A stretch of 64,000 nucleotides of DNA. Origin: an uncultured Actinomycetes bacterium. Lineage in GTDB: Bacteria; Actinomycetota; Thermoleophilia; Gaiellales; JAICJC01. Made by a program: the position numbers and the translations under genes. Location: positions 1,017,770 to 1,081,769 of the forward strand of contig CAVSYD010000003.1 of the NCBI GenBank assembly GCA_963732075.1. The letters are read 5' to 3'. The notes under the pieces were generated by a model. That model was given only the letters and a program-made list of their open reading frames with translations. It was not told the origin of the DNA and made no database searches. How positions within the stretch are numbered: the stretch's first letter is position 1; every line of letters starts with the position of its first letter. This document shows, piece by piece, positions 1 through 64,000 of this stretch.

Positions 1-1053
1 CCCGGCCAGGTCGACCGGGTTGCGGGTCGCGGCGGTCGGCGGCAACTGCGCGGCCAGTTCGGCCGAGAGCGCGTCGGACAGCGCGGCAGCTCGAGGCCCG
101 CGGCAGCGGCGACATCGCATGCGATCGCCCCATGCCCGCCGCCGTCGCCGAGCACCGCGATCCGCGGGCCCCGCAGCGGGTGCGTGCGCACCAGCGCCTG
201 CACCAGGTCGATGAGCTCGTGGGGCGTCCGCACGACGTGCGCCCCGGCGGCACGGGCGGCGGCCGCCACCACGGCCGCGTCGCTGACAGCGCGCCGGTGT
301 GGGAGCGCGCGGCGCGCGCGCTCGCGTCGATGCGACCCACCGTCAGGAGCACCACCGGCTTGCCCGCGCCGGCGGCGGCGTCGACGAAGGCGCGGCCGTC
401 GCGGAAGTCCTCGGCGTAGACGGCGATCACCTCGGTGAGCGCGTGCTCGGCGAAGGCGGCGACGAGCTCGGCCAGTGTCGACGTCGGCCTGGTTGCCGAT
501 CGAGGCAAAGCGCGAGAACCCGAGCCCGTACCTCCCGCGCCAGGATGCCGAACTCGAGGGCGAGGTTGCCGCTCTGGGAGGCGAGGCCGATCGTCCCCGG
601 CGGGAACTCGTTGGAGCCAGGCCGAGGTCGGAGCCGGCGTCGTAGACGCCCAGGCAGTTCGGCCCGAGCAGCACCGCACCGGCGGCGCGCACGCGCTCCA
701 CCAGCGCCCGCTCGCGCAGCTCCGCCTCGGCGCCCAGCTCGCCCAGGCCCGGCGGTGATGCCGATCAGCGCCCGCGCGCCGGCGGCCAGCGCATCGTCGA
801 CCGCCTGCTCGAAGGCGGCCGCCGGGACGGCGACGACGACCAGCTCGGGAACACCGGGCAGCTCGGCGAGCGAGGTGTAGGCCGTCCGGCCGAGGACGGT
901 GCCGCCCTTTCGGTTGACCAGGTAGACGGGCCGGCGGTGCTCGCCCTTGAGCGCCCCGCGCCCGAGCCAGTTGCCCCACTTGGCGGGGTCGTCGGAGGCT
1001 CCGACGATGGCGACCGAACGTGGGTCGAAGAGCGGGCGAAGGTCACGTGCCAC
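1..1053 (-). CDS. Acetate/acyl-CoA ligase (NDP-forming) family protein, N-terminal CoA-binding part; frameshifted and running off the window edge
   Basis: GTG at 1053 gives ARDLRPLFDPRSVAIVGASDDPAKWG...YLVNRKGG...PELVVVAVP; later ASQSGNLALE. The frame breaks near 750 and again further downstream. Confidence 0.85.
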
Positions 1054-1067
1054 GGCGCCGTATGCTG

Positions 1068-2372
1068 TCAGCGTTCGAGGATGGCTGCGGCGGCAGCCCG
1101 GCCGGTGCGCACCGCGCCCTCCATGTAGCCCGCCACCCAGTGGTCGGAGCCGGCGACGTAGAACGGCGGCTCGTGCGTCCCGTGCAGCGGCCCGACTCCC
1201 ATCACATCGCCGGGCGCCCACTGGGTCACGTAGCCGAGCGTGTACGGATCGACGCCCCAGTCGCGCTGGAGATAGGCCACCGCGTCATGTGCGCGCTCGT
1301 CGTAGATCCGCGCGAGCGCCGCCAGCACCTCGGCGCGGCGCTGCTCGTCGACCATCGACAGGTGGTGCAGGAGCCGCTCGGGTGGCACCAGGATCGACAG
1401 CACGCCCTCACTCTGCGGCCACGTCGAGCCGAACAGGTTCTCGCTCTCGCACAGGCCGTTTTGGCCCAGCTCGCGCCAGAACGGGGTCGCGTAGGCGACC
1501 ACGACCTTGCCCGCGCGGGCGTGGCGCTGGCGCCGCAGCGACGCCGCCCGCTCCGGCGAGAGCCCCTCCACCACGATGTCGCGCAGCGGCCCCACCGGGA
1601 CCGCGCACACGACGGCGTCGGCGGTCAGGCGGGTGCCGTCGGCAAGCACCACCTCGGCGCTGCCGTCGACCGCGATGCGCCGCACCGGCGCCGAGAGCCG
1701 CACTCGGTCGCCGAGCTCGGCGGCCATCCGCAGCGGCACGGTGGCGGATCCCTCGGCGACCGTCTGGTTCTCCCACGCCTCCAGGTCATAGGTGCCGAGC
1801 GCCCCGGCGACCGCGTCCATCCGCAGCGCCGAGAGCAGCGAGATGCGCTCGCCGGAGCCGCCCGACAGGCTGAGCGCCTGCGCCTCGCGCAGCCGCATGA
1901 CGTTCGCGGTCGCGCCCACCTCGCGCATCCAGGCGTTGATCGACAGCCGGTCGAGCCGGTCGGCGTCGGGGTGGCTCCAGGGGTCGGCCGGGTCGACCGT
2001 CCGCGCGAGCTCCGCGAACAGACCGGCCACCCGCCCGCCGTCGGCCTCGTCGGCGTCGGTCAGCCACGGGATCTCGTCGCCGCACCAGGTGCCGTCGACC
2101 AGGTCGTAGGTGATCTCGCCCGGATCGACCACATAGCTCGGGCGCATCGTGAGGCCAAGCTCCGCGACGAGCCCCAGATAGGCGGTGTGGAAGTCACCCA
2201 CCACCTCGCCGCCGAGCTGCACGACGCGGCCGTCGGGGATCTCGGTCTGCTCGACCCTGCCGCCCGGCCGGTCGCGCGCCTCGAGCACCGTGACGTCACA
2301 GCCGGCGCGGTGCAGGTCGCGGCCCGCCGCCAGCCCGGCCAGGCCGGCGCCCACCACCAGCACCCGCGTCAT
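1068..2372 (-). CDS. Flavin monoamine/putrescine oxidase family protein
   Basis: VVGAGLAGL FAD motif, LEARDRPGGR, C-terminal AGYMEGAVRTG; 434 aa. Confidence 0.9.
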   Translation of the reverse strand: MTRVLVVGAGLAGLAAGRDLHRAGCDVTVLEARDRPGGRVEQTEIPDGRVVQLGGEVVGDFHTAYLGLVAELGLTMRPSYVVDPGEITYDLVDGTWCGDEIPWLTDADEADGGRVAGLFAELARTVDPADPWSHPDADRLDRLSINAWMREVGATANVMRLREAQALSLSGGSGERISLLSALRMDAVAGALGTYDLEAWENQTVAEGSATVPLRMAAELGDRVRLSAPVRRIAVDGSAEVVLADGTRLTADAVVCAVPVGPLRDIVVEGLSPERAASLRRQRHARAGKVVVAYATPFWRELGQNGLCESENLFGSTWPQSEGVLSILVPPERLLHHLSMVDEQRRAEVLAALARIYDERAHDAVAYLQRDWGVDPYTLGYVTQWAPGDVMGVGPLHGTHEPPFYVAGSDHWVAGYMEGAVRTGRAAAAAILER

Positions 2373-2785
2373 CGAGCGTCGGGCCCCAGGATCCGGTGCA
2401 GCAGAACCTCGACCCGGTCACGCTCGGCATCGACGGCCGGCTCCTCGCCCGGGACGGTGAGGGCGAGGAGATAGTGGTTCCAGAGCACATCGACGACATG
2501 CGCGGCGAGGGCGTCCGGGCCGCACCGGTCGAGGTAGCGCTCGAGCAGGGCCCGCCGGTCGCGCAGGTATGCGAGCCAGTCGGCGTAGCCGCCGTGGAGG
2601 ATGATCTGCTCGACGTGCTCGGCCTCGGTGCCCGCGTCACCCGCGGGCTCGTCGAGCGCCGCCCGCAGCGCCGTGACCGCCGCCGGGAGCTGCGATTCGC
2701 CCTCGGGAGTCAGAAAGAGCCACCGGTCGCGCCAGTCCTCGGCGTGCCCGTGGTGGTCGGATGCGGGTGCGGCGTTGACGCTCAT
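2369..2785 (-). CDS. Hypothetical protein (138 aa), translationally coupled to the amine oxidase
   Basis: Normal composition; ATGA overlap with the next gene at 2369-2372. Confidence 0.7.
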   Translation of the reverse strand: MSVNAAPASDHHGHAEDWRDRWLFLTPEGESQLPAAVTALRAALDEPAGDAGTEAEHVEQIILHGGYADWLAYLRDRRALLERYLDRCGPDALAAHVVDVLWNHYLLALTVPGEEPAVDAERDRVEVLLHRILGPDAR

Positions 2786-2802
2786 CGGGTCGGCAGGGTA
2801 TC

Positions 2803-2818
2803 CTGACTGATCAGTCAG
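2803..2818. promoter_or_regulatory. Perfect 16-bp palindrome CTGACTGATCAGTCAG, candidate TetR operator
   Basis: Lies in the 51-bp gap between divergent genes, one of which is a TetR regulator. Confidence 0.7.
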
Positions 2819-2836
2819 TCAGTCCCACGGTTCATC

Positions 2837-3448
2837 ATGACGGAGCCCACCGCGAATCGCAAGCACCTGATCCTTGATGCCGCCTGCCGTGCGATTGCAC
2901 GCAGCGGGGCGGCCGCGGTGCGGGTGGCCGACGTCGCCCGCGAGGCCGGGGTCTCGACCGCGCTCGTGCACTACTACTTCCCCGCCCGCGCCGACGTGAT
3001 CCTTGCGGCCTTCGCGCATGTCGACGATCTGGCGGACGCCGTCGCCGAGGAGCACCTGGCCTCGCTCCGGACGGGCCGCGAGCGGGTCGAGCGGCTGATC
3101 CTGACCTGGGCCGGAGACGATCCCGCCATCCGCACGAACTGGGCGGTCTGGAACGAGATGTGGCAGTACGCGGCGCACAACGAGGCGGCGCGGGCGATGG
3201 TCGCCCACTCCCACGGCCGCTGGCTCGACCAGGTGGCGGGCCTCATCGCCGAGGGCACGGCCGACGGGTCGATCGCCGCAACCGTGGACGTGGACGCCGC
3301 CGCCCGCCGGCTCGCGGCCTGCGTGGACGACTGGGGCCGCGAGACGCTGATAGGGATGCGCACGCCGGCCGGGATGCGAGCGGCGCTGGCCGCCGCGACG
3401 GCGCACGAGCTGGGGCCGGTGCGCCGGGCGCGCGGGAGGGCGGCATGA
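2837..3448 (+). CDS. TetR/AcrR family regulator (BetI-like C-terminal domain)
   Basis: ILDAACRAIARSG...VADVAREAGVSTALVHYYF helix-turn-helix. Confidence 0.9.
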   Translation: MTEPTANRKHLILDAACRAIARSGAAAVRVADVAREAGVSTALVHYYFPARADVILAAFAHVDDLADAVAEEHLASLRTGRERVERLILTWAGDDPAIRTNWAVWNEMWQYAAHNEAARAMVAHSHGRWLDQVAGLIAEGTADGSIAATVDVDAAARRLAACVDDWGRETLIGMRTPAGMRAALAAATAHELGPVRRARGRAA

Positions 3449-4599
3449 GCGCCGAGCCACCTCGCACCCTGCCGGCGTGGGCGTACCGGAGCCCGGAGTT
3501 CTTCCAGGCCGAGCGGCGTGAGATCTTCACGCGCGACTGGCTCCTGATCGGCCACGTGAGCCAGGTGCAGGAGCCCGGCGACTACATCTCGATGACCGTC
3601 GCCGGCGAGCCGATCGCGGTCGTGCGCGGCGCCGACGGCGAGCTGCGGGCGTTCTCGAACGTGTGCCGGCACCGCGCCTCGCGCGTCCTCGACGGCTCCG
3701 GCAACTGCGGCAAGGCCATGCGCTGCCCGTACCACGGCTGGACGTACGGCCTTGACGGGCGGCTGCTCGCCATCCCCGAGAAGACCGGGTTCGCGGGCTT
3801 CGACAAGGACGCGAACGGGCTCTGGCCGCTGTCGGCCGGCGTCGCCGCCGGATTCGTCTTCGCCAGCCTGAACCCCGACCCGGAGCCGCTCAGCGACTAC
3901 CTCGGCCCGTTCGAGCGCTGGCTGGCGCCGTACCGGCCCGAGCGGCTCGTGCGCAGCGCGGAGGCCACCAGCATCCTGCCGATCAACTGGAAGAACTCGA
4001 TCGACAACTACCTCGAGGGCTACCACATCCCGGTCGGCCACCCCGGGCTCCTGCGGCTGCTCGACTACAAGCGCTACCTGGTCGAGACCAGCGCAGCACG
4101 CGTCTCGATCGCCCGCAGCCCGATGCGCGACAAGGTCTCGCACAACATGCAGGAGCGCCTCTACCAGCGCCTGATGCGGCCGATGCCGGGCCTGCGCGAG
4201 CCGGAGAACCGGGAGTGGAACTTCATCTTCGCCTTCCCCGGGATGACGGTCAATCTCTACCCCGATCAGATCGACTTCTGGCTCAACTACCCCGTCGACG
4301 AGCGGCGGACGCTCTCGGTCTGGAACTCGTTCCGGCCTCCCGAGACGGCGGGGCGCCGCGACCGGCTGGTGCGCAGGCTGAACTCGCGCATCAACGGGCT
4401 CGTCCAGCACGAGGACAACGAGCTCACCGCCCGTGTGCAGGACGGGCTCGGCTCGAGCCTGTACCGGGCCGGGGTGATCGGCGCCCGCGAGAACGGCCTG
4501 CTCCACTTCCACGACCTGATCCGCGATGCCATCCCGGCGGCGGCGATCGACGACGAGCGCGAGGGGACGAGCGCGCTCGAGGCCGGAGTGCGGGCGTGA
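3445..4599 (+). CDS. Rieske non-heme iron oxygenase alpha subunit (choline/carnitine monooxygenase-like)
   Basis: ATG 3445 overlaps the TetR stop; Rieske motifs NVCRHR and CPYHGW; NWKNSIDNYLEGYHIPVGH iron site. Confidence 0.9.
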   Translation: MSAEPPRTLPAWAYRSPEFFQAERREIFTRDWLLIGHVSQVQEPGDYISMTVAGEPIAVVRGADGELRAFSNVCRHRASRVLDGSGNCGKAMRCPYHGWTYGLDGRLLAIPEKTGFAGFDKDANGLWPLSAGVAAGFVFASLNPDPEPLSDYLGPFERWLAPYRPERLVRSAEATSILPINWKNSIDNYLEGYHIPVGHPGLLRLLDYKRYLVETSAARVSIARSPMRDKVSHNMQERLYQRLMRPMPGLREPENREWNFIFAFPGMTVNLYPDQIDFWLNYPVDERRTLSVWNSFRPPETAGRRDRLVRRLNSRINGLVQHEDNELTARVQDGLGSSLYRAGVIGARENGLLHFHDLIRDAIPAAAIDDEREGTSALEAGVRA

Positions 4600-4681
4600 C
4601 GACAGGCCGCCTCCCGAAGGCATCCAACCAGCCGGGTGTGATAGACGTCATACCCAGCGCGGACCACCAGGGGAGGCAGCG

Positions 4682-5968
4682 ATGACGTTTCATCCGAAGG
4701 AGCGGCGCGGGCACACCCGGCGCGACCTGCTCGCACGGGCCGGAGGCACCGCGCTCGGGCTCTCGGGCGCGGCCTCGCTGCTCGCCGCGTGCGCCGACAG
4801 CACCACGCCCACGGGCTCGACCACCGGCGCGGGGGGCGAGCCGGTCGGCCCGGGCGGTCTGCCCCTGGCGCGCCCCGACCGGCGGGTGACCATGCCGCGG
4901 TGGGAGCAGCCGATCGCCTCGGGGCTCGAGCCCGAGCGGGGCGGAACGTTCAACGTCTACAACTACCCCGACTACCTGTACACGCCGCTGCTCAAGAAGT
5001 TCTGCGCCAAGTACGACGTGACGCCCGAGTTCACGCCGTTCGACAACATCGCCTCGGGCATCCAGCGGCTGGCGTCGGGCTCGGTCGCGCCCGACGTGAT
5101 GGAGATGACGCCGGACAACCTCGACCAGGCCGTGGCCGGCAAGCTGATCAAGCCGCTCAACCTGGACTACATCCCCAACCTGGCGAAGAACATCTGGCCG
5201 CAACTCGTGAGCCCGTTCTACGACGTCGGATCGCGCTACACCGTCCCGTACACCTGTTACGCCACCGGCATCTTCTGGCGCAACGACTATGTCAAGCGAA
5301 ACATCGCCGCAATGACGCAGCCGTGGGACATCTTCTGGGAGTCGCAGGCATACAGCGGCAAGGTGGCCCTGCTCTCGGAAGACCGTGAGACGATCGCGAT
5401 GGCGCTCCTGCGGCGAGGGATCACCGACATCAACACCGAAGACCCAAAGCTGATCAACCGCGCCGTCTCCGACCTGAAACAGCTCTACACCATCTGCAAC
5501 GTCAAGGTCGGCGACTCCCAGTACCAGACCATCCCCGAGGGCACCGCCTGGCTCAACCAGGCGTGGTCGGGAGACCCGATCTCGGGCTACATCTACTACC
5601 TGCCCAAGGGCACGCCGGCGTCGGCGCTCAGCTTCTGGAAAGCGCCCAAGGGTCACGTGCCCGTGCAGAACGACTGCTGGTCGATCTGCGCCACCACCAA
5701 GAAGCCGGTGCTGGCCCACCTCTGGCTCAACTACATCATCGACAACGGTGTCGCGTACTCGAACTTCGTCAACTTCAACGGCTACCAGCCGCCGCTCAAC
5801 GAGATCGATCCCAACAGCCTGATCAAGAAGGGCGTTGTCCCGGAGAACCTGCGCACAGCGATTCTCACCAACGACGACTTCGGACCCACCTCCCTGCAGG
5901 AGAGCACCCTGACCTCAAACGGCAGGGTCCTGTGGCAGAACGGGTACTCCGACTTCCTGGCGGGCTAG
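4682..5968 (+). CDS. PotD/PotF-like polyamine ABC substrate-binding lipoprotein, Tat signal
   Basis: TRRDLL Tat motif, LLAAC lipobox, YNYPDY, YTVPYTCYATGI, QAWSGD; RBS GGGAGG. Confidence 0.85.
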   Translation: MTFHPKERRGHTRRDLLARAGGTALGLSGAASLLAACADSTTPTGSTTGAGGEPVGPGGLPLARPDRRVTMPRWEQPIASGLEPERGGTFNVYNYPDYLYTPLLKKFCAKYDVTPEFTPFDNIASGIQRLASGSVAPDVMEMTPDNLDQAVAGKLIKPLNLDYIPNLAKNIWPQLVSPFYDVGSRYTVPYTCYATGIFWRNDYVKRNIAAMTQPWDIFWESQAYSGKVALLSEDRETIAMALLRRGITDINTEDPKLINRAVSDLKQLYTICNVKVGDSQYQTIPEGTAWLNQAWSGDPISGYIYYLPKGTPASALSFWKAPKGHVPVQNDCWSICATTKKPVLAHLWLNYIIDNGVAYSNFVNFNGYQPPLNEIDPNSLIKKGVVPENLRTAILTNDDFGPTSLQESTLTSNGRVLWQNGYSDFLAG

Positions 5969-5971
5969 CGG

Positions 5972-6862
5972 ATGTATCCCCGCTGGCTCTGGAGAAGCTT
6001 CGCGCTCCCAGGCATCATCTGGCTGATCGTCCTGTTCATCGTGCCGTTCTACGCCGTGACCGCGGTGGCGTTCGGCTCGGTGAACCCGATCCTGCTGACG
6101 CCCGAACCCATCTGGAATCCGCTCAAGTGGAACATCGGGTGGGTCAGCAACGCGCTCTCGCGGCTCCAGCCGGGGCACGACCTGTGGGTCGTGTTCGTGC
6201 GCACGTGCGAGTACGTCGGCTTCTCGCTCGCGTTGTGCATCGCGATCGGCTACCCGATCGCCTACTACATCGCCCGGCACACGTCACGCACGAAGGGTCT
6301 GCTCCTGATCCTGCTGATCCTGCCGCTCTGGGTCAGCTACCTGATGCGGATGCTGGCCTGGGTGAACCTGCTCGCGCCGGACGGGTACGTGAACCGGTTC
6401 CTCATGTTCACGCACGTCATCAACAGCCCGTACGGGTTCCTTGACGGCAAGCCGCTGACCGTCATCCTGGCGCTCGTCTACGGCTACATCCCCTACCTGA
6501 TCCTGCCTCTGTACGCATCGCTTGACCGCATCGACAAGAGCCTCATCGAGGCTGCGCGCGACCTGGGCGCCAGCCCGATGCGAACGTTCCTTCACGTCAC
6601 GCTCCCGCTGTCGAAGACGGGCATCCTGGGCGGATGCGTGCTGGTCGCACTGCCGATGTTCGGCGACTACTACACGCCCAACATCGTCTCGGGCGCTCCC
6701 ACGACGTCCATGCTCGGAAACCAGATCGACCTGTACTTCCACAGCACGTCGCAGCCGACGATCGGCGCGGCGCTCACCCTGCTCATGTCGGTGTTCCTGG
6801 TCGTTCTGATGGCGTACTACATGGTCACCGTCGCCCGGCAGACCAAGGAGCTGCGCGCATGA
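5972..6862 (+). CDS. PotB-like ABC permease
   Basis: TM segments; LIEAARDLGAS EAA loop. Confidence 0.9.
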   Translation: MYPRWLWRSFALPGIIWLIVLFIVPFYAVTAVAFGSVNPILLTPEPIWNPLKWNIGWVSNALSRLQPGHDLWVVFVRTCEYVGFSLALCIAIGYPIAYYIARHTSRTKGLLLILLILPLWVSYLMRMLAWVNLLAPDGYVNRFLMFTHVINSPYGFLDGKPLTVILALVYGYIPYLILPLYASLDRIDKSLIEAARDLGASPMRTFLHVTLPLSKTGILGGCVLVALPMFGDYYTPNIVSGAPTTSMLGNQIDLYFHSTSQPTIGAALTLLMSVFLVVLMAYYMVTVARQTKELRA

Positions 6863-7791
6863 CCACCACCACAGCGCCCACGGCCGTCGCTCCCAAGCAC
6901 CGGAGCCTGTTCACGCGGGCGCGGAACTGGCTGGCCAACCCCTGGGGACGGCCGCGCTTCCTGATCGTATTCACGTGGACGTACATGCTGTGGTCGATCG
7001 TCCCGGTGCTGATCGCGGTGCAGTACTCGTTCAACAACAGCCGCTCGCGCACCATCTGGGCGGGATTCTCGACGCGGTGGTACATCAGCGACCCCAACTC
7101 GGTCATCAACTCTCCGGGCCTGAGCAACGCCCTCGTGCAGAGCCTCAAACTGGCCACCGCCGACGTGCTGATCGCAACTCCGATCGGCGTGCTCCTGGCG
7201 CTCGGACTGGCCCGCTGGACGGGGCGCGGGTCGGGCGCCTCGAACTTCATCATGCTCTTCCCGCTCGTGACGCCCGAGATCGTCATGGGCGTGTCGCTGT
7301 TGCTGGTCTTCTCGAATCTGTTCACCTTCATCCACACCGGCACGCTCGCCCAGATCCTCGGGCATGTCACCTTCTCGATCTCCTATGTGGTGGTGATCGT
7401 GCGCGGCCGCCTGTTCTCGATCGGGAAACAGTACGAGGAGGCCGCCGCCGACCTGGGCGCATCGCCCCGCGTGGCGCTCTACAAGGTGCTCCTGCCGCTG
7501 CTCACGCCGGCGATCGTGGCCGGTGCGGCGATCGTCTTCGCCATCTCGATCGACGACTTCGTGATCTCCTACTGGCTCTCGAGCGGCGGAGGCACGACGA
7601 CGGTGCCGATGGAGATCTACGCGGCCACGCGCGCCGCGCCGCTGCCGTCCACGAACGCCATCGCCACAATCCTCTCGCTGATCACGCTGGCGTCCGTGAT
7701 TCTCGGCTACGTCTTCTACCGGATCTTCACCCGCGGCGAGCGCCAGGCCGGTTCCGGGATGGTCGGCGACCTGGCTGCCTTCGACATCTAG
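6859..7791 (+). CDS. PotC-like ABC permease
   Basis: ATGA overlap at 6859; YEEAAADLGA, FAISIDDF. Confidence 0.9.
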   Translation: MTTTTAPTAVAPKHRSLFTRARNWLANPWGRPRFLIVFTWTYMLWSIVPVLIAVQYSFNNSRSRTIWAGFSTRWYISDPNSVINSPGLSNALVQSLKLATADVLIATPIGVLLALGLARWTGRGSGASNFIMLFPLVTPEIVMGVSLLLVFSNLFTFIHTGTLAQILGHVTFSISYVVVIVRGRLFSIGKQYEEAAADLGASPRVALYKVLLPLLTPAIVAGAAIVFAISIDDFVISYWLSSGGGTTTVPMEIYAATRAAPLPSTNAIATILSLITLASVILGYVFYRIFTRGERQAGSGMVGDLAAFDI

Positions 7792-7812
7792 TGATGCGGT
7801 AGGCTGATCACA

Positions 7813-8928
7813 GTGCCCGGCGAAGTCACTCTCGTGGATCTGGTCAAGCGATTCGGCGACGTCGCGGCTGTGGCCGGAATCAACGTGGACATGCCGAGCG
7901 GCGAGTTCTTTTCGATGCTCGGTCCGTCGGGCTGCGGCAAGACGACCACGCTGCGGATGATCGCCGGGTTCGAGCAGCCCACCGAGGGCCAGATCCTGCT
8001 CGACGGCGACGACATGGCCTTCACGCCGCCGCACAAGCGCAACGTGAACACGGTGTTCCAGAACTACGCCCTGTTCCCGCACCTGAATGTCTTCGACAAC
8101 GTGGCGTTCGGCCTGCGCCGGCAGAAGGTCGGCAGGCAGGAGGTGCGCCAGCGCGTCGGCGAGGCCCTGGAGCTGGTGCAGCTCACCGGGTATGAGAAGC
8201 GCAAGCCTGGCCAGATGTCCGGCGGCCAGCAGCAGCGCGTGGCGCTCGCGCGGGCGCTCGTGCTGAAGCCGGCGGTGCTGCTCCTCGACGAGCCGCTGGG
8301 CGCCCTCGACGCCAAGCTGCGAAAGGCGCTGCAGGTCGAGCTGAAGGCGCTGCAGCAGCAGGTCGGGATCACCTTCCTCTACGTCACCCATGACCAGGAG
8401 GAGGCGCTCACGATGAGTGACCGAATCGCGGTCATGGCCGACGGCCGGGTCGAGCAGGTGGGGCCGCCGCAGGAGATCTACGAGGCGCCCGAGACGGTCT
8501 TCGTGGCCGACTTCCTGGGCGCGTCCAACCTGATGGACGCCGAGGCGGTCGGCGGGGCGAACATCTGCCGCCTGATGGTGGGCGACTTCGAGCTCGACGC
8601 GATGCGCGGACGGACCGACGCGCGCGGCCCGACAAAGGTCACGATCCGGCCCGAGCGGGTGCACCTCGAAGATCAGGGCGCCACAGGCCCCAACCGCATT
8701 CCGGGCATGGTCGAGCGGCTCGTCTACCTGGGCTCCGCCGTGCAGGTGATCACCCGCCTGGCGGTCGGGATGACGATCCAGGTGCTGGTGCAGAACACGG
8801 GCGACGAGATCCCGTGGAAGCAGGGCACCCCGGTGCAGGTGTACCTGCCGGCCGAGGCGCTGCGCGTGCTGACCGACACCGGCGCCGCGCTCGCCAAGCT
8901 CGACGAAGAAGCCGTCGAGCCGGCCTAG
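7813..8928 (+). CDS. PotA-like ABC ATPase
   Basis: GPSGCGKT, MSGGQQQR, LLLDEP, C-terminal TOBE-like domain. Confidence 0.93.
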   Translation: MPGEVTLVDLVKRFGDVAAVAGINVDMPSGEFFSMLGPSGCGKTTTLRMIAGFEQPTEGQILLDGDDMAFTPPHKRNVNTVFQNYALFPHLNVFDNVAFGLRRQKVGRQEVRQRVGEALELVQLTGYEKRKPGQMSGGQQQRVALARALVLKPAVLLLDEPLGALDAKLRKALQVELKALQQQVGITFLYVTHDQEEALTMSDRIAVMADGRVEQVGPPQEIYEAPETVFVADFLGASNLMDAEAVGGANICRLMVGDFELDAMRGRTDARGPTKVTIRPERVHLEDQGATGPNRIPGMVERLVYLGSAVQVITRLAVGMTIQVLVQNTGDEIPWKQGTPVQVYLPAEALRVLTDTGAALAKLDEEAVEPA

Positions 8929-8932
8929 CCGC

Positions 8933-9715
8933 GTGGCCGCCGACGGCCAGTCGGTCGACGTCAGGCGCGAGGGCGCCGTCTGCGTGGTCGAGCTTCGCCG
9001 CGAGCAGAAGCTGAACGCGCTCTCGGCGGTGATGGAGGAGCAACTGGGCGAGGCCATCGCCCGCATCGAGGTGCGCGAGGCGCGCTGCGTCGTATTCACC
9101 GGCGGGCGGCGGGCCTTCTCGGCCGGGGCCGACGTGACCGAGTTCCGCGATGCCGATCCGGCGTCGGTGATGGCCTACTACCGGTCGCACGGCGGCGTGT
9201 ACGAGCGCGTCGCCAGGCTGCCGCAGCCGACGGTGAGCGCGATCGCCGGCTACTGCCTGGGCGGTGGATTCGAGCTCGCGCTGGCGACCGACCTGCGCGT
9301 GGCCGAACGCTCGGCGACGTTCGGGCTGCCCGAGGTGAGCCTGGGCATCGTCCCGAGCTCGGGCGGTCTGCTGCGGCTTGCGCGGGCCGTCGGCCCGGCC
9401 CGGGCGAAGGATCTGATCCTGCGCGGCCGCCGCCTCGACGCCGCCGAGGCGCACTCGCTCGGGCTGGTGACCGAGATCGTGGACGACGGCGAGGCGCTCG
9501 AGCGGGCCATCGAGCTCGCCGGCGAGCTCTCCCAGCTCCCGCCACTGGCCCTGCAGGTCGCGAAGCAGGCGATCGACCTGGCGGCGGAGTCGTCGCGAGA
9601 GACGGTCGTCCTGATGGAGCAGATCGCCTACGGCATGCTCTCCCTCACAGATGATGCCCAGGAAGCGGCGGTCGCCTTCGCCGAGAAGCGCCCGCCCCGC
9701 TTCGACGGCGCGTAG
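8933..9715 (+). CDS. Enoyl-CoA hydratase/isomerase family protein
   Basis: AFSAGAD, GGGFELALATD, FGLPEVSLG, AFAEKRPPRF. Confidence 0.9.
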   Translation: MAADGQSVDVRREGAVCVVELRREQKLNALSAVMEEQLGEAIARIEVREARCVVFTGGRRAFSAGADVTEFRDADPASVMAYYRSHGGVYERVARLPQPTVSAIAGYCLGGGFELALATDLRVAERSATFGLPEVSLGIVPSSGGLLRLARAVGPARAKDLILRGRRLDAAEAHSLGLVTEIVDDGEALERAIELAGELSQLPPLALQVAKQAIDLAAESSRETVVLMEQIAYGMLSLTDDAQEAAVAFAEKRPPRFDGA

Positions 9716-9716
9716 A

Positions 9717-9810
9717 CGCCACAAAGGCGTCACAACTTGCACACCGCCCCCAACCGGGGACTGTCCCCGGTCCAACGGGTTAAGGGACTGTCCCCTTGGG
9801 GACAGTCCCC
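9717..9810. repeat. Composite REP-like element with three GGG(G)AC(A/T)GTCCCC palindromes
   Basis: Copies at 9756-9768, 9784-9795 and 9798-9810 between convergent genes; 9717-9771 is an inverted copy of the 47394/53322 repeat. Confidence 0.75.
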
Positions 9811-9823
9811 GCGTGGTGTTCGC

Positions 9824-10258
9824 CTATCCCAGGCCGGCCGCGGTGAGCGCCGCGCGGGCGCAGGCCTCGTCCTGCTCGCCCGTGCCGCCGCTCACCCCGA
9901 GGCCGCCGACCAGATCGCCGCCGGCGACGATCGGCAGGCCGCCGGCGTAGACGACCACCCGCCCGCCGGTCGTGGTGTTGAAGCCCCAGTCGACCCCACC
10001 CGGCTGGGTGCTGGCCATGAAGTCGCCGGTCGGCACCTCCCACAGCACCGCGGTGTACGCCTTGTCGACGGCGAGCGCCATCGCCCCGAGCGCCGCGCCG
10101 TCCATTCGCGCCGACGCGACCGCGTTGCCGCCCCGGTCGGCGACGGCGACCGCCACCGAAAGCCCCTCCCGCGCCGCCGCGGCGCGCACCTCGTCGATCA
10201 GCCGCAGGGCCAGGTCGAGGCCGATCTGGCGAACGTGCTGCGTGCCGTCATCGCTCAT
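9824..10258 (-). CDS. GlcG/HbpS family heme-binding protein
   Basis: VAVADRGG...RMDGA...KAYTA...GGLPI...VGGLGVSGG..EQD. Confidence 0.9.
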   Translation of the reverse strand: MSDDGTQHVRQIGLDLALRLIDEVRAAAAREGLSVAVAVADRGGNAVASARMDGAALGAMALAVDKAYTAVLWEVPTGDFMASTQPGGVDWGFNTTTGGRVVVYAGGLPIVAGGDLVGGLGVSGGTGEQDEACARAALTAAGLG

Positions 10259-10287
10259 CGTTCACGCTCCTCCCGGTCGATGCCCAT

Positions 10288-11094
10288 CTAGACCGCCAGC
10301 CGCCGCTCGGCCCAGCGCCGCCCCACCTCGGCGAACACCACCAGCGTCATCGAGAACGCGATCACCACCGCTCCGGTCGCGATCACCTCGGGCACCAGCG
10401 CCGCCGCGCGCGTGCCCGAGTACAGGAACACCGGGTAGGTCGGCGACCCGGCCGGGGCGAGGAAGTACGCGATGGCGAACTCGTCGAAGCTGATGGTGAA
10501 CGCGATCAGGAAGCTCGAGACGAGCGCGGGCGCGAGCAGCGGGAGCGTCACCCGCACGAACGCCTCGAGCTCGTTCGCCCCCAGGTCTCGCGCGGCCTCG
10601 ACGATCGACTGCTCGAGCGTCCGCAGGCGGGGCAGGATGACCAGCACGGCGTAGGGCAGCGAGATCACGATGTGCCCGGCCAGCACCGCCTCCAGGGACG
10701 CGTTGATCCCGAGCTGGTGCAGCAGGATCAGCATGCCGATCGCAAGCACCAGGTAGGGCACGACGAGCGGCAGCAGCACGAACATCGTCACGAGCGGGCG
10801 CAGGCGCAGCCGCCGCCCCGCGAGCCCGAGTGCGGCCAGGGTGCCGAGGAACGTCGCGGCGAGGCCGTTCAGCGCCGCGATCCACGCGCTGCGCTCGATG
10901 GCACCCGTCAGGTCGCCGTTCGAGAGGGCCTGGTGGAACCACTTGGTGGTGAACCCCGAGAGCGGAAGCGTCTGGATCGGGTTGTCGTTGAACGCGAAGA
11001 TCACCAGCACCACGAGCGGGACGTACAGGAAGACCACCAGCAGCAGGAAGTACCCGCTCAGGATCGTCCTGCCCAGACGGCCGACGCCGGTCAT
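10288..11094 (-). CDS. PotC-like ABC permease (second set)
   Basis: ATG 11094 overlaps the upstream stop; IVEAARDLGA, FTISFDEF. Confidence 0.9.
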   Translation of the reverse strand: MTGVGRLGRTILSGYFLLLVVFLYVPLVVLVIFAFNDNPIQTLPLSGFTTKWFHQALSNGDLTGAIERSAWIAALNGLAATFLGTLAALGLAGRRLRLRPLVTMFVLLPLVVPYLVLAIGMLILLHQLGINASLEAVLAGHIVISLPYAVLVILPRLRTLEQSIVEAARDLGANELEAFVRVTLPLLAPALVSSFLIAFTISFDEFAIAYFLAPAGSPTYPVFLYSGTRAAALVPEVIATGAVVIAFSMTLVVFAEVGRRWAERRLAV

Positions 11095-11996
11095 CGCGGC
11101 GACTCCCGCAGGTCGGTGTTGAGGAAGCGGCCGAACACGAGCAGCATCACGACCACGACGGCGACCAGCCACAGCGCCAGCACCGCCCCGTAGTTCCAGT
11201 TCGACGACTCGCCGAAGAACTGCTGGATCGCGTTTCCGAACATGTAGCTCGACGGCCCTCCCACCAGAAGCGGCGTGATGAACTCACCCGTCGTCGGGAT
11301 GAGGACGAACACGAAGCCGGCGGCGACGCCGGGGAGGCTGAGCGGGAACGTCACCCGCAGGAACGTCGACCAGCGATTCGCGCCCAGATCCTGGGCCGCC
11401 TCGATCAGGTGCCGGTCGAGGTTCTCGAGCACCACGAACATCGGCAGCGCGACGAACGGGACCCACGAGTAGAACAGCACCAGCCCGACCGAGAAGCGAG
11501 TGTTGATCAGCCACGAGATCGCATCCCCCTGCGGCCGCAGGTGCAGCTCCCAGAGCAGCGAGTTGATCACGCCGTCGTTGTTCAGCATCACCTGCCACGC
11601 GATCACGCGCAGCAGATAGCTGGTGAAGAACGGCGCCAGCAGGATCATCAGCAGCGTGTAGCGGCGGCGCTGGACGCAGAACGCCAGAAAGTACGCCACC
11701 GGGTAGGCACCGATGACGGCGACCACGGAGACCGTCAGCGTGATCACCATCGACGACTTGAACAGATCCCAGAACACGTTGGAACCCGGCGGCAGGAAGT
11801 CCTTCCAGTCGGCGGTCGAGAAGGCCGTCGGCGCGAACGGGATGTTCGTCTGGAGGTTGACGCTGTAGAGCCCGATCAGGACGATCGGGCCGATGAGCAG
11901 CGCCAGCACGTAGACGACCGGCGGCAGCGTGAGCCACGCCGATCCAGGCCGGTACCGCCGGCGCGAGCCGACGGCGCCGGCCTGGCGCTCAGCCAT
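11091..11996 (-). CDS. PotB-like ABC permease (second set)
   Basis: LIEAAQDLGA, TSYLLRVIAW. Confidence 0.9.
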   Translation of the reverse strand: MAERQAGAVGSRRRYRPGSAWLTLPPVVYVLALLIGPIVLIGLYSVNLQTNIPFAPTAFSTADWKDFLPPGSNVFWDLFKSSMVITLTVSVVAVIGAYPVAYFLAFCVQRRRYTLLMILLAPFFTSYLLRVIAWQVMLNNDGVINSLLWELHLRPQGDAISWLINTRFSVGLVLFYSWVPFVALPMFVVLENLDRHLIEAAQDLGANRWSTFLRVTFPLSLPGVAAGFVFVLIPTTGEFITPLLVGGPSSYMFGNAIQQFFGESSNWNYGAVLALWLVAVVVVMLLVFGRFLNTDLRESPR

Positions 11997-12019
11997 TGCT
12001 CAGAACCCCGGGCGCCCGG

Positions 12020-13171
12020 TCAGGCCGCCTGGACCTCTGACCAAGCGAGCTCGTACTGCGACCGGTTCTTCTCCCAGCTCTGAAGGTGGACGTCCGGTGC
12101 GGCGATCGCGTGCGGGTTGCCCAGGTCGAGCGACTTGGCGAGCGCCTGATCCTTGATGTCGGACACGAGCACCTTGGTGTTCGACGTCCCGTAGTAGTAC
12201 AGGTTCGTCATCTGCGCGCAGGCCTTCTGGTTGATGAAGGACTCCACGTACTTGTGGTCGTGGTAATAGTTCTTCGTGTTCTTGCCCAGCATGAACCCGC
12301 AGAACCAGCTCAGCCGCCCCTGCGAGGGGTTCATGTAGTTCACGTCGAGCCCGGCCGCCTGCATCGAGACGTACGCGTCCTGCCAGGAGTACGTGATCCA
12401 GATGTCGCCCGACTTGAACGCGGGCTGCATCCCGCCGGCCCCGTACTCGCTCGACCAGTAGAACTTGTTCAGCGGCTTCTGCGCGATGAGCTTGTTCTTG
12501 GCCTGGTTCAGCTGATCCGAGTTCATGTTGTCCATCTCGGGGAAGCCGAGCAGGAGCGCCGTGTACTCGAGGTTCGACGCGCTGCCGTTCCAGACCGAGA
12601 TCTTGCCGGAGTACTTCGGGTTCCAGAAGAGCTCCCAGCCCTTCGCGTCGGCCGGATCGATCTTGTCCGCGCGGTAGAGCACGCTCGCGTAGCCCCAGTC
12701 CCACGGGATCATGTACTGCTGGCCGTTGACCTGACCCTGCTTGACCAGGTAGGGGTTGAGCTCGGAGAAGCTGGGCAGAAGCGACGTGTCGAACGGCTGC
12801 ACGAGGCCGCGGCTGACGTAGTCGGGGATGTTCTCGTGGCAGGGGTGCATCAGGTCGAACTCGACACCGGAGCTCGCCTTCTGCAGCGCCTGATCGTCGT
12901 TCGTGATGTAGGTGTACGTGATGTCGGTGCCGTAGGCGCTCGTGTAGTCCTTGCCGGCGATCATGCCGTAGGTCTGCGCCTTCGTGCCGGCGGCCTCATA
13001 CCCGGCCCACTCGAGAATGTTGAGGTTGCCCGACTCCTTGCCGATGGGCGGCCGCTTGACGGCCGCCGACGACCCGCCCGAGCTCGACGATGACCCGCAT
13101 CCTGCCAGGATGACAGCACCGCCCAGCCCTGCCGCCCCTTTCAGAAAATCACGACGATCCATCGCGCGCAT
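12020..13171 (-). CDS. PotD/PotF-like substrate-binding lipoprotein (second set), Tat signal
   Basis: DRRDFLK Tat motif, LAGC lipobox, ILEWAGYE, IPWDWG. Confidence 0.85.
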   Translation of the reverse strand: MRAMDRRDFLKGAAGLGGAVILAGCGSSSSSGGSSAAVKRPPIGKESGNLNILEWAGYEAAGTKAQTYGMIAGKDYTSAYGTDITYTYITNDDQALQKASSGVEFDLMHPCHENIPDYVSRGLVQPFDTSLLPSFSELNPYLVKQGQVNGQQYMIPWDWGYASVLYRADKIDPADAKGWELFWNPKYSGKISVWNGSASNLEYTALLLGFPEMDNMNSDQLNQAKNKLIAQKPLNKFYWSSEYGAGGMQPAFKSGDIWITYSWQDAYVSMQAAGLDVNYMNPSQGRLSWFCGFMLGKNTKNYYHDHKYVESFINQKACAQMTNLYYYGTSNTKVLVSDIKDQALAKSLDLGNPHAIAAPDVHLQSWEKNRSQYELAWSEVQAA

Positions 13172-13241
13172 CGGTTTCCGCCTTCCCTTTGGACGTGGGA
13201 GACGAATCTAGCGATAATCGGGGTGCGAGTCCACTCGGCCG

Positions 13242-13814
13242 ATGAGATTCCGTCCGGTCCGCCACACCCCCGCACTGCTGCTGGGTGCATTCGCACTCGG
13301 CGCGGCCGCGTGCGGGAGCTCGGGCCAGTCCGCGCCCGCCGCGCCACCTCCCCCTGTGCTCTCGGCAGCGGCGGTCGCCTACCTGCCGAGCACCGAGCAC
13401 CGCCTGACCGCGGCCGGTCTGGCGCGTGAGATCCGGCGTCCGTCGCTCGTCGCCGCCCTCTCCAGGTGGGGGTTCACGGCGGGAGCCGAGCGCAGCTTCC
13501 AGGGCGAGTCACACCGCCTCACGGTGGTCGACTCGCGCACGCTCGACTTCAGGACGGCGGCGGGGGCGCGGGCGTTCGTGGGCTTCGTGCACGGGCATGT
13601 GGCGGCCTACCTGGGCGTGTACCCCACGGTGCGAAGGACGGAGGCTGGAGGCCGGTCGGGGTGGGTCTTCCGCGCCCAGAGCTGCGCCTGCCCGGGTGCC
13701 ACCGCGCTGTGGCTGGGAGTCGCGAGCGCCGGCCGCCGCGTCACCTGGCTCGAGATCAACGGCCCCGCGGCCACGGCCGCCAGCCTTGCTGCGCTCGAGG
13801 CCCGCGCGCCGTGA
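13242..13814 (+). CDS. Hypothetical lipoprotein
   Basis: Signal-like segment ending AAACG; 190 aa. Confidence 0.6.
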   Translation: MRFRPVRHTPALLLGAFALGAAACGSSGQSAPAAPPPPVLSAAAVAYLPSTEHRLTAAGLAREIRRPSLVAALSRWGFTAGAERSFQGESHRLTVVDSRTLDFRTAAGARAFVGFVHGHVAAYLGVYPTVRRTEAGGRSGWVFRAQSCACPGATALWLGVASAGRRVTWLEINGPAATAASLAALEARAP

Positions 13815-15368
13815 TCAGTGCGGGCGGCCGACCAGGACGCCGCCGCCGAACAGGCCGACGTAGATGCGGTAGTCCCTCGATACCGCCAGGTCGGTGGGCG
13901 TGATGCAAGCCGAGCGGAAGTAGTCGCTGGCCACGTCGAGGCCGTTCACCAGCATCTGGCGCGGGTTGGACAGCACGACCTGATGACGGCCGCGCGTGAG
14001 CGACGGAGCGCCGAACGCCGGAAGCGCGGCCGCGTCGGACACCCGCACGCAGGTGCGCCAGTGGTCGAGGGTGTGGATCCCGGTCCAGTCGGTGTCGGTC
14101 GCCCACCCCTCACCCGGGCGGGGGCCGGCCTGCACCAGATTGATCTCGGAGCCGTCGAGCCCGTTCATCGCCGGCTGCCAGGTGGCGCCGCCGTCGCGGG
14201 TCGCGACCACGCCGCTGCGGCCGGCGGAATAGCAGATGTTGGCGTTCGCAGGATCGACGGCGAGCTGGCTCACCGAATACCCGTCCTTTCCGAGGCCCGG
14301 CCATGACGACCCGAGCCACCAGTGGCGATCGCCGCCCAGCACGGTGTCGCTCACATGCTCGGGCGTCGTCTTCCACACGAAGGTGCGGCCGGCGTCGCGT
14401 GACCGGGCGATGTAGCGGTGATCGGTCATCCCGATGCCGTTGCCGACCCAGAGCACGCCGCTGTGACCCGCCAGCGAGGACAGGTGGCAGCCGTGGAAGG
14501 AGCCCGGCGAGAGGGGGGTCCAGCCCTGGCCGGCGGTGACCCGGCAGAGGCCGTACGGCCCGCAGGCGGCGTACACCACGCCGTCGACGACGCCGATGTC
14601 CTCCACGACGGCGGGGGCGGAGGACTCGAGGGCGACGCTCGCGGTGCCGCGTGGATTCGTGATGCGCCACACCATCGATCCGCCGGTGTAGCTGGTGCGG
14701 AAGCTCGCGGCGAGCAGCGAGCCGTCCGGGCACACGCACAGTGCCGCCCACGCAGCGTAGGGCTGTGCGGCGGGGAGCCCGAGTTCGGTGAAGGTGGCGC
14801 CGCCGTCGGTCGAGCGCACCAGTCCCTGGCGCGCCAGCGCGTAGAGATACTCAACCCCGCTGCCCGCGTCGTGGTCGACCGCGATCAGGTTTCCGGCCGC
14901 CCGCGGCAGGAGGTGGGCGCTCCCGTCGGGCAGGTTGCTCGAGAACGAGATCCGCTCGTTCCGGCGCTGCAGGCGCAACGACCGCGGTCCGACCGCGCCC
15001 AGATAGCCCTGGTCCGGGTCGAGGCTCTCGAGCACGCCGATGCCGAAGTAGCGCAGCCCGGGGACGCGCGTCGAATAGGCGACCGCGCGACCGTAGATCG
15101 CGCCGATCGACGTTGCACCGATCATGGTCGGGAACCAGAGCGCGCCGCCGTTGTCGGTTGTGAATTCGCCCCACACGTCCCCCGCCGCAGCGGCGTGCCC
15201 GGGCCGGAGCGGATCGGTGGCCATGGCGTTGCAGTACCCGCCACCGGCCATCGCCCCCTTGTGCCAGTGGTACGGCGGTTGCGCGGCCGCGCGGCCGCAT
15301 GCGGCCGCGAGCATGTTCACCCCGCCCAGCACGCTGACCGCGCCCACCAGGGCCTGTCGCCGGTTCAT
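13815..15368 (-). CDS. Tat-exported BNR/Asp-box beta-propeller protein, GH74-like
   Basis: MNRRQAL...LAAAC; GGGYCNAM; Asp-boxes TTDNGGALW, STDGGATF, SRDAGRTF, TRDGGATW. Confidence 0.7.
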   Translation of the reverse strand: MNRRQALVGAVSVLGGVNMLAAACGRAAAQPPYHWHKGAMAGGGYCNAMATDPLRPGHAAAAGDVWGEFTTDNGGALWFPTMIGATSIGAIYGRAVAYSTRVPGLRYFGIGVLESLDPDQGYLGAVGPRSLRLQRRNERISFSSNLPDGSAHLLPRAAGNLIAVDHDAGSGVEYLYALARQGLVRSTDGGATFTELGLPAAQPYAAWAALCVCPDGSLLAASFRTSYTGGSMVWRITNPRGTASVALESSAPAVVEDIGVVDGVVYAACGPYGLCRVTAGQGWTPLSPGSFHGCHLSSLAGHSGVLWVGNGIGMTDHRYIARSRDAGRTFVWKTTPEHVSDTVLGGDRHWWLGSSWPGLGKDGYSVSQLAVDPANANICYSAGRSGVVATRDGGATWQPAMNGLDGSEINLVQAGPRPGEGWATDTDWTGIHTLDHWRTCVRVSDAAALPAFGAPSLTRGRHQVVLSNPRQMLVNGLDVASDYFRSACITPTDLAVSRDYRIYVGLFGGGVLVGRPH

Positions 15369-15459
15369 CCTCACCGACGTCGGATCGGCGCCCGCGGGCG
15401 AATCCTTGAGTGGCCTGGCGCCCACGGCAGTAGGATCGGGCGATGGACGGCCGCAACCG

Positions 15460-16314
15460 ATGAGCGGACGGGTCTTGATCTGCGACCCCCAGCTTCCGCG
15501 GGACGTGATCGCGCACATCCTGCCGGACGCCGATGTGGGGCCCGTTGGCGACGCCGGCCCGGGCATCGCCGCGCTGCTGGTGTCGCCGGACGCCCCGGTG
15601 GCGGCGGCCGACATGGCCCGGGCGACCGATCTGCGCGTGATCGCGACCGCCAGCGTCGGCACCGACCACATCGATCTGGAGGCGGCCGCGGCGCGCGGGA
15701 TCGTGGTTCGAAACGTGCCGGACTACTGCATCGAGGAGGTGTCCGACCACTCGCTGGCGATGGTGGTGGCGCTGCGGCGGGGGCTGATCGCCGGCGACCG
15801 GTCGGTGCAGGCCGGGCGGTGGGAGTGGACCGACGTGGGCGTGCTCGGCCGCCTGACCGGGACGCGGCTGGGCGTCGTGGGCATGGGCCGCATCGGCCGC
15901 CGGATGGCCGAGCAGGCCGCCGCTCTGGGCATGGACGTGCGCTTCTCTGACCCGTTCGTCCCCGGCGGCGTGGAGCTGGATGACCTGCTGGCCTGGGCCG
16001 AGGCGGTCTCACTGCACCTGCCGCTCACCGACGAGACGCGCGGGCTGATCGACGCCCGCAGGCTGGCGCTCATGCGCCCCGGCGCGATCCTCGTCAACAC
16101 CGCCCGCGGCAGCATCGTCGACCGGGCCGCCCTGCGGGAGGCCCGCCACGTGCGGGCGGCGTTCGACAACGTCTGGGAGCGGCCCCCGGCGGCCGACCTG
16201 CTCGGGCTCGGGCACCTCACCATGACGCCGTACGTGGCCTGGTACTCGGAGGGCAACGAGTTCGAGCCCTTCCTGCGCGCCGCGCAGGCGCTGGCCGACG
16301 AGCTCGGCGGCTGA
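15460..16314 (+). CDS. D-isomer-specific 2-hydroxyacid dehydrogenase
   Basis: SVGTDHID, GMGRIG, SLHLPLTDET, VNTARG. Confidence 0.88.
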   Translation: MSGRVLICDPQLPRDVIAHILPDADVGPVGDAGPGIAALLVSPDAPVAAADMARATDLRVIATASVGTDHIDLEAAAARGIVVRNVPDYCIEEVSDHSLAMVVALRRGLIAGDRSVQAGRWEWTDVGVLGRLTGTRLGVVGMGRIGRRMAEQAAALGMDVRFSDPFVPGGVELDDLLAWAEAVSLHLPLTDETRGLIDARRLALMRPGAILVNTARGSIVDRAALREARHVRAAFDNVWERPPAADLLGLGHLTMTPYVAWYSEGNEFEPFLRAAQALADELGG

Positions 16315-17481
16315 CTACCGGCCGAGCAGGCTGCGGCTGATGATGAGCCGCTGGATGTCCGAGGTGCCCTCCTCGATCTCCTCCAGCTTCGCGTCGCGCA
16401 TCCACTTCTCGACGGGGTACTCGCGCGAGTAGCCCCAGCCGCCGAGCGTCTGCACCGCCGCCCACGTGCACCACATCGCCGCCTCCGATGCGAACAGCTT
16501 GGCCATCGCAGCCTCGGCCGGGACGTGGCGGCCGGCATCCATCGACCGCGCCGCCCGGTGGGCGAGCAGGCGGGCGGCGTCGATGCGGGTCGCCATGTCG
16601 GCCAGTCGGAAGCCCACCGCCTGGTGCTGGCCGATCGGCTTGCCGAACGCCTCGCGCTCACGGGCGTAGTCGGTGGCGTACTCGAGCGCGGCCCGGGCGA
16701 TCCCAATCGCCCCGGCCGCCAGGTGCACGCGCGACTCGTCGAAGGTGTGCATCAGGCTGTAGAAGCCCTTGCCCTCCTCGCCGAGCAGCCGGTCGGCGGG
16801 CAGGTCGACGTCCTGCAGAAACACCTCGGTCGAGACGATCGCGCGCTGGCCGAGCTTTCGCATCGGCTCCCCGAACGAGACGCCGGGGTCGCTCTTCTCG
16901 ACGACGAAGGTGGTGACGCCGCGCGATCCGGTGCCGGGCGCGACCGTCGCAAAGATGACGTAGAACTCGGCCAGGCCGCCGTTCGAGATCCAGGTCTTCT
17001 GCCCGTTCAGGCGGTGGCCGGTGCCGGTGCGGGTGGCCGTCGTGGTCATGGCGGCGGTGTCCGAGCCGATCCCCGGCTCGGTCGAGGCGAGTGCGGTCAG
17101 GGGCGGGCGCGGTCCGCAGAGCGGCCGCAGCCAGCGCTCGCGCTGCTGCGGGGTGCCGACCTCGAGCAGCGGCCGGGCGAAGAAGCCGGCCGACGTGATC
17201 AGGTTGCCGATGCCGGCGCAACCCCAGTTCAGCTCCTCCTGCACGATGCAGCCCGTGAGCACATCGCCGATCCCGCCGCCGCCGACCTCCTCGGGCAGCA
17301 TGAACGAGGTCAGCCCGACCTCGGCCGCCCTGGCCACCACATCGACCGGCGAGACGATGTCGGCCTCGTCGACGGCGGCGGCGATGGGCCGGATCTCGGC
17401 GCGGGCAAAGTCGCGCGCGAGCGCCTGGATCTCGCGCTGCTCGTCGGTCAGGTCAGCGGGTGCCGGAGTGGGTGCGGCCAT
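16315..17481 (-). CDS. Acyl-CoA dehydrogenase
   Basis: ASTEPGIGSD, LNGQKTWISNG, QTLGGWGY, EIEEGTSDIQR. Confidence 0.93.
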   Translation of the reverse strand: MAAPTPAPADLTDEQREIQALARDFARAEIRPIAAAVDEADIVSPVDVVARAAEVGLTSFMLPEEVGGGGIGDVLTGCIVQEELNWGCAGIGNLITSAGFFARPLLEVGTPQQRERWLRPLCGPRPPLTALASTEPGIGSDTAAMTTTATRTGTGHRLNGQKTWISNGGLAEFYVIFATVAPGTGSRGVTTFVVEKSDPGVSFGEPMRKLGQRAIVSTEVFLQDVDLPADRLLGEEGKGFYSLMHTFDESRVHLAAGAIGIARAALEYATDYAREREAFGKPIGQHQAVGFRLADMATRIDAARLLAHRAARSMDAGRHVPAEAAMAKLFASEAAMWCTWAAVQTLGGWGYSREYPVEKWMRDAKLEEIEEGTSDIQRLIISRSLLGR

Positions 17482-17572
17482 CGGCCGCCAAGCGTATCCC
17501 AGCGCCGTGCCGCGCGGCTCGGTGGGCGCCCGGGGCACGCCGATGCCCGGCAGTAGAATGGCCCGGCCTCCC

Positions 17573-17661
17573 GGAGGGGTGGCAGAGTGGTTGAATGCGG
17601 CGGTCTCGAAAACCGTTGTGCGTCGTTAGGCGTACCGAGGGTTCGAATCCCTCCCCCTCCG
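17573..17661 (+). tRNA. tRNA-Ser (anticodon CGA)
   Basis: GGAGGGG/CCCCTCC acceptor stem, GCGGT-CTCGAAA-ACCGT anticodon arm, long variable arm, GTTCGAATC; upstream TAGAAT -10. Confidence 0.95.
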
Positions 17662-17795
17662 CTCCTAGACACGATTTTGGGTCTGGCACCCGATTTCGGG
17701 CCACGACCGGTGATCCGCGGCTTCACGTTTCGCGGGTCGCCGAGTGGAGCGTGCCTGTCGTATCTTGACCGGATGGTCTGTATGCAGGCGGCGGG

Positions 17796-18188
17796 CTACC
17801 CCGTCGTGACGCCGCGTTGTTCCAGAAGCTCAAGAAGTCGTCGTTGAGTGGGCCTGGTGCACCAGAAGATCACGGAGCGGTGATCGCCGCCGGCTATTCC
17901 GTTCAGGATGACACCTCGGGTCATTGTCGTTCCGCCGGTAGGCCGCGCCCGCGAGCCCTCAACGGTGATCTCGACTATCGGGAACAATCGTCCGAAAAGC
18001 CGTTGCATCCATCTGTAGCGGAGTCGGACTCGGATCGAGGTTTCGTCCACGACCAGCTCCGCGAGCGGGACAGTTGCGTTCGCGCAGTCCATATCCCAAG
18101 ACCATCCTTCGAGCGTGCGCCCCCGCAACGAGACTCTCATCCCGCCGATGAAACGCTGTTGCCTCGTCGACAGTCGAGATGCGCTCAT
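17796..18188 (-). CDS. Hypothetical protein (~130 aa) with atypical codon usage
   Basis: ORF with plausible composition directly downstream of tRNA-Ser; start uncertain. Confidence 0.5.
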   Translation of the reverse strand: MSASRLSTRQQRFIGGMRVSLRGRTLEGWSWDMDCANATVPLAELVVDETSIRVRLRYRWMQRLFGRLFPIVEITVEGSRARPTGGTTMTRGVILNGIAGGDHRSVIFWCTRPTQRRLLELLEQRGVTTG

Positions 18189-18241
18189 CAACCCCATTGT
18201 GCTGCCTACGGGGCGAGCTCGCCAGATGAAACGGCTGGGGT

Positions 18242-18286
18242 TTGACAACGTCTCCCGCGCCGCCCTAAGATCAACCGATCGGTTGA
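18242..18286 (+). promoter_or_regulatory. Sigma70-type promoter (TTGACA-N18-TAAGAT) overlapped by the perfect palindrome TCAACCGATCGGTTGA, candidate ArsR operator
   Basis: -35 at 18242-18247, -10 at 18266-18271, palindrome at 18271-18286, upstream of an ArsR-containing operon. Confidence 0.75.
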
Positions 18287-18308
18287 ATGACGATCGGAGG
18301 GGGACATC

Positions 18309-18842
18309 GTGGGACGGATCGTGGCGGTCGAATACCTGACGCTCGACGGTGTCTTCGAGAACCCGGCCTGGACGCAGCCGTACTTCGACGGGACGGTGGC
18401 CGCCTTCCAGGGTGACGCCATGCGGTGGGCCGACGCGCTGCTCCTCGGGCGGGTCACCTACGACGGCATGAGCCAGGCCTGGCCCGCGATGGGCGACGAC
18501 CCGGCGACCGGCGGCGACATCATGAACTCGATCGCCAAGTACGTGCCCACCTCGACGCTCACCGAGCCGACCTGGAATACGACGTTTCTGTCCGGCGACG
18601 TCGTCGATGTGGTCACCGACCTCAGGGCGGGGAGCGAGAACCTCGTCATCTACGGCAGCGGGCAGCTGAGCGAGACGCTGCGCGCCGCGGGGCTTATCGA
18701 CGAGTACCGGCTGCTGATCTGCCCGATCGTGCTCGGCGCGGGGCGCAGGCTGTTCACCGGCGCCGCCCCGGGTCAGTTCACGGTCACCGATAGCAGTACC
18801 GCAGCGTCCGGCATGATGCTGCTCACGCTCGCCACGGCCTGA
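18309..18842 (+). CDS. Dihydrofolate reductase-like (RibD C-terminal) protein
   Basis: LTLDGV, LLLGRVTY, YGSGQL, LIDEYRLLICPIVLGAG. Confidence 0.88.
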   Translation: MGRIVAVEYLTLDGVFENPAWTQPYFDGTVAAFQGDAMRWADALLLGRVTYDGMSQAWPAMGDDPATGGDIMNSIAKYVPTSTLTEPTWNTTFLSGDVVDVVTDLRAGSENLVIYGSGQLSETLRAAGLIDEYRLLICPIVLGAGRRLFTGAAPGQFTVTDSSTAASGMMLLTLATA

Positions 18843-19215
18843 TGCCTCCTGTCGGTGAGGACGCCGCCCTCAGCAGCACCTTCGGGGCGCTGGCCGACCC
18901 GACCCGGCGGGCCATCCTCGGACGCCTCGCCGAGGGGGACGCCGCGGTGAACGAGCTCGCCGCGCTCTTTCCCGCCATCTCGCTGCAGGCGGTCAGCAAG
19001 CACCTCGGCGTGCTCGAGCGGGCGGGCCTGGTGACGCGCGGACGCAGCGCTCGGCAGCGCCCGGCGCACCTGCGCGCCGAACCGATCGCCGAGGCCACGG
19101 CCTGGCTCGCGCACTACCAGCGCTTCTACGGGGGTCGCTGGACCGCCTGGGTGAGCACCTGGCCCGCCTGCAGGCGGCCGCGCCGGAAGCCGATCCCGAG
19201 CTGGATGGATCCTGA
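18842..19215 (+). CDS. ArsR/SmtB family regulator (one indel near 19130)
   Basis: FGALADPTRRAIL...SLQAVSKHLGVLERAGLV; shifted frame continues SLDRLGEHL to TGA 19213-19215. Confidence 0.85.
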
Positions 19216-19217
19216 TC

Positions 19218-19655
19218 GTGGTGGAACTGGAGTTCGTCCGCACCTACGCCGCGCCGCGCCAGCTCGTCTGGGACGCCTGGACCGACCCCGACCAGATCGC
19301 GCAGTGGTGGGGCCCGCGGGGCGTCAGCACCCCTCGGGAGTCAATCGAAGTCGACCTGCGCCCAGGTGGCCGGATGCGCTTCGACATGGTCGACGACGCG
19401 ACCGGTGCGCGGTACCCGAACAGCGGCACGATCCTCGAAGTCGACCCACCCACCAGGATCGTATGGACCGACGACGGCTTCCAGGACGGTACCGGCAACG
19501 GCACGGCAACCGTCACGTTCACCGCGGTCGACGAGGCCACGACCACACTGCGGATACACATCGTGGCGGACTTCTCCGACACCGTGCGAGCGGGCGCCGA
19601 GAAGGGCTGGGGAAGCCAGCTGGACAAGCTCGCGGAGTTCCTCGCCGCCGCCTGA
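19218..19655 (+). CDS. SRPBCC/AHSA1 domain protein
   Basis: APRQLVWDAWTDPDQIAQWWGP...GWGSQLDKL. Confidence 0.88.
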   Translation: MVELEFVRTYAAPRQLVWDAWTDPDQIAQWWGPRGVSTPRESIEVDLRPGGRMRFDMVDDATGARYPNSGTILEVDPPTRIVWTDDGFQDGTGNGTATVTFTAVDEATTTLRIHIVADFSDTVRAGAEKGWGSQLDKLAEFLAAA

Positions 19656-19678
19656 GCTGCGAACGCCGCCCGGTCGAC

Positions 19679-20050
19679 TCAGTTGGTGCGGTCTTCGCCC
19701 GTCAGGTGCTCGATCCCGGAGCGAAGTCGGCTCGTGCGCGATGCGCTCTCGGGCTCGATGATCGCGCTCTCGGGCGGGTCATGCAGCGGCAGGTGCTTCG
19801 CCTCGTCGGCGGTGATGGTGAGCGTGACGAGCTCGGCATCGTCGATCACGCCGACCTGCGATGCCTCGACGTAGTGCGGCCGGTCTGCGTAGTTGTGGAA
19901 CGCAAACCCGCCGTGATGGGTGATGGCCAGGCCGTCGAAGATGTCCTCGTTCTCGTCGCCGACGACGAGGAAGACCACGCCCACGTGCTCACCGTCACTG
20001 GACGACACCTTCCAGCCGTGCTCGATCACCTTCCACGAAACCGCGGTCAC
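19679..20050 (-). CDS. Hypothetical PRC-barrel/DUF2171-like protein
   Basis: GWKVSSSDGEHVGVV; leaderless-type TACGAT-N6-GTG. Confidence 0.65.
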   Translation of the reverse strand: MTAVSWKVIEHGWKVSSSDGEHVGVVFLVVGDENEDIFDGLAITHHGGFAFHNYADRPHYVEASQVGVIDDAELVTLTITADEAKHLPLHDPPESAIIEPESASRTSRLRSGIEHLTGEDRTN

Positions 20051-20072
20051 GGGTGGATCGTAGCGAGGATCG

Positions 20073-20735
20073 CTACGTGTGCTTCCAGACGGTCTGGTAC
20101 AGCACCCATGCGGTCTTGGCCGGGTCGTAGCGGTAGTTGCGGATGAGGAGCTGGCTCGGGCAGCACACCGGCTCCGAGGCGGTGCGCTCACCCTGGACGA
20201 GGTGCACCTCGAGGCCCGGGGTCGCCGCCTTCACGAGGTTCTCCATCGACACGTTCGCGAAGTCGTAGAAGAAGCGGTGGCCGTTGTGAATCAAGACCGG
20301 GTAGGGCGGCGAGTACGACCAGTAGCGGATCCGCCCGCTGCCGTTCCAGCCGCGGATGCCGGCCGAGACGGGGACGCTCCCGGCGCCGCCGTCGAACCCG
20401 TGGTAGAAGATCTCGGGCCGGCCCTGCGCGTTCAGGTCGCCGATCTGCACCCAGCGCGGGAACAGGTGCTCGAGCATCGGGCTGATCCGGGCGGTGACCG
20501 TGTGGCCGCCGACGGAGTCGACCACCTCGAGCCAGTGCTCCCTGATCGGCACCGTGCCGCCGAACGGGTTCGGCTTCAGCGCGAGCATCAGCTGCACCTT
20601 CTCGACGTGCGCGTCGCCGTCGAGGTTCACCCGCCAGACGTGCACGACAGTCGGCGCCGCCGCAGTCGCCGACGCCTGGCCGGGAAGCCCGACCACGACG
20701 CCCAGAACCATTGCCAGAATGACCGCTCGCCGCAC
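20073..20735 (-). CDS. Secreted hypothetical protein
   Basis: Signal peptide ending ASA; C-terminal VCCPS motif. Confidence 0.7.
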   Translation of the reverse strand: MRRAVILAMVLGVVVGLPGQASATAAAPTVVHVWRVNLDGDAHVEKVQLMLALKPNPFGGTVPIREHWLEVVDSVGGHTVTARISPMLEHLFPRWVQIGDLNAQGRPEIFYHGFDGGAGSVPVSAGIRGWNGSGRIRYWSYSPPYPVLIHNGHRFFYDFANVSMENLVKAATPGLEVHLVQGERTASEPVCCPSQLLIRNYRYDPAKTAWVLYQTVWKHT

Positions 20736-20775
20736 GGCCCGGAGTATGCCAGCCGCGGCGCGCGGAGCACGCAGC

Positions 20776-20810
20776 CTCCCGCCCGGTGGAGAAATGCCAC
20801 CGGGCGGGAG
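20776..20810. terminator. 14-bp hairpin, probable terminator
   Basis: CTCCCGCCCGGTGG-7 nt-CCACCGGGCGGGAG just downstream of the 20825 stop. Confidence 0.65.
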
Positions 20811-20824
20811 CGCGGACTGTCAGG

Positions 20825-21937
20825 TCAGTGCAGCAGGTCGAGCTGGTTGGTCGCGTCGTCCACGTAATAGACGGCGCGGTGCCCCGGCTTGATCGCGAGG
20901 CCGAAGAGCGCGCCCGAGCCCGGGGGCGAGCCCGACGTGTCGAGCCAGCGCACCGCGATCTGGCGGCCCTGCGGGGTCGTCTCGAGCAGGCGGCCGTCGC
21001 CCGCGTTCACGGTCAGGATGTCTCCGCCCGGCGCCACGATCAATCCCAACGGGACGTTCAGCGCGCCGTTTCGCGTGACGGTGCGGCCCATCCAGACCGC
21101 ATGGTGACGGGTGAGGGCCTGCGACACCGCGGCGATACGGTTGCCGACGCTGTCTGCCACGTACAGCGTCCCCGACCGGCCGAGCGCCAGCCCGGTCGGC
21201 CCCACCACCAGGGCGGCGGGATCGCTGTGCTCACCGAACCCGCGCGCGATCACGCGCTCGGACGTCATCTGCGGAATCCCGTGCCAGCCGCTGGTCAGGC
21301 CGATGCGAAGGACGGTGCCGCGGTTGACGGTCGCCCCGCCGGCCGCGACGGTGCCGTTCAGCACGTTGCTGACGAACAGCGTCACACCGTGCGGTCCGGC
21401 GACGGTCGCCATGTCCCACGGGCCGTTGATCGGCCCGCCGGCCATCGTCTCGACCGCCTTGCCGTGGCTGTTGAGCACGATCAGGCAGCCGGCCTTCGCG
21501 GTCGCCGACGTGCCGTCGGCGGTCGGCAGGCTGCCGACGATCACCCAGCCGCTGCGAAGCACGCCCAGGGCCGTCGTGAGGCCGACGCCGCCGGGGCAGC
21601 TGCCCGGGAGCATCCCGGCGTTCAGCGTCGCGAACGTCGTGCGGTGCCCGGACGGGCTGATCTGGACGATCGTGGTGCCGGTGCCCTGGGTGTTATTGCT
21701 CGCGTTGAAGTTCGACACCAGGACATCGCCGGCGTGCAGGCGTCCGGTCGACCGACCGACCACGGCAACTCCGTAGGGGTTCACGTCGCCATTCGCCGGC
21801 ACCGTCGACGCCAGCACCGACAGCGTGTGCAGCGGGCCGACGAAGGCCCGCATCGCCCCCTGGGCGGCCGTTGCCCCCACACACATCACGGCCACGGCAG
21901 CGACCGCCGCGACCCGCATGAGCCGTCCTCTTCCCAT
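20825..21937 (-). CDS. Secreted NHL-like beta-propeller protein
   Basis: Signal peptide; NPYGVAV, GPWDMA, GPTGLAL..TLYVAD, VPLGLIVAP repeats. Confidence 0.75.
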   Translation of the reverse strand: MGRGRLMRVAAVAAVAVMCVGATAAQGAMRAFVGPLHTLSVLASTVPANGDVNPYGVAVVGRSTGRLHAGDVLVSNFNASNNTQGTGTTIVQISPSGHRTTFATLNAGMLPGSCPGGVGLTTALGVLRSGWVIVGSLPTADGTSATAKAGCLIVLNSHGKAVETMAGGPINGPWDMATVAGPHGVTLFVSNVLNGTVAAGGATVNRGTVLRIGLTSGWHGIPQMTSERVIARGFGEHSDPAALVVGPTGLALGRSGTLYVADSVGNRIAAVSQALTRHHAVWMGRTVTRNGALNVPLGLIVAPGGDILTVNAGDGRLLETTPQGRQIAVRWLDTSGSPPGSGALFGLAIKPGHRAVYYVDDATNQLDLLH

Positions 21938-22107
21938 GGTGCCCCCCTTGTTGGCAGGCCGCGCGCGATCGCGCTCACCCCCCGCCGCACGCACCGATGC
22001 ATGCGCCCCAGGGCCGGCCTCGAAGCACCCTATGTCCGACCGTACGTGGCCTGGATCACAAACAGGGGGAGGCGACCGCCTGTGGTGGCGGGGACTACAT
22101 TCTCGTC

Positions 22108-23373
22108 ATCAACGCCGCGCCCGCACCCACCGTCCTGCACCTGTCGCTGATCGTCGGCGGGGTGCTGCGCGACCGAAACGGCGAGCGCCTGGGCAAGGTC
22201 GACGACCTGCTGGTGCGGCTCGGCGAGGACTACCCACCCGTCACGGGGGTGCTGGCCGCGGTGGCCGGGCGGCCGGTGTTCGTCCCCGCCGACCAGGTGG
22301 CCGAGATCGGCCACGGCCGCGTCGACCTGCACGCCGAGAAGATCGACCTGCAGCGGTTCGAGCGCCGCCCGGGCGAGGTCCTGCTGAAGAAGGACGTGCT
22401 CGACCGCCAGTTGATCAACATCGACGGCGCCCGGCTGGTGCGCGCGAACGAGATCGAGATCGCGCGCATCGAGGGCTGGTACCGGGTGGTGGGGGTCGAG
22501 ACCGGGCTGCGGGGCATCCTGCGCCGGGTCGCCCCGCGCCGCCTCGGGGCCAACATGGCCTCGACGGAGTTCCTCGACTGGGCGAGCGTCGAGGCATTCA
22601 CCGGACACGTGCCGAGCGTGCGCCTGCGCATCCCCCACCCCAAGCTCGCCCGCCTGCACCCGGCCCAGCTGGCGGATCTGGTCGAGGCGGCGTCGCACAA
22701 CGAGGGCGAGGAGATCATGCGGGCGGTCGGCTCGAACGAGGAGCTCGAGGCCGACGTCTTCGAGGAGCTCGACGCGCAGCACCGGCGTGAGTTCATCGAG
22801 GAACGCTCGGACGCCGAGGTGGCCGCGCTGCTCGAGCGGATGGAGACCGACGATTCGGTCGACCTCCTCGGCGACCTGCCCGACGATCGCCGCGAACAGG
22901 TCATGAAGCTGCTGCCCGCCGTCCAGCGCCGCCGCGTCCGCGCGTTGGCGGGCTATGACCCCGCCACCGCCGGCGGCCTCATGAGCCCCGAGTTCGTGTG
23001 CCTCTACGCGCAGGCGACCAAGGAGGAGGCGATCGCCCGGATCGAGCGCAGCCGGGCGCCGGCCGACACGCTGGCGTGGGTGTACGTGATGAACCTCGAC
23101 CGCCGCCTCAAGGGCGCGATTGCGCTCGCCGACCTGCTGCGGTCGGATCCCGCGCTCAGCGTCGGTGAGGTGGCGACCTTCCTGCCGCCCAAGGTGACCG
23201 CCGAGGCGGACATCGAGGAGATCGCGCGGCTGATGACCGACTACGACCTCACCGTCGTGCCGGTGGTGGACGAGCGCGATCAGATCATGGGCGTCGTCAG
23301 CGTCGACGACGTGCTCGAGATGGTGCTGCCGCGCGGCTGGCGGCGGCGTTTCGACGTCCTCGGCAGCGAGTAG
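22108..23373 (+). CDS. MgtE cytosolic-domain protein (PRC barrels + MgtE_N + CBS pair), no membrane domain; start uncertain
   Basis: LGKVDDLLV, LHPAQLADL, TAGGLMSPEF, VPVVDE..GVVSVDDVL. Confidence 0.85.
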   Translation: MNAAPAPTVLHLSLIVGGVLRDRNGERLGKVDDLLVRLGEDYPPVTGVLAAVAGRPVFVPADQVAEIGHGRVDLHAEKIDLQRFERRPGEVLLKKDVLDRQLINIDGARLVRANEIEIARIEGWYRVVGVETGLRGILRRVAPRRLGANMASTEFLDWASVEAFTGHVPSVRLRIPHPKLARLHPAQLADLVEAASHNEGEEIMRAVGSNEELEADVFEELDAQHRREFIEERSDAEVAALLERMETDDSVDLLGDLPDDRREQVMKLLPAVQRRRVRALAGYDPATAGGLMSPEFVCLYAQATKEEAIARIERSRAPADTLAWVYVMNLDRRLKGAIALADLLRSDPALSVGEVATFLPPKVTAEADIEEIARLMTDYDLTVVPVVDERDQIMGVVSVDDVLEMVLPRGWRRRFDVLGSE

Positions 23374-23421
23374 CTGGTATCGTCGGCCGCATGCCGACGT
23401 CGCAGCAAAGGGCACTCGTAG

Positions 23422-24741
23422 ATGGCGGGCCGAGTATCTCCTCTCAGGACGCTGCGCACCCGGCTGCTTCGCGGCGGCTCCGAGCTACCGCGCAACTGGC
23501 TTAGCCGCCGCAGCACACGCCTGCTGGCGGTCGTCGGGTTCCTCGGGCCCGGCCTGATCGCCGCGAATGCCGGCAACGACGCCGGCGGCATCGCGACCTA
23601 TTCGACGGTCGGCGCCCGCTACGGCTACGACCTGCTGTGGATGATGGTGGTGATCACCGTCTCGCTGGTGGTCGTGCAGGAGATGGCGGCCCGGATGGGC
23701 GCGGTCACCGGCAAGGGACTCGCCGAGCTGATCCGCGAGCAGTACGGCGTGCGCTGGTCGCTGTTTGCAACCACGTCGGTGCTGATCGCGAACGTCGGCA
23801 TCTGCATCTCGGAGTTCGTCGGCATCGGCGCCGCCCTGAGCCTGGCCGGGATCCCGCCCCAGCTGTCGGTGCCGGTGGCGGCGGTCGGCGTGTGGCTGCT
23901 CCTGATCCGTGGCTCCTACAAGGCGGCCGAGCGGATCTTCGTCCTGATGACGATCCCGTTCTTCGCCTACCCGATCGCCGCGATCCTCGCCCGGCCCGAC
24001 TGGGGCGATGTCGGGAAGGCCGTCATCGCACCCCAGATCCACCTGACACACGCGTATCTCTTCATCTTCATCGCCACCGCCGGCACGACCATCACGCCGT
24101 TCATGCAGCTCTACGTGCAGTCCGCCGTGGTCGAGCGCGGCGTCGGCACCGACGAGCTGAACGCCGAGCGGGCCGAGGTGACGACCGGCTCGATCTTCGC
24201 GAACCTGGTGGCGAGCTTCATCATCATCGCCACCGGCGCCACCCTGTTCCTGCACGGCGTGCACAACATCTCGACGGCGTCGCAGGCCGCGCAGGCGCTG
24301 GAGCCGTTCGCCGGCCGCTACGCCGAGTTCCTGTTCGCGGTCGGATTGCTGGGCGCGAGCCTGCTGGCCGCGGCGATCCTGCCGGTGACCGCCGCCTACG
24401 TGGTCGCCGAGACGTTCGGGTTCGAGAAGGGGATGAGCCACCGCATCCACGAGGCGCCGGTGTTCGTCGCGGTCATCAGCGTGCTGATCGGGATCGGGAC
24501 CGTTGTCGCCGTCATCCCCGGCCTCCCCGTGATCGCGCTGCTGGTCGGTGTCCAGGTCGTGAACGGCGCCCTGCTGCCCGTGCTCCTGGTGTTCATCTGG
24601 CGGCTCGCGAGCAGCCGCGAGCTGATGGGCGATTACCGCAACGGCCGGATCTTCAACATCATCGCCGGGCTGACGGTGGTGGCGACATCGGCCCTCTCGA
24701 TCACGCTGCTCGTCGTCACGATCGGCGCCGCCTTCTCATGA
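23422..24741 (+). CDS. NRAMP-family divalent cation transporter, Mg2+-type (NRMT-like)
   Basis: GPGLIAANAGNDAGGIATY, TGKGLAELIRE, GTTITPF. Confidence 0.88.
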   Translation: MAGRVSPLRTLRTRLLRGGSELPRNWLSRRSTRLLAVVGFLGPGLIAANAGNDAGGIATYSTVGARYGYDLLWMMVVITVSLVVVQEMAARMGAVTGKGLAELIREQYGVRWSLFATTSVLIANVGICISEFVGIGAALSLAGIPPQLSVPVAAVGVWLLLIRGSYKAAERIFVLMTIPFFAYPIAAILARPDWGDVGKAVIAPQIHLTHAYLFIFIATAGTTITPFMQLYVQSAVVERGVGTDELNAERAEVTTGSIFANLVASFIIIATGATLFLHGVHNISTASQAAQALEPFAGRYAEFLFAVGLLGASLLAAAILPVTAAYVVAETFGFEKGMSHRIHEAPVFVAVISVLIGIGTVVAVIPGLPVIALLVGVQVVNGALLPVLLVFIWRLASSRELMGDYRNGRIFNIIAGLTVVATSALSITLLVVTIGAAFS

Positions 24742-24770
24742 ATAACCGGTGCCTGGCACCGGTTATTCAT
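24738..24770. repeat. Perfect 16-bp inverted repeat with GGTGCCTGGCACC core, at a convergent gene junction
   Basis: ATGAATAACCGGTGCC-T-GGCACCGGTTATTCAT. Confidence 0.75.
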
Positions 24771-25435
24771 CCGCGTCCCACTTGGGGTGGTGGCGGCGGG
24801 CCCAGTCGCGCCGCACCGTGCCCAGAACCATGCCGCGGAGCGAGTGGCGGGTGGACGGGTTCACCAGGGCCAGGTACAGGTGGCCGGCGATCAGCGGCAC
24901 CGCCACCCACGTGGCGATGTCGTGCACCAGGATCGCGCTCGTGCGGCCGCGCACGGCGGCGTCGGTCTCCTGCAGATAGATCAGCACACCGCTTACGGTG
25001 AACACCACCATCAACCCGGCCACCAGCGCGGCGTTCAGCTTCTGGCCGGCGTTGAACCTGCCCCGCGGGGGGCTCGGGCCCGCGCCGCGCGACGGCCCAG
25101 CCGAGCCAGCGCAGGTCGTCGTCGTCGAAGCGGTCGAACTCGCGCGCGGTGCGGTGCAGGCGGCCGGTCGTGTCGCTCAGGAGCAGCAGCACCAGACCGG
25201 CCCAGAACGCGATCGCGGCGCCCAGGTGGATCGACTTCCACAGCCTGCGGTTGGCGGCCAGCTCGGCGAACACGGGCAGGTACAGGATCAGCCCGGTTGC
25301 GAGCATGGTCAGAAACGTCGCCGCCAGCAGCCAGTGCAGCGAGCGCTCCTCGGGCCCGAACCGGCGCACGTACCGGGGCGCCGGCCCGACCGGGTCAGTA
25401 GCCGTTGGAGCGGCCGACCCAGGCATCGACGTCAT
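24763..25435 (-). CDS. Cytochrome b/b6-type membrane subunit (FdnI-like), indel near 25065; start uncertain
   Basis: ERSLHWLLA, SIHLGAA, FNAGQKLN, LVHDIAT..IAGHLY heme-ligand His pattern. Confidence 0.8.
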
Positions 25436-26075
25436 ACCCGTTTTGCTCCCAGAAGCCCGGATGCAGCTTGGGCACGAGCTCGATCCGGTGCACCCACTTC
25501 ACGTTCTTGTAGCCGTACATCTCGGGGATCACGACCCGCAGCGGCGCCCCGTGCGCCCGTGACAGCGGCGCACCGTTCATCGTATGGGCGAGCATCACCT
25601 CGGGCAGGGTCGACTGCTTCAGCGAGAGCGTGTCGACGTACTCGCGCTCCATCGAGACGAAGTTGACGTACCGCGCCGTGGGGAGCGGCTCGACCAGATC
25701 CCACAGCGTCTGCATCCGCACGCCCTTCCAGTGCACGTTGCCCACCGTCCAGCCGGTGACGCAATGGAACGTGCTCGTCTGGGCGACGGCCGGCAGCGCC
25801 CGCACGTCCGACCACTCGAGGGTGACCGGCTTCTTGACGTGGCCGACGATCTCGAGCTTGTAGCTCGTCGGGTGGAACGTCGGCCACGGCGGGTTGATGG
25901 CGTAGATGCGCCAGCCCGACGGAAACACGTCCTTGATCGCGTTCGGCACGACGGAGCCCGCGTCGGCCAGCGGCCCCGAGAGCGACCGCGTGATCCGTCC
26001 GCCGAAGAGGAGGCCGACGCCGCCCGCCGCGACCACGGACAGGAACGCACTGCGGCCGAGTTTCCACTCACCCAT
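25395..26075 (-). CDS. Molybdopterin-dependent oxidoreductase (sulfite oxidase/MsrP-like)
   Basis: FHCVTGW, HGAPLRVVIPEMYGYKNVKW, GFWEQNGY. Confidence 0.9.
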   Translation of the reverse strand: MGEWKLGRSAFLSVVAAGGVGLLFGGRITRSLSGPLADAGSVVPNAIKDVFPSGWRIYAINPPWPTFHPTSYKLEIVGHVKKPVTLEWSDVRALPAVAQTSTFHCVTGWTVGNVHWKGVRMQTLWDLVEPLPTARYVNFVSMEREYVDTLSLKQSTLPEVMLAHTMNGAPLSRAHGAPLRVVIPEMYGYKNVKWVHRIELVPKLHPGFWEQNGYDVDAWVGRSNGY

Positions 26076-26186
26076 GCACGCAGTATCGGCCGCGCGCCAC
26101 CGCGCGGCCACGAGTGCAGGCACATGTTTGGCTTATCGCAAGGAACCGGAACGGGCCGGAACCTCGCGTTTGGCTACCCTGGACAC

Positions 26187-26879
26187 ATGGCGACCGCCCC
26201 TGCGCCGCGCGTGCTCATCGTCGATGACGAGCCGGTGGTGCGAGACGTGCTCACCCGCTATCTCACCCACGAGGGATTCGAGGTCGACACCGCCGCCGAC
26301 GGCCACGCCGCCCTGCGCACGATCGAGGGCTGGTCACCCCACGTGATCCTGCTCGACCTGATGCTGCCCAAGCTCTCGGGGCTCGAGCTGCTGCGGCTGG
26401 TGCGGCTCGACAACGCGGTGCCCGTGATCATCCTCTCCGCCAAGGTGAGCGAGCAGGACCGCATCGCCGGCCTCGAGCTGGGCGCGGACGACTACGTCGT
26501 CAAGCCGTACTCGCCCGGCGAGGTGGTGGCCCGGGTGCGGGCGGTGCTGCGGCGGAGCGGGCCTGACGCCGACGCGCCGGCGCGGCTCGAGTTCGGCGAG
26601 CTCGTCATCGACCCGGTGCGGCGCGAGGTCAGCCGCAACGGCGAGGTCGTCCGCACCACCCGCAAGGAGTTCGAGCTCCTGCTGCTCCTGGCCTCGCACC
26701 CGGGCCGCGCCTTCACCCGCAGCGAGCTCGTGGAGTCGGTGTGGGGATACGTGTGGAGCGGCGACACCGAGACGGTGACGGTGCACGTCCGCCGGCTGCG
26801 GACCAAGATCGAGGACGACCCGTCGGCACCCCGCCGGCTCGTGACGGTGCACGGCGTCGGCTACCGGTTCGAGGCATGA
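26187..26879 (+). CDS. OmpR-family response regulator
   Basis: LIVDDE, LLDLMLP, GADDYVVKP, VHVRRLRTK, GVGYRF; TACCCT-N6-ATG. Confidence 0.93.
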   Translation: MATAPAPRVLIVDDEPVVRDVLTRYLTHEGFEVDTAADGHAALRTIEGWSPHVILLDLMLPKLSGLELLRLVRLDNAVPVIILSAKVSEQDRIAGLELGADDYVVKPYSPGEVVARVRAVLRRSGPDADAPARLEFGELVIDPVRREVSRNGEVVRTTRKEFELLLLLASHPGRAFTRSELVESVWGYVWSGDTETVTVHVRRLRTKIEDDPSAPRRLVTVHGVGYRFEA

Positions 26880-27994
26880 GCGAGACCGTCCGGCTGATCG
26901 CCCTGGTGGCACCGATCGCGGTGACCACGTTCGTCACGTCGCTCCTGGCCCAGCGCCTGGTCACGCGCGCGAGGCTGGCCTACATGCTGGTCGCGATCGC
27001 CGTGATCGCGTCGCTCGTCACCGTCGCGGACGTCCTCGTGCTGAGCCACTTCATGCTCGTGAACCCCGGCAATCCCACCGAGCTCGTGTCGGTCGCGCTC
27101 TACTCGGTGACGGCCGGAGTCGCGGCCGCTCTCATCGTCGGCCGCTCGAACACGCGCGCCCTCGCCCGGCTCGTCGCGACCGCCCGCGCCCTCGGCGAGA
27201 ACCGCCTCGACGCCCGCGCGGGTGAACTGCGCGCCGGCCCGGAGCTGCGGCTGCTGGCCGCGACGCTCGACCAGGCCGCCGCGCGCCTGGCGGCCAGCAT
27301 CGAGGCCGAGCGGTCGATCGAGTCGCAGCGGCGCGACCTGATGACGTCGATCTCGCATGACCTGCGCACACCGCTCGCCAACCTGCGCGCGATGGTCGAG
27401 GCCGTCGACGACGGCATCGTTGACGACGCCGACACGATCGCCCGCTACACCGTCGAGATGCGGCGGTCGGTGATGGCGCTCGTGGAGATGGTCGACGACC
27501 TGTTCGAGCTGGCGCAGATCGACGCGGCGGAGTTCGCGCGCGACACGCGGGCGATGCCTCTGGCCGACGCCGTTCAGAGCGCGCTTGATCTGTGCGGGCC
27601 GGAGGCGGCCGAGAAGCGGATCGCGATCGACGTCGACCTGGGAGCGGCCGACCACAACCCCTGCTCGCCCAAGCTCGCCCGGGTCGTGCACTCGCTGCTC
27701 GACAACGCCGTGCGCTACACGCCGCCCGGCGGCCGCGTGTCGATCCGCGCCGCGACGGCCGGCGACGGCCTGCACCTCACGGTGCAGGACAGCGGCCCGG
27801 GCATCCCCGCCGAGGAGTTGCCGCGCGTATTCGAGGCGTTCTGGCGGGCCGACCCGGCCCGCTCGACCCGCGGCTCGGGACTCGGTCTGACGCTGGCCAA
27901 GCGGATCGTCGAGGCGCTCGGCGGGCGCATCGAGGCCTCGAGCGGCCCCGACCGGGGCTCGCGCTTCGACGTCTCCGTGCCGACCCGCGCGTAG
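26876..27994 (+). CDS. Sensor histidine kinase (HAMP, HisKA, HATPase)
   Basis: ISHDLRTPL, LLDNAVRYT, DSGPGI, GSGLGL. Confidence 0.93.
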   Translation: MSETVRLIALVAPIAVTTFVTSLLAQRLVTRARLAYMLVAIAVIASLVTVADVLVLSHFMLVNPGNPTELVSVALYSVTAGVAAALIVGRSNTRALARLVATARALGENRLDARAGELRAGPELRLLAATLDQAAARLAASIEAERSIESQRRDLMTSISHDLRTPLANLRAMVEAVDDGIVDDADTIARYTVEMRRSVMALVEMVDDLFELAQIDAAEFARDTRAMPLADAVQSALDLCGPEAAEKRIAIDVDLGAADHNPCSPKLARVVHSLLDNAVRYTPPGGRVSIRAATAGDGLHLTVQDSGPGIPAEELPRVFEAFWRADPARSTRGSGLGLTLAKRIVEALGGRIEASSGPDRGSRFDVSVPTRA

Positions 27995-27998
27995 GCGG

Positions 27999-28643
27999 TC
28001 ACGAGCCGCCGGCAGGCTCCAGCTCGGCCGCGATCATCCCGGCGCAGATCTCGAGCATGCGGCTGCGCGACATCCAGGGATCGCCGAGGACGACCGACTT
28101 CCCCAGGCCATCGATGAGCGCGCACAGGCGGACGGCAAAGTCGTGCGCATCCACGCCGGGTGAGACCTCGCCCACCGCCTGCCCGCGCTCGACGATGCGC
28201 GCATACGCCGTCAGCCAGTGTCCCTCCAGCTCGCGCCGGTGGGCATCGACGGTTGGATTGCGTGGTGACCGAGCCCACACGTCGAGCCAGAGGAGCCACT
28301 GGCTGTGCGGCTCCTCGGTGGGATCCGAGGGCATCCCGAGCTCGATCAGCCGGAGCAGCCGGGCATGGGCGGTCGGCTCATGCTCCGTCTCGCGAAGGGC
28401 GTGGTCGAGAAAGCCGTCGTTGGCGAATCGCAGCGCCTCGATCAGCATCTCTTCGAGCGTCGCGAAGTAGTACATGACGTTCCCGGGACTCATGCCGGCG
28501 CGGTCGGCAATGTCGCTGACACGCGTGTCAGAGAGGCCGCGTTCGCAGATCGCAGCGATCGCCGCCTCGAGCACCCGCTCGCGTCTTGCCGCGCTCCTCC
28601 GCCTGGGCCGCGCGGCGGAGTCGTCCGTCGTCAGCGGATCCAC
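27999..28643 (-). CDS. TetR family regulator
   Basis: VLEAAIAAICERG...VSDIADRAGMSPGNVMYYF. Confidence 0.88.
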   Translation of the reverse strand: MDPLTTDDSAARPRRRSAARRERVLEAAIAAICERGLSDTRVSDIADRAGMSPGNVMYYFATLEEMLIEALRFANDGFLDHALRETEHEPTAHARLLRLIELGMPSDPTEEPHSQWLLWLDVWARSPRNPTVDAHRRELEGHWLTAYARIVERGQAVGEVSPGVDAHDFAVRLCALIDGLGKSVVLGDPWMSRSRMLEICAGMIAAELEPAGGS

Positions 28644-30334
28644 GCCTCGTCCCACAGGAATCCGGCCTGGGGGTTGTACTGGTACCCGTGCAGCCGCCGG
28701 GACACGAAGTCAACCAGCTTCGGGTTGAACAGGGTGATGATCGGCGAGAGGTCCGTCACCCGCCGGTCGACCTGCGCCCACAGGGTGTTCGCCGCGGTGG
28801 GGTCGGTCTCACCCAGCACGAGCGCATGGTTCATCTGCGCTTGCACCGAGCGATCGCAGAAGCCCGAGATGTTTGGGCTCGCGTCGCTGCCCGGGTGGAA
28901 GTAACTGCATCCAAGCAGGACGTTCAGGAAGTCCGACGCTGCCGGGTAGTCCTGAAACCACTGTGAGTAGCCGACCTGGGCGCGGTTCTTCGAGTCCTGA
29001 ATGTAGGGGTACTGGATCGCGCTGCTGAGCAGCTTCGGGGTCGCCACATAGCCGATCCGGTCGAGATCCTGGACGAACTGGAGCGTGATCTCCTTCCCGA
29101 TCGTGTCCTGGGTGCCGAAGACGCTGACATGGGCGCCACGCGTGCCCGACTGGGTGACGAGCTGCCGCGCCTTGGCGACATCGGGCGCCGTCCACTTGCC
29201 GTCGGCGCTGGGGTTTTGCGTGAACGGGCAGTACGGCTTGTAGCCGGGGAAGTTGGGCGGCAGGACCTGGCACGACGGTTGTGCCAGTGACGGGCCGCCG
29301 AAGATCTTGACGTACGTACTCCGCTGGATCCCGTAGTTCACCGCCTGGCGCGCCTTCAGGTTGTTGAACGGAGGCACGTTGACGTTGAGCGCCATGTAGT
29401 AGATCGCGGTCAGCGGGTTCACATGGGCCTGCGAGCCGTACTTCGTGCCGATCTCGTTCAGGCGGTCGGCCGGGGGCGCATCGGCCATCCAGTCGGCCTG
29501 GCCGTTCTCGATCTCGGTGACCTCGTCCTCGACCGTGAGCCCGAACTTGAACGCGATCTGGTTCGGGTACCCGGCCGGCTGTGCGGCCTTCGACCAGACG
29601 TGGAAGTGCGGGTTTCGCACCATCACGGCGCCCTTGTTCGGCTGGTAGGACTGCCACATGTACGGCCCGGTCCCGGGGATCGGCGTGTTGCCCATGTCGT
29701 GCAGCGGCGTGTTCCCGGGAACCGCGACCGCGAACGGCAGCGCGAGCTTGTCGAGGAACTCCGGATCAGGCGCCGCGAGATGAAACGTGATGGTGCCCGC
29801 GGCGTCGTTCGCCACCACCCCGTTCGACAGATTGCAGAGCTTCGCCGACTTCGCGCACTGCACCCCGCCGATGACTCCCTGGTAGAAGCTATTGGCCGGC
29901 CCGGGCACCGTGAACTGGCGCCTGAACACGGTGACGAAGTCGCTGGGCTTCACCACCTCGCCGTTCGAGTAGTGGATCCCAGGACGGACGTGGAACGTGT
30001 ACGTCTTGCCCCCGTCGGTCGGCGCCGGCACGGACGTGGCCAGATCCGGCACGATCACGGTCCCCGCGACACCGGCGGCGCGCCTGAAGCCGACCAGGCC
30101 GTCGGCGACGTACTGCGACGACTGAAACCCGAGCACGGTGTAGTTCTTCGCCGGGTCGAGCGTGCCCCAACTCGTGGTCGAGAGCATGATCATCGTCCCG
30201 CCCCGGTGCGATCCGCCCGCCGTTGCGGAACTCGCCGACGACGACCCGCCCCCGCAGCCGGCCAAAGCTGTCGCACCCACGCACATCATGGTGACACCCG
30301 CCAAGCGCCGCACGGACCCTCCGAGAACGGTCAT
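28631..30334 (-). CDS. Family-5 (Opp/Dpp-type) solute-binding lipoprotein with no adjacent permease or ATPase
   Basis: LAGC lipobox, TLDPA, PDLA...DGGKTYTF, GTGPY, ARQAVNYG. Confidence 0.88.
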   Translation of the reverse strand: MTVLGGSVRRLAGVTMMCVGATALAGCGGGSSSASSATAGGSHRGGTMIMLSTTSWGTLDPAKNYTVLGFQSSQYVADGLVGFRRAAGVAGTVIVPDLATSVPAPTDGGKTYTFHVRPGIHYSNGEVVKPSDFVTVFRRQFTVPGPANSFYQGVIGGVQCAKSAKLCNLSNGVVANDAAGTITFHLAAPDPEFLDKLALPFAVAVPGNTPLHDMGNTPIPGTGPYMWQSYQPNKGAVMVRNPHFHVWSKAAQPAGYPNQIAFKFGLTVEDEVTEIENGQADWMADAPPADRLNEIGTKYGSQAHVNPLTAIYYMALNVNVPPFNNLKARQAVNYGIQRSTYVKIFGGPSLAQPSCQVLPPNFPGYKPYCPFTQNPSADGKWTAPDVAKARQLVTQSGTRGAHVSVFGTQDTIGKEITLQFVQDLDRIGYVATPKLLSSAIQYPYIQDSKNRAQVGYSQWFQDYPAASDFLNVLLGCSYFHPGSDASPNISGFCDRSVQAQMNHALVLGETDPTAANTLWAQVDRRVTDLSPIITLFNPKLVDFVSRRLHGYQYNPQAGFLWDEAWIR

Positions 30335-30376
30335 TCTAGAATGTTCATTCTAATCAGATACCCGGCGGGGAGTCAA
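30323..30376 (-). promoter_or_regulatory. Promoter TTGACT-N18-TAGAAT overlapped by the inverted repeat TAGAATG-TT-CATTCTA and a second degenerate copy (candidate TetR operators)
   Basis: -35 at 30376-30371, -10 at 30352-30347, IR at 30337-30352, second site at about 30323-30338. Confidence 0.65.
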
Positions 30377-30456
30377 GGAGCGGGCTTTGAGGGGCCGGAC
30401 GGGGCCCCTTGTACTCTGCCTCCGCAGCGACGCACGCACTCGGAGAGGAGGCCACC

Positions 30457-31314
30457 ATCGCAGCGACAGGCGAAGCTCACTCGTTGACGCGCCCCTACCA
30501 GGAGGTCGACGTCTTCACGACCACGGCCTACATGGGCAACCCGGTTGCGGTCGTGCTCGACGCGAGGGGCCTCACGGTCGAGCAGATGGAGGGTTTCGCG
30601 CGCTGGACCAACCTCTCGGAGACCACGTTCGTCCTGCCGCCGACGCATGCCCAGGCCGACTACCGGGTGCGGATCTTCACGCCCGTCGCCGAGTTGCCGT
30701 TCGCCGGGCATCCGACCCTCGGCACCTGCCACGCCTGGCTCGATTGGGGAGGGCAGCCCGCCTCCGACGCCGGGATCGTCCAGGAATGCGAGGCCGGACT
30801 CGTGCCGATCAGGCGCACGCCTGATGGACTGGGCTTTGCAGCCCCGCCGCTGCTGCGCTCGGGCCCGGTCGAGGAAGAGCTGCTCGCACACATCGCCTCG
30901 GTCCTGAACATCGAGCGCACCGCGATCGTGGCGTCCGAATGGGCCGACAACGGGCCGGGCTGGGTCGCAGTCTTGCTCGAGAGCGCCGAGGCCGTGCTCG
31001 CGGTGCGGCCGGGATTCGTCGACCTCGAGGTCGGCCTCGTCGGGCCATACCCGCCGGGCGCCCCCGAGGCCTTCGAGCTGCGGGCGTTCTTCCCGAAGGA
31101 CGGCGTGACGGTCGAGGATCCCGTCACCGGGAGCCTGAACGCCTCGGTCGCCCAGTGGCTCGTGCGCACGGGGCGCGCCCGCGCGCCCTACGTCGCCGGC
31201 CAGGGAGGCGCCCTGGGTCGCGCGGGCCGGATTCACATCTCCGCCGATCCCGACGGCCAGATCTGGGTCGCCGGCGGCACGATCACCTGCGTGCGCGGCG
31301 AGGTCGAGATCTGA
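30457..31314 (+). CDS. PhzF family epimerase/isomerase (start ATC 30457 or TTG 30484)
   Basis: VDVFT..GNPVAVV, NLSETTF, ELPFAGHPT, EDPVTGS. Confidence 0.9.
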   Translation: MAATGEAHSLTRPYQEVDVFTTTAYMGNPVAVVLDARGLTVEQMEGFARWTNLSETTFVLPPTHAQADYRVRIFTPVAELPFAGHPTLGTCHAWLDWGGQPASDAGIVQECEAGLVPIRRTPDGLGFAAPPLLRSGPVEEELLAHIASVLNIERTAIVASEWADNGPGWVAVLLESAEAVLAVRPGFVDLEVGLVGPYPPGAPEAFELRAFFPKDGVTVEDPVTGSLNASVAQWLVRTGRARAPYVAGQGGALGRAGRIHISADPDGQIWVAGGTITCVRGEVEI

Positions 31315-31366
31315 GGTCAGCCGACCGTGCTGAGCCGCAGGGACCCACTGGTAGACTGGCCGTCCC

Positions 31367-31439
31367 GCGCCCGTAGCTCAGGGGATAGAGCGCTGCCCTG
31401 CGGAGGCAGAGGCCGCACGTTCGAATCGTGCCGGGCGCA
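31367..31439 (+). tRNA. tRNA-Arg (anticodon GCG)
   Basis: GCGCCCG/CGGGCGC acceptor stem, CTGCC-CTGCGGA-GGCAG anticodon arm, GCACG-TTCGAAT-CGTGC T arm; upstream TAGACT -10. Confidence 0.93.
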
Positions 31440-31495
31440 TGGGGGATTAATCGCTGGGCCGATGTTGGGCTCTAATAACGTTTGTGGTCGCGCGC

Positions 31496-32644
31496 TCACG
31501 AGCGGGTGAGCGTGAACCAGGGGTCGTCCGCAAACGCGCGGTACTGGGCCAGCGAAGCAGCGCTGGTGTCGACGAAGTCAGCCAGATTCCCGCGCCCGTT
31601 ATTCCAGATGCCGTACGCCACACATTGCGGATACTGTTTCACCGCGGTACGGGTCGCGGTGATCAGGCTGTTGCCGGTGACCGAGCCATCCTTGTCATAC
31701 CGGCCCGACGAGTCGGTCACGACCTTTCCCTGCTGGAACCCGCTCTCGCAGATCATGAATGGTTTCTGGTTGTCGACCGCCCACTGGTAGAAGCTGCCAT
31801 AGACCGGCGGGTTGACGGCCTCGAACGGGAATGTCTCACGGTACAGATCCATCCCGCTCCAGTCGACAACGTCGCCACCTGGCCAATACGGCTGCCATGG
31901 TCCGCCGGTGTTCGACGGTCCGGTCGTCTGCTGTGCGCAGAAGACCCAGATGCAGTTGCCGCCTGCCCCCAGCGTCGCCTTCTCGGCATTGAACACGGCC
32001 CAGATGTGCCTCCAAGCGGCCGCGAAGGCCGCCTCGCCGCCCGTCCCGAGGCCACCCTGCCACGCGCCGTAGTACGGGTTGTGCGGGCCGTTCGGCTCCT
32101 GCCAGAGCCGGAAGATCACTGGCACACCAAGGGCCTTCAATCCGAGCGCGACCGACCGCCAGTACGAGTCGAACTCGCCGTTGGTGATCCGATCGATGCC
32201 CTGCCCATAAGACGTCGTGCTCAGATCGCCCTTACCCGACCAGCCCGCGGACTTGACCGGAAAGGTGCTGGGCGAGCCGAAGGACGTCATCGGCACGACG
32301 CCGGGCGCGTTCAGGTTGGAGTCCGCGATCGCCGCGGTGCTCGGGCACTTCGCGAGCCAACCGTAGCGCCGGTTCCGAAACGCCATCCGCCGCCCGAGTT
32401 GGGTCTCAATTCCCTTGGCTGTGGTAAAGCCGCGAGTCGTGTCGTCGGCCCCGAAGTAGGCGCCGGTGGCCGGAATCTGCAGGCCACCCCAGCTACCGAT
32501 GATCGCGGGATCGCGGGCCGGCGTGACGGCCGCCGCCCGGGGCGGGTTCCGTAGTCCAAGCCCGATCGCGACCGCACCGGCCGCTGCAGACCCGACGAGG
32601 TCGCGGCGGGTGAGGCCTGAGGAATGCGTGACCGTGTGTGACAC
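31496..32644 (-). CDS. Tat-exported GH26-like glycoside hydrolase
   Basis: TRRDLV Tat motif; FRLWQEPNG (acid/base), YWPG.DVVDWSGMDLY, KPFMICESG (nucleophile). Confidence 0.8.
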   Translation of the reverse strand: MSHTVTHSSGLTRRDLVGSAAAGAVAIGLGLRNPPRAAAVTPARDPAIIGSWGGLQIPATGAYFGADDTTRGFTTAKGIETQLGRRMAFRNRRYGWLAKCPSTAAIADSNLNAPGVVPMTSFGSPSTFPVKSAGWSGKGDLSTTSYGQGIDRITNGEFDSYWRSVALGLKALGVPVIFRLWQEPNGPHNPYYGAWQGGLGTGGEAAFAAAWRHIWAVFNAEKATLGAGGNCIWVFCAQQTTGPSNTGGPWQPYWPGGDVVDWSGMDLYRETFPFEAVNPPVYGSFYQWAVDNQKPFMICESGFQQGKVVTDSSGRYDKDGSVTGNSLITATRTAVKQYPQCVAYGIWNNGRGNLADFVDTSAASLAQYRAFADDPWFTLTRS

Positions 32645-32677
32645 GACCGCGATCCTACTCGCCTACGCACGTGTCTC

Positions 32678-33292
32678 TCAGAGGAGATTGCGTACCGCGA
32701 GCCAGGGTGGGTTGCAGTCGAAGTCGTAGTAGCGAGTGCGTTCAACAACGAGGCTGTCGTCGCCCAGGAACCGCCCCGGTACCACGCCGGTGTGCAGCCG
32801 GACACAGTGGTAGTGCCGCGGGGTGAGTTCGACCGCACGCCGATGCAGGGGATGCGTATCCACGCGCTTCGGTGTATCGGGTGCGGCACAGAGAATCAGG
32901 TTGCCGTATCCACCTTCGGCCAGCGCGACGTCGTAGTAGCAAAGGACGCCCGAGATCGTCTTGAGCGTGTCGACGATGCCTGCCTCCAGCTCGTCGATCG
33001 GCAGATGGTCGATGTCGGCGCGTGCCCGGCCGAAGAACCCGACCGCCGTCATCCCATTGGCGGCCCGGAGCGCCGCCAAGTCGGGCGCGCGAATCCAGTG
33101 GCGATGCCCGTCCGAATCCGGCTCGCGGACCAGGAAGCCCGTCTTGTCCCGGGACCCGCCGGCCACCAGCACCCGCAGCCGCTCCAACATCGTCTGCATG
33201 ATCCCGGCCTCGCGAACAGTGTGGGTCGGAGCCGCGAACGGACGACCGGCGCACTCCTCGTTCGCGGACAGCTCGACAGCGCCCATCTCCAT
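32678..33292 (-). CDS. Hypothetical protein, possibly dimeric alpha/beta-barrel (ABM-like) fold
   Basis: TAGGAT-N5-ATG; GVLCYY...YGNLIL...HPLHRRAV pattern; fold assignment is inference. Confidence 0.6.
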   Translation of the reverse strand: MEMGAVELSANEECAGRPFAAPTHTVREAGIMQTMLERLRVLVAGGSRDKTGFLVREPDSDGHRHWIRAPDLAALRAANGMTAVGFFGRARADIDHLPIDELEAGIVDTLKTISGVLCYYDVALAEGGYGNLILCAAPDTPKRVDTHPLHRRAVELTPRHYHCVRLHTGVVPGRFLGDDSLVVERTRYYDFDCNPPWLAVRNLL

Positions 33293-33357
33293 GCGCGATC
33301 CTACACTCACTCGCGCCGGGCTCACAGCCGGGCGAAAGCTCTCTTCGGAGGTGGTAG

Positions 33358-34032
33358 ATGCCCGAGTCTGTTGACGCCCAGCATCTCCTGTTGATCGGGG
33401 CCGGACCAGGAGTCGGCGCCAGCGTGGTCCGGCGCTTCGGCCGCGAGGGCTTCCGCAGCACACTCATCTCCCGCAGCAGAACGCTCGACCAGCTCGCACC
33501 TGAACTGCGCAGCGGAGGCCTCGAGATCGAGGCGATCAGCGCGGACATCGAGGATCTGGACGGGTACCGCGCGACGCTCGAACGGATCTTCAGCGCTCCG
33601 GGGGCCCCCGGTGTCGTCGTGTACAACGCGGCCCTGCCGGATCCAGGCGAGATCCTCGACACCACCATCGAGCGGCTGCGAACCGCCCACGACGTCGATG
33701 TCCTCGGCGCCGTCGTCACGGCACAGGTGGCCGCGCCCGTCCTGCGGGCGGCCGGCACCGGCACCCTGCTGGTCACCAGCGGCGGCTTCGCCGACAATCC
33801 CGTGCCCGCACTGGCGAGCCTCTCGATGGGGAAGGCCGCCCTGCGCTCGGCGCAGACGCTGATTGCCGCCGGCGTCCGGGAGGACGGTATCCACGCCGCG
33901 ACCGTCACGATCGCCGGTGCCGTCAAGCCGGGGACAGACTTCGATCCGGACGACATCGCGGAGCTCTTCTGGACCGCTCACACCGACTCGAAGGACGCGT
34001 GGCAAACCGAGTATCGGTTCACCGGCGCATAA
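33358..34032 (+). CDS. Short-chain dehydrogenase/reductase
   Basis: IGAGPGVG, VVYNAA, SMGKAALR; RBS GGAGG. Confidence 0.88.
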   Translation: MPESVDAQHLLLIGAGPGVGASVVRRFGREGFRSTLISRSRTLDQLAPELRSGGLEIEAISADIEDLDGYRATLERIFSAPGAPGVVVYNAALPDPGEILDTTIERLRTAHDVDVLGAVVTAQVAAPVLRAAGTGTLLVTSGGFADNPVPALASLSMGKAALRSAQTLIAAGVREDGIHAATVTIAGAVKPGTDFDPDDIAELFWTAHTDSKDAWQTEYRFTGA

Positions 34033-34042
34033 CGGGACCAGC

Positions 34043-34385
34043 CTATTGGTCGCGGGCCGGAATCGGCTCTGCCAGCGGAGCGCGCCTGGGAGCCGCGGGG
34101 AAGGGGTCGGCGAAGTACTGGGTCTCGTGCGTCACGAAGCCGTCCCTGATCTCCATGACGCTGAGCGAATGTGAGGGCACGCCGTCATAGGTGATCACAA
34201 CCCCGCTCACTCACAGGTCGCCGCCGCCCAGGATCCGGCTGATGGTGAAGTGGCGCTCGGCCGGATTCCCGCCGCGTTGCGCCTGGATCGTTGACCGGCC
34301 TCTGAAGCGCTCGCCGGACTGCGGGTAGTCCAGGATCGCGTCCACCGCGTAGATCGCGTGCTCAACGTCGCCGTCGCCGGCTCGC
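34043..34385 (-). pseudogene. SnoaL/NTF2-like pseudogene (N-terminus missing, in-frame TGA)
   Basis: EHAIYAVDAILDYPQSGERFRG...GGGDL*VSGVVITYDG...HETQYFADPF; TGA at 34211-34213 and the same frame continues to TAG 34043. Confidence 0.75.
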
Positions 34386-34426
34386 CCGGCGGATGGTACT
34401 CGCCCGCCCTGAGGGATACTTCGCCC

Positions 34427-36175
34427 ATGGGCACGTTGGTATCGGTCAACGTCGGTTTGCCGAAGAACGTGCCCTGGCAAGGGAAGAACGTCTACACCGG
34501 CGTCTTCAAGGCCCCCGTCAGCGGTCGGCGCCGAGTGGGCAAGCTGAACATCGAGGGCGACGGTCAGGGCGATCGGGCGGGCCACGGCGGCGAGCAGCGC
34601 GCCGTGTTCGTCTACCAGATCGACTCCTATCGCTACTGGGAACGCGAGCTCGGCCGAAACGACTTCGTCCACGGACAGTTCGGCGAGAACTTCACCGTCG
34701 ATGGCCTTGGTGACGACGAGGTCTGCATCGGCGACCGCTACCAGATCGGCACCGCCACCTTCGAGGTAACGCAACCCCGGGTCACGTGCTACCGCGTCGG
34801 GATCCGCATGAACGACCCGCGCATTCCCGCCTTGCTCGTTTCACACCATCGCCCGGGCTTCTACTTCCGCGTGCTCGAAGAGGGCGACGTGCAGGCGGGA
34901 GACGAGATCATCAAGGTTGCTTCCGGCCCCGAACAGATGCCGGTCGCCGAGGCGGATGCCCTGCTCTACCTCCCCGGGCACCAACGCCAGCAACTGCTGC
35001 GAGCGCTCCGGATCCCCGCCCTCAGCCCCGGCTGGCAGGCCTCGTTCCGCGCGTTGCTCGAGGGTGGACCCGGGGGCGGCAACGCCGGGCTCGCGGTGAC
35101 GAGCCCGGCTCCGGCCTGGCCGGGCTTCCGCCAACTGACCGTCGCCGCAATCACGCGCGAAAGCGAGTCGGTGATCTCCATCCGCCTCGATGACCCGAAC
35201 GGCGCACCGCTCCCACCGGCCCGCCCGGGTCAGTACCTCACGCTGCGGGTCCACCCCAAGAAGCAGCAGAGGTCGGTACTCCGCAACTACTCCCTCTCCG
35301 GACCGCCCGACGCCGGCCACTACCGGATAGCCGTCAAGCGTGAACACGACGGCGCCGCCAGCGGCTACCTGCACACCCGGCTCGCGGTCGGCGACCAACT
35401 CGACATCGCAGCGCCGCGTGGCACCTTCATCCTCGACCGGACCCGTGCACCGGTGCTGCTGATCAGCGCCGGGATCGGTGCCACCCCGGTTCTCGCCATG
35501 CTTCAGGCGCTCGCGGAAGAGCATTCCGATCGGGAGATCTGGTGGCTCCATGGCGCCCGCAATCGGCGCGACCACCCGTTCGCCGCCGAGGCGCGCGCAC
35601 TCCTGGCATCGCTCCCGAACGCACGCGGCCACGTGTACTACAGCCGTCCCGGTCCGGACGACCTCGAAGGCCGCGACTTCGACAGCGCGGGCCGTCTCAC
35701 CGGGTCAGTGCTCGCCGAACTCGAGCCGCCGCGCGCTGCCCAGGCATATCTCTGCGGGCCCGCGCCGTTCATGGAAGAGATCAGCGCCGGGCTCGCAGCG
35801 ATGGGGATCGACGCGTCGCGCATCCACACCGAACCGTTCGGGCCCGCACCGGGCCTGACGCCGGGCATCGCCGCAGGGCCGGCGCGGACGCCACACCCAC
35901 CCGCCGGCCAACCCGGTAACGGCCCGACGATCGAGTTCGCCCGCAGCAACCTCGCGATCCCGTGGAGCGGTGACTACAGTAGCCTGCTCGAACTTGCCGA
36001 AGCGTGCGACGTACCCGTCCGGTGGTCGTGCCGCACCGGCGTCTGCCAGACCTGCGAGACGACCCTCATCGCCGGCGATGTCGGATACCGCCCCGACCCC
36101 GTCGAACCCCCGGCCGACGGAAGCGCACTCATCTGCTGCTCACAGCCACGCGACGACGTCGTGCTCGATCTCTGA
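34427..36175 (+). CDS. MOSC + FAD/NAD-binding reductase + 2Fe-2S ferredoxin fusion oxidoreductase
   Basis: HGGEQRAV, FGENFT, QPRVTCY, RNYSLS, SAGIGATP, YLCGP, CRTGVCQTC. Confidence 0.92.
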   Translation: MGTLVSVNVGLPKNVPWQGKNVYTGVFKAPVSGRRRVGKLNIEGDGQGDRAGHGGEQRAVFVYQIDSYRYWERELGRNDFVHGQFGENFTVDGLGDDEVCIGDRYQIGTATFEVTQPRVTCYRVGIRMNDPRIPALLVSHHRPGFYFRVLEEGDVQAGDEIIKVASGPEQMPVAEADALLYLPGHQRQQLLRALRIPALSPGWQASFRALLEGGPGGGNAGLAVTSPAPAWPGFRQLTVAAITRESESVISIRLDDPNGAPLPPARPGQYLTLRVHPKKQQRSVLRNYSLSGPPDAGHYRIAVKREHDGAASGYLHTRLAVGDQLDIAAPRGTFILDRTRAPVLLISAGIGATPVLAMLQALAEEHSDREIWWLHGARNRRDHPFAAEARALLASLPNARGHVYYSRPGPDDLEGRDFDSAGRLTGSVLAELEPPRAAQAYLCGPAPFMEEISAGLAAMGIDASRIHTEPFGPAPGLTPGIAAGPARTPHPPAGQPGNGPTIEFARSNLAIPWSGDYSSLLELAEACDVPVRWSCRTGVCQTCETTLIAGDVGYRPDPVEPPADGSALICCSQPRDDVVLDL

Positions 36176-36193
36176 GCGCGCCCGCACGGGTGG

Positions 36194-36625
36194 TCAGGAC
36201 GGTAGCCGCCAGCCTCTGGGCAGGGTCGTCTGACCCACCTCGATCAGGTAGCCGTCAGGATCGCGGATGTAGCAGCGCAACTCGGTCGCGTGCTGCTTCG
36301 GCGGCGTCAGGAACCGTGCGCCCCGCGCGCTCCACTGGTCGTACACGGCGTGGATATCCGCAACCCGGATGTTGAGGAAGCTGCTCGCCCGATCTGGATC
36401 GGGCGGCGTCTCGAGCGTCACGGTCGGCTTGTCGTCCGTCGGACCTCCTGCGGAGTTGATGAGGATCCAACTGTTGGCGAGCGCGACGCACGTCACCTCT
36501 TCACCCGGCTCGCCGGAAATGACCGTCCTGCCGCCCAGCACGTCGGTGTAGAAACGGCGGGAACGCTCGACATCATCCGAAACAATGAAGTGGGCCACGA
36601 CCATCTCCGCGGCGATGTCGCTCAT
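36194..36625 (-). CDS. VOC/glyoxalase family protein
   Basis: SDDVERSRRFY...IRDPDGYLIEV; RBS GGGAGG. Confidence 0.88.
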   Translation of the reverse strand: MSDIAAEMVVAHFIVSDDVERSRRFYTDVLGGRTVISGEPGEEVTCVALANSWILINSAGGPTDDKPTVTLETPPDPDRASSFLNIRVADIHAVYDQWSARGARFLTPPKQHATELRCYIRDPDGYLIEVGQTTLPRGWRLPS

Positions 36626-36681
36626 GCTGACCTCCCTTGCCGGCATCGACTCCTGGCCGCCACTTATACCGCGGATCGGAA

Positions 36682-38862
36682 CTAGTGGACGCTGAACGCG
36701 TCGAACACCACGTTCGTCGAACTGGAGGAGGCATCCTTGGTTCCGAGGGGCCTGACCGTGATGCGGTGAGTTCCCGGCCCGAGCCTCGTGTAGGCGATCC
36801 GCACGCGCCAGTGGCGACGACGCCGATAGAGGTCGACGGTGTGTGCCACTCCGTCGATCACGACCCTGGCTCGACCGTAGGCCGGCCCGGTCGCGGTCAG
36901 CCAGTCGATGCGGGTTCCGGTGAACCGAAGGCTGAGCCATCCGTGCGACGACCCGCTCTCGCGGTAGGAGCCGCCGTTCGCCGCCGGGTTGGACTCGGCC
37001 TTCCACGTGCCGTAGTGCACGTTGAGCGCGGACTCCTCGCGGATGTTGCCTCCAACGTTGAAGGCGTCGACGGTCACCCATCGCCCCCTGGACGCAGCAT
37101 CCTTGGTTCCCAGCACCTCGATCGTCACGAAGTGGGCCTTGCGGGGAAGACCCTTGAACGTGAACGAACGGTCCGACGCGACCGGGGCGTACAGATCGAA
37201 TGTTCCCCTGAGGTGTCCGTCGATGAGCACTCTGGCCCTACCCTCCTGCCGCCCGCGATGCGCGATCCAGACGACGCTTCTCGTCACGGGGGTCTTGAAC
37301 ACCACCCTCTGGCCCTTGACCCGGCTCGCGCGGTATGCGCCGCCCAGCGCCGTCCTGTCGAAGAACGTTCTCCAACCGTCGTACTGCGGGGAGGGATCGC
37401 GATCCTGCACCACCCCCGGCCCGGAGTGAGTGTCGTAGGCGGTCGTGGCGTAGCCACACGCAGTCGCAGAGCACGAGGTCTTCGCAGGGTGCGCGGAAGC
37501 GGACGCCGCCGTGGTGAACGTCCCGGCGACGTAGACGTTCGCCCCGTCGGGGCTTGGCGCGAGCGCCCAGCTGGAGTTGTTCTGGTAGTCGGTGACCCAG
37601 GCCTCGGCTCCCGTCCCGGCGTCGTACGCGATCAGGGGGGCGTTGACCTGGGTCGTCGTGCATGGCGAATAGCAGGGCATCTGCTCCTGCCCGGTCGCGA
37701 AGACCTGTGACCCGTCGGCGCTCACGGCAAGATCGATGGGGTAATTCATGGCGCCGCTGTCGTAGCGGGATTCCCAAAGCTGGTTCCCGCTCGAGGCGTC
37801 ATAGCCCACCGTCACCAGCGGCTGGTCGCTGCAGGACAACGTGCAGGGGGCGAAGCCCAACACGAAGACCTTCGTTCCGTCCTGGCTGACCGCCACGGAG
37901 GGCTGCGTGTCGCCGTCGGCCCGCAGCTGGCTGCTCACCGTTGCCCAGAGCTGCGCCCCCGTGGACGCGTCGTAGGCAACCGTCGCGAACCCGTGGTTGC
38001 CGTACCCGGCCGCATACAGCGTCGATCCGTCCGGGCTGAGTGCGATCGCCAGATTGCTGCCGCAGTCGGGATAGACGGCTGACCACAGCGGCGTTCCGTC
38101 AGAGGCGTCGTACGCGGCGAACTGGAATCCGCATTGCCCGCCGCCGGCTGTCGCAACGTACACAGTTGAGCTGTCGGGACTGACGGCGAGTCCCTTCCAG
38201 GGAACCAGCGAGCCGGTACTCGGGATCACGAAGAGCCGCGCCCCAGTGGAGGCGTCGTATGCGACGGTGGCGGTCCCGGTACTGCCATTCCCGCCGTTCA
38301 CGAAGACCTCGGAACCGTCTGGGCTGACCGCGATCGAATATGCGCCCGGGCCTGCCTCGGGGTACTGCGACGACCACAGCACCGCACCCGTCGACGCGTC
38401 GTAGGCGATAGTGGAGTAGCCGGTGAAACCGCCGCCGCCACATCCGACCGGACACTCGCCCTCACCCGTGACGAACACCTTCGAGTCATCGGGGCTGACC
38501 GCGATTCGAGTTGCTCTGTCGCGCTCGCCGGGGTTGCTGCTGCTGCGATAGACGTGGGCCCACTTCTCCTGCCCCGTGGCGGCGTCGACGGCCACCGTCG
38601 CGTAATGGCCGGGCGCGGTCGTTCCATAGTTCGTCGTTCCGGTCGAGAACACCGTCGACCCGTCCGGACTCACGGCCACCGCCTAGGAGAAGGCCGGGGT
38701 GCCCGCGGCGTAGGTTGCACTCCACCGCTGGGTGCCGCCGCCCGGCGCAGCGGCCCACGCAGACGCACCAGGGGTCAGAAGGCAGGCCACGAGCGCGAGC
38801 ACAGCCGCCAGGGCCATTCTCGCGGACAACCCGCGCCCGACGCGTCCGGTTACGGCACGCAT
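36682..38862 (-). pseudogene. Secreted PQQ/WD40-like beta-propeller with two C-terminal jelly-roll-like domains; in-frame TAG at 38683-38685
   Basis: Repeats AVSPDG..VF...TVAYDASTG..LW; signal peptide MALAAVLALVAC...ASA lies in the same frame upstream of the TAG. Confidence 0.7.
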
Positions 38863-38926
38863 AAGGAAACGCCCAATTCGCCGATGTCCATCGTCTGTTC
38901 ATCGGCTTCCCGCCATCGCGGCTGTA

Positions 38927-38956
38927 GTCACGGGGGACGGTGGTCCCCCCCGTGAC
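38927..38956. terminator. Hairpin downstream of the protease gene
   Basis: GTCACGGGGG...CCCCCGTGAC. Confidence 0.5.
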
Positions 38957-38964
38957 GAGTCTCC

Positions 38965-40048
38965 CTAGCGCGGCGGTCCGCTCGCGAGTGCGACGTTCGC
39001 GGTCTGGGTCGCGCCGTCCTGATCGACATAGGCGACCGAGATGGGCGCACCCGGCTTCTGAGTCGTGACGATCGTGGTGAGCCCCGTCGGCGACGAGACC
39101 GCATGACCGTCGAACGATGTGATCAGGTCGCCGGGAGTGAGGCCCGCGGTGGCCGCAGGGCTCCCGGGGACGACCTGCGTGATGACCGCGCCAGAGCCGC
39201 CGTAGCTGTTCGCCTCGACCTCGACGCCGAGGAACGCGGTGCCGCCGAGATGGATCGTGGCCGATGCATTGCCACCCATGATCTGCAGGGCGATCCACCT
39301 GGCCTTGTCGATGGGGATTGCAAAGCCGGTGCTGGTTGCCGCTTCCTCGACCCCGTTCCCGACGGACGCGGCCGTGTCCATCCCAACCACCTGGCCGGCC
39401 GCGTTCATGAGCGGTCCGCCGGAATCGCCGGGCTGCACGCGCGGCGTTCGTCTCGATCATCCCTGCGAGGCTCTCGCTCCCGCCCTCGTCGTCGCCCACA
39501 GTGATCGCGCGGTCGATACCGGTCACGGTGCCGGAGGCGGCGCGGAGCGCGCCGGTCCCGCCGGCGTTCCCGAGCGCCGTCACGGGCTGGCCGGTGGTGA
39601 GAGTCGCCGAGTCCCCCACGGAGATGGTCTTCAGATTCGACGCGCCGCTGGCCTGAAGGACGGCGACGTCATCGGATGGCGTCGTAGCCGACGACCTTGG
39701 CGGGAAAGCTCCGGCCTGTCGTCGGCACGACGACCCTGATCGCCGTCGCATCGCGAATGACGTGGTTATTCGTCAGAATCACGCCCGACGACGACAGCAC
39801 CATGCCGGTGCCCGCCGCCTGCCCATTCTGGTAGCCGAGGTTCGTGTCGATGACGACGACACCGGTGCCAACCTGCGCCGGGTGCGTCGTGGCGAGGGCG
39901 AGGTCGGCGGCAACTGCCGCTGCGACGACGGCGCCGAGCGCCACCAGGACGATGCGAGTGTGGAAGCGCCTGCGCGGGGGCGTGCCCTGCGGTCGCTCTG
40001 TGTCGTCGGCTCCACTGCTTCTCCTCTATTGCCTTCGATTTCTGTCAT
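38965..40048 (-). CDS. HtrA/S1C trypsin-like serine protease with PDZ domain (several indels)
   Basis: LTNNHVI, DVAVL, PGDSGGP triad across frames; PDZ GSPAATAGLTPGDLI. Confidence 0.85.
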
Positions 40049-40050
40049 GG

Positions 40051-40261
40051 CTAGGCCGCGGTCGCGCGGTCGGTTACGTCGCGAAGAGAGACGATGCGAA
40101 GGTCGGGATACGACTGGTCGCACACCTGGATCGCCCGCTCGGGCGACTCCTCGAGGACGTAGTGGATGAGCGCCGCGCCACCCCGCAAAGGCGTGCGCGG
40201 AGTGAGCACGAACAGATAGCTCCGAAGCGGAGCCATCACGGTCTGGGGTGGGTGTACTCAT
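40051..40261 (-). CDS. Small hypothetical protein (~62-70 aa; probable indel near 40242)
   Basis: AAGGAG RBS before ATG 40261; protein-like frame 40051-40239. Confidence 0.5.
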
Positions 40262-40412
40262 GAAAGCTGAACTCCTTGCGTCCGCACCGCCCGCCGACGG
40301 GCGGCGGGTCTGTATGCGTCACCACAGTAGGAGGCGAACCTGAGATTTCGGTACGCGCCGGATAAGCCGTCCCTAAGACTGTGGGATCGCCGCCCCGACA
40401 TACTTCACCACC

Positions 40413-41375
40413 ATGCCCCAGCCGACCGTGACCGAACTCGAGCCGGGCATCGTGCAGGTGACGATGCCCCTGCCGTGGGCGCTCGACCACGTCCACTGCT
40501 ACGCGCTGGCATCGCCGGACGGGTGGACGCTGGTCGACGCCGGTCTCGGCACGCGCGGGACGCTGGCGTGGTGGGAAGACGTCCTGGAAGAGCTCGGCCG
40601 GCCCACGGTGACGCAGCTCGTCCTCACGCACTACCACCCCGACCACCTCGGAGCGAGCGCCGGACTCGCCCGCCTGACGGGAGCCGCCCAGGTGGTGCAG
40701 GGCCGGCTCGACCGTGAGCTCGCCGTGGCCGCGTGGGAGGAGGGCGACGACGCCGAATACGAGCGTTACCTCCGCGACCACGGCATGCCCGCCGACCTCG
40801 CAGCGGCCTCGACGCGGGCCGAGATCGGGGTCGGGGTCGAGATCGCCACCCCGACCCGGCTGGTCGAAGAGGGCGATGTCGTCGAGGCCGGCGGGCGCCA
40901 CTGGCGCGTCCTGCACCTGCCCGGCCACGCCGACGGTCACATCGCGCTGAATGACGACGCGGGCGCCCGGCTGATCGGCGGTGATGTGCTGCTCGACGAG
41001 ATCACGCCGAACGTGGGCCGCTGGCCCGATACGGCACCCGATCCGCTGGGCCGCTACCTGGCAACCCTGCGCCGGGTCGCGGATCTCGCCCCAGCCACCG
41101 TGTATCCGGGGCACGGGCCGGTGATCCACGCCGCGGCCGCCCGCGCGGCCGAGATCGCCGAACACCACGACGAGCGCCTCGACATCGCCGCCACGGCCCT
41201 CGCCGAGGGGGCGGAGTCCGCCTACGACGCGGCGCAGGTGATCTGGCGGGACGAGCCGCTCGGGTTCCACGAGCAGCGGTTCGCGCTGGTCGAGGCGATC
41301 TCGCACCTCGAGCGGCTCGCGGCGACCGGTCGCGCCGTCGAATACCGTCCGGCACGCTGGCGTGGCGTGGCCTGA
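40413..41375 (+). CDS. MBL-fold metallo-hydrolase
   Basis: THYHPDHLG, PGHADGH, GDVLL, PGHG. Confidence 0.9.
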   Translation: MPQPTVTELEPGIVQVTMPLPWALDHVHCYALASPDGWTLVDAGLGTRGTLAWWEDVLEELGRPTVTQLVLTHYHPDHLGASAGLARLTGAAQVVQGRLDRELAVAAWEEGDDAEYERYLRDHGMPADLAAASTRAEIGVGVEIATPTRLVEEGDVVEAGGRHWRVLHLPGHADGHIALNDDAGARLIGGDVLLDEITPNVGRWPDTAPDPLGRYLATLRRVADLAPATVYPGHGPVIHAAAARAAEIAEHHDERLDIAATALAEGAESAYDAAQVIWRDEPLGFHEQRFALVEAISHLERLAATGRAVEYRPARWRGVA

Positions 41376-41406
41376 CGAGGGCCTTCTCTCACCAAGAGCT
41401 GGTCGG

Positions 41407-43056
41407 CTATGGCACCGTGTATGCCACGATTTGCGCGTCTCCGCCTCCGGCACTTGTGACGGGGCCGCCCGCCGGAACGATGACGGCGTTCCCGGCGATG
41501 GCGATCGGCGAGTTGGCGGATGTCGGCAGCCGGCGGCGATAGACGATCACGCCCGTCGTGCGATTCAGTGCGATCAGCACACCGTCGTACAGTGTCGTGA
41601 ACACGAGATCGTGGGAAACCGTCACGGCGCCGAGCGGCAGCTGCGGCACCTTCCTATCCCATTCCACCTTGCCTGTCGCAAGGCTGAGCGCCTCCACCTC
41701 GCCGGTGGGGGAGCCAGCGGCCTTGGTCGCCGTTGGCAGGTTCAGCGTCGGGTAGGTCAGCGGGAGGTCGAGAGTGGCCACGTAGACGCTCCTGCCCGCG
41801 ACCGCCAGGTTCGTCAAGACGCCGCCGAACGACCCCGGAAGGATCGTGAGGGGCGCCTTGAGCGTGCTGCGGTGCTCGAGCGCCAGGAGTGAGTCGTTGT
41901 CGTGGCCGTTGTGCGCTCCCACCGGAGTCTTCCAGATCAGCTTGCCCGTTTTCGCGTTCATCTCGTAGACCACGCCCATCTTGCCGCTGCCGATCACGAC
42001 GGAGGCGCGACCGACGCGCGTCGCGATCGGAGAGGCCTGCATGTCGTAGTCCTTGAAGTCGTTGGGCACGCCCTGGTAGTACCAGCGGAGCTTCCCGGTC
42101 GCGGCGTCGAGGTTCACGTCGCTGTCGGTGTAGAGATCCCTGGCCGGATGGGCGATGGCCGCAGCGGGGGTCTGGTACGGGTTGCCGATCCCGTATGTCA
42201 CCGACCCGTCGCTCCCGACGAGCGGCGTCTCCCACGCGCCGCCGGCGCCGAGCCCAAGCGACCGCACTCCCGGCTCCGGGCCGGTGACCGTGTTGAACCT
42301 CCAGAGCGCCGCTCCGCTGGACGCGTTCAGCGCCAGGAGCACCCCGCCGCCCGGTCCCGAGCCGTACTGGCTTGCCAGATACACCCGCCCGCCGGCCACC
42401 TGTGGCTGGATGCCGAATGTCCCCTGGCCGTTCTGGAGGAGATTGCTGTTGACCCAAGCAGTCCGGCCGGTGGTGGCACTGAGTGCAAAGGCCGCCGTCG
42501 GCGTGAGTCCGTACACCTTCCCGCCGTCGACGGCGACCCCATTCGGCCCCGGTCCGCTCTTCTCCGGTTGGTTGCATCGATACTCCCACCGGAGCTTCCC
42601 GGTCGCGAGCGAGAGCGCGTACACGTTCGAGTCGAGATCCTGGACGTAGACGACGCCGTGCTGGACGATTGGGTTCGCGGTCAACAATCCATACGGGTTC
42701 TTGGCCGGGGCCTTCGCCGTGAGCTTGAACGTCCACGCCTGCGCGAGCCTGGACACGTTTGCCGACGAGATCGTCGACCCGGCGGCGTCCCTCGTGTTCG
42801 CGAGGTCTGCATTTGAGTACGGCCACGATCCGGAACCCGCTGCCGTCGACGCAGCGGCGTTCGTGGTGATGGTCTTGCAGGCGGCGGGCTTCGGAGCCGC
42901 CGCCCCATGTCCGCCGCAGGACGCGACCAGCAAGCCCGCGGCGGCGAACGGCACCGCACCGAGCGTAATGAAGCCACTCGTGCGGCGAATCTCAGCCAGG
43001 CGATGCGCCGCGGCGGCCAGCGCTTCCACTGGAGCTCTGCTCAACGCTTGACGCAT
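41407..43056 (-). CDS. PQQ-binding-like beta-propeller lipoprotein (quinoprotein dehydrogenase-like); start uncertain
   Basis: LVASC lipobox; WPYSNADLANTR, ATGKLRW repeats, GIGNP, NDFKDYD. Confidence 0.8.
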   Translation of the reverse strand: MRQALSRAPVEALAAAAHRLAEIRRTSGFITLGAVPFAAAGLLVASCGGHGAAAPKPAACKTITTNAAASTAAGSGSWPYSNADLANTRDAAGSTISSANVSRLAQAWTFKLTAKAPAKNPYGLLTANPIVQHGVVYVQDLDSNVYALSLATGKLRWEYRCNQPEKSGPGPNGVAVDGGKVYGLTPTAAFALSATTGRTAWVNSNLLQNGQGTFGIQPQVAGGRVYLASQYGSGPGGGVLLALNASSGAALWRFNTVTGPEPGVRSLGLGAGGAWETPLVGSDGSVTYGIGNPYQTPAAAIAHPARDLYTDSDVNLDAATGKLRWYYQGVPNDFKDYDMQASPIATRVGRASVVIGSGKMGVVYEMNAKTGKLIWKTPVGAHNGHDNDSLLALEHRSTLKAPLTILPGSFGGVLTNLAVAGRSVYVATLDLPLTYPTLNLPTATKAAGSPTGEVEALSLATGKVEWDRKVPQLPLGAVTVSHDLVFTTLYDGVLIALNRTTGVIVYRRRLPTSANSPIAIAGNAVIVPAGGPVTSAGGGDAQIVAYTVP

Positions 43057-43217
43057 GATCCGTCCTCGAGCCACCGTTGCCAACCGATACTAATGTGATA
43101 TCACTTTTAGTCCGCCCACGCAAGCGTGATACCCAGCGCCGATCAGCATCTACCAGTCTGACGTTCCGGTCGGGTTCGTAACGTTTTAGGGACGAAGGGT
43201 GGCCATAATCTCGGGGC

Positions 43218-44444
43218 ATGAAGATCGCGCGAGTGCCCTTGGTGCTCATGGTGTCCACGTTCGTGCTTTTCGTCGTGGGCAACGTGTTCGGGTGGGTCAC
43301 CCATGATCCGCAGACCGCGGGAGACTGGGGTGGGGGTGGATCGGCCGCCCTGTTGGCGGTCTCGGTGGCGCTCTTCTGTTTCTCCGCTGTGGGGTGTCTG
43401 ATCGCGTCACGACAGCCCCGTAATGCGATTGGGTGGATCCTGATTGCCATCGGGTTTTCGTGGGCGCTGGATTCGACGTTGGAGGGCTACGCGATGTACG
43501 GCCTGGTCACACATCCGGGGTCGTGGCCGGCGGCCCGGTGGGCGAACGCGGTCGACGATTGGCTGTGGGTGGTCAGTGTCGGACTGATGGGGACGTTCCT
43601 GTTCCAGCGTTTCCCGGACGGCCGGCTTCCGAGTCGGCGCTGGCGCCCACTTGCCTACGTGTCGGGCGCAGCGTTGCTGGTGACCGTCGCGTCGGATCTC
43701 TTCCTCACCGAGAACCTGGCGGACAGTGCCGTGCCGACAAGCGGGAACCCGTTCGCCCTCAGCGTTTTGGGTGGCGTCCCCAATCTCGCGGCGCCTTCCC
43801 TGGCGTTGTTGCTCCTCTGCATACCCGCGTCTGCAGCCGCGCTGCTGATTCGGTTCTGGCGCTCACGCGGTGTCGCGCGGCTGCAGATGAAGTGGCTCGT
43901 GTCGGCGACGACGGCGATCGTCGTTTTCTACTCGGTGATCGTTGCGATGAGTGGTGGCTCGAATACACCGGTATGGCTGGAGACCGCGCAGGACGCGGCG
44001 GTCGTCAGCTTCTGCCTGATCCCGCTCTCGATCGGCGCGGCGGTGCTCCGTTACCGACTGTACGAGATCGACGTGATCGTGCGGCGCACGGTCGTCTACA
44101 CGGCGCTCGTCGGAGTGCTCGCAATCGTCTATCTGGGTTCGGTATCGGCGCTCGGGTGGGTGGGGCGTGAACTCACCGGGCAGTCGGGCGCGCTCGCGGT
44201 GACGCTCTCCACGCTCCTGGTGGCGGTCAGTTTCCAACCGCTTCGCAAACGGATCCAAACCGCGGTGGACCGCCGGTTTTACCGGCGACGGTACGACGCC
44301 CACAGCGCGGCGTCCGCCTTCAGCAATCGACTACGAGCCGAAATCGACCTTGAGGCGCTCACACACGAACTCCTCGCCGTGATCGACGAGACGCTGCAGC
44401 CAAGCCACGCGGCGGTGTGGCTTCGCCGCCCGGACATCTCGTAG
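43218..44444 (+). CDS. Multi-pass membrane protein resembling histidine-kinase input regions, with no kinase domain
   Basis: About 10 TM segments; RQPRNAIGW, FPDGRLPSRRWR, YRLYEID, VDRRFYRRRYDA; TAATCT-N6-ATG. Confidence 0.75.
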   Translation: MKIARVPLVLMVSTFVLFVVGNVFGWVTHDPQTAGDWGGGGSAALLAVSVALFCFSAVGCLIASRQPRNAIGWILIAIGFSWALDSTLEGYAMYGLVTHPGSWPAARWANAVDDWLWVVSVGLMGTFLFQRFPDGRLPSRRWRPLAYVSGAALLVTVASDLFLTENLADSAVPTSGNPFALSVLGGVPNLAAPSLALLLLCIPASAAALLIRFWRSRGVARLQMKWLVSATTAIVVFYSVIVAMSGGSNTPVWLETAQDAAVVSFCLIPLSIGAAVLRYRLYEIDVIVRRTVVYTALVGVLAIVYLGSVSALGWVGRELTGQSGALAVTLSTLLVAVSFQPLRKRIQTAVDRRFYRRRYDAHSAASAFSNRLRAEIDLEALTHELLAVIDETLQPSHAAVWLRRPDIS

Positions 44445-44477
44445 CAGCGAGTTTCAGCCGGACGCTCGGCGGCCACC

Positions 44478-44963
44478 TCAGGTCAGGCGTTTGGAGAAGA
44501 AGACGCGCTCGAAGCCGTCCTCGGTGCGGTGATCATCCTCGCGGTACCCGAGGGCGGGGTAGAGCGTGAGGTTCTCGGTCATCGCGGCGTTGGTGTAGAG
44601 CCTCAGCTCGGCCAGGTCGTGCTCGCGGGCATGGCGCTCGGCATGGCCCATCAGCGCCCGGCCGATGCCGCGGCCCTGAAAGCCGGGGTCAACGGCGACG
44701 TTTTCAACCAGAAGATGGTCTCGGGCCGGGACGAGGACGACGATGCCAACCACCAGACCGTCCGCTTCGGCGACGTACACCTCGTCGGCGGCGATCTTCG
44801 CGCGGTAGTCATCATCCATCGGCGCCGGGCGGCGCCCAATCCGGTCGATGTAGACGCGGTAGGCGCGCTGAACGACGGCTTCAATCTGGGGCAGGTCATC
44901 GATCCGGGCGCGTCGCACAGCCCCGGCAGTATCCGTGCTCACGCTTGAAAATGCCGAGCCCAT
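44478..44963 (-). CDS. GNAT N-acetyltransferase
   Basis: NVAVDPGFQGRGIGRAL, LYTNAAM. Confidence 0.88.
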   Translation of the reverse strand: MGSAFSSVSTDTAGAVRRARIDDLPQIEAVVQRAYRVYIDRIGRRPAPMDDDYRAKIAADEVYVAEADGLVVGIVVLVPARDHLLVENVAVDPGFQGRGIGRALMGHAERHAREHDLAELRLYTNAAMTENLTLYPALGYREDDHRTEDGFERVFFSKRLT

Positions 44964-44993
44964 GCTGACCAGCCTGTGCTATAGGATCGCGCG

Positions 44994-46748
44994 ATGGCCG
45001 CGGCCGACGCCACCGCCGACTCACAGCTGCACGGCAGCGCACCCGGCGAAAAGGGGCTCAAAGGCGGCTCGCTCGGGCTGATCTCGAGCATCGTGATGGG
45101 CATGGCGTCGACCGCGCCCGCCTACAGCCTGGCATCGGCGCTGGGGTTCGTGGTCGCCACCGTGGCGCTGCAGTCGCCGGTGATCATGCTGCTCGCGTTC
45201 GTGCCCATGTACATGATCGCGGTCGCCTACAAGGAGCTGAACGAGGCCGAGCCCGACTGCGGCACCACCTTCACCTGGGCGACCAGGGCGTTCGGGGCGT
45301 CCTGGGGCTGGATGGGCGGCTGGGGCATCTTCGCCGCCGACGTGATCGTGATGGCCAACCTGGCGCAGATCGCCGGCTCGTACGGCTATCTGCTCGTGGG
45401 CGCAAACCACCTTGCCGCTTCCACCCTCTGGGTGACGGTCGCCGGGATCGTGTGGATCGTGGTCATGACCTACATCTCGTGGATCGGGATCGAGATCTCG
45501 GCCAAGCTCCAGTACCTGCTCCTGGGGATCGAGGTCGTGGTGCTCGGTGTGCTGGCCGGAACGGCGCTGATCAAGGTCTACTCCGGGAACGGCGTCGCGG
45601 AGTCCAGCCGCATCCACCTGTCCTGGTTCAACCCCTTCGACATCTCGTCGCCGGGCGTGTTCGCCGCAGGCATCCTCGCCGCCGTCTTCATCTACTGGGG
45701 CTGGGATACCGCGGTCGCCTGCAACGAGGAGACCGCCGACGCAAACCACACTCCCGGACGCGCCGCCGTCATCTCGACCGTGCTGCTGCTGCTCACATAC
45801 GTGATCGTCACGCTCGGCGCGCAGGCCTGGGCCGGCGCCGGCAGCACGGGGATCGGACTCACCAACGCCGCCAACTCCGGCGACGTGCTGAGCGTCCTGG
45901 GGAACAGCATCTTCGGAGGCGGCGGCCTCGGCTCCGGTCTGACCAAGCTCCTGCTGTTCATGGTCATGACCAGCTCCATGGCTTCCACGCTGACCACGAT
46001 CCTGCCGACGGCCCGCACCACCCTGTCGATGGCCGCGTTCAAGGCGGCACCCCGGGTCTTCGCGAAGATCCACCCGCGCTACCTGACGCCCACCTGGTCG
46101 ACGTGGGGCATGGGCGCCGCCTCGGTGGCGTTCTACGTCGTCCTTACCCTGGTCAGCGGCAACGTCCTCAGCGACTCGATCGGATCGCTGGGGCTGATGA
46201 TCGCCTTCTACTACGGCCTGACGGGGTTTGCCTGCTTCTGGTTCTACCGGAACATCCCGTTGACGTTCCGCGAGTCGATGTCGCGCAGGATCGTGCCGCT
46301 GATCGGCGGGATCCTGCTGCTGGTGCTGTTCGTGTACGCCGCGAGCCAGTACATCAACCCCGACTACGGCTACACGTCGATCCCCGTTCCCGGCTTCCCC
46401 TACTACCACCACCGGGTCGGCGGCGTGTTTGCTCTCGGGATCGGCGTCCTGCTCTTGGGCATCGTCCTGATGCTGATCTGGCGCATGATCGCGCCCGAGT
46501 TCTTCCGGGGAGAGACGCTGCCGCGCAAGTCGTATCGCGAGCTGGTGCTGGTGCCCGCATCCGGTTCGGTCGTCCCCACTCTGGGTCTGCCAGACTCGAG
46601 TGCGGGGGCGACGGTGATCGCACCCGACCTGTCAAACCTGCCGCCCGGCTACTCGCGCGAGGACGTGGAATCCGCGAAGGAACTGGACGAGGAACAGGAA
46701 CGGAAACTGCGCGGCGAGGACGAGAGCCCGCCCCCCGACGACTCCTGA
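44994..46748 (+). CDS. APC family amino acid/polyamine permease
   Basis: ASTAPAYSL, PDCGTTFTW, FIYWGWD..NEET; TAGGAT-N6-ATG. Confidence 0.9.
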   Translation: MAAADATADSQLHGSAPGEKGLKGGSLGLISSIVMGMASTAPAYSLASALGFVVATVALQSPVIMLLAFVPMYMIAVAYKELNEAEPDCGTTFTWATRAFGASWGWMGGWGIFAADVIVMANLAQIAGSYGYLLVGANHLAASTLWVTVAGIVWIVVMTYISWIGIEISAKLQYLLLGIEVVVLGVLAGTALIKVYSGNGVAESSRIHLSWFNPFDISSPGVFAAGILAAVFIYWGWDTAVACNEETADANHTPGRAAVISTVLLLLTYVIVTLGAQAWAGAGSTGIGLTNAANSGDVLSVLGNSIFGGGGLGSGLTKLLLFMVMTSSMASTLTTILPTARTTLSMAAFKAAPRVFAKIHPRYLTPTWSTWGMGAASVAFYVVLTLVSGNVLSDSIGSLGLMIAFYYGLTGFACFWFYRNIPLTFRESMSRRIVPLIGGILLLVLFVYAASQYINPDYGYTSIPVPGFPYYHHRVGGVFALGIGVLLLGIVLMLIWRMIAPEFFRGETLPRKSYRELVLVPASGSVVPTLGLPDSSAGATVIAPDLSNLPPGYSREDVESAKELDEEQERKLRGEDESPPPDDS

Positions 46749-46749
46749 C

Positions 46750-47357
46750 CGTACGGGCTCAGCCACTCGCGCGAGCGCGGGTGCACCGTGGCCACCGCGA
46801 AGACCACCGCGAGCGCGGCGCCGATGGCAACCTCCACCGTCCACACGCTCGTCGGTGGCGAGAGCCGCCCGACCACCTCGCGGGCCACGGGTTCGAGGCA
46901 GAGCGCGCCCGGTGACGAGGGCGACGCTAACCCACGACCGGTCGACCCGCCAGCGCTGGCCCAACAGCCCGTACACCACCCCGGTCACCGCTCCCGCGGC
47001 GATGTAGACCCAGTTCTGGCCGCTGACGACGAGGCTCACCAGGCTGCTCGGAAACGATCCCGGCGAGACGCCCTCGAGCGGGCTGAGCGTCAGGACGAAG
47101 TAGCCGGCCAACGCCGACTGGGTCGCGACCAGTCCCAGTCGCATGGCCCGGCCGGAGCTGACCTGAGTCATCCCGAAGGCAAACGGCAAAACGAGCCACG
47201 GAGCCGACATCTGGCTGACGGTCGAGGGCCACGCGCCGTCCAGGACGAGCAGGCGAACGCTCCCCAGATACTGGTCGACACCACCGAATGCGAAGCCGGC
47301 GATCACCGCCAGCAGGTACGCCGAGGATCGAGGGTGCCCGGGGGCGCGTGGTGCCAT
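46750..47357 (-). CDS. Hypothetical membrane protein (DUF6518-like), indel near 46910; end uncertain
   Basis: FGGVDQYLG...MSAPWLVLPFAFG; several TM segments. Confidence 0.6.
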
Positions 47358-47393
47358 GCCAGCTTGGACGCCCACCCGGGGCGAATGTTTGCC

Positions 47394-47457
47394 CCCACCC
47401 CAATCGGGGACAGTCCCCGGTTGGTTGGGGTGTGTCTTTCGTACACGTTTAGTGACA
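47394..47457 (+). repeat. ~64-bp REP/MITE-like repeat, left copy
   Basis: CCCACCCCAATCGGGGACAGTCCCCGGTTGG (47394-47424) identical to 53322-53352, followed by a similar GT-rich tail ending GTGACA. Confidence 0.85.
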
Positions 47458-47514
47458 CGCCGGGCCGCCCGCCAGCTCACCAGTCTCGGGCATCCGGTCA
47501 GGCTCCCGTAGGAA

Positions 47515-50500
47515 CTACCGCGTCGGGCGGATACGGAGTTGGTCGAGGAGCACGCCGAGGGACGGGTTGTACTGGTAGTCGGTGACGCGGCTTGAGAGAA
47601 AGTCGATGTTGTTTTGGTCCGCGAGTGGTACCCACGGTGCGGCGTAGGTGACGGCTCGATCGACCTTCGCCCATGTCGCCGCTGCGGCGGTCGGGTTGGT
47701 GGGCTGTTCGCGGTCGGCCTGGTTCATCAGCCGGTCGGCGGCGGGGTCGCAAAAGAACGAGCCGTTGCGTGTTGCGGTTGGGTCATCGAGCTTCCATGCC
47801 GAGCAGCGGAAGAAGAAGTCGAAGAAGTCGGAGGCCGATGTGGCGTCCACCCCGCCGTCGCTGGCCTGGATCCGTCGGCGCGAGTTGTTGACCGCCCTGA
47901 ACAGGGCGTTGAACGATGGGACGTGAACTCGGGTCGGGTACCCGAGCTCGCGCAGTACCGATGCGTTGAAGGATCTGAGGGCGTCCCCGGGGAACGACCA
48001 CAGCGTCACGTGCATGCCCTCGGTGCCTGACGCTGCGACGAGTCTGCGGGCGGCAGGGAGGTCGGGCCCGACCCACCTGCCGCGGGGATTTGGGTCTGTG
48101 GTGAACGGGCAGTACGGTCGGTATCCGGGCACGCCGGGCGGCAGGATCTGGCAGGTTGGCTCGGCGACCTTCGGGCCGCCGAGGTCCGCGATTAGGCGGC
48201 GGCGGTTGGCGGCGAGGCTAAACGCGCGCCGCACCGCGGGGATGGTTGAACGGCGGGACGCGGGTGTTGAATGCGATGTACATGATCGAGGGCGCCGGAC
48301 TGGCCCGCACCCTGCCCGGGAAGCGCGCGGCGAGCCTGGCCGCGTTGGGCAGCGAGTCGTTCGTCCAGTCGGCGCTTCCGACAGCGATCTCGTGGGCCTC
48401 CTGCGCCACGGGCGCACCGAACCGCCACACGATGTGATCGGGCGATCCCTTGGGCTGGGCGGCTTGCGACCATTCATGGAAATACGGGTTGCGGGAGAAG
48501 ACGATGTCGCGACCGGGGATGTCGCGGGTGATCATGTACGGCCCCGTCCCGGGGACCGGGCGTGTGCCGACGTTCCCGCGTGGCACCGACGGTGGGACGG
48601 GGGCCGCGAACCCCCACGCCAGCTTCTCGAGGAACTCTGGGTCTGGAGCCTTCAGATGGAACGTGATCGTCCGGGCAGAGTCATCGATGGTGATGCCACG
48701 GTCCAGATGACAGACGTGTCCGGGCCTGCACGCCGCCGCACCAACGATTCCCTCGACACTGGACGCAGCGTTCACGCTCAGCTGGAAGACGCGCTCCATC
48801 GCATAGCGGAAGTCCTGGGGCCGTACCGGCTGGCCGTTGGAGTAGTGCAGATTCGGCCGCAGCGTGAACGTGTACGTGGTCCCGCCTGCGCTCACGGTCG
48901 GCATGGCCAGCGCGAGGTCGGGCACCAGCAACAGGCCGTTGTTGCCGCCCGTCTTTGCGAATGTCACCAGCGAGTCGTACGTGGCGTCGGTGAACGCCGG
49001 CTCCATCCGGAAGTAGAGCTGTACGGGGTCGAGCGAGCCGGGAGGCAGACTGCTGAGAACGCGCAACGTGCCTCCCGCCGGCCGAACCGGCGCCGCACCT
49101 GCTGCAAACCAGAGCTGGCCGTGGGCGGCGGCCAGCGCCACCGGCCCGCCGCCTAGACGGATCGTTTGCGCCGATCGTGCGCCCCTCTGGGGGATCCGGG
49201 TGAGCGTGGATGACAGCCTGTCGGCGGCCCACACGGTGTCACCGTCGATGGCAAGGGCGTCCGGCCGTCGCCTGCGGGGATGGTGTCGACGACGGTGTCG
49301 GTGCCCGGGTCGACACGCGAAACGGTGCTGTCGAGTCCGTTGGCCACCCAAACCGACCCGCGGCCGAATGCGACGGCCGTTGGGCCGCCGCCGACCTGGA
49401 TGGCCTGGCCGGCCCGTCTACTGGTGGAGTCCACCCGGATCAGGCTGTCATCGGACGGGCTCGTGACCCATACCGAGCCGGCGCCGTACGCAACTCCGAA
49501 CGGCGCCGACGTGAGCGGGATCGTCGCCCGACGGTGGCCGGAGATCGGATCGATTTCCGACAGCGTGCTGTCCAGAGAATTGGCCACCCAGACCGCCCCG
49601 CCTCCGAACGCGATCCCGGTTGGCTCCGCACCGACGGTCGATCGTATGGATCACCCGATCGTTGGCCACGTCTGATGCGTGAGACCGAATCGCCCAGGGT
49701 ATTTGCGACCCAGATGTCCCGGCCGGTCGCCGCGATCGCGTTCGGGCCGGCACCAACCGGGATCCTGTCCGTAATCGACGGAGTACGTGGGTCGATCCGA
49801 TAGACGGCGTCGTCGTCCGGGCTCGTCACCCACACCGAGCCGTCGGCCGCGACGGCGCCGCCCGGCGGGCCGGGCAGGGCGAGGCGGTGCCCAATGCTGC
49901 CGCCGTTGACGCCCAGTTCGCCCACGCTGTTTGGGAGCTCGGTGGCGTGCGTCTGATCGGACCGCAGGACAGCAACACCGATCGCGAGTGCCACGCCGGC
50001 GGTCGTGGCCGCCACCGCTGCCCAGAGCCGCGTCCGGCGCGGCCGGACGCGGAGGTTCAGCTGTTCGAGGGGCGATCTGGGCGGCCACGGGACGCAGGGC
50101 GCGCTCGACCGCGCCGCCGCTCACGTGTCCGAGCTCCGGGCCTGGCACGAGGATCGCCCGCTCCAGCTCGCGAAGCTCCGGGCCGGGCTCGAGGCCGAGT
50201 TCGTCGGCCAAGAGATCGCGGGCGCGGCGGAACGCCGCCAGCGCCTCGGCCTGCCGTCCCGAGCGATAGAGGGCGAGCATGAGCTGCGCGTGAAAGCATT
50301 CGCGGTAGGGCGACGTCGGCGATGAGCGACTCGAGCTCCGGGACAAGCTCGCGATGGTGGCCCAGCCGGAGCCGCGCCTCGAGCGAGCTTCTCGAGCGCC
50401 GTCAGCCGCTCGTCCTCCAGGCCGCTGTGCGGCAGCGGTGCGAACGGTCGCGTCCCGGATGTCGGCCAACGCCGGGCCGCGCCACAGAGCGAGCGCTGAT

Positions 50501-50884
50501 CCGACGAGCGCCGCCGCCTCCGTCGCGTCACCGCGCTCGAGGGCGTCGCCGCCGCGGGCGGCGAGGTCGCGGAATCGGCAGACGTCGACAGCCTCCGGCG
50601 CCAGGTCGAGCATGTAGCCGCTCGGGCGTGGTGACGAGGACCGCGCCCCCGGCTCCTGCGGCGGAAAGGGCATGGCGGATGCGGGAGATGTACGTCTCGA
50701 CGGTGTGTGTCGCCGACCGGCGGGCCGTCTCGCCCCACAGGTCATCGATCAGCTGGGCGGTCGTGACCGGGCGCCCGACGTGGAGGGCGAGGTCGGCGAT
50801 GACCGCACGCTGCCTGGGGCCACCGAGCGGAAGCGAAATGTCATCCGCGGAGACCTCGATCGTCCCGAGCAGCCTGAATTCCAT
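47515..50884 (-). CDS. SARP (wHTH+BTAD) regulator fused to TM helix, YVTN beta-propeller and family-5 solute-binding domain; reconstructed across several indels (~1,120 aa)
   Basis: MEFRLLGTIEV..LGGPRQRAV..LIDDLWG; ALALWRGPALAD; QLMLALYRSGRQAEAL; TM AGVALAIGVAVL; VWVANSLDSTLSEIDP repeats; SLDPV..PDLA..GTTYTF..GTGPY..FCDP. Confidence 0.8.
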
Positions 50885-50967
50885 CGGCCTTGCCTCTGGT
50901 CACGATCCTGCCGTGGAGAGCATACGACGGCCATCGTGCGAGTGCCAGGGCAGCGCCTTCCATGCGG

Positions 50968-51011
50968 GTTCGAGCGTTTTGCGACCGAGTTGCGACCGGC
51001 CCGCCTATCGT
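50968..51011 (+). promoter_or_regulatory. SARP-type promoter: three direct repeats at 11-bp period upstream of a -10 box
   Basis: GTTCGAGCG (50968-76), TTGCGACCG (50979-87), TTGCGACCG (50990-98); TATCGT at 51006-51011; GAGGAGG RBS and ATG 51040. Confidence 0.7.
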
Positions 51012-51039
51012 CGGCCGCTCCAACACCGAGGAGGCGGTC

Positions 51040-53310
51040 ATGAGCGGCAGCAGGCCAAATGCGCGGAAGGTCACCATCGTCCTCTGGGCGGCACTGGCGC
51101 TCGCCGCGACCGGAGGCCGACGCGGCCATCGCAGCCCAATCGCATAGCGCGGCGATCGCCGCCGATCGTCTCGGTGGGCGGCAATCCGATCGGCGTGGCC
51201 GTCGATAACGCCACGCACACCGTCTACGTCGCAAACAACGCCGACAACACGGTGTCGGTGATCAACGCCGCCACCTGCAACGCTAGGGACACCGCCGACT
51301 GCGGGCAGCACCCGGCGACGGTGAAGGTCGGGGCGGCGCCGATCGGCGATGCGGTCGACCAGAGGACCGACACGGTCTACGTCGTGAACACGGGGAGCAA
51401 CACGGTGTCGGTGATCGACGGCAGGACGTGTAACGCCACGGTCAGGTCGGGGTGCGGCACGGTGGAGACGATCCCGGTCGGCAGCGGCCCGAACGTGGAC
51501 GCGGTCGACGAGAAGACCGACACGATCTACGTCGCGAACTTCGGCAGCAACACGGTGTCGGCGATCGACGGGGCCACCTGCAACAGCATGGTGACGTCCG
51601 GGTGCGGCAAGACCCCGCCCGTCGTGCATGTCGGGTCGGGCCCGCAGGGCCTCGGTGTGGATGCGAAGACCGACACCGTCTACGACACGAACGGCAACGG
51701 CAACGTGCGGCTCGGTCTCGGTGATCAACGGCGCCACATGCAACGCGACCGTCACGAGCGGGTGCGGCCAGACACCGGCCACGGTCAAGCTGACCGGCCC
51801 GGCCGACGGCGCCGCCGGTCGACGACGCGACGCACACGGCATACGTGCTCGCCGGGGGCGGATCGCCGCTCGGCTCGATCGCGATGATCGACACGGCCAC
51901 ATGCGACGCGACCCACCACTCCGGCTGCGGCCGCACCCCGGCCATCGCGCAGGGCGGCAGCGGCCCGATCTGGATCGTCGCGGATCCGGCGACGAGGACG
52001 ATGTACATCGCCAACCAGGAGGACGGCGACGTGTCGGCCCTGAACACCGCGACGTGCAACGCACACCGGCAATCGGGGTGCACGCGGCCGCTCCCCGCAA
52101 TCGCGGCCGCACCCGGAGCCGGCGCGGTCGACGTCGACATCGCCACCGACACCGCTCTACTACTCGAGCCAGGACGACAACACGGTCTCGGTGCTGAACG
52201 GCGCGACGTGCAACGCGACCCACACTCACGGCTGCACGAGGTTCGCGCCGACGACGACGGTCGGCAACCTGCCCACGGGAGTCGCTGTGAATCAGGCGAC
52301 CGGCACGCTGTACGTCGGCAACCGGGCCGATGGCGACCTGTCGGTCATCGACCCGCGTAGGTGCAACGCTGGCCATCTGCGCGGATGCCGTCGCGCGTGG
52401 CCCACCGTCAAAGCAGGAGTGACCCCCGAGGCGCTGGCGGTGGACGAGCGGACGGACACGATCTATACGACGAACTCCGACCCCGACAATGGCTACCTTG
52501 GCGACACCGTCTCGGTCATCGACGGAGCGACCTGCAACGCCCATACGACGTCGGGCTGTCGGGCGACACCGGGGACGATCAAGGTGGGAAACGGGCCCAA
52601 CACCATCGCGGTCAACCCGCGTACCGACACGGTCTACGTCACCAACGCCAACGACAACACGATGTCTGTGATCAACGGCGCGACGTGCAACGCGACGGTC
52701 AGGTCGGGGTGCGGCCAGACGCCGGCGACCATCACGGTGCCGGCGGGCGACTTCGCCGGCTCCGTCGCCGTGAACCCGAAGACCGACACCGTGTACTTCA
52801 CGCTCGAACGTCGGGCAACGGGCGTCGGCGGGGTGGATGTGATCAACGGCGCCACCTGCAACGGCACGGTGCGGACGGGCTGCAGGCCGGCCACCGTGAC
52901 GATGAGGCTGGGCTCGTACGCGGGCAAGCTCGTGGTCGACCAGCGGACGGACACGGTGTACGTCCTGAACATCGGCGGGAACGATGTGTCTGTGGTCGAT
53001 GGCGCCACCTGCAACGCGCACGTGACGCGTGGTTGCCACCGGACGGCACCTACGATGGCGCTCGATGAATTCCCGACAGGTATCGGCCTGAACCCGATGA
53101 CGGGCGCCGTCTACGTCGACTCGTTCGGGGCATCCGACGTGTGGGTGTTCGACGGAGCCAGACTGCAACGCGAAGGTCACCGCGGGCTGCAGCCAGCGGC
53201 CGAAGGTGGTGGCCACCGGCGGCTCGACCGCGGACATCGCCGTGAGCCAGGCCACGAACACCGCCTACGTCGCCGACCAGGCCGACGGCGAGCTGTCGCT
53301 GATCCGGTAG
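51040..53310 (+). CDS. Secreted YncE/YVTN-repeat protein, 14 blades with 13 Cx7C motifs (several indels)
   Basis: Signal-like N-terminus; repeat unit VG.GP..VAVD..TDTVYV.N...NTVSVI.GATCNA....GC. Confidence 0.82.
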
Positions 53311-53321
53311 CCGCGGCCGGG

Positions 53322-53385
53322 CCCACCCCAATCGGGGACAGTCCCCGGTTGGGGTGGGTTTGTGTTTTGTGCGCGTTTTGTGACA
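53322..53385 (+). repeat. ~64-bp REP/MITE-like repeat, right copy; also forms an 18-bp hairpin followed by a T-rich tail (terminator-like)
   Basis: CCCACCCCAATCGGGGAC-A-GTCCCCGGTTGGGGTGGG then TTTGTGTTTTG. Confidence 0.85.
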
Positions 53386-53395
53386 GGCAGCAGAT

Positions 53396-54285
53396 CTACG
53401 CGGCGCGGTTCGCGCGCTTGCGCCGGTACATGGCGGCGTCGGCGGCGCGAATGAGGTCTTCCGAGGTGGTGCCGTCCTGCGGATAGACGGCGACGCCGAC
53501 GCTGCAGCCGAGCACCGCCTTGATGCCGTGCAGCCGGTAGGGCCGCTCGAGCACCGTGCAGATCTGATCGGCGAGGGCGGCGAGCGGGGCGTCGCCGCCC
53601 GCGAGGAGCAGGAACTCGTCGCCGCCCAGGCGGGCGACGAGGGCAGCCGACGGCGGCGCTGCGGAGCCGGCCGGCGACCTCGGCCAGGAGCGCGTCGCCC
53701 ACCGCGTGGCCGTACCGGTCGTTAACGGCCTTGAACCCGTCGAGATCCACGAACAGCACCGCGAATCCCGAGGCGTCGCCCGGCGCCTGCGCGACGTGGT
53801 GTGCAAGCCGCTCGTTGAAGAGCAGGCGGTTCGGGAGCCCGGTCAGCGGATCGTGATAGGCCAGCTGCTCGAGCCGGTCACGAGCCTCGGCAAGCTGCTC
53901 CTCGACGAGCCGGCGCTCGGTGATGTCGGCAACGACGCCGTCGACCATCATGGTGCCGTCCGCCTCCAGGCGGGGCGTGGCCCGTTCCCACATCCAGCGG
54001 GCGACACCGTCGAAGCCCACCAGCCGGTACTCGACCTCGGTCGTCTCACCCCGGCTCTGGCGCTCGAAGCTGTCGTTGTAGGCGTCGCGGTCGTCAGGGT
54101 GGACGCAGTGCCTCCCAGGCATCCTCGGCGTCCATACCCGCGGGGATCCCACCCAGCATGCTGTCGACCGCCTGGCCGATCCACACCCGGCACCGGTAGG
54201 CGGCGCCGTCGTCGATCACCTCGAGCTCGTAGACGTGCACGCCGGCGGTACCGCCGACACGGCGAAGCAGGCTTGCGATCGCCAT
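53396..54285 (-). CDS. PAS-GGDEF diguanylate cyclase (two indels)
   Basis: VHPDDR PAS, YHDPLTGLPNR, DLDGFKAVNDRYGH..GD, RLGGDEF, ADAAMY. Confidence 0.88.
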
Positions 54286-54347
54286 AGCCTGATCTGGGTC
54301 CCCATCCCAAGGGCCGAAACGAGACGAACTGGAAGTCATTTACCAAG

Positions 54348-54355
54348 TTATCGGC
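54348..54355 (-). promoter_or_regulatory. Sigma28 (FliA/WhiG)-type -10 element GCCGATAA
   Basis: Exact match about 60 nt upstream of the diguanylate cyclase start; -35 only weakly matched. Confidence 0.45.
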
Positions 54356-54439
54356 AATCGGGCGCGCGCGATGAGCCTGCCGGAGCAGCCTCTTGGGATC
54401 GAATTCCAATAGCGTCGGTGCGATATCGGACCGCTCGGC

Positions 54440-55251
54440 CTACCCGCCGACCGTTGCGGGCAGACTGGCCTCCCACGCGTAGTACCTGAGATACGCGAGC
54501 GGGTCGCGGATCATCTGGCGTGCGTAGGTGAGCACGGCGTCGACGTAGAGGGTCGAGTGGTTGTACGCGTAGACGGCGCGGCGGTCATCGGCCGGAGCGC
54601 CGGATTGGTGCAGGTAGTTGGCGGCGCCCAGGATCGCATCGCGGGGCGAGTTGATGTCGCCGCCCAGGCCATATGCGCGCCACGTCGCCGGCAGGAACTG
54701 CATCGGGCCCTGCGCGCCTGCGCTGCTGCGGCTCTTGACCCGGCCGAACGCCGTCTCGATCAGGTTGACCGCCGCGAGCACCTGCCACTGGACGCCGAAC
54801 CGCCGGTCGGCCCGCCGGTAATCGGCCAGGAGCTCGCCCGCCGGACGCGGCGCCGCCAGGTGCAGAACCGGCCCGGGTGCCCCGCTCGGCGGCCCCGCGA
54901 GGCGCTGCAGGTCGCGCGCGGCGGCGACGTCCGCGCGAAGCGGGCGGACCTCGACGGCGGGGAATGCGGCGAGCGTGCGCCGCGCCCGGGCCGGGCTCTG
55001 TGCGAGCCGGTGCACGATCTGGCGCTCCTGCGCCGCGGCGGAGAGCACGACCGCGGGAGGCGGGCCGAGCAACGCCGGATCCGACGCGCGCCAGGCCCGA
55101 AGCCCATTCCGCAGCCTCAGGTCGGCAAGCGCGAAGTGCCGGCGGAAACCGTGGGTGGGGCCTCATGAGTCGGCGGCGACGAACCTCCGCAGCCCACGCC
55201 GGGAGCGGCGGTCACCGCGGCAAGCACCAGCACGGCCGCGCACCGCCGCAT
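54440..55251 (-). CDS. Lytic transglycosylase (SLT) domain secreted protein (indel near 55125)
   Basis: LAAVNLIETAFG, SSAGAQGPMQF, AANYL, AYNHS. Confidence 0.85.
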
Positions 55252-56210
55252 CAGGCCTCCCCGGCGGCAACTGCGATGGTGGCCGCCGAGGCGTCGAGGC
55301 CGCGGGCAACCGGGCCGACGATCCGCGCCGGAAGGTACTGGGGCCCGCCCGGCCAGGTGTGCCCGCCGCCCTCGATCCGGTGCAGGGTCACGGCGTGGGC
55401 GGGTCCCCGCCAGGTGAGCCGCGTCACCGCCAGGTCGCCGGCGGGCATGGGTAGGCGCTCCGTTGCGGGCGCGGGCGGTGCGCCGGCCACGGCCGCCCAG
55501 TCAACCGCGACCGTGTCGACCGGCACGGCGACCCCGCGCCCCCCATCGCCCCCCCCATGGCGCCGCGCCCGCCGCTGGGCCATCCTGCCGGCCGGGCCGA
55601 TCGGGCCGCCCAGGTAGGGCACGAGCGGATCGGCCGTACCGTGGAAGATGACGACGCTCGTGGCCTGCCGCGGCCGGGGCTGGGCCTCCCGGCTCGGCAC
55701 GGTCGCGGCGCCGGCGACGAGCACCACGCCCGCGATGGGCAGGCGCGCGTGCCGGGCGATGTGCTCGGCGAGCAGCGCGCCGTTTGAGATCCCGGCGAGC
55801 ACCACCCGGCGCGAGTCGATCACGCCGTCGCCGGCCAGCCGCTCGACCAGCGCCGCCAGGAACCCGACGTCGTCGACGCCCTCGCGCGTCCGCAGCCGCG
55901 GCGCGCCGCGGTGGTCGCTCCAGACCCGGTTCACGCCATCCGGGAACACCGCGGCCACCCCGGCCGCCCGCGTCCGCGCACCGAGGCCGGTCAGGCGCGC
56001 CATGCCGGCGCCGCTCGAGCCGGCGCCGTGGAGGACGACCAGCAATGGCGCCACAGGGGTTGCAGGCGCGGCGAGCAGATACGTCCGCTCCCGCCCTCCG
56101 AGCGCGAGCGAGCCCGGCTCGAGACCGTCCGCCGGCGCCATCCCGAGCCGTTGTGCGCGCCGGCGCCGCAGCGCTTGCCGCAGCGGCCCGGCACCTCGAT
56201 CAGTTCCCAT
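55251..56210 (-). CDS. PHB-depolymerase/LpqC-like esterase
   Basis: VVLHGAG, DDVGFL, GISNG, FHGTADPLVP, GGGHTWPG. Confidence 0.87.
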   Translation of the reverse strand: MGTDRGAGPLRQALRRRRAQRLGMAPADGLEPGSLALGGRERTYLLAAPATPVAPLLVVLHGAGSSGAGMARLTGLGARTRAAGVAAVFPDGVNRVWSDHRGAPRLRTREGVDDVGFLAALVERLAGDGVIDSRRVVLAGISNGALLAEHIARHARLPIAGVVLVAGAATVPSREAQPRPRQATSVVIFHGTADPLVPYLGGPIGPAGRMAQRRARRHGGGDGGRGVAVPVDTVAVDWAAVAGAPPAPATERLPMPAGDLAVTRLTWRGPAHAVTLHRIEGGGHTWPGGPQYLPARIVGPVARGLDASAATIAVAAGEA

Positions 56211-56237
56211 CGCAATGCGTAGTATTGTCGTCACCGG

Positions 56238-56597
56238 ATGGCCTACAAGCTCCTCCACGGCGACGATCCGTCCATCGAGGTGTCCTACGGGGTCTTTGCG
56301 AAGATCCGCCGGGCGCTCGGCACCACCGCGTTCGGGGTGAACGAGCTGCGCGTCCCGCCGAACCGCGAGGGCAAGGCGCACGACGAGCTCGAGACGGGCC
56401 ACGAGGAGCTGTACTGCGGCATCGGCGGGACGGCGACGTTCATCGTCGACGGCGAGGAGGTGGCCTTCGCCAAGGGCGACTACCTGCTGGTCTCGCCCGA
56501 GTCGACGCGCCAGGTGATCGGCGGCCCCGACGGTGTTCACTTCATCGTGATCGGCGCAAAGACCAAGCCCGAGTACGACGGCCGCCCGATCTTCTAA
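56238..56597 (+). CDS. Cupin domain protein
   Basis: HDELETGHEELY..GTATFIVDGE. Confidence 0.82.
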   Translation: MAYKLLHGDDPSIEVSYGVFAKIRRALGTTAFGVNELRVPPNREGKAHDELETGHEELYCGIGGTATFIVDGEEVAFAKGDYLLVSPESTRQVIGGPDGVHFIVIGAKTKPEYDGRPIF

Positions 56598-57148
56598 CCG
56601 GAATCGAGGGCGGTGAGCGTGGCGTTCAGGCTCGCGGGCAGCGAGTCGTCATCGCGCGAGTTGTAGAGCGGGCCGCCACCGGCCGTGACGAGGCGGTGGG
56701 CGAGCGCGACTCCGCGCGGCGTGACCGGTGAGGACAGGTCGTCGAGCCGGGCCGCGAGTTCCAGAAGATCATCCGCATGCCGGCGCAGCCGGCGCCGATT
56801 GAGCTGGGCGGGCGTGAGCGGGCGCCCAGCTCCCATGGCCTCGAGGGCGATGCGCCGGAACGCCCGGGCAAGCTCCTTCCGCGTGCGCGGGCTCTGCAGC
56901 TCTTCGATCCGCGCACGCAGGATCTCATCGCTCGGCGGCCGGCCGGCGTGCACCCCGATCCAGCGGTCGGCATTGTCCCGGGCCGTCTCGATGCGGGCGT
57001 GCTCCACCGCGGCCCGCACGAGCGCACAGGCGATCGCCGAGACCGCGACGGCCACGAGTGCCCGCGCCGACAGCATGCCGCCCGCGAACGCCACCGAGGC
57101 GCCCGCGAGCGGCAGGAGGTAGGGGAACGTGGGAACGAGAACCGACAT
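56594..57148 (-). CDS. Hypothetical membrane-anchored protein
   Basis: Two N-terminal TM segments; PRGVALAHRLVTAGGGPLY. Confidence 0.7.
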   Translation of the reverse strand: MSVLVPTFPYLLPLAGASVAFAGGMLSARALVAVAVSAIACALVRAAVEHARIETARDNADRWIGVHAGRPPSDEILRARIEELQSPRTRKELARAFRRIALEAMGAGRPLTPAQLNRRRLRRHADDLLELAARLDDLSSPVTPRGVALAHRLVTAGGGPLYNSRDDDSLPASLNATLTALDSG

Positions 57149-57161
57149 GCCGCGTGCTCGG

Positions 57162-57632
57162 TCAGGCCGCTGCGGGCGCCAGTCCGCCGACCGCTCGGAA
57201 GGTCTCGCGGGTGGTGCCGGGGGTCACGACGAGCACCGGGCACGGCGCCGTCTGGAGCAGCCGCCGGGTCACGCTGGACGTCAACATTCCCAGGCCCGGG
57301 GTGCGATCACGGCTGGCGAGCACGATCGCGCCCGCGCCATGCCGCTTTGCGCTCTCGGCGATGATGTTCGCGGGCTGGCCGAGCGACGTGGTGAACGTCT
57401 CGAGGTCGGCGTCGAAGCCCTCGGCGCGCAGCTCCGAAACGACCTCGCGCAGGCGCTCCAGGCGCTCGGGCTCGTCGGCGTGCAGCGGGAAGCGGCCGCC
57501 GCGGTAGCCGGACACGAGCTGGTTGACGTGCACGATCACAATCCGCGACAGGAACTGCTTCGCAAGCTCCTCGGCCGCCGGGAGGGCGCGCTCTGACTCC
57601 CTGCCGTCCAGTGCGATGATTACGGTCTCCAT
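57162..57632 (-). CDS. Universal stress protein
   Basis: IIALDG..SERAL, IVLASR, SVTRRLLQTAPCPVLVV. Confidence 0.88.
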   Translation of the reverse strand: METVIIALDGRESERALPAAEELAKQFLSRIVIVHVNQLVSGYRGGRFPLHADEPERLERLREVVSELRAEGFDADLETFTTSLGQPANIIAESAKRHGAGAIVLASRDRTPGLGMLTSSVTRRLLQTAPCPVLVVTPGTTRETFRAVGGLAPAAA

Positions 57633-57720
57633 GTGGTGGAACTCCTCTCGATTGGTGACGTTGCTACCGTAGAGCGGCCGTCGCGGCTTTCACGGATCTC
57701 GACAGCAGCGCTTCATACGC

Positions 57721-58876
57721 ATGACCACGCCTGAATCCCCCCACTTCCCGGTCGCAAGCACGGGCGTCGACGACCTCGACCAGGCCCTCCACGGCCTCTA
57801 CTGGGGCGACAACGTGGTCTTCGAGCCCGACCGCACCGACACGGCCGCGCCGTTCTACGCCGCGATCGCCGGGCTGACCGCGCTCTACGACCACGCCGCC
57901 TACGTGTCGGTGTCGCAGACCCCGGAGGCGATCGAGCGCGAGTTCCCCAACCTCGCGTTTCTGGACGCCCGCCCCGGCACCCCGCTCGCGGAGCCAGGAC
58001 CGCTCCTGAACGCGATCAGGCGCCGGTGCACGCCCCAGACGCGCACGCTGCTCCTGTTCGACCCGCTCGACGACATGGCCGCGAACTGGGGCGCCGAGAT
58101 GGCGCGGCGCTTCTTCACCCGCTGCTGCCCGCTCCTGCTCGAGGTCGGCGCAATCGCCTACTGGTCGCTCTCGCAGGGCGAGCACTCCGAGAACCTTCGC
58201 CGCGATGTCGAGGACGTGACCCAGTGCGTGCTCGTCCTGCGCGACGGCCGGCTGCGGATCGCCAAGGCCGAGGGCCGCCCGGTCGGCGTGCAGGGAAGCG
58301 TCTACCACTACCGGCTCGCCGACGGCACGCCCGAGCTCACGCAGGCAACGGCAGCGGCCCGCCTCGGTGGGGCGCTGCGGGCGGTGCGCATGCAGCGCCA
58401 GTTGAGTCAGGCCCAGCTCGCCCAGCTCGCCGAGGTCTCCGCCAGCGCCATCTCGCAGGCCGAGCGCGGCCAGCGCGGGCTCTCCCTCGAGACCCTGCTG
58501 ACACTCACCGCGAACCTCAACATCACGGTCGACGAGCTGCTGCGCGGCCACATCGCCCCGGGTTACCGGCTCGGCCGCCGCGACGACCCCGCCGCGACAC
58601 CCACCGGCACCCCCGTCCCCCTGCTGGACGACCCCGAGGCGGGCCTTCGCACCTACCTCGTGCGGCTCGCCCCGGGAGCCACGGCCACCCCGAACATCGC
58701 CCACAAGGGCACCGAGCTCGTCGCCGTCGTCGCCGGGCTGGTGCAGATCCACCTGAGCAGCGGCCGCCCCGTGCTGCGCCAGGGCGAGGCCCTGCTCGCC
58801 GATCGCAGCACCATCCGCGGCTGGCGCAACATCGGCCAGCGCCCGGCGGCCCTCTTCTGGGTCATCCGCGACTTAA
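57721..58876 (+). CDS. Degenerate KaiC/RecA-like domain + XRE helix-turn-helix + cupin regulator
   Basis: STGVDDLDQAL..; LSQAQLAQLAEVSASAISQAERG; HKGTELV..; likely true stop TAA 58874-58876 (one extra T). Confidence 0.78.
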
Positions 58877-58896
58877 CCCAGTCCTACACTAAGGAC

Positions 58897-59738
58897 GTGG
58901 CGATCTCGTTCTCGGACTTCGACGACCCGGCCTTTGCGGCGGAGTTCGCGGCTCGCCGGCAGGACCGCATCGAGCGCGTCATGTCGCACCTTGTCCCGCT
59001 GTCCGGGATCGCGAGCGGGCCAGACCGTGGTCGACCTGTGCTGCGGCCCCGGCCTTCTGACGCGCCGGCTGGCCGAGCTGGTCGGCCCGGCGGGGAGGGT
59101 GATCGGCGTCGACGGGTCGGAGGCGATGGTCGAATCGCCCGCCGCGAGACGGCCGGCATGGGCAACGTGCGGATCGTGCACCGCGACGGCTACGCCGTCT
59201 CGACGGCGGTGGACGCCCCCGTCGATCACGTCATCGCGACGAGCGCATGGCAGAACTTCCTCACCGACCATCGCCGCCTCCTCGGCGAGCTCGGCCGCAC
59301 GCTGCGGCCCGGCGGCCGGTTCAGCTTCGACGTGCGGCTGCGCATCGGCGAGACGACGGATGTGGCCTTCGCGGACGTCGTCGCGCTCGTGCGGGCGCGG
59401 GTTCCCGGTCTCGAGCTGCCCGACCTGCCCGAGCGGCCGGCGCGGCAACCCTACGGCCGCGCCGAGCTCGAAGGCGACCTCGACGGTACTCGGCGAGCGC
59501 GGGTTCCAGTGTGGTCGAGCACGTCGAGGACGAGCGCGGCGGCGCGGGAACATGGCTCGACCGCCAGAGCTGGCGGTTCGAGTTCTGGCTCGCCCGCAAC
59601 GCTCCGCGGCTCTCGGCGGCCGAACGGGCGGCGGTCGTCGCCGACGTCACGCGTGAGCTGCGCGAGGGCCGCGCACACACCGAGGCCCGCCGCGTCGCCG
59701 TCGACATCGTCGCCGCGCGCACGCCCAAAGCCGCGTAG
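58897..59738 (+). CDS. Class I SAM-dependent methyltransferase (several indels)
   Basis: TACACT-N6-GTG; VVDLCCGPG, VIGVDGSEAM, LRPGGRF. Confidence 0.78.
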
Positions 59739-59820
59739 CCCCGGCTGCTGGGAGGTGCTGGCAATCGCGGAGAGTCCGTGTACCCTTGAACCGGGCGTTC
59801 TTCGACTGCTTGGAGGCAGG

Positions 59821-61241
59821 ATGTTGCGTTGGCGTGGATCGGTTGTGTGCGCGGTTTTCGTCTCGGCGCTGGTGTTCGCCGCCGGTGCCCAGGCCGTGGT
59901 GGCCGGGTCGAAGCCCGTGCTGTCTTCGTGGCAGACCAACGGCCGGGTCGAGACCGTCGTCATCAGCGGGTCGACGGCATACCTGGGTGGACTGTTCACG
60001 TCGATGCGGCCCTCCGGCGATCCGGTCGGAACGGGCGAGGTCGCCCGCAACCACGCGGCGGCGATCGACCTCGAGACGGGCGCGCTCCTGCCCTGGAACC
60101 CGAATGCGAACAACACCGTCCAGACGATCGCGGTGAACGGCTCGACGGTGTATCTGGGCGGCACGTTCGGCACGGTCGGCGGCAAGACCCACACCCGCCT
60201 GGCCGCCGTGGACGCGACCACGGGCGCACCGATCGCGACGTTCAAGGCGAAGGCCAACGCCGAGGTGATGTCGATCGCCGTGGGCGCGACCGGCCTCTAC
60301 GCGGGCGGCAGCTTCACCACCGCCGACAACGTCGCACACAACTATCTGGCCGAGGTCGATCTCTCGACCGGCGCGCTCGTGCCCGGGTGGACACGCGAGC
60401 GCGAGCGCGAAGGTCAACGCGATCGCCCTGACCACCGACGGCTCGCGCCTGGTCGTGGCTGGCACGTTCGCGAGCCTCGACGGGGTGACGGGCCACTCGA
60501 TCGGCGCGGTCAGCCCGGCGACCGGCGCCCTGCTCGGCTGGACGACGCACCCCTCCTACGCCATCACCACGCTCGCCGTCGACGCAAGCGGCGTCTACGC
60601 GGCGGGTACCGGAGCCGGCGGGAACATCGTCGCGTTCAACCCCTCGACCGGCGCGCAGCTGTGGATCGGCGGCCTGGACGGCAACGACCAGGCGATCGCG
60701 GTCGACAGCGGCAACGTCTATGTCGGCGGGCACTTCAACAACTACTGCGGCAAGGTGATGGGCACGAACAACTGCCCCTCGGCCGGGCGCGCGCGACCAT
60801 CTGCTCGCGCTGGACGAGACCACCGGCAGCCTCGAGGCGTGGCATCCCGCCGCCAACGGCGTCCTGGGCGTGTTCGCGCTCGCCGGCGGGGACGGCACCA
60901 TCGAGGCCGGCGGCGACTTCACCAAGATCGGCGGCTCCAGCCAGCAGGGCTTCGCGGAGTTCCCCGAGATCACGCTACCCACCGTCACCGACAGCGCCGG
61001 CGGGCTCCCGACGGCCACCACCCCGGTCACGGTCACGGCCACGGGCTCGACCGACACCGCACCGGGATTCGTCGGATACAAGTACGAGACGTCGACGAAC
61101 AACGGCACCACGTGGAGCGCGCTGCGAACCGGCGCCACGGCGACGGTGAAGGCGGTCGGCGTCACCGAGGTGCGCTTCGAGACCGTCGACGCCTACGGCA
61201 ACACGAGCGGCTGGGTCACGGACACCGTCACCATCACCTGA
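59821..61241 (+). CDS. Secreted beta-propeller protein with C-terminal Ig-like tail (two indels)
   Basis: Signal peptide ending AQA; repeats YLGG.F...AAIDL.TGALLPWNP; RBS GGAGG. Confidence 0.75.
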
Positions 61242-61242
61242 G

Positions 61243-62448
61243 TCAGGGCGTGATGGTGCCGTCGTCGTCGATGCGGGCGGCACGGGCTCCGAAGTCCTCG
61301 CGCGAGAGTTGGGAGATCACGCTCACGGCGTCGCCTCCCGGCACCGGCTGGCCCTGATCCACGAGCTCGGTCGGGATGATCCGCGCCGACGCGAACGCGC
61401 CGTTGCTGTGAAGCGTCACGTGCAGGATGCATGACGTCGAGAGCAGGCCGCCGAGGCCGAAGTTCGCGTAGCCGGCGAAGTTCCCGAGGCTGTAGGCGAT
61501 CAGGCGGCGATGGTAGAACTCCATCCCCCGCACCACGTGCGGGCCGCTCGCGATGACCAGGTCGGCGCCGGCGTCCACCGCCATGTGCGCAAACGCCTCG
61601 GGGTTGCCGCGGTCTTCGCCGACGTAGGTCTCCTCCCGCCCGGTGACGTCGGTCGGCGTCGACGCCCTCGGCGCCGGCGTGCATGTACACGACGACGAGA
61701 TCGGCCTGCTGCCGCGCCCGCTGGATCAGCGCCCGCGCGGCGGGCAGGTCGAGCAGGTTGGCCGTGTCGGAGTAGGGGGCGAAGGCGACGAACGCGACCC
61801 GGACGCCCCGCGCGCGCACGACCGTGATCTCGCCGGGAAGACCGGTCTGGGCGATGCCGGCGGCGTGCAGCGCCGACACCGTCTGCTCCTGTCCCGCGGC
61901 GCCGAAGTCGTACGAGTGGTTGTTGGCGTTGTTGAGCACCGTGAACCCGGCGTGGCGCAGGTCGGCGGCGTACGCCGGCGGCGCGCGGAAGGCGTAGCAG
62001 TCGTCGCGTGTCGGTTCCGCACTTGCTGCCGGTGGCGGTCGTGAGCGTGCCCTCCAGGTTGCCGAACACGATCTGGGCGCCGCCGCGGAGGAGCGAGGAG
62101 ACCGACGAGAAGTAGCTGTCCGGGTCGGGCGGGAGCATCGGCGTATCCCCGAGCATGGTGTCGCCGACGGCCGAGATCGTCACCGACGTCTTCGGAGGAG
62201 GCGTGGCCGCGGTCGAGGTGACCGAGCTCGCCGGGCGTGTCTTCGCGCTCGTGGCCGGCGCGGTGGGCGGAGTCGGGACAGTCACGTCGGCGCGCGAGCC
62301 GGAGCCTCCGCTGAATGCGAGATACGAGAACCTGCCCGCGATCGAGCACGAGCAGCACCACGACCCCGAGCGCGACTCTGCGCCGCCGCCGCACCCGGCG
62401 CCGGTGCATCGCCCGCCGGCGGCCGTACACCCTCCGCTCCCCGTCCAT
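61243..62448 (-). CDS. CapA family (PGA_cap) metallophosphatase-like protein (several indels)
   Basis: AVGDTMLG, GNLEGTL, ANNHSYDFG, YMHAGAEG, SGPHV, YSLGNF. Confidence 0.88.
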
Positions 62449-62510
62449 GGCTCAGAGCATACGGCCGGCGTCGGCGCCTGCCGTATGGCTGCGACGGCCG
62501 CGAAAGGCCC

Positions 62511-64000
62511 TCAGGCGGCGAGGTCGGACTCGAAGAGCACCGAGGCGGCGGGCGTCGGCCTGCCGATGTGATACCCCTGGGCGAGATCGCAGCCCAGGCG
62601 GCCGAGCTGGTCGAGGGTGGACTGCTCCTCGACGCCCTCGGCGACGACCTTCAGCCCGAGCGCGTGGGCGAGCTCGAATCGTGGCGCGGATCAGGGTGGA
62701 GTCGCCGTGCACGCCCTCGCCGGATGCGAGTTCCATCAGGAACGTCCGGTCGAGCTTGAGCTCGCCGATCGTCAGCCGGCTGAGGTACGGGAAGCGAGGT
62801 GAAGCCCGCGCCGAAGTCGTCGATCGAAACGACGCAGCCGAGCTCGCACAGCTCGTCGACCACGCGCTTGCAGCGTTCGAAGTCCGAGATGATCGTCGTC
62901 TCGGTGATCTCGAGCACGAGCGCGCTCGAGGGCAGGTGGTGGCGCAGCAGCTGCCGGCGGATCAGGTCGGTGAAGCCGACGTCCAGAATGTTCGTCGCCG
63001 AGACGTTGACCGAGACGGAGAGCTGGCGACCGCCCGCCCGCCATCGCGCGCACTGGGCGAGCGCCTGGTCGAGCACCATGGTCGTCAGCTCCCGCATCAG
63101 CCCCGCCTCCTCGGCGAGGGGCAGAAAGTCGAGCGGCGGGATGTATCCCGAGCCGCGGGTGCGGCCACCGCAGGAGCGCCTCGACCGCCGAGATCGTGCC
63201 GTCGCGGAGGTTGATCTGGGGCTGGTAGTGCAGCTCGAACTGGTGCTCTTCGATCGCGGTGCGCAGCTCCTCGACCAGGCGCAGCCGGTCGGCCTCGGAA
63301 TCGAGGCGCGCATCGTGGATCTCGAACGGCGTCCCGGCGCGCTTGGAGCGGTACATCGCGCGATCGGCGCAGCGCATGAGCTCCTCGGCGTCCGTGGCGT
63401 GGTCGGGGGCGATGGCGATGCCGATGCTCGCGCCGATCCGGACGCTGACCATGTCCAGCACGAACGGATCGTGCAGGGTGGCCGACAGGCGTTCGGCGAC
63501 CCGCGCGGCCCGGTCGCGGTCGGAGTCCACCAGGATGACGGCGAGCTCGTCGCCGCCGATCCGCACCAGCAGGTCGGACTCGCCCAGGCAGGTCTCGATC
63601 CGCGGCCCGATCTGCGTGAGGAGCTGGTCTCCGGCGGGATGGCCGAAGGAGTCGTTGATCTCCTTGAAGTGGTTGAGATCGACGAACAGGAAGGCGAGGT
63701 CGCGGGCAGCGGTCGCGGCGTTCTCGTGATCGGCGAAGAAGCTCTCGAGCACCTGAGCCAGCCGGCGGCGATTGCCGAGACCGGTCAGCTGGTCGGTCAC
63801 CGCCTGGCGGTGGCGCTCCTCGGTGAGCGTCCGCAGGCTGCGGACCGAGAGCGCAAGGCGGACGCCGACCACCACGAGCGTCGCTGCCGCCAGCGCCACC
63901 GCGACCGGCGAGATCGAGTGCATGCTGCCAATGAGCAGCACCGCGAGCCCGCACGCGGCGCCGATGCCCGGCAGCAGGAAGCCCGGCGCGGCCCGGTGGC
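62511..64000 (-). CDS. Membrane-associated GGDEF-EAL protein, 5' end outside window (indels)
   Basis: TDQLTGLGNRR, RIGGDEL, LHYQPQ, EALLRW, LEITE, IDDFGAG. Confidence 0.88.

Follow-up and report, generated by a model that had tools for sequence, protein, structure and literature searches.

SARPs are usually seen as cytoplasmic activators of antibiotic clusters that receive their inputs through NTPase/TPR or FHA domains. All the classes in the part of the 2024 SARP review used here are cytoplasmic, i.e. the small SARPs, the medium ones with NB-ARC, the large ones with NB-ARC and TPR, and SARP-LAL, and the word 'membrane' occurs 0 times in it (PMC10972967), in agreement with the original prediction for the DNA studied here, which had taken SARPs to be cytoplasmic. 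The transmembrane transcription regulators (TTRs) of the ToxR/CadC/TcpP type have a cytoplasmic N-terminal OmpR-type winged helix-turn-helix (wHTH), one transmembrane (TM) helix and a C-terminal sensor outside, and work with no kinase or phosphorelay. A TTR census defines such proteins by a DNA-binding domain and at least one TM region, and BTAD, SARP, SBP and propeller are absent as words from its main text (PMC10269533). A literature search found no description of a membrane-spanning SARP or of a SARP-SBP fusion, just as no characterisation had been known when the locus was first read; the domain lists in the supplements of the census (PMC10269533) lay outside this search.

We analysed a window, i.e. 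the whole stretch of 64,000 nucleotides, from an uncultured soil Thermoleophilia-like actinobacterium. Our analysis suggests that one of its genes probably encodes a single-pass, N-in transmembrane one-component activator, with a SARP module inside, a propeller and a family-5 solute-binding (SBP5) sensor outside, which would act on the divergent promoter next to it. The gene and its frame changes are located as follows.

47515 to 50884, minus strand: the whole gene including the stop codon, about 1120 aa once nine assembly indels are discounted.

48235 to 50626: the span of the nine single-base assembly indels, placed by alignment to the homologue P0002.

The minus strand from 50884 to 47515 is one gene, with its ATG at 50884 and its stop codon at 47517-47515, so that the coordinates first proposed are exact. 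The consecutive frame-shifted pieces had been read as a single ORF, and the indels indeed resolve without yielding separate SARP and SBP genes. A frameshift-aware alignment to P0002, the nearest intact homologue (1119 aa), runs from residue 1 to 1119 with 921/1119 identical residues (82%) and no in-frame stop, and it requires nine single-base frameshifts: one extra base each near 50626, 50448, 50381, 50314, 50079, 49673, 49642 and 48235, and one base missing near 49265. At seven of the nine sites, soil-metagenome contigs from four runs lack or add exactly one base, which brings back the frame, the check being made on these seven as 50626 and 50079 have no contig coverage. These contigs, one or two per covered site, have a low depth (2-6) and all come from one study; the one over 50316, 50382 and 50449 has 12 mismatches to the window in ~220 bases and hence comes from a relative.

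The frameshifts could alternatively be real, and the window copy could be a decaying pseudogene of the receptor family. The frame changes nine times within 3.4 kb, with many other genes of the window being long open frames; the two sites without coverage leave room for decay, and the indel at 48235 is found elsewhere. The database protein P0145, whose first 108 residues are 99% identical to the window piece 49587-49264, stays in frame across 49265 yet takes the window's wrong frame after ~48236, which means that a second assembly product has the 48235 indel too. We nevertheless consider decay very improbable, since every contig spanning the seven covered sites restores the frame, the gene keeps its high identity to an intact homologue with no in-frame stops, and all but one of the nine changes insert a single base, a pattern that we infer to be typical of consensus errors. 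The essential gene rpoB is also frame-broken in the same metagenome-derived assembly (MAG), over at least three different frames; the MAG has a completeness score of 71% and only 7 contigs. We attribute the nine frameshifts to an indel-prone MAG assembly and not to gene decay. A tblastn search finds a single full-length member of the family in the genome. Because of its size, the open frame of 1158 aa at 57673-61146 was considered as a paralogue; it was rejected, as Pfam gives HTH_3, Cupin_2 and a weak methyltransferase match.

The encoded protein has the following parts, listed from the N-terminus to the C-terminus.

50615 to 50884, minus strand: OmpR-type wHTH (Trans_reg_C), N-terminal and predicted cytoplasmic, from Pfam and the alignment to AfsR/EmbR.

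50149 to 50589, minus strand: BTAD (bacterial transcriptional activation domain), from Pfam.

About 50148 to 50025, minus strand: Arg/Pro-rich linker from the BTAD to the TM helix, about 35 basic, Pro-rich residues.

49965 to 50024, minus strand: single predicted TM helix, the top hydrophobic 19-mer in 35/35 homologues.

49100 to 49890, minus strand: seven-blade YVTN-type beta-propeller, predicted extracellular, from the Trp periodicity, TIGR02276 and a match to 1l0q.

47518 to 49075, minus strand: complete family-5 (cluster C type) solute-binding domain, predicted extracellular, from Pfam and the alignment to 8upi_A/2wok_A.

The winged HTH and the BTAD named in the original prediction both score above the Pfam cut-offs in the window pieces. 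Trans_reg_C reaches 39.7 bits against a cut-off of 26.2 in the first frame piece (residues 23-86) and 40.1 bits in P0002. The BTAD lies directly C-terminal of the wHTH, as in the SARP family; its region holds three of the frameshift sites, and it scores 120.7 bits on a window piece (six frame pieces scanned) and 158 bits in P0002, where all 146 profile positions are covered. The SARP part aligns to the AfsR and EmbR chains with E ~1e-41 (AfsR residues 26-285 and EmbR residues 12-259). The figure legends of the AfsR structure work give T88 and R92 as base-contacting residues of the recognition helix (PMC10936776). The R92 equivalent is Arg in 35/35 aligned members. At the T88 position, 17 of them have Thr, 8 Ser, 8 Ala and 2 another residue, which gives Thr/Ser in 25/35; the window protein itself has Thr and Arg, respectively. 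This conserved base-contacting Arg and the likeness to AfsR and EmbR argue for DNA-binding competence. The wHTH, the BTAD and the Arg are shared with the SARPs AfsR, EmbR, ActII-ORF4 and DnrI. The input seems to differ, being an FHA domain in EmbR and, as predicted, extracellular and without an NTPase in the window protein.

The one hydrophobic helix noticed in the letters is borne out across the family. Each of the 35 homologues has one dominant hydrophobic segment (mean Kyte-Doolittle value 2.31 versus 1.47 for the next best), and the K+R count averages 5.5 in the 15 residues preceding the helix and 1.0 in those following it (35 aligned homologues). This positive-inside bias, the conserved Cys pairs described below and the presence of domain types that are normally extracytoplasmic lead to a predicted N-in/C-out topology, with the DNA-binding domain in the cytoplasm and the sensor outside. 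A DNA-binding domain and at least one TM region are hence on one polypeptide, as in the definition of a TTR. Unlike ToxR, CadC and TcpP, the window protein has a BTAD after the wHTH and belongs to an actinobacterial host, and unlike in ToxR and CadC its ectodomain is ~830 residues long and consists of a propeller and a family-5 binding protein. No ToxR- or CadC-type periplasmic domain was found by Pfam, which gives only propeller families and SBP_bac_5 past the TM helix. The protein would work like the ToxR/CadC regulators, yet judging from its domains it is not a member of the strict ToxR/CadC family.

The same architecture could also be controlled by regulated proteolysis, in which ligand binding or loss would lead to cleavage near or within the TM helix, the freed SARP being the active form and the full-length protein a latent store. 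The linker between the BTAD and the TM helix is poorly conserved as well as Pro/Arg-rich and hence a plausible protease site, and control of this kind has been described for other membrane-bound regulators in the parts of two papers used here (PMC11484849, PMC7593790). On the other hand, no site-1 or site-2 protease gene was found among the ORFs scanned around the gene, and the cyclase and kinase outputs driven by the same ectodomain work as membrane-bound dimers and need no release. We think that a cleavage mechanism is unlikely, and prefer a receptor acting from the membrane.

The ectodomain begins with the propeller, where about seven YVTN-type repeats had been proposed. We found seven repeats of 40 residues, each with an invariant Trp (positions 349, 389, 429, 469, 509, 549 and 589), and they match TIGR02276 with 79.3 bits versus a cut-off of 27.85, in 4 stretches. 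The Pfam scan of the window pieces gives only a weak Vgb_lyase match below the cut-off, and the region matches the structure 1l0q. Our analysis suggests that these repeats form a 7-blade propeller.

The full family-5 solute-binding domain of the original prediction is likewise present. SBP_bac_5 is split over two window pieces (115.6 and 19.4 bits) and scores 150.9-164.6 bits in intact homologues, with E from 1e-44 to 1e-48 and a cut-off of 32.4 bits. Nearly the whole of 2wok_A and 8upi_A is covered; the alignment spans positions 12-550 of the 562-residue chain 2wok_A, which indicates a complete binding-protein fold. This fold is common to the window protein and the cluster-C SBPs (OppA, DppA, OppA2 2wok and 8upi). 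Whereas those are free or lipid-anchored, the SBP of the window is the C-terminal domain of a regulator and follows a propeller; it also differs from them in three invariant, family-specific Cys pairs and in having no adjacent permease among the ORFs scanned.

Such a complete domain could serve uptake first, the tethered SBP docking on an ABC importer encoded elsewhere and the SARP coupling its occupancy to transcription in a transceptor-like manner. The nearest structures (8upi_A and 2wok_A) are peptide-type binding proteins, the SBP part is 39-40% identical to stand-alone SBP5 proteins of the same genome, and the related locus L100 adjoins an SBP5 gene, two permeases and a LacI regulator. 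However, the 9 flanking ORFs scanned in the window include no ABC component, neither permease nor ATPase, L100 is the only one of the 17 loci compared to have an adjacent ABC operon (neighbouring ORFs scanned in part), and the cyclase and kinase fusions of the same ectodomain fit a dedicated sensor better. A primary role in uptake is thus quite improbable in our opinion, and we consider the ectodomain a putative sensor.

The architecture is not confined to this genome. Full-length homologues are abundant; PF00486 (Trans_reg_C), PF03704 (BTAD) and PF00496 (SBP_bac_5) occur together in 100 of the best 120 database matches listed, and Pfam confirms the combination on P0002, P0010 and P0080. The genome G003 encodes an intact orthologue, 65% identical, in an open frame of 1170 aa. 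It had been suggested that such proteins hide under ABC annotations, and the homologues are in fact named 'ABC transporter substrate-binding protein' or 'YVTN family beta-propeller protein'. A profile search with the ectodomain gave 6100 matches at E <= 1e-30. Among the best 150 representatives of 50% clusters, 70 have a SARP at the N-terminus, 47 a cyclase-like domain and 1 a kinase; the other 32, mostly fragments, are unclassified. Pfam finds Guanylate_cyc in L090, L004, L009 and L010 and Pkinase in P0148 and L038, all of them ectodomain relatives, and the variant L014 has the order SARP, TM helix, propeller and Peripla_BP_6.

The occurrence of the same ectodomain on cyclase-like or Ser/Thr kinase domains points to a swappable sensor module, and these relatives lend support to a sensor role in the window protein. 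Similar layouts are known elsewhere. PknD of M. tuberculosis consists of a kinase, a TM helix and a beta-propeller, the sensor kinases BvgS and EvgS have periplasmic Venus-flytrap domains, and the natriuretic-peptide receptor guanylate cyclases of animals are receptors with a binding-protein ectodomain. The window protein follows the same logic, in which one TM helix connects a propeller or Venus-flytrap ectodomain for ligand binding to an output in the cytoplasm, and the layouts themselves are mirrored by its cyclase- and kinase-fused relatives. To our knowledge, none of these known receptors has a SARP output or a propeller-plus-SBP5 tandem.

The intergenic region and the gene on its other side have the following features.

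50969 to 50997, plus strand: three direct heptamers with an 11-bp period (TTCGAGC, TGCGACC, TGCGACC), a candidate SARP box in the divergent promoter.

51006 to 51011, plus strand: TATCGT, a -10-like hexamer, 8 or 9 nt past the last heptamer.

51040 to 53300 (3' end approximate), plus strand: divergently oriented gene encoding a secreted protein; this has numerous propeller-type repeats with a CNA...GC motif.

The order upstream of the divergent gene is TTCGAGC-N4-TGCGACC-N4-TGCGACC, then 8-9 nt and TATCGT, the spacing being 9 nt if the C inserted by contigs at 51003 is real and 8 nt otherwise. The heptamer box and TATCGT together correspond to the promoter that had been placed at 50968-51011. 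We identified the box by eye and with a regular expression; an automated repeat search of the 158-bp spacer reported no repeats, and no sigma-70-like promoter was found at the divergent promoter. According to a published rule, SARP repeats have a spacing of 11 or 22 bp, and 8 bp separate the 3' repeat from the -10 element (introduction of PMC10936776). With its 11-bp-spaced direct repeats beside a -10 element, the box appears to fit this rule and is a SARP-like candidate operator. The genome (3.88 Mb) has no second copy of the strict tandem. The heptamer block and TATCGT are conserved at the orthologous locus of G003, where there are two heptamers versus three in the window and the remaining spacer is ~55% identical. 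We also considered an operator shared by the whole family and rejected it: exact 11-bp-spaced heptamer pairs lie upstream of 3/21 related genes, all with different sequences, so that the family as a whole has no common box and the one in the window recurs only in G003.

The divergent gene is also spread over several frames. Its homologue in G003 (L093) has a lipoprotein-type signal, as does L005. This secreted propeller-repeat protein is likely to be the direct target of the SARP receptor, as the position of the candidate operator suggests. No RNA run is listed for this stretch of DNA. Such a divergent neighbour is common to only 3/17 loci, and no other neighbour cluster is common to more than 4 of the 17.

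The two-gene unit is bracketed by a 67-nt direct repeat (47394-47460 and 53322-53388, 85% identical). We considered the unit as a mobile cassette and rejected this, as ~40 partial copies of the 67-nt element are scattered over the genome (83 rows in a BLAST of both copies against the genome). The element is a REP-like intergenic repeat.

That this receptor binds a ligand and DNA, activates transcription and controls the proposed target is our inference from sequence, and the following mechanism could be imagined. An extracellular solute, perhaps captured or presented with the help of the propeller, would close the Venus-flytrap binding domain, which would be braced by its three disulfides. The closure might alter the packing of the ectodomains and so place two or three of the tethered SARP modules next to each other on the 11-bp-spaced heptamers, and these three heptamers would stand in for the -35 element of the divergent promoter. 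The SARP modules could then recruit RNA polymerase, as in AfsR, and switch on the neighbouring gene for the secreted propeller-repeat protein.

We speculate, at about even odds, that soil Thermoleophilia and related Actinomycetota have a large, so far undescribed superfamily of single-pass receptors, in which one extracellular module of a 7-blade propeller and an SBP5 is used with at least three cytoplasmic outputs: transcription activation by a SARP, synthesis of cyclic nucleotides and phosphorylation on Ser/Thr. Its SARP branch would then contain the first SARPs to read an extracellular signal directly and to act on DNA from the membrane, and the circuit in the window would be a minimal, self-contained one with a receptor gene, one SARP box and one secreted target.

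The names 'ABC substrate-binding protein' and 'YVTN propeller protein' conceal a regulator in this family, and some caution is needed with indel-prone long-contig MAGs, where such genes show up as fragments. The predicted operator and the single target make up a compact system that could be tested in a heterologous host, and the receptor may offer a new ligand-responsive switch for actinobacterial engineering. A membrane-spanning SARP with a binding-protein sensor would extend the SARP family to direct environmental sensing, and would add an actinobacterial, BTAD-containing class to the ToxR/CadC-type regulators. Since the same ectodomain is found on transcription, cyclase and kinase outputs, identifying its ligand once would explain many receptors of soil bacteria that are abundant but uncultured.

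The receptor gene, predicted to encode a membrane-spanning SARP, lies in six overlapping frame pieces in which Pfam recognizes first Trans_reg_C, then BTAD and a weak propeller signal, and finally SBP_bac_5, split over two pieces. A frameshift-aware alignment of the window locus matches P0002, the nearest intact homologue (1119 aa), from first to last residue with 921/1119 identities, nine frame changes and no in-frame stops along its length. The original prediction gave the coordinates and domain list of this gene correctly, since the frame pieces and the full P0002 alignment agree.

50884 (ATG) to 47517-47515 (stop), minus strand: receptor gene, six overlapping frame pieces
Near 50626, 50448, 50381, 50314, 50079, 49673, 49642 and 48235: one extra base each (eight sites), by alignment to P0002
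49265: one missing base, by alignment to P0002

On an unlikely rival reading, these breaks would make the receptor gene a true pseudogene. We aligned contigs of four soil-metagenome runs from one study to 47400-51100. They lack a single base at 48238, 49641, 49673, 50316, 50382 and 50449 and have a C inserted after 49264, so that every spanning contig restores the frame at seven of the nine predicted sites, 50626 and 50079 being uncovered. At four restored sites the supporting contigs show 0-3 other differences from the window; the other three are covered by one 223-nt contig with 12 differences, hence derived from a relative. The window's genome has 3.88 Mb in 7 contigs, yet is only 71% complete by marker genes, and its rpoB (locus L102, C5:301349-304655) falls into five family-model pieces in at least three reading frames. 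Because rpoB is essential and cannot be a pseudogene, the indels belong to the assembly. The split rpoB shows that this MAG carries frequent indel errors, which probably explain the 71% completeness despite the 7 contigs, and the breaks in the receptor gene are assembly errors. The database protein P0145, whose first 108 residues are 99% identical to the 49587-49264 piece, is in frame across 49265 but in the wrong frame after about 48236, so that this error recurs in another assembly product. By RpoB identity (76-78% to named MAGs of Gaiellaceae/Thermoleophilia, up to 93% to unnamed ones), the source organism is an uncultured relative of this group of MAGs.

A search among longer proteins with a 377-aa receptor piece gave 465 matches. 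PF00486, PF03704 and PF00496 occur together in 100 of the 120 matches listed; in six of these 120 BTAD is found but no wHTH is called, and another 14 are ORFs of 666-894 aa with the ectodomain only. Some of the short forms, at least, come from split genes, because one 90% cluster holds 299-aa and 844-aa products of the same contig. The intact members scanned match Trans_reg_C, BTAD, YVTN repeats and SBP_bac_5 in Pfam and NCBIfam, neither of which gave a model for the whole protein. Judged from these sequences, the SARP-propeller-SBP5 architecture is real and common. The full-length genes come from MAGs named Thermoleophilia, Gaiellales, Solirubrobacterales, Actinomycetota and one 'Chloroflexia'; cultured genera matched in the SARP part only, among the 80 loci kept. 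Among 61 related genomes, G003 has a full-length match at 65% identity in an intact 1170-aa frame, and G010, G017, G018, G042, G043, G055 and G058 have full-length matches at 39-44%, some with several copies. The window's genome has a single copy.

Each of the 35 full-length members aligned has its most hydrophobic 19-residue segment between BTAD and the propeller (mean Kyte-Doolittle 2.31 versus 1.47 for the next best). The 15 residues preceding this segment contain 5.5 Lys+Arg, against 1.0 for those following it. From this one dominant segment and its Lys+Arg-rich N-side we predict that the protein spans the membrane once and has its SARP module inside. The SARP part matches the AfsR and EmbR chains at E about 1e-41 (1e-70 with a profile). 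AfsR R92 contacts bases (PMC10936776); its equivalent is Arg in 35/35 members, and that of T88 is Thr or Ser in 25/35. The ectodomain has an invariant Trp at 40-residue intervals, seven times, and its SBP domain three invariant Cys pairs. The propeller can be aligned to 1l0q, and the SBP domain over nearly full length to 8upi_A and 2wok_A.

The window also encodes a stand-alone family-5 binding protein (28634-30349, minus strand, 572 aa), which shares 39-40% identity with the SBP part of the receptor. Its gene is flanked by those of a TetR regulator and a PhzF-like protein, without permease genes alongside. A second lies at C5:310246-311877, and nearly every related genome has a copy. The 1158-aa open frame at 57673-61146 (plus strand), with HTH_3, Cupin_2 and a weak methyltransferase match in its first half, may join several genes, either because a frame stays open in high-GC DNA or because of assembly indels.

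We searched the A3 profile, built on the TM-propeller-SBP5 ectodomain, against 1.84 billion cluster representatives and obtained 6100 matches at E <= 1e-30. The best 150 of these cover the whole ectodomain, each at E <= 4e-189; classification of their N-termini by BLAST to exemplars gave 70 SARP, 47 adenylate/guanylate-cyclase-like, 1 Ser/Thr kinase and 32 unclassified. Most unclassified ones are fragments, as their first residues fall within the propeller or belong to the end of a BTAD or cyclase domain. Pfam gives the following architectures for related loci and proteins, the last two being unusual relatives.

L090, L004, L009, L010: Guanylate_cyc-TM-propeller-SBP_bac_5
P0148: Pkinase-propeller-SBP_bac_5
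L038: Pkinase-propeller
P0179: SARP-Guanylate_cyc-propeller-SBP_bac_5
L014:4532-7738: SARP-TM-propeller-Peripla_BP_6, the type-I Peripla_BP_6 in the SBP5 position

The propeller-SBP5 ectodomain is best read as a swappable ligand sensor, because one module serves three kinds of signalling output.

The divergent gene (51040-53300, plus strand) is the only neighbour common to the window, G003 (the closest orthologue) and L005, i.e. 3 of 17 loci. It starts at 51040, is likewise frame-broken in this assembly, and encodes a secreted product with many propeller-type repeats; its counterpart in G003 carries a lipoprotein-type signal. The gene is built from at least nine DNA repeats, each about 153-160 bp long and 60-80% identical to one another, and every repeat encodes a YV.N...VSVI(D/N)..TCNA....GC unit, a propeller-type blade with a probable disulfide loop. 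Pfam matches are weak (YNCE, NHL, Lactonase). No sigma-70-like promoter was found in the 155-bp spacer, which holds the following.

50969-50997, plus strand: candidate SARP box, TTCGAGC gttt TGCGACC gagt TGCGACC
51006-51011, plus strand: TATCGT, 8 nt past the last heptamer, followed by GGAGG and then ATG

Metagenome contigs have an extra C at 51003, which would make the gap 9 nt. The arrangement is consistent with the SARP rule given in PMC10936776, by which the repeats stand 11 or 22 bp apart and the 3' one 8 bp from the -10 element. The G003 spacer retains TGCGAGC gttt TGCGACC, 9 nt and TATCGT, the rest having diverged. Across the window's genome there is one instance of the strict tandem and three of a loose pattern, two of these at this locus, versus 2.4 loose ones expected genome-wide. 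The divergent gene is thus a likely target of the receptor, as far as the sequences indicate. More distant family members share no common box and have different neighbours, for example beta-helix proteins in L001 and L101. A rival reading is a transport-coupled 'transceptor'; L100 adjoins a Dpp-type ABC operon, and the nine flanking ORFs scanned in the window include no ABC permease or ATPase.

Similar strings, e.g. CCTGG.A...G...TGCA with a GTG start, occupy the 40 nt before the starts of L099, L101, L001, L095 and L002; in those subfamilies they may form a conserved leader or a regulatory element. Just past its 3' end, each gene of the divergent pair has a copy of a 67-nt element whose core is palindromic and GC-rich (47394-47460 and 53322-53388, 85% identical). 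The element appears to be a REP-like intergenic repeat, because about 40 partial copies are scattered across the genome, and it may act as a terminator. At 47430-47432 the metagenome contigs break or branch. The receptor gene is directly followed, on its own strand, by a 282-aa ORF (46635-47480, minus strand) with hydrophobic membrane-like stretches; it has no Pfam match and is not kept beside the G003 orthologue.

The receptor qualifies as a SARP by both defining domains, and fits the definition of a transmembrane transcription regulator used in the census (PMC10269533). It would work like ToxR/CadC, although their periplasmic domains are absent from the intact members in Pfam. The 2024 SARP review, in its available part, covers cytoplasmic classes only and never uses 'membrane' (PMC10972967). 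Our full-text searches found no description of a membrane-spanning SARP, though supplement listings of the census might include the architecture. From its sequences, the receptor class appears real and widespread, yet uncharacterised.

Beyond the architecture, predicted topology, box and modularity seen in the sequences, we infer the remaining mechanism. An external solute would close the SBP5 cleft, possibly aided by the propeller, and the ectodomains would repack on closure. In a rival reading, proteolytic release would free a SARP fragment. In the tethered reading that we prefer, the SARP modules would align on the heptamers while still membrane-bound and recruit RNA polymerase in the manner of AfsR, and the secreted propeller protein would be made.
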